Shown: positions 1 to 12,209 of the stretch, piece after piece
Numbering within the stretch: the stretch's first letter is position 1
Layout: every line of letters starts with the position of its first letter
Assembly (NCBI GenBank): GCA_050178385.1
Contig: JBFXGD010000104.1
Coordinates: 1-12,209 of the forward strand
Source: Calditrichaceae bacterium
GTDB taxonomy: Bacteria > Calditrichota > Calditrichia > Calditrichales > JBFXGD01
Reading direction: 5' to 3'
DNA: 12,209 nt
Notes under the pieces: model-generated
Seen by the model: the letters and a program-made list of their open reading frames with translations, nothing else
What the model was told of the DNA's origin: nothing
The model's database searches: none
Made by a program: the position numbers and the translations under genes

Positions 1-1
1 C

Positions 2-960
2 TGGAACGGCGCCGAGACGATCACGTTTACGGCCACCGACCCGGATAATTTGTTTGACAGTGACGCGGGGACCATTACGGTCACGGCGGTCAACGACGCT
101 CCGGTAGTGACGGATATTCCGGATCAGAGTATTGCTGAAGGCGCCAGTTTCGCGACCATCAGTCTTGATGATTATGTAAGCGATGTGGATAATGCCGATA
201 ACGAGATGATATGGAGTGTCATGGATACGGTTGATTTGGTTGTGTCCATTAGTCCTGAAAGAGTCGCGAGTATTATTGTACCCGATGAAAACTGGTTTGG
301 AAGCGAGTCAATAAAATTCATAGCGAGTGACCCGGATGGCGCGAGCGATACGACGACCGTAACTTTTATGGTTGACGCGGTGAATGATTCGCCTGTTCTC
401 AGCGCTTTACTTCCTGATTTCAGTTTTAATGAAGATGATTCACTGACTATAGCGATTTCAACCTGGTTCGATTTGGTTGCGGATCCGGATAATGCCGATT
501 CAGTTCTCACCTATTCTGTTTTATCGGGAAAGTTTTTAACTGTAAAAACAGACTCACTGCTCTTCGTATTTAAAGCTCCTGCAGACTGGTTCGGCTCTGA
601 TACGCTGATGCTGAAAATAAGTGACGGTGAACTTGCGGATTCAGCTAAATTCGCAATCAAAGTGAATCCGTTGAATGACGCCCCATATTTTACAAATCTG
701 CCGGATACGGTGGAATTTATTAATAACGGTTCCGAAGAACTGAACATGAAAGACTTTTACGGAGATATTGATTCACCGGAATCGGGGATGACATGGCAGT
801 TCAGTGTCTCAGATGATACATTAAAACTGGATTTTGATTCTGATATGATGATCCTTACTCTCAGCGCGCCGGCTTATATTGGAACGGTAACATTGTACTT
901 TACATTAACAGATGACAGTTCCGCCAGTGTGAGTGATTCCTTAGTGGTTAAAGTGACTGC
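2..960 (+). repeat. Protein-level tandem cadherin-like/Ig repeats with a 97-aa period
   Basis: The Asn codons of the ND(A/S)P linkers start at 92, 383 and 674, exactly 291 nt apart. A last, more diverged unit ends at VVKVT (about 958). The units are diverged at the nucleotide level. Confidence 0.8.
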
Positions 961-1264
961 GGATCCTACCGGAATTGAGGATATTATCTCAGAGCTTCCG
1001 ACTAAATTTGTCATTGGACAGAACTACCCGAATCCGTTCAATCCAAACACTCATATTCGGTTCGGTTTGCCCTATGCGGGAGAAGTCAGGATAGAAGTAT
1101 ACAATATTCTCGGGCAAAAGGTGGCCACTATTTTTGATGGCTATAAACCGGCTGGTTACCATGTGGTAGATTTCCATGCTAATCAGTTATCAAGCGGGAT
1201 ATATTTTTACAGAATAGAATCCGGTAAGTTTAACGCGGTTAAGAAAATGGTTATTATGAAGTAG
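2..1264 (+). CDS. Secreted cadherin-like/bacterial Ig (tandem-95/Big_9-type) repeat protein with C-terminal T9SS type A-like sorting domain; 5'-partial
   Basis: The frame is open from base 2 (WNGAETITFTATDPDNLFDS...), so the TTG at 50 is not the true start. Repeats end in AVNDAP, AVNDSP and PLNDAP, and carry W(N/F)G and D-rich motifs. The C-terminus FVIGQNYPNPFNPNTHIRFGLP...EVYNILGQKV...LSSGIYFYRI...KKMVIMK (about 1007-1261) is a typical secretion C-terminal domain. Stop TAG at 1262-1264. Confidence 0.9.
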   Translation, partial: WNGAETITFTATDPDNLFDSDAGTITVTAVNDAPVVTDIPDQSIAEGASFATISLDDYVSDVDNADNEMIWSVMDTVDLVVSISPERVASIIVPDENWFGSESIKFIASDPDGASDTTTVTFMVDAVNDSPVLSALLPDFSFNEDDSLTIAISTWFDLVADPDNADSVLTYSVLSGKFLTVKTDSLLFVFKAPADWFGSDTLMLKISDGELADSAKFAIKVNPLNDAPYFTNLPDTVEFINNGSEELNMKDFYGDIDSPESGMTWQFSVSDDTLKLDFDSDMMILTLSAPAYIGTVTLYFTLTDDSSASVSDSLVVKVTADPTGIEDIISELPTKFVIGQNYPNPFNPNTHIRFGLPYAGEVRIEVYNILGQKVATIFDGYKPAGYHVVDFHANQLSSGIYFYRIESGKFNAVKKMVIMK

Positions 1265-1280
1265 ACTAATAATAATTCTC

Positions 1281-1324
1281 CGGGAGTCTGCCCGCAAGTT
1301 GACGCGGACTCCCGTTTTTTATTT
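1281..1324 (+). terminator. Rho-independent terminator
   Basis: CGGGAGTCTGC (1281-1291) pairs with GCGGACTCCCG (1304-1314): 11 bp with one U-G pair and a 12-nt loop. It is followed directly by TTTTTTATTT and starts 17 nt after the stop codon. Confidence 0.88.
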
Positions 1325-1422
1325 CGAATAATCGAATAATTTCTTATTAAAGAACTCCTTTTAAGAAGCACTGAATAATATTTGCAATTAATGATAAATG
1401 AAGCGGCGCGGATAATCAAAAA

Positions 1423-2967
1423 GTGATCCACCAAAAACCATATCTTATTCCTGTATTACTGTTTTTATTCTCATCAATTATATTCTGGGTTACTCAAAGC
1501 CCGATACCCACCAATGGAGACACATATCTTTATGCGCTTGGTGTGGTCCAGCTAAAAGGCCCATTGTTCCATATTGGATATTATTTTATAGGAAATATAT
1601 TTAATTCGGCATTAAGCGTGATTTATACAGACCCGGTGAAAAATCTCGGGCTGATGTCTCTGTTTTCAGGAAGTTTGTCCGTGGTATGGAGCTATCTTTT
1701 TACTAAAAAGCTGACCGGAAATATCCGAATCAGTCTCATTGTAGCGCTGACACTGTTATTCTCCGGGGGGCTCTGGTACTATTCAGCCCATGGTGAAGTA
1801 TATGTACCTCAGTTAAGTATGGTGTTTATATCAATATTAATGGCTGTTTATAATCGTCCGTTATTGAGCAGCCTGGCATTTCTTGTTGCTGTGAGTATAA
1901 CGCCGACATCCGGCCTGATTTTTCCTGCATTAATATATCTAATCATTATAAATGGTAAATCACGCCGGGAGATTTTTTATTTTTTACTGCCCGTAATAAT
2001 AATTTTCCTGTTTTTACTCATTATTAAATGGCCAAAAATTATTCAGATGGTGGATGATGCCGTTTTCTCCCCGGATGTATTTTTTACAAATTTTTCTTAT
2101 TCCGCTTTATTCAGAGAAATATTTTTAAATTTGTCTAAAGTGTACATAAAATCATTTAATTTTTTAATTTTATTTACAATTCCCGGGGCTTTTTATCTTT
2201 ATAGGAACAATAAAAGAATTCTGTTTTTGGTGATCTGCATTTTACTACCTTTTTCACTATATATTTTTAATCTGGGTTTACTTACTGAAGATCATCTCAT
2301 TATTACATTTATTCCGGTTAGTTTGATAATCGCGTTCGGCGTAATCAGTACACTTGACATTATTAAGCTGGGAGATATATCGCGAAGAATACTGATATTA
2401 CTTCTGTTATGCGCTCATGGATTTTTATCATACCAGATTTATATCGGTCCCGAATTGAGAAATTCGGCTGAATTAGAAAAAGTGATGACAAATTTCAGCA
2501 GGGACTATGAAAATGATGGGATTATGATTTCAGAATATAATTTTGGAATGGCCTTTTGGTATTATACCCAAAAAGAAAACGATTACTTTCTGCGGACCGG
2601 CCGGCCAAATTTGTTTTTAGATCCTGGTGATGAGTTATATGAAAAAAAAATAGAACAATTAAAAAACAAATTCTGGATTAATCTTTCGGGAAATCTGGTT
2701 GATTTTTTCACAGTTAAATTAAAAGATAAATCTATTTTTGAGAACCGGCCTGTTTATTTCGTGGACCGGTCCGATTGGCCCTCTGCAATTGTTAAAAATA
2801 TTTTGCCTGAGCGACAACTAAGAGAAAGAGAAAATAAGATAAGAAAAATTGATCGCTTTTCTGATTATCTGGCAAGTGTATTAAACAGCAGAACCAGCTA
2901 CCTTCAGATTTATGATTCACCTTTGCATCCGATATATCAAATCCGGCTGTTGGATCCAATAAAATGA
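1423..2967 (+). CDS. Polytopic membrane GT-C-fold glycosyltransferase, DUF2723/TMEM260-like (ArnT/PMT_2 superfamily)
   Basis: 514 aa, GTG start. About 10-11 hydrophobic segments lie in the first ~340 aa, followed by a soluble C-terminal domain. The first loop has an acidic GD motif (PTNGDTYLY, about 1516). WYYSAHGEVY (1774-1803) resembles the W..A...EVY motif of DUF2723-type proteins. Confidence 0.68.
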   Translation: MIHQKPYLIPVLLFLFSSIIFWVTQSPIPTNGDTYLYALGVVQLKGPLFHIGYYFIGNIFNSALSVIYTDPVKNLGLMSLFSGSLSVVWSYLFTKKLTGNIRISLIVALTLLFSGGLWYYSAHGEVYVPQLSMVFISILMAVYNRPLLSSLAFLVAVSITPTSGLIFPALIYLIIINGKSRREIFYFLLPVIIIFLFLLIIKWPKIIQMVDDAVFSPDVFFTNFSYSALFREIFLNLSKVYIKSFNFLILFTIPGAFYLYRNNKRILFLVICILLPFSLYIFNLGLLTEDHLIITFIPVSLIIAFGVISTLDIIKLGDISRRILILLLLCAHGFLSYQIYIGPELRNSAELEKVMTNFSRDYENDGIMISEYNFGMAFWYYTQKENDYFLRTGRPNLFLDPGDELYEKKIEQLKNKFWINLSGNLVDFFTVKLKDKSIFENRPVYFVDRSDWPSAIVKNILPERQLRERENKIRKIDRFSDYLASVLNSRTSYLQIYDSPLHPIYQIRLLDPIK

Positions 2968-3020
2968 AAAGATATTTATTTTTAAGCAAAATGAAAATGT
3001 ATCCGGATAAATTTAACCAA

Positions 3021-3026
3021 AAGGAG
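3021..3026 (+). promoter_or_regulatory. Shine-Dalgarno site of the nadE-like gene
   Basis: AAGGAG with a 5-nt spacer to ATG 3032. Confidence 0.75.
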
Positions 3027-3031
3027 TTCAT

Positions 3032-3988
3032 ATGAATTTTACCCGCGAATCTATTTATATAGATGCAGAAAAAGAAGCAGGTATTATTATTGAAAAACTC
3101 AAAACCGATGTTTTTCATAAACTAAAAAGACGTGGCGCGGTAATTGGAATAAGCGGAGGAATTGATTCTTCAGTTGTGATGGCATTATGCGCGCGCGCTT
3201 TTGGACCGGAAAAGGTGCTGGGCGTGATGATGCCCGAAAATGATTCAAATCCTGACAGCCTGGAACTGGCGAAAAAACTGGCTGATAAATTTAATGTAAA
3301 ATATGAAATTGAGAATATGACGGATGCTCTCTCCGGTTTTGGTTGTTACAGGCGACGGGATGAAGCCATCAAACGCGTTTTTCCGGAATTTAATCAGAAA
3401 TATAAAGCAAAAATTACCTTGTCCACCGATATTTTGAATAAAGACACTCTCAATCTTTTTCATTTAAAAATTATTGCGCCGGATGGTACGGAAAAAACAA
3501 CCCGTCTGCCTATCAGGGAATATTTACAAATTGTCGCCGCGTCAAATTTTAAGCAGAGAAGCCGGATGAGCATGTTATATTATCACGCGGAGGCAAAAAA
3601 TTGGGCGGTTATGGGTACAGGAAACAAAAATGAGCACGAACAGGGTTTTTTTGTAAAGTATGGTGATGGAGGTGCCGATAGTAAACCTATAGCGCATTTA
3701 TTTAAAACACAGGTTTTCCAATTAGCTGAATATCTTGAAGTTCCAATTGAAATTCAAAACAGAACGCCGACGACTGATACATACAGCGCCGAACAAACAC
3801 AGGAAGAATTTTTCTTTAGGTTGCCTTTTGACATACTTGACAGAATTTGGCATGGCTGGGAACAAAATGTCCCGGTCGCGCAGATCGCGGCCGCGCTTGA
3901 TTTAAAACCGGATCAGGTGCAGAATGTTATAAATGATATCAAACGTAAAATATCAGCGACTGAATATCTTAGAATGGAACCATTGTAA
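3032..3988 (+). CDS. nadE: NH3-dependent NAD(+) synthetase family protein (NadE; atypical, cluster-associated paralog type)
   Basis: PP-loop GISGGIDSSV, VLGVMMP, GTGNKNE..QGFFVKYGDGGAD, PIAHLFKTQVFQLAEYL and RTPTTD. There is no N-terminal glutaminase domain. NFKQRSRM replaces the canonical N.(K/Q)AR.RM. Confidence 0.88.
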   Translation: MNFTRESIYIDAEKEAGIIIEKLKTDVFHKLKRRGAVIGISGGIDSSVVMALCARAFGPEKVLGVMMPENDSNPDSLELAKKLADKFNVKYEIENMTDALSGFGCYRRRDEAIKRVFPEFNQKYKAKITLSTDILNKDTLNLFHLKIIAPDGTEKTTRLPIREYLQIVAASNFKQRSRMSMLYYHAEAKNWAVMGTGNKNEHEQGFFVKYGDGGADSKPIAHLFKTQVFQLAEYLEVPIEIQNRTPTTDTYSAEQTQEEFFFRLPFDILDRIWHGWEQNVPVAQIAAALDLKPDQVQNVINDIKRKISATEYLRMEPL

Positions 3989-4089
3989 AAAAATCTTTTT
4001 TACGAAAATTCATCTTTCAGACAATCTCTCATACGCAGGTAAAGAATGAGTAAGAATTGTGCGCGAGACGAATAGAAAGTAGCTACTGC

Positions 4090-5061
4090 ATGAGGCAAAC
4101 TGTACTATTAACAGGAGCCAGTGGATTCATTGGTTTCCATACCGCGGCGAATTTGCTGGATAGAGGATATAATGTCGTAGCGCCGGTCAGAAAAAACGCT
4201 TTTCAATCCTGCAGAGTAGTGCAACTGATCTCAAAAGGCATGCAGTTTGTAGAAGGTGAGTTCCATGATAAGCAGCTGCTGGATACGTTATTCAGCTATA
4301 ATATCGATTCGGTAATTCATCTGGCGTCTATAAGAGGCCAGACAAAAACAGATCCACGGGAGTATCATCGAATTAACGTTGTAGGTACACAAAACCTTAT
4401 CGCTAAATCAATCGAACATAAGGTCAAAAAATTTGTATACTGCAGTTCGGTAGGAGTTTACGGAACGATTCCGGCATCATTGCCCGCTAAGACAGATAGT
4501 GACTATCATGGAGATAATTATTACCATTTAAGCAAGGTAGAAGCGGAGAAGAGGGTTCTTCAGGCAAAAGAATACGGATTGAATACCACTATCATTCAAC
4601 CCACAGTGACATACGGGTTATATGATGATGGGTTTATACCTAAATTAGCTCATATGGTTAAACATCATCACTTAGTTATTCCGAACCGGCCGGTTCTGAT
4701 CCATCTGATCTGGGTGGAAAAATTAGCAGAGCTGTTCAGACGGGCGATTGAAAAAAATTTGCCTAAAGAAAAATACATCGTTGCGGATAAGCGAGCCGTA
4801 AATTTGTTAAACCTGGTCAATATTTTTCATCGGTCTGCAAAAAAATCGGTATATCCTTCATGGTTAATGGCTCCTGAAAAATTTTTCCGTTTAGGAGAAA
4901 AAGGACTCCAGACTCTGAGAATGTCCGGGATGTTGGTCAGTCTTCAGCTTATAAGCAGAAATTGGTATTATCAGATTGATGATACTATACGCGATTTTAA
5001 TTATAAACCGGTGGATACACTGGAAAAAATAGAATCTTTAATCACGAACGGGGATATCTAA
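4090..5061 (+). CDS. NAD-dependent epimerase/dehydratase (extended SDR; 3-beta-HSD/HpnA-like)
   Basis: TGASGFIG Rossmann motif, VIHLAS, INVVGTQNL, catalytic Ser region YCSSVGVYG and YxxxK (YHLSK). ATG 4090 is preferred over TTG 4057 because it puts the GxxGxxG motif at its usual N-terminal position. Confidence 0.88.
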   Translation: MRQTVLLTGASGFIGFHTAANLLDRGYNVVAPVRKNAFQSCRVVQLISKGMQFVEGEFHDKQLLDTLFSYNIDSVIHLASIRGQTKTDPREYHRINVVGTQNLIAKSIEHKVKKFVYCSSVGVYGTIPASLPAKTDSDYHGDNYYHLSKVEAEKRVLQAKEYGLNTTIIQPTVTYGLYDDGFIPKLAHMVKHHHLVIPNRPVLIHLIWVEKLAELFRRAIEKNLPKEKYIVADKRAVNLLNLVNIFHRSAKKSVYPSWLMAPEKFFRLGEKGLQTLRMSGMLVSLQLISRNWYYQIDDTIRDFNYKPVDTLEKIESLITNGDI

Positions 5062-5949
5062 TTGCAATCCACAAACAGCATCGGGCAGGATATTGATGCC
5101 TGGTTAGTGAAAAGACTGCCGATCGTCGGGAATTGGGAAAGTTATTTTTCTGATCATGATGAGGGATTGGGAACAACCTACGAACGGTTTATTCTTCACA
5201 ATTATTTTACAACAATTAAAAACCAGTTTGACATAAAATCTATTATTGAAGTACCCTCTTTTGGAATGACCGGTGTTTCCGGGATAAACAGTTTATGGTG
5301 GGCAAAACAGGGGATTAAAACAACTGTGGTAGATGTAAACGCGGATCGTTTAAATCATATAAAAAAAGTATGGAGTGATATTCCGCTGAAAGCGGATTTC
5401 ATGCTGACTGAAAAGTTGAATGCCCTGCCATTTTCTGATAAATCAATCGACTGCTCATGGAATTTCGCTTCTTTGTGGTTTGTTGATGATTTGGATAAAT
5501 TCTTAACTGAATTGTCAAGAATTACGAAAAAAGTAATTTTTATATCCGTGCCAAATAGAAACGGTCTGGGATTTCTGCTTAGGTTTGGTTTTCGCTTAAA
5601 AAATAAAGATAATTTTTTTCTGAACCATATTCTGCCTTCAAAAATCATTAAAATTCTGAAATTAAAAAATTGGAAACTCCTGGATGAAGGATATTTTGAT
5701 ATTCCGCCTTGGCCTGATATTCCGATGAAAAAGGAAGATTTGTTCAGGAAATTAGGATTGGGCTTTATTTTTAAAGATAAAAAATCAAAAAATGAGAACC
5801 CGGAAGAGATGTGTATTCTCAATTATTTTAACGGAACTCAGCCGGAAATGGAAAAGAAAATATTAAAATATTCAATTCTGGAAAGAAGCCCCTTCCCGGT
5901 AAAAAACTTATGGGGACACCACCGGTATTTTATATTTGTACCGGAATAA
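5062..5949 (+). CDS. Class I SAM-dependent methyltransferase domain protein (atypical motif I)
   Basis: Motif I-like IIEVPSFGMTGVSG, acidic post-beta2 VVDVN, LPFSDKSIDCSWNFASLWF (Methyltransf_11-like), ELSRITKKVIFISVPN. The TTG start directly follows the SDR TAA, with GGGGA at 5050-5054. Confidence 0.78.
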   Translation: MQSTNSIGQDIDAWLVKRLPIVGNWESYFSDHDEGLGTTYERFILHNYFTTIKNQFDIKSIIEVPSFGMTGVSGINSLWWAKQGIKTTVVDVNADRLNHIKKVWSDIPLKADFMLTEKLNALPFSDKSIDCSWNFASLWFVDDLDKFLTELSRITKKVIFISVPNRNGLGFLLRFGFRLKNKDNFFLNHILPSKIIKILKLKNWKLLDEGYFDIPPWPDIPMKKEDLFRKLGLGFIFKDKKSKNENPEEMCILNYFNGTQPEMEKKILKYSILERSPFPVKNLWGHHRYFIFVPE

Positions 5950-6095
5950 TATGATTTTTACTATACTTGACGTTTTCCTTATCTAATCTAAATGAACATG
6001 GCGATGTTGCGTCACAATACAAATAATTATCCTGGATAATCAGCCGTATTATAAATAATCGAAGATCAATTTATTTATCAATATAAAAGGGTACG

Positions 6096-7004
6096 ATGAA
6101 TATTGAAGTATCTGTCGTCATCCCGTCTTACAATTCTGCCGGCACAATAACCGCCTGTCTTAACAGTCTGATGAGACAGGATTATGATAAATCATTCGAA
6201 ATCACGGTTGTAGATAGTTCAACAGATAATACAGCACAAATTATTACTGCCGGTTTCCCCGAAGTCAAGGTGATTCGCTGTAAGAGAAAAACGGATCCGG
6301 GAACCGCCCGTAATATGGGGGTCAATGTATCGCATGGGAAATATATAATGTTTCTGGATTCTGATTGTATTGCCGGAAATGATTGGGTCAGTAGAATCAT
6401 CCGGGTATATGAATCTCCTGATTATGATGCCGTAGGGGGTAGTATTTATCCGGCAAATCCGGAAACTGATGTGGTTGGCTGGGCGGGATATATTGCGGAG
6501 TTCAGGGAATTTATACCCGGGCATCCTGCCGCGATACGTGATCACCTGCCGACATGCAACCTTAGTTACCGCAGGGATAAATTTCTGGAAGTTGGCAATT
6601 TTAATGCGGCTTATTACCCGCAGGAAGATTTGTTTTTCAATCATCATTTCACAAAAAACGGGTTTAAAATATTTTTTGATCCGGAGATAAAGGTATTTCA
6701 TTTTCACAGAAATAAATTGGCTTATTTTTTAAAACATCAGAAAAATATCGGGTATATCACTTCCAGTTTACTAAAAAAAATCGACCTTGAAGGATCGAGG
6801 TTGGTAAGGCATAAGTTTTTAGCCCTTATAAATCTGCCATTGCTGCCGTTTATAAAATTTTACAGGACATTAGCCGTATTCGCAAAAGTTAATCCGGCAA
6901 TAATAAAGGCACATATTCTCTCGTTTCTGGTGTTTGCCCTGGGACTTGTTCCATGGACACTGGGATTTGCAAAAGGCTTGTTAGCCCCAAAATTTGATGA
7001 CTAG
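6096..7004 (+). CDS. Family 2 glycosyltransferase with C-terminal membrane-associated segments
   Basis: VSVVIPSYN, VVDSSTD, ARNMG, DxD motif FLDSDC, CNLSYRR, QED catalytic region and a hydrophobic C-terminus. Confidence 0.92.
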   Translation: MNIEVSVVIPSYNSAGTITACLNSLMRQDYDKSFEITVVDSSTDNTAQIITAGFPEVKVIRCKRKTDPGTARNMGVNVSHGKYIMFLDSDCIAGNDWVSRIIRVYESPDYDAVGGSIYPANPETDVVGWAGYIAEFREFIPGHPAAIRDHLPTCNLSYRRDKFLEVGNFNAAYYPQEDLFFNHHFTKNGFKIFFDPEIKVFHFHRNKLAYFLKHQKNIGYITSSLLKKIDLEGSRLVRHKFLALINLPLLPFIKFYRTLAVFAKVNPAIIKAHILSFLVFALGLVPWTLGFAKGLLAPKFDD

Positions 7005-7030
7005 TACATCAATTTTAATCACTTATTTGC

Positions 7031-7036
7031 AAGGAG
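7031..7036 (+). promoter_or_regulatory. Shine-Dalgarno site supporting the TTG start at 7045
   Basis: AAGGAG with an 8-nt spacer to TTG 7045. Confidence 0.7.
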
Positions 7037-7044
7037 TATAAACT

Positions 7045-8802
7045 TTGAATCCTTGTATTGTCATTCCGACATATAATGAATCTGAAAAACTCGCCACGCT
7101 GATTGCGACTATTCATTATTTTGACGAAAAATACGCGATCATCATTGTGGATGATAATTCCCCTGATGGAACCGGCGATATCGCGGATCGACTTTCGAAA
7201 AAATATGAAAAAATACATGTGATTCACCGACCCGGGAAAATGGGAGTCGGGGGCGCTATATTGGATGGGTTCCGCCTGGCTCTGGAAGAAAAATATGATC
7301 CGATCATCACTATGGATGCGGATCTTTCTCATTCTCCTCTATATCTCAAAAAATTTCTTTCCTTTTCAAAGTATTATGATCTGGTTATTGGTAGTCGTTA
7401 TTTCCGGGGAATCAGAATTGACGGCTGGCGGTTCAGAAAATTGCTGCAGAGCAAACTCGCTAATATGTTTATATCATATGTAATGGTAAAGCCAATTTGG
7501 GATTTTACAACCGGTTATAGAAGCTATTCCGCTACTTTTCTAAAAAAATTAAATTTAAACGTGATTCCAAGCGAGGGGTATCTTTTTCAGATTCATATGA
7601 TTTACCTGGCGTTTCTTCTTAAAAAAAATGTCAAGGAAATTCCGATTATATTTAAGGATATCGAAAATCCTGAGTCAAAAATCAGTTCACGGGACCGCTG
7701 GGTAACTTTCCGAAAAATATTTAGTTATCGTGCTCCATTCTCAGAAATGTTCAGACATTTTACGTATATCAAAAAAGATTACAGGCGATTTGTAGATGAA
7801 TATGAAGAGCTTTTAAATCCGCCTCAGCCAAAGAACGCGGGAAAGTTTTCGATTCCGGAAAAATTTACCGTCAGTATCGGTGTGATGGCCTATAATGAAG
7901 AGTTAAATATCAAGAAATGTCTGAACGCCTTGCTTAATCAGGAATTAAAATCAGGCGAAATAGTAGAATTAACTGTCGTTTCATCTGGATCAACTGATCG
8001 TACAAATGAAATTGTTGAAAAGTATTCTCTTCAGGATTCACGGGTTCAGCTCATTGTCGAACGTCAGCGGCAGGGAAAGGCATCGGCCATCAATAAATTT
8101 CTTAAATACGCAAAAGGTGATATCGCCATTATTGAAAGCGCTGATACGATTACAGAGCCTAAGACGGTTGAGTATCTAATAAGCCCTTTTTTCGATCCAA
8201 AAGTAGGGATTACCGGGGCTCATCCCCAACCTGTAAACAAAGGTAGCGGTTTTATTACATTCGCCGTCCAAAAACTCTGGCATTTACATCACCTGATGGC
8301 TCTTGACAATCCAAAATGCGGAGAGATGATCGCTTTTAGAAATATTGTGCCGAGAATTCCGACTTACACGGCGGTGGATGAGGCGACGATAGAGGCGCTT
8401 TTTAATGAGCTCGGTCTTGAAAAAAGATATGCGCCTGAGGCAATAGTTAAAAACAAGGGACCGGAAACACTCCGTGATTTCATCAAGCAAAGACGAAGGA
8501 TAGCTGCCGGGCACAAACATCTCAAAGCCATAAAGGGTCATGCGGTATCAACTATGAAGGCAAGCAACATCCTGAAGTATGTCGGGAAAGATCTCGATTT
8601 TAGGCCAAAGTATCTTATATATATGTTTCTTTTGATCTGTACTGAATTGTTTTCAAGAATTTTAGGTCATCTTGATTTTTACTTTAGAGATAAAAATCCA
8701 TATATTTGGGATATATCTAAATCGACAAAACATATTGCTGAACAAAATGTGCTGAAACCTCAGGCAGAGCAGAAATCCAAAGGCCGGATTCCTTCTGTTT
8801 GA
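7045..8802 (+). CDS. Two-domain GT2 fusion: N-terminal DPM1/Ppm1-like polyprenol-phosphate sugar (mannose) synthase plus C-terminal CESA-like GT2
   Basis: Domain 1 (about 7045-7750): IVIPTYNE, VDDNSPDGT, HRPGKMGVG, MDADLSHSP, IGSRY, DFTTGYR, GYLFQI, EIPIIF. Domain 2 (about 7864-8730): VSIGVMAYNEE, SSGSTDRT, GKASAIN, ESADT, CGEMIAFR, QRRRI, then one hydrophobic segment. Confidence 0.88.
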   Translation: MNPCIVIPTYNESEKLATLIATIHYFDEKYAIIIVDDNSPDGTGDIADRLSKKYEKIHVIHRPGKMGVGGAILDGFRLALEEKYDPIITMDADLSHSPLYLKKFLSFSKYYDLVIGSRYFRGIRIDGWRFRKLLQSKLANMFISYVMVKPIWDFTTGYRSYSATFLKKLNLNVIPSEGYLFQIHMIYLAFLLKKNVKEIPIIFKDIENPESKISSRDRWVTFRKIFSYRAPFSEMFRHFTYIKKDYRRFVDEYEELLNPPQPKNAGKFSIPEKFTVSIGVMAYNEELNIKKCLNALLNQELKSGEIVELTVVSSGSTDRTNEIVEKYSLQDSRVQLIVERQRQGKASAINKFLKYAKGDIAIIESADTITEPKTVEYLISPFFDPKVGITGAHPQPVNKGSGFITFAVQKLWHLHHLMALDNPKCGEMIAFRNIVPRIPTYTAVDEATIEALFNELGLEKRYAPEAIVKNKGPETLRDFIKQRRRIAAGHKHLKAIKGHAVSTMKASNILKYVGKDLDFRPKYLIYMFLLICTELFSRILGHLDFYFRDKNPYIWDISKSTKHIAEQNVLKPQAEQKSKGRIPSV

Positions 8803-8896
8803 TAGTCTTGTCGAATTTGATTATCGATATTCCATGTCCCGGATTAAAAATTGGACACAATTCTGCAATCAAATCTTAAAAATGTGAGGATAATGT

Positions 8897-9775
8897 ATGG
8901 ATCCGAAGTATGATTTTTCTACAGAGTACCAGATATTTAAATCAATGGTTGATGAAAAAATTGAAAATTACTGGGGAGAAGAAGAACCACTCCTGGAAGG
9001 TCTTTACAAATCCATTAATTATTCTCTGAACGACGGAAAGAGAGTACGCGCGCTTTTTGCTTTTCTGGTTGGTGAGATATTTGATGTTAAACCCGAGAAA
9101 TTACTTTCAACGGCTGTCGCCATAGAGATGATTCATGCAGCGTCTCTGATTATGGATGATCTTCCCTATATGGATAATGCCGAGTTAAGACGAGGTAAAC
9201 CGGCGAATCATATTGTGTTCGGGCAGGATGTGGCGCTGTGTGCCAGCATTGCGCTGATTTCTGAAGCGAACAGGCTTGTTTTGAGCGATCAGGGACTGGG
9301 GCTTGACGAGCGGAACCGGGCTTCGAATCTGTTGGGCGCGTCATTCGGAATCAAAGGACTGGCAGCAGGTCAGTATGTGGATCTCAAGCTAAAGCGCAAA
9401 AATATTAAATATGAGATTATCGAGTTTATCAATGCCAAAAAAACAGCCGCATTGTTTACGGCGGCGGGAGAGATTGCCGCGATTATCGGTCACGCTTCGG
9501 ATAAGCAACTGGAGGCGATTAAAGTATTTTCTGAGAATGTCGGTTTCGCTTTTCAAATAACAGATGATATTCTGGATGTCAAAGGTGATGAGAAATTAGT
9601 GGGCAAAGATCTGAATAAAGATAAAATGAATTTTGTCCGGCTGGTCGGTATGAAGGAAGCGGAAAAATATGCCAAAACATATATAAACACTGCTAAAAGC
9701 GCCATGGCCATATTCAAGGACAAAGGGAAAAAAATTATTGAATTTGGTGATTACCTTATAAACAGAGGCTATTAA
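8897..9775 (+). CDS. Short-chain trans-polyprenyl diphosphate synthase (IspA/CrtE family), probably geranylgeranyl diphosphate synthase
   Basis: GKRVR, FARM HAASLIMDDLPYMD..RRGKP, GQYVD, KTAALF, SARM FQITDDILD and GKD. The small Ala at -5 of the FARM is CrtE-like; FPP synthases usually have Tyr/Phe there. RBS GAGGA at 8886-8890. Confidence 0.9.
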   Translation: MDPKYDFSTEYQIFKSMVDEKIENYWGEEEPLLEGLYKSINYSLNDGKRVRALFAFLVGEIFDVKPEKLLSTAVAIEMIHAASLIMDDLPYMDNAELRRGKPANHIVFGQDVALCASIALISEANRLVLSDQGLGLDERNRASNLLGASFGIKGLAAGQYVDLKLKRKNIKYEIIEFINAKKTAALFTAAGEIAAIIGHASDKQLEAIKVFSENVGFAFQITDDILDVKGDEKLVGKDLNKDKMNFVRLVGMKEAEKYAKTYINTAKSAMAIFKDKGKKIIEFGDYLINRGY

Positions 9776-9818
9776 TTCACCGAAAGAGTATACTGCATTT
9801 TATAAAATAAACTAATTT

Positions 9819-9860
9819 CAGGGAGCCTCATTGGTCACACAGTGAGGCTTGTACCTGTTT
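9819..9860 (+). terminator. Stem-loop after the polyprenyl synthase (weak terminator or mRNA-processing/stabilising hairpin)
   Basis: AGCCTCATTG (9824-9833) pairs with CAGTGAGGCT (9840-9849) with one U-G pair. CAGG (9819-9822) and CCTG (9854-9857) extend the stem across a 3-nt bulge. Only TTT follows. Confidence 0.45.
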
Positions 9861-9976
9861 AAATATTCCTGCCGAACTTTTTTTCCATTTTATGTGCTGA
9901 AAATCAATCTCATATCAACGAGATGACCTATCTTGTTTAATAGGATTCAAAGTAAAATTAAGATAAAACGGTAAAA

Positions 9977-11014
9977 ATGCTAAACATCCTTCAAAAAACT
10001 CTTGGATGGCGAAATTGGGCGGTATTTTCCTATAACTCATTTATCGAAAATATTTTTGTTGTTTTTTATATCGCGCTAGTCACAAGAAATTATTCAAACG
10101 CATTTCTTATTAATTTGCTGTTATTTTATATTTTTAGCGTTTTCTCAACTTCGTTTGGATACCTGATAAACGATCTGGCCGATCGTGAACTTGACAGAAA
10201 ACACAATAAATCAAATACTTTCGAAAACACGAACGAAAGAGTCGCGATTAGCGTGGTTATTGCCGTTTTTGTATTAAGCGCTATGCCGGCGATAAATTTT
10301 ATCTCTAATCGTTATTTCGCCTTTTTGTGGATACTGTGGACTTTGGCGGCGGTATTCTACTCTGTGAAGCCCGTAAGGTTGAAGGAAAGGGGAAAAACAG
10401 GACTCATCGTAGTCGTTTTTGCGCAGAGAGTACTGCCTGTGCTGCTCGTATTCGCGGCTTTCAGATTCAATAATCTCACAGATATAATGCTAATTACCTT
10501 CTACATCCTGATGCGCGGTCTTTCGTCAGATGTTAATCATCAAATTGAAGATTTTAATTCGGATCTGAAAACATCAACCGGCACATTCGCGGTAACCGCG
10601 GGACTGGAAAGGATCAGGCGCGTGTTCCATCTGATTCTGGAAGTCGAAAAATTATTACTTGCGGCCGTATTGCTGCTTTTCGTGCTGCGTTTTCAGGATT
10701 ACCCCGCCGGATATTCGGTAAATACCGGTATCCTGGCAATAATTTATCTTATCATACTCATTATAAGTTATTTCAGGATCCGCGGTGGAGCAGACCGGAA
10801 TCCGTTCAGGATTCATGAAAAAAATATATTTCAATTTCTGCATCATGCTTACCCGTCTGTGATTCTCCCTCTGGCACTCATTATCATCATTATACCAAAT
10901 AATATGCTCTTTGCCCTTGTACTTCTTGCATTCTTGTTCAATAAAAAAATGCTGAGTTTAAAAACGTATATCAATAGTTATCCGTTGTTATTCTTAAAAA
11001 AGATGAGGCAATGA
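9977..11014 (+). CDS. UbiA-superfamily integral membrane prenyltransferase
   Basis: About 9 hydrophobic segments. First Asp-rich motif YLINDLADRELD (N to last D 10169-10195), FYSVKPVRLKERG (YSxxPxRLK) and second motif HQIEDFNSD...TFAV (10538-10564). Confidence 0.88.
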   Translation: MLNILQKTLGWRNWAVFSYNSFIENIFVVFYIALVTRNYSNAFLINLLLFYIFSVFSTSFGYLINDLADRELDRKHNKSNTFENTNERVAISVVIAVFVLSAMPAINFISNRYFAFLWILWTLAAVFYSVKPVRLKERGKTGLIVVVFAQRVLPVLLVFAAFRFNNLTDIMLITFYILMRGLSSDVNHQIEDFNSDLKTSTGTFAVTAGLERIRRVFHLILEVEKLLLAAVLLLFVLRFQDYPAGYSVNTGILAIIYLIILIISYFRIRGGADRNPFRIHEKNIFQFLHHAYPSVILPLALIIIIIPNNMLFALVLLAFLFNKKMLSLKTYINSYPLLFLKKMRQ

Positions 11015-12209
11015 GTGGTTATATTATCTTCAGAATAATAATTAGCATTTTCGCCCTTTTGATCTTTGTTCTGGAATCCTATGCTCAGCTTGATTTAAAA
11101 AGGGATGATTATGTGGGGACGACGCGTCGCGCATGGTGGAGCTGGTGGGGTGATGGAAGCAATACGCCGCTGCCGTCAGTCAATAATGGTTATGTTCTGT
11201 TTTCACTGGTTGACCCCATCGCATCTGAAAGACCATTTTCTGATTCGGCCTTGTGGGACGGATATCCGGGAATAGGTGGGCCCTACCTGAACTGCAAAAT
11301 AAAACTGCGGGCAAAATCCCTGAATCCGCATAAGTATGGTTCACGAGGCTGGGGCCTTTGGTACAGTGAGCCTCAGCCAAACATACAGAATCAGGCATGG
11401 TATATGATGGTTCTTGATGATCCTTTGTTGACAGGGCTGGACTGGTGGCGGGCGGAAACTGCAGATGGTAAAACAGAAGCCAAACATCATTTTGTGGAGC
11501 TTGATCAATCGCCGCATATTATAGATGATCAGCAATGGCATGTATATGAAATAGATCGACAGACTGATTATATTGAATTCAAAATTGACGGCGTTCAGGT
11601 TTTTTATGCCACACAGGATGTTCCTATACGACCAATGGCTTTTCATATCTGGGTGGATAATGTGGTTTATGAACATGTGGAGCCTGATATAATCAATTTA
11701 AACCTGCGCGAATGGACCGGAAAGAATGAGATCGTTCTGGATTATGTCCAGATTCTCACCACTGGACAACTTGATAAAAGCGAGCCGGCATCCGGTATCA
11801 AACTACTGAGACATGTACCGGTTGAGATATATGATAAAGAGATTGCTGATTCCTGGTACACATTAAATTTTGACGCTCCGGGTGGCCAGGTGGTTGTTTT
11901 GAGTACGGCGCGTGTGGAACAGTATCTGAACGCGTTTAATCAGCCAATCAGCGATGATGATGATATCCGTTATGTCATTGATGGCACCGATTATGGATGG
12001 GATACGCCAAATTCATTTAATGCCGACGCGCAGGGAACGCTTTCTAATACCTTGCTCTTTGAAAAAACATTGGGAGCAGGCGTAGCGAATATTGATGTTT
12101 ACGGTGAAATATCTCCTCTTTTATATGATGTCACGGTTCTCGGAAGCAGTGGAGGGGGCATTGTTTTTAATCAGGAATACAATGAAATAAAATCTTCATC
12201 CAGTCCGGA
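11011..12209 (+). CDS. Secreted protein with N-terminal GH16/ConA-like beta-jelly-roll domain; 3'-partial and absent from the supplied ORF track
   Basis: The ATG overlaps the UbiA stop (ATGA 11011-11014), and there is no stop through the window end (399 codons). It begins MSGYIIFRIIISIFALLIFVLESYA|QLDLK (Sec signal peptide). GH16-like elements are IKLRAK, GSRGWGLWY, WHVYEIDRQTDYIEFKIDG, PIRPMAFHIW and IVLDYVQI. Confidence 0.85.
   Translation, partial: MSGYIIFRIIISIFALLIFVLESYAQLDLKRDDYVGTTRRAWWSWWGDGSNTPLPSVNNGYVLFSLVDPIASERPFSDSALWDGYPGIGGPYLNCKIKLRAKSLNPHKYGSRGWGLWYSEPQPNIQNQAWYMMVLDDPLLTGLDWWRAETADGKTEAKHHFVELDQSPHIIDDQQWHVYEIDRQTDYIEFKIDGVQVFYATQDVPIRPMAFHIWVDNVVYEHVEPDIINLNLREWTGKNEIVLDYVQILTTGQLDKSEPASGIKLLRHVPVEIYDKEIADSWYTLNFDAPGGQVVVLSTARVEQYLNAFNQPISDDDDIRYVIDGTDYGWDTPNSFNADAQGTLSNTLLFEKTLGAGVANIDVYGEISPLLYDVTVLGSSGGGIVFNQEYNEIKSSSSP

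Follow-up and report, generated by a model that had tools for sequence, protein, structure and literature searches.

Gene content of the window

We analysed a stretch of 12,209 nt (hereafter, the window) from a Calditrichaceae bacterium (GCA_050178385.1, contig JBFXGD010000104.1, positions 1 to 12,209, forward strand), in which 10 of 10 feature-bearing ORFs of at least 80 aa lie on the + strand. The operon spans positions 1423 to at least 12207 on that strand, with its 3' end open in the window. All of the sequence features that an earlier note had described within 2..8802 were found where it had placed them. Beyond 8802 the same strand carries further genes of the cluster, for a polyprenyl synthase, a UbiA prenyltransferase and a secreted protein, and the conserved unit exceeds the set put forward in that note, from which this part of the cluster and a NadE-type gene at 3032-3988 were absent.

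The window begins with g1 (2..1264, +; 5' open), the 3' portion of the gene for a secreted repeat protein with Pfam and NCBIfam matches to Big_9, Cadherin_5 and Cadherin_4 (cadherin-like / tandem-95 repeats), whose C-terminus is a T9SS type-A sorting domain (PF18962, E 3.4e-11; TIGR04183 at 47.5 bits, cut-off 23). The terminator previously claimed 3' of this gene (1281..1324, +) proved to be a real Rho-independent terminator-like hairpin followed by a T6 run: an 11-bp stem and a 12-nt loop at ~1281-1313, then U6, with an RNAfold energy of -22.1 kcal/mol (z -3.36) that 1 of 200 shuffles equalled. A simple terminator scan did not pick it up because that scan permits loops of 3-8 nt only. g1 is a neighbour that probably lies outside the operon.

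Downstream of the GT-C glycosyltransferase gene g2 (1423..2967, +) lies g3 (3032..3988, +), which encodes an NH3-dependent NAD synthase-type ATP-pyrophosphatase (NadE; NF002048 at 448.8 bits, cut-off 313) whose PDB matches were NadE down to E 3.8e-31. By tblastn g3 had no counterpart in the 10 non-Calditrichaceae loci compared, and, apart from the window, the near-identical locus L001 is the only one with g3 at this point. The next three genes match the earlier description of an SDR, a methyltransferase and a GT2. g4 (4057..5061, +) is an extended SDR of the epimerase/dehydratase type (PF01370, E 1.6e-33) with TGASGFIG and YxxxK motifs, and its best NCBIfam matches, HpnA, GalE, OleD and SdmB, were all under cut-off; lipid-acting enzymes (HpnA, OleD, SdmB) are among them. 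g5 (5062..5949, +) is a class I SAM methyltransferase (PF08241; tblastn) that in other lineages is 40-50% identical and sits directly downstream of the GT-C gene. g6 (6096..7004, +) is a GT2 glycosyltransferase (PF00535, E 8.3e-30) with a C-terminal hydrophobic segment by hydropathy (residues ~265-296), conserved in other loci at 45-48% identity (tblastn).

g7 (7045..8802, +) fuses a DPM1/DPMS-like polyprenol-phosphate glycosyltransferase domain (residues ~3-226, nt ~7051-7722) to a second GT2 domain (residues ~270-500). The DPM1/Ppm1-like domain proposed at 7045-7750 was confirmed, residues 3-226 matching 5mlz, the dolichol-monophosphate-mannose synthase of Pyrococcus furiosus, at E 2e-24 with MDADLSHSP, which contains the DAD motif, aligned over MDADLQHPP; ArnC was the next match (E 1.9e-9), and every NCBIfam equivalog score was under cut-off. 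The domain resembles P. furiosus DPMS and eukaryotic DPM1 over 224 residues and in its MDADL(S/Q)H motif, but differs from them in being fused to a second GT2 domain and in lacking C-terminal TM helices. The two halves are separate adjacent genes in L008, L010 and L013, separate ORFs in L002, L005 and L012, and two HSPs in L009 (tblastn only).

The isoprenoid genes follow. g8 (8897..9775, +) is a short-chain trans-polyprenyl diphosphate synthase of the FPP/GGPP type (PF00348, E 3.9e-45) with homologues in L008 and L010; its matches to the FPPsyn and CrtE models were under cut-off, and its FARM context, IHAASLIMDDLPYMD, is one that we take to resemble CrtE-type GGPP synthases. g9 (9977..11014, +) is a UbiA-family membrane prenyltransferase (PF01040, 56.8 bits against a cut-off of 34.2) in which the NDxxDxxxD and DxxxD motifs are intact in the alignment; homologues were found by tblastn in L001, L002, L008, L010, L012 and L013. 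Among solved structures chlorophyll synthase is its nearest relative, and its scores against the specific NCBIfam equivalogs were all far under cut-off. The start of g10 (11011..12207, +; 3' open) overlaps the g9 stop by 4 nt, and g10 is translationally coupled to g9. It encodes a signal-peptide protein in which a GH16/ConA-like beta-jelly-roll precedes a second beta-sandwich (model pLDDT 80.3; top structural matches GH16). Full-length homologues (~610 aa) end in an FlgD-Ig and a T9SS sorting domain, PF13860 being present in 13 of 18 homologues and PF18962 in 10 of 18.

The GT-C enzyme and its relatives

g2 encodes a 514-aa polytopic protein with ~11 TM helices and a C-terminal periplasmic alpha/beta domain (residues ~362-514), and belongs to an un-modelled family related to DUF2723/TMEM260-like proteins on the basis of profile, structure and alignment. 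Its AlphaFold model (pLDDT 92.8, pTM 0.90) was compared with solved structures, and all 25 Foldseek PDB matches at E <= 0.001 were GT-C enzymes (STT3/PglB/AglB, ALG12, ALG9, ArnT, DPY19), so that the GT-C fold is confirmed with high confidence at the level of the predicted structure. Residues of the two motifs noted earlier, 'GD' (N31-G-D33) and 'W...EVY' (W118...G124-E125-V126-Y127), are conserved among 40 homologues: N31, D33, G124, E125, V126 and Y127 are invariant and W118 nearly so (at least 90%). H50, D290 and H291 are likewise invariant, and the C-terminal domain carries conserved D/E371, R394, R442 and D/E448.

The claim that g2 is a DUF2723/TMEM260-like GT-C held for fold and kinship, while strict family membership and domain architecture did not follow. 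The 40-member family profile aligned by hhalign with a bona fide PF11028+TPR protein at a probability of 98.1% (E 1.3e-13, 265 columns), against 30.8% for a PMT_2 GT-C; PF11028 clusters filled 6 of 10 rows of ESM-Atlas structural neighbours (TM by query 0.67-0.73), and 24 of 40 family members matched PF11028 at E <= 1. These profile and structure comparisons support DUF2723/TMEM260-like proteins as the nearest named relatives. g2 itself, however, scored 10.7 bits against the Pfam DUF2723 cut-off of 24.2, and neither the Pfam search nor the AlphaFold model contained a TPR domain. Family lengths were 445-546 aa among the top-scoring full-length matches listed, and 0 of 49 matches at E <= 1e-30 exceeded 546 aa. 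More distant relatives gave weak Pfam matches to GT87 (10/70) and PMT (10/70). These are polyprenol-P-mannose-using GT-C families whose acceptors are lipoglycans as well as proteins.

In comparison with TMEM260/DUF2723 (PF11028 'Protein O-mannosyl-transferase TMEM260-like'), g2 shares the GT-C architecture of ~11 TM helices followed by a luminal/periplasmic alpha/beta domain. In both, the first extracytoplasmic loop contains an invariant Asp and an invariant His, and TMEM260 residues 70-147 align with the W...(A/G)EV(F/Y) stretch of g2; apart from the missing TPR and the sub-threshold score, g2 differs in sitting among isoprenoid and glycan operon genes.

Conservation of the gene set across lineages

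The comparison covered 14 loci from a pattern-seeded scan, all of them MAG contigs except L013, with synteny determined by tblastn. Omnitrophota, a PVC-group MAG, Desulfobacterota-type MAGs and Syntrophorhabdus share a set comprising the GT-C, the DPM1-like GT2, a second GT2, the SDR, the methyltransferase and a third GT2, usually accompanied by a UbiA prenyltransferase and often by a polyprenyl synthase, a radical-SAM/SPASM enzyme and a Wzx-like flippase. In all 10 non-Calditrichaceae loci the GT-C has the SDR as its immediate upstream neighbour and the methyltransferase as its immediate downstream one, the g4-type SDR adjoining the GT-C in every related locus that reaches that far, and a g6 homologue comes next in the nine (9/9) that are long enough. 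The linkage of GT-C and DPM1-like genes proposed in the earlier note was borne out by this neighbourhood survey in 7 of 7 non-Calditrichaceae loci whose upstream flank measured 4 kb or more, in addition to the window and L001.

UbiA was present in five of the six non-Calditrichaceae loci with enough downstream flank, as well as in the window and L001, but was not found within 10 kb downstream in L005, and the polyprenyl synthase was restricted to the window, L001, L008 and L010; therefore, the isoprenoid module is not strictly universal. In L002, L005, L008, L010, L012 and L013 the GT2 pair is separated from the SDR by a radical-SAM/SPASM gene, and Wzx-like flippases occur in L008, L010 and L013; neither gene was found in the ORF list or Pfam search of the window. 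Further isoprenoid genes were GGR-like (L002), CrtI/CrtD-like (L008), CrtC-like (L010) and a DXP synthase (L013).

Three-component periplasmic glycosylation systems, such as GtrA/GtrB/GtrC, ArnC/ArnT, CsbB/GtcA/YfhO and Ppm1/Pmt, are among the closest known systems. Like them, the window has a GT2 polyprenol-phosphate-sugar synthase and a GT-C as conserved neighbours; unlike them, it has no small GtrA/SMR flippase, its synthase, in g7, is joined to a second GT2 and lacks TM helices, the GT-C is of another family, and the cluster adds a conserved SDR, methyltransferase, radical-SAM enzyme and UbiA.

Possible functions of the operon

The earlier note had read the locus as a candidate protein O-mannosylation system, of which the GT-C fold, the DPM1-like domain and their linkage stood. 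On that reading the N-terminal domain of g7 would make polyprenol-P-mannose, g2 would mannosylate Ser/Thr of exported beta-sandwich proteins, and the other GTs, the SDR and the methyltransferase would extend or decorate the glycan. The kinship of g2 with TMEM260 and that of the DPMS-like domain with a true Dol-P-Man synthase argue for it, as do the invariant loop-1 Asp/His of g2 and its conserved periplasmic alpha/beta domain with conserved acidic residues, which parallel D52/H67 and the Rossmann-like domain with D441 of TMEM260 (preprint 10.64898/2026.03.17.711096); in addition, according to PMC12871550, Bacteroidota general O-glycosylation is still without a discovered initiating transferase. 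However, g2 lacks the TPR 'fingers' with which TMEM260 grips the peptide (preprint 10.64898/2026.03.17.711096).

The proposed substrate g1 fared worse. A T9SS-CTD gene does lie upstream of the GT-C in 4 of 4 Calditrichaceae loci with upstream flank (window, L001, L007, L014), but in L007 and L014 another gene stands between the two and similarity is restricted to the CTD; apart from L001 (89% over residues 26-420), matches to g1 were to the CTD only and in Calditrichaceae only (L007, L014). Behind its terminator, with a homologue adjoining the GT-C in 0 of 10 non-Calditrichaceae loci (tblastn) and no TMEM260-type sequon found in its sequence, g1 is weakly supported as a substrate. The better candidate would be the co-operonic T9SS cargo g10, which has Ig-like domains, overlaps the UbiA stop and has a homologue after UbiA in the Syntrophorhabdus locus (L013), although its homologues adjoin the cluster in 2 lineages only. 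The UbiA, GGPP-type synthase, radical-SAM, GGR/Crt-like and Wzx flippase genes would be left unaccounted for, and we consider this reading unlikely, if the strongest of the alternatives.

It is considerably more doubtful that g2 is an oligosaccharyltransferase, ligase or polymerase that transfers en bloc, to protein or to another glycan, a lipid-linked oligosaccharide assembled beforehand and flipped, with the DPMS-like enzyme supplying a side-branch sugar only. Its best Foldseek PDB matches were indeed STT3, PglB and AglB (E 2.6e-6 to 2e-5, TMq 0.44-0.54), related loci hold Wzx-like flippases and several GT2 genes, and a Bac_transf phosphoglycosyltransferase lies directly upstream in L005. 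Yet the OST scores overlap those of ALG12 (TMq 0.51), ArnT (0.49) and ALG9, sequence profiles favour the monosaccharide-transferring DUF2723, PMT and GT87 families, an initiating phosphoglycosyltransferase is not among the conserved cluster genes in the window and related loci searched, and the oligosaccharyltransferase-type motif, WWDYG-type, was not seen on reading the g2 sequence.

Equally improbable is a pentofuranose system of the Kelly/Whitfield type, which would give UbiA the role of a polyprenyl-phosphate phosphoribosyltransferase and the SDR that of epimerising polyprenyl-P-ribofuranose; after flipping, the GT-C would add pentofuranose to a GT2-made glycan. The combination of a UbiA-family protein, a GalE-like, epimerase-type SDR, a MOP/MATE-superfamily flippase (in relatives) and a GT-C mirrors the published PPPRS / MATE / GT136 systems (Kelly et al. 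2024, PMC11127046, from which the three-component system names are also in part drawn) and the mycobacterial DPA pathway, L012 has a metallophosphoesterase after UbiA, and the UbiA proteins weakly match the NCBIfam decaprenyl-phosphate phosphoribosyltransferase (E 1.1e-4, window; 1.7e-7, L002). Against this, ChlG and PRK12875 models outscore the DPPRS models, and the UbiA family profile has chlorophyll a synthase as its sole PDB match (E 1.4e-5), reaching no DPPRS among solved structures at E <= 10; a Pfam search of the window gave no PRP or HAD phosphatase domain for phosphoribose, a lipid-linked hexose donor would already be supplied by the conserved DPMS-like enzyme, and the GGPP-type synthase adjoining UbiA suggests that the UbiA donor is a prenyl diphosphate.

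The explanation that we tentatively prefer, as a whole plausible without being probable, is that a conserved operon, most of which lies in the window (from 1423 to 12207 or beyond), would make a cell-envelope glycoconjugate by an uncharacterised pathway, one step of which is periplasmic and of the polyprenol-P-sugar plus GT-C type; beyond fold and family we infer this from gene content. The gene set recurs across lineages together with isoprenoid-lipid genes, so an envelope glycoconjugate is more probable than simple mannosylation of a neighbour, and the UbiA, GGPP-type synthase, radical-SAM, flippase and extra GT2 genes, unexplained by simple protein O-mannosylation, point to a lipid-anchored glycan. 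Counting against a lipid acceptor, TMEM260, the only characterised relative of g2, glycosylates protein (PMC10214176; preprint 10.64898/2026.03.17.711096).

In the envelope glycoconjugate pathway, the N-terminal domain of g7 would transfer a hexose, at best guess mannose, from a nucleotide sugar to polyprenol phosphate at the cytoplasmic face. An isoprenoid-anchored acceptor would come from a parallel branch formed by the GGPP-type synthase g8 and the ChlG/DGGGPS-like UbiA g9. This acceptor would be glycosylated by the GT2s g6 and the C-terminal domain of g7 and tailored by the SDR g4 and methyltransferase g5, and in other lineages by the radical-SAM/SPASM enzyme. The lipid-linked species would then be flipped, a role for the Wzx-like MOP flippase of related loci (none in the window), and g2 would catalyse the extracytoplasmic transfer of the sugar to the acceptor, with the polyprenol-P-linked form as donor, probably by means of invariant D33/H50 in its first periplasmic loop and its conserved periplasmic alpha/beta domain. 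As acceptor we favour the product of the co-conserved genes, a lipid-anchored glycan or glycolipid, over the upstream T9SS repeat protein; the GH16-like T9SS cargo g10 would then act on the cell surface, where it would bind this glycan or process it.

Gene content and fold of the GT-C protein

The 12.2-kb window is filled by ten ORFs (g1 to g10, numbered 5' to 3'), all of them on the + strand. Pfam and NCBIfam describe g1 (2-1264, open at its 5' end) as a protein of Big_9/cadherin-like repeats with a C-terminal T9SS sorting domain; it is followed by g2 (1423-2967), which encodes a 514-aa GT-C membrane protein for which no Pfam or NCBIfam family reached threshold, and by g3 (3032-3988), the gene for a NadE-type NAD synthase (NF002048, 448.8 bits against a cut-off of 313). 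Downstream lie genes for an extended SDR (g4), a class I methyltransferase (g5), a GT2 (g6), a 585-aa protein with two fused GT2 domains (g7, 7045-8802), a short-chain polyprenyl diphosphate synthase (g8), a UbiA-family prenyltransferase (g9), and a signal-peptide protein (g10, 11011-12207, open at its 3' end), the g10 start and the g9 stop overlapping by 4 nt. NCBIfam contained no family for g2 or g10, and its specific equivalogs for the GT2, SDR, methyltransferase, UbiA, and radical-SAM proteins were without exception below cut-off. The terminator that the earlier note had placed between g1 and the GT-C gene is real: a hairpin followed by U6 lies 3' of g1 at ~1281-1324 (-22.1 kcal/mol, z = -3.36, 1 of 200 shuffles as stable), and it was missed by the simple scan because its 12-nt loop exceeds the 8-nt maximum of that scan. 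Simple promoter and terminator scans of the window gave counts no different from those in shuffles (41 vs 38.7 and 8 vs 10.4, respectively), and no Rfam families or tRNA genes were detected in it by the corresponding scans. The longest intergenic space of the operon, 201 nt that separate the polyprenyl synthase gene from the UbiA gene (9776-9976), was empty by Rfam and by the terminator scan.

A word-indexed search returned 47 homologues of g2 at E ≤ 0.001, one of which (P0014) carried a precomputed label for PF11028, the DUF2723/TMEM260-like family, while one had been named 'glycosyltransferase family 39' by its source; 40 of the 47 were aligned. N31, D33, H50, G52, Y53, G124-E125-V126-Y127, P129, Q130, T160, P161, D290, and H291 were invariant in 40/40 sequences, and, with their residues among these positions, the 'GD' and 'EVY' motifs previously noticed in g2 show the strongest conservation in the protein. 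The AlphaFold model computed from this alignment (pLDDT 92.8, pTM 0.90) combines a polytopic core of helices with an alpha/beta domain at the C-terminus (residues ~362-514), and all 25 Foldseek matches in the PDB at E ≤ 0.001 were GT-C enzymes, as expected from the fold first proposed for 1423-2967. Judged by its predicted structure, g2 is a member of the GT-C fold superfamily, with D33 as the invariant acidic residue in the first extracytoplasmic loop. Since every match was a GT-C enzyme and TMq was similar across subfamilies (0.44-0.54 for STT3, PglB, AglB, ALG12, ALG9, and ArnT; 0.38 for DPY19), Foldseek settled the fold and left the subfamily unranked. The PDB comparison was accordingly rejected as a subfamily guide, OST, ALG12, ArnT, and ALG9 all falling within that range; TMEM260 (9rql) was absent among the 49 matches listed for the g2 model.

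Kinship of g2 with DUF2723/TMEM260

The assignment of g2 to DUF2723 in the earlier note was upheld as to nearest kinship and not as to strict membership of PF11028, for which the g2 protein scored 10.7 bits (E = 0.44), below the gathering threshold of 24.2. PF11028 was matched at E ≤ 1 by 24 of the 40 aligned members (best E = 5.7e-5), and no other GT-C Pfam model recurred among them except for three weak EpsG matches; the GT39 PMT models PF02366 and PF13231 were not matched by the g2 protein even at E ≤ 10. When the alignment profile was compared with PDB sequences, human TMEM260 (9rql) was matched at E = 1.4, with residues 61-137 over 70-147 and GEVY on AEVF, and pantothenate synthetase, a chance match, at E = 0.91. 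The direct TMEM260 sequence match is too weak to serve as sole evidence.

An exhaustive search of 1.84 billion representatives with the same profile yielded 605 matches at E ≤ 0.001, of which 157 also passed E ≤ 1e-10 and 49 passed E ≤ 1e-30. The top-scoring full-length matches listed were 445-546 aa long, and although proteins of every length were read, none of the 49 matches at E ≤ 1e-30 exceeded 546 aa, so that the g2 family proper includes no TPR-fused form. Among 70 of the more distant full-length matches that were scanned against Pfam, 48 had no Pfam family at E ≤ 0.01; the remaining matches, mostly weak and under the Pfam cut-off, were to PMT (10), GT87 (10), PF11028 (4), Mannosyl_trans4 (2), and PMT_2 (1). 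One of these distant relatives, P0185, is a bona fide PF11028 member (121 bits) with TPR repeats, and hhalign aligned the g2 family with it at a probability of 98.1% (E = 1.3e-13, 265 columns), as compared to 30.8% for a PMT_2-type GT-C from a related locus (L002). Structural neighbours of g2 in the ESM Atlas agreed, with PF11028 clusters in 6 of 10 rows (TM by query 0.67-0.73, alignments running from residue 1 or 25 past residue 470), PMT_2 in two, and unnamed clusters in two. By Atlas language-model features, the 30 matches included unnamed clusters (18), PMT_2 (8), and a PF11028-majority cluster (3). Thus, g2 is demonstrably homologous to bona fide PF11028 members and closer to them than to other GT-C families, and we conclude that it founds or joins a GT-C family not yet covered by a model, the closest named kin being DUF2723/TMEM260-like. 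It did not group with ArnT-, Gtr-, or Aft-type enzymes, the outcome named beforehand as evidence against this kinship.

According to the cryo-EM preprint on TMEM260 (10.64898/2026.03.17.711096), the enzyme has 11 TM helices, recognises sugar through a motif containing D52 and H67, loads the donor with a loop containing R264 and Y267, carries its catalytic base, D441, in a luminal Rossmann-like domain, and holds an extended peptide with TPR 'fingers'. In the g2 family, D33 and H50 of loop 1 are invariant and a basic residue (K/R264) is conserved; these are candidate counterparts of the TMEM260 sugar-recognition and donor-loading residues, the HMMER alignment spanning only residues 61-137 vs 70-147. 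Its periplasmic alpha/beta domain carries conserved charged positions (D/E371 in 90%, R394 in 93%, a basic residue at R442 in 100%, and D/E448 in 93%). Unlike TMEM260, however, g2 lacks the C-terminal TPR: there was no TPR Pfam match, and the model ends in the compact alpha/beta domain.

The conserved neighbourhood, putative donor synthase, and UbiA-family protein

The neighbourhood survey rests on 14 loci with g2 homologues (L001 to L014) from one pattern-seeded scan of 185,579 species genomes; the ten window proteins were used in tblastn, and flanking ORFs were scanned against Pfam and NCBIfam. The hosts were Calditrichaceae MAG contigs (5), Omnitrophota (2), a PVC-group MAG (1), Thermodesulfobacteriota, 'Deltaproteobacteria', or Desulfobacteraceae MAGs (4), Desulfacyla (1), and Syntrophorhabdus (2, including the isolate S. 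aromaticivorans UI). Outside the Calditrichaceae, the SDR gene was directly upstream and the methyltransferase gene directly downstream of the GT-C gene in all ten loci. A g6-type GT2 followed the GT-C in 9/9 loci extending that far, the DPMS-like GT2 and its partner GT2 preceded it in 7/7 loci with at least 4 kb of upstream flank, and a UbiA gene was found downstream in five of the six loci with enough downstream flank (L002, L008, L010, L012, and L013; not L005). The linkage of GT-C and DPMS-like synthase reported from the window alone was therefore right and is conserved, and the counts define a conserved unit that is larger than, and different from, what the earlier note had covered.

Other components varied among loci. 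In L002, L005, L008, L010, L012, and L013, the GT2 pair and the SDR gene are separated by a radical-SAM/SPASM gene, of which there is none in the window. L008 and L010 have a polyprenyl synthase gene as well, and other isoprenoid genes include those for a geranylgeranyl-reductase-like protein (L002), CrtI/CrtD-like (L008) and CrtC-like (L010) proteins, and DXP synthase (L013). L005 has a Bac_transf phosphoglycosyltransferase gene just upstream. The second GT-C of L002 (PMT_2 type, PF13231, 54.9 bits; 13233-14921) is located between the g6-type GT2 and UbiA, which suggests that there may be two periplasmic transfer steps at that locus. L001, from a Calditrichaceae contig, shows complete synteny at 87% identity. 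Only in the window and L001 does a NadE gene (3032-3988 in the window) lie inside the cluster between GT-C and SDR, so that the SDR gene is not adjacent to the GT-C gene in this arrangement; it may be a housekeeping gene inserted there or an ATP-dependent amidating enzyme that was co-opted. Two contigs of one Calditrichaceae MAG (L006 and L007) carry distinct g2-family copies, which share 42% and 39% identity with the window protein. In the S. aromaticivorans UI draft (L013), the GT-C homologue (9962-11502) is split between two ORFs that differ in frame (9962-10741 and 10738-11502), as a result of a frameshift or of a sequencing error.

The N-terminal domain of g7 is predicted from sequence to be a DPM1/DPMS-type GT2, that is, a GT-A domain with a DAD motif. 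The P. furiosus Dol-P-Man synthase 5mlz was the best match to residues 3-226 (E = 2e-24), MDADLSHSP aligning with MDADLQHPP; ArnC came second (E = 1.9e-9), and g7 scored 190 bits against PF00535. The DPMS-like domain has no hydrophobic segment of its own, and the second GT2 domain gave PgaC- or GpgS-like matches. Because the NCBIfam equivalogs (AglJ, ArnC, Dol-P-hexose transferase, and PpgS) were all far below cut-off, mannose is a best guess for the sugar loaded by g7 and not a result. The two GT2s are fused in the window and in L001 (94% identity), both Calditrichaceae; the pair forms separate adjacent genes in L008, L010, and L013 and two separate ORFs in L002, L005, and L012, either overlapping or adjacent (L010, 6167-7833; L013, 6162-7848) or more than 1 kb apart (L012, 4189-7217).

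In a profile of the seven cluster UbiA proteins, NDxxDxxxD and DxxxD were intact, and the only solved structure matched was chlorophyll a synthase (E = 1.4e-5). NCBIfam ranked PRK12875 and ChlG above the models for decaprenyl-phosphate phosphoribosyltransferase (DPPRS), phmmer against the PDB gave no match, and the ESM Atlas returned generic UbiA clusters only. The chlorophyll-synthase-only match and the PRK12875/ChlG ranking, together with the FARM context of g8, which we take to be CrtE-like, and the geranylgeranyl-reductase (GGR)-like genes that occur in related loci, make prenyl transfer the preferred assignment; a true (C20-type) prenyl transfer by g9 onto an acceptor is thus favoured as its probable activity. 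For the operon as a whole, we lean, somewhat short of an even chance, toward a pathway, not characterised before, for an isoprenoid-linked glycoconjugate of the envelope, one step of which would take place in the periplasm and pair a polyprenol-P-sugar with the GT-C.

Possible protein acceptors, other readings, and significance

A protein O-mannosylation system had been the initial interpretation. The features on which it was built were confirmed in the window, and its core, a TMEM260-related GT-C with a DPMS-like synthase, is conserved; its choice of the Ig-repeat neighbour g1 as substrate fared poorly. The C-terminus of g1 matched PF18962 (43.7 bits) and TIGR04183 (47.5 bits), both above cut-off, which marks g1 as a putative T9SS cargo protein with a type A CTD. 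No g1 homologue was found beside the GT-C gene in any of the ten non-Calditrichaceae loci, and a regex for the TMEM260 sequon, tried on g1 and g10, matched neither. In L007 and L014, a T9SS-CTD gene lies upstream of the GT-C, separated from it by a gene for a 268-269-aa protein, and its similarity to g1 is confined to the CTD (the comparison used exact ORFs only, with the stretches of L003, L004, L009, and L011 left out). With these two, a T9SS cargo gene is nearby in 4/4 Calditrichaceae loci with upstream flank, which represent at most two independent arrangements. By simple count, the 420 aa of g1 contain ten D-(S/T)-(A/I/L/V/M/T) tripeptides, presumably the general O-glycosylation motif of Bacteroidota, the host here being a member of the Calditrichota.

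A better candidate partner is g10, which is translationally coupled to the UbiA gene and has a 36% identical homologue after UbiA in S. aromaticivorans. It is itself cut by the window end, and the T9SS CTD is known from its homologues of ~610 aa, 13 of 18 with FlgD-Ig (PF13860) and 10 of 18 with PF18962. The Calditrichia homologues (e.g. L001, 10975-12890) end in FlgD-Ig and a T9SS CTD; that in Syntrophorhabdus (L013, 14596-17121) has InlB B-repeat, CBM96, and DNRLRE domains instead. In the g10 model (pLDDT 80.3), a jelly roll of GH16/ConA-like type precedes a second beta-sandwich. As neither the sequence nor its invariant columns contained a conserved ExDxxE, which we take to be the GH16 catalytic motif, GH16 activity is not claimed; g10 could bind or process glycan or be a substrate of glycosylation. 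O-mannosylation of T9SS-type cargo is nonetheless rather unlikely, since the TPR with which TMEM260 holds its acceptor is missing from g2.

A pentofuranose system is a much less probable account. Kelly et al. 2024 (PMC11127046) describe the periplasmic addition of pentofuranoses by systems in which a UbiA-type polyprenyl-phosphoribose synthase (PPPRS) is joined by an SDR epimerase, a MATE flippase, and a GT-C; the present cluster resembles them in gene content. The UbiA profile, however, did not reach DPPRS among solved structures at E ≤ 10, and no HAD or PRP (phosphoribose phosphatase) domain occurs in the window, so that a DPPRS/PPPRS-type UbiA acting with a phosphatase was rejected. Wzx-like MOP flippase genes lie downstream in L008, L010, and L013, while the window contains no flippase-like ORF and thus lacks the dedicated flippase of a three-component system. 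En-bloc oligosaccharide transfer is improbable to the same degree. The isoprenoid-linked envelope glycoconjugate pathway remains the preferred reading.

In the literature searched, DUF2723 was mentioned only by the TMEM260 discovery paper (PMC10214176), which, in the text available, refers just to 'distant homologs in bacteria'; no function of bacterial DUF2723/TMEM260-like proteins and no description of this gene cluster were found. The g2 proteins form a distinct TPR-less branch of the DUF2723/TMEM260 lineage with a gene set common to Calditrichota, Omnitrophota, a PVC-group MAG, Desulfobacterota-type MAGs, and Syntrophorhabdus, a branch that adjoins a DPMS-like synthase wherever the flank sufficed and, usually, isoprenoid-lipid genes. 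According to a 2025 review (PMC12871550), the OTase, ligase, and core flippase of Bacteroidota O-glycosylation are still undiscovered, and if the acceptor here were a protein, the cluster would bear on that missing transferase. It is an unlikely but consequential prospect that this is the first bacterial TMEM260-type protein O-mannosylation beyond actinobacterial Pmt, in which a TPR-less DUF2723-related GT-C would use polyprenol-P-mannose from g7 to modify exported beta-sandwich proteins, chiefly g10; DUF2723-type enzymes would then be candidate initiating transferases of the general O-glycosylation of T9SS-bearing (FCB-group) bacteria. Whichever the acceptor, the cluster offers a concrete, clonable operon for asking what bacterial relatives of TMEM260 glycosylate, and raises the question of whether an unrecognised isoprenoid-anchored glycoconjugate is common to these mostly uncultured, apparently anaerobic lineages.
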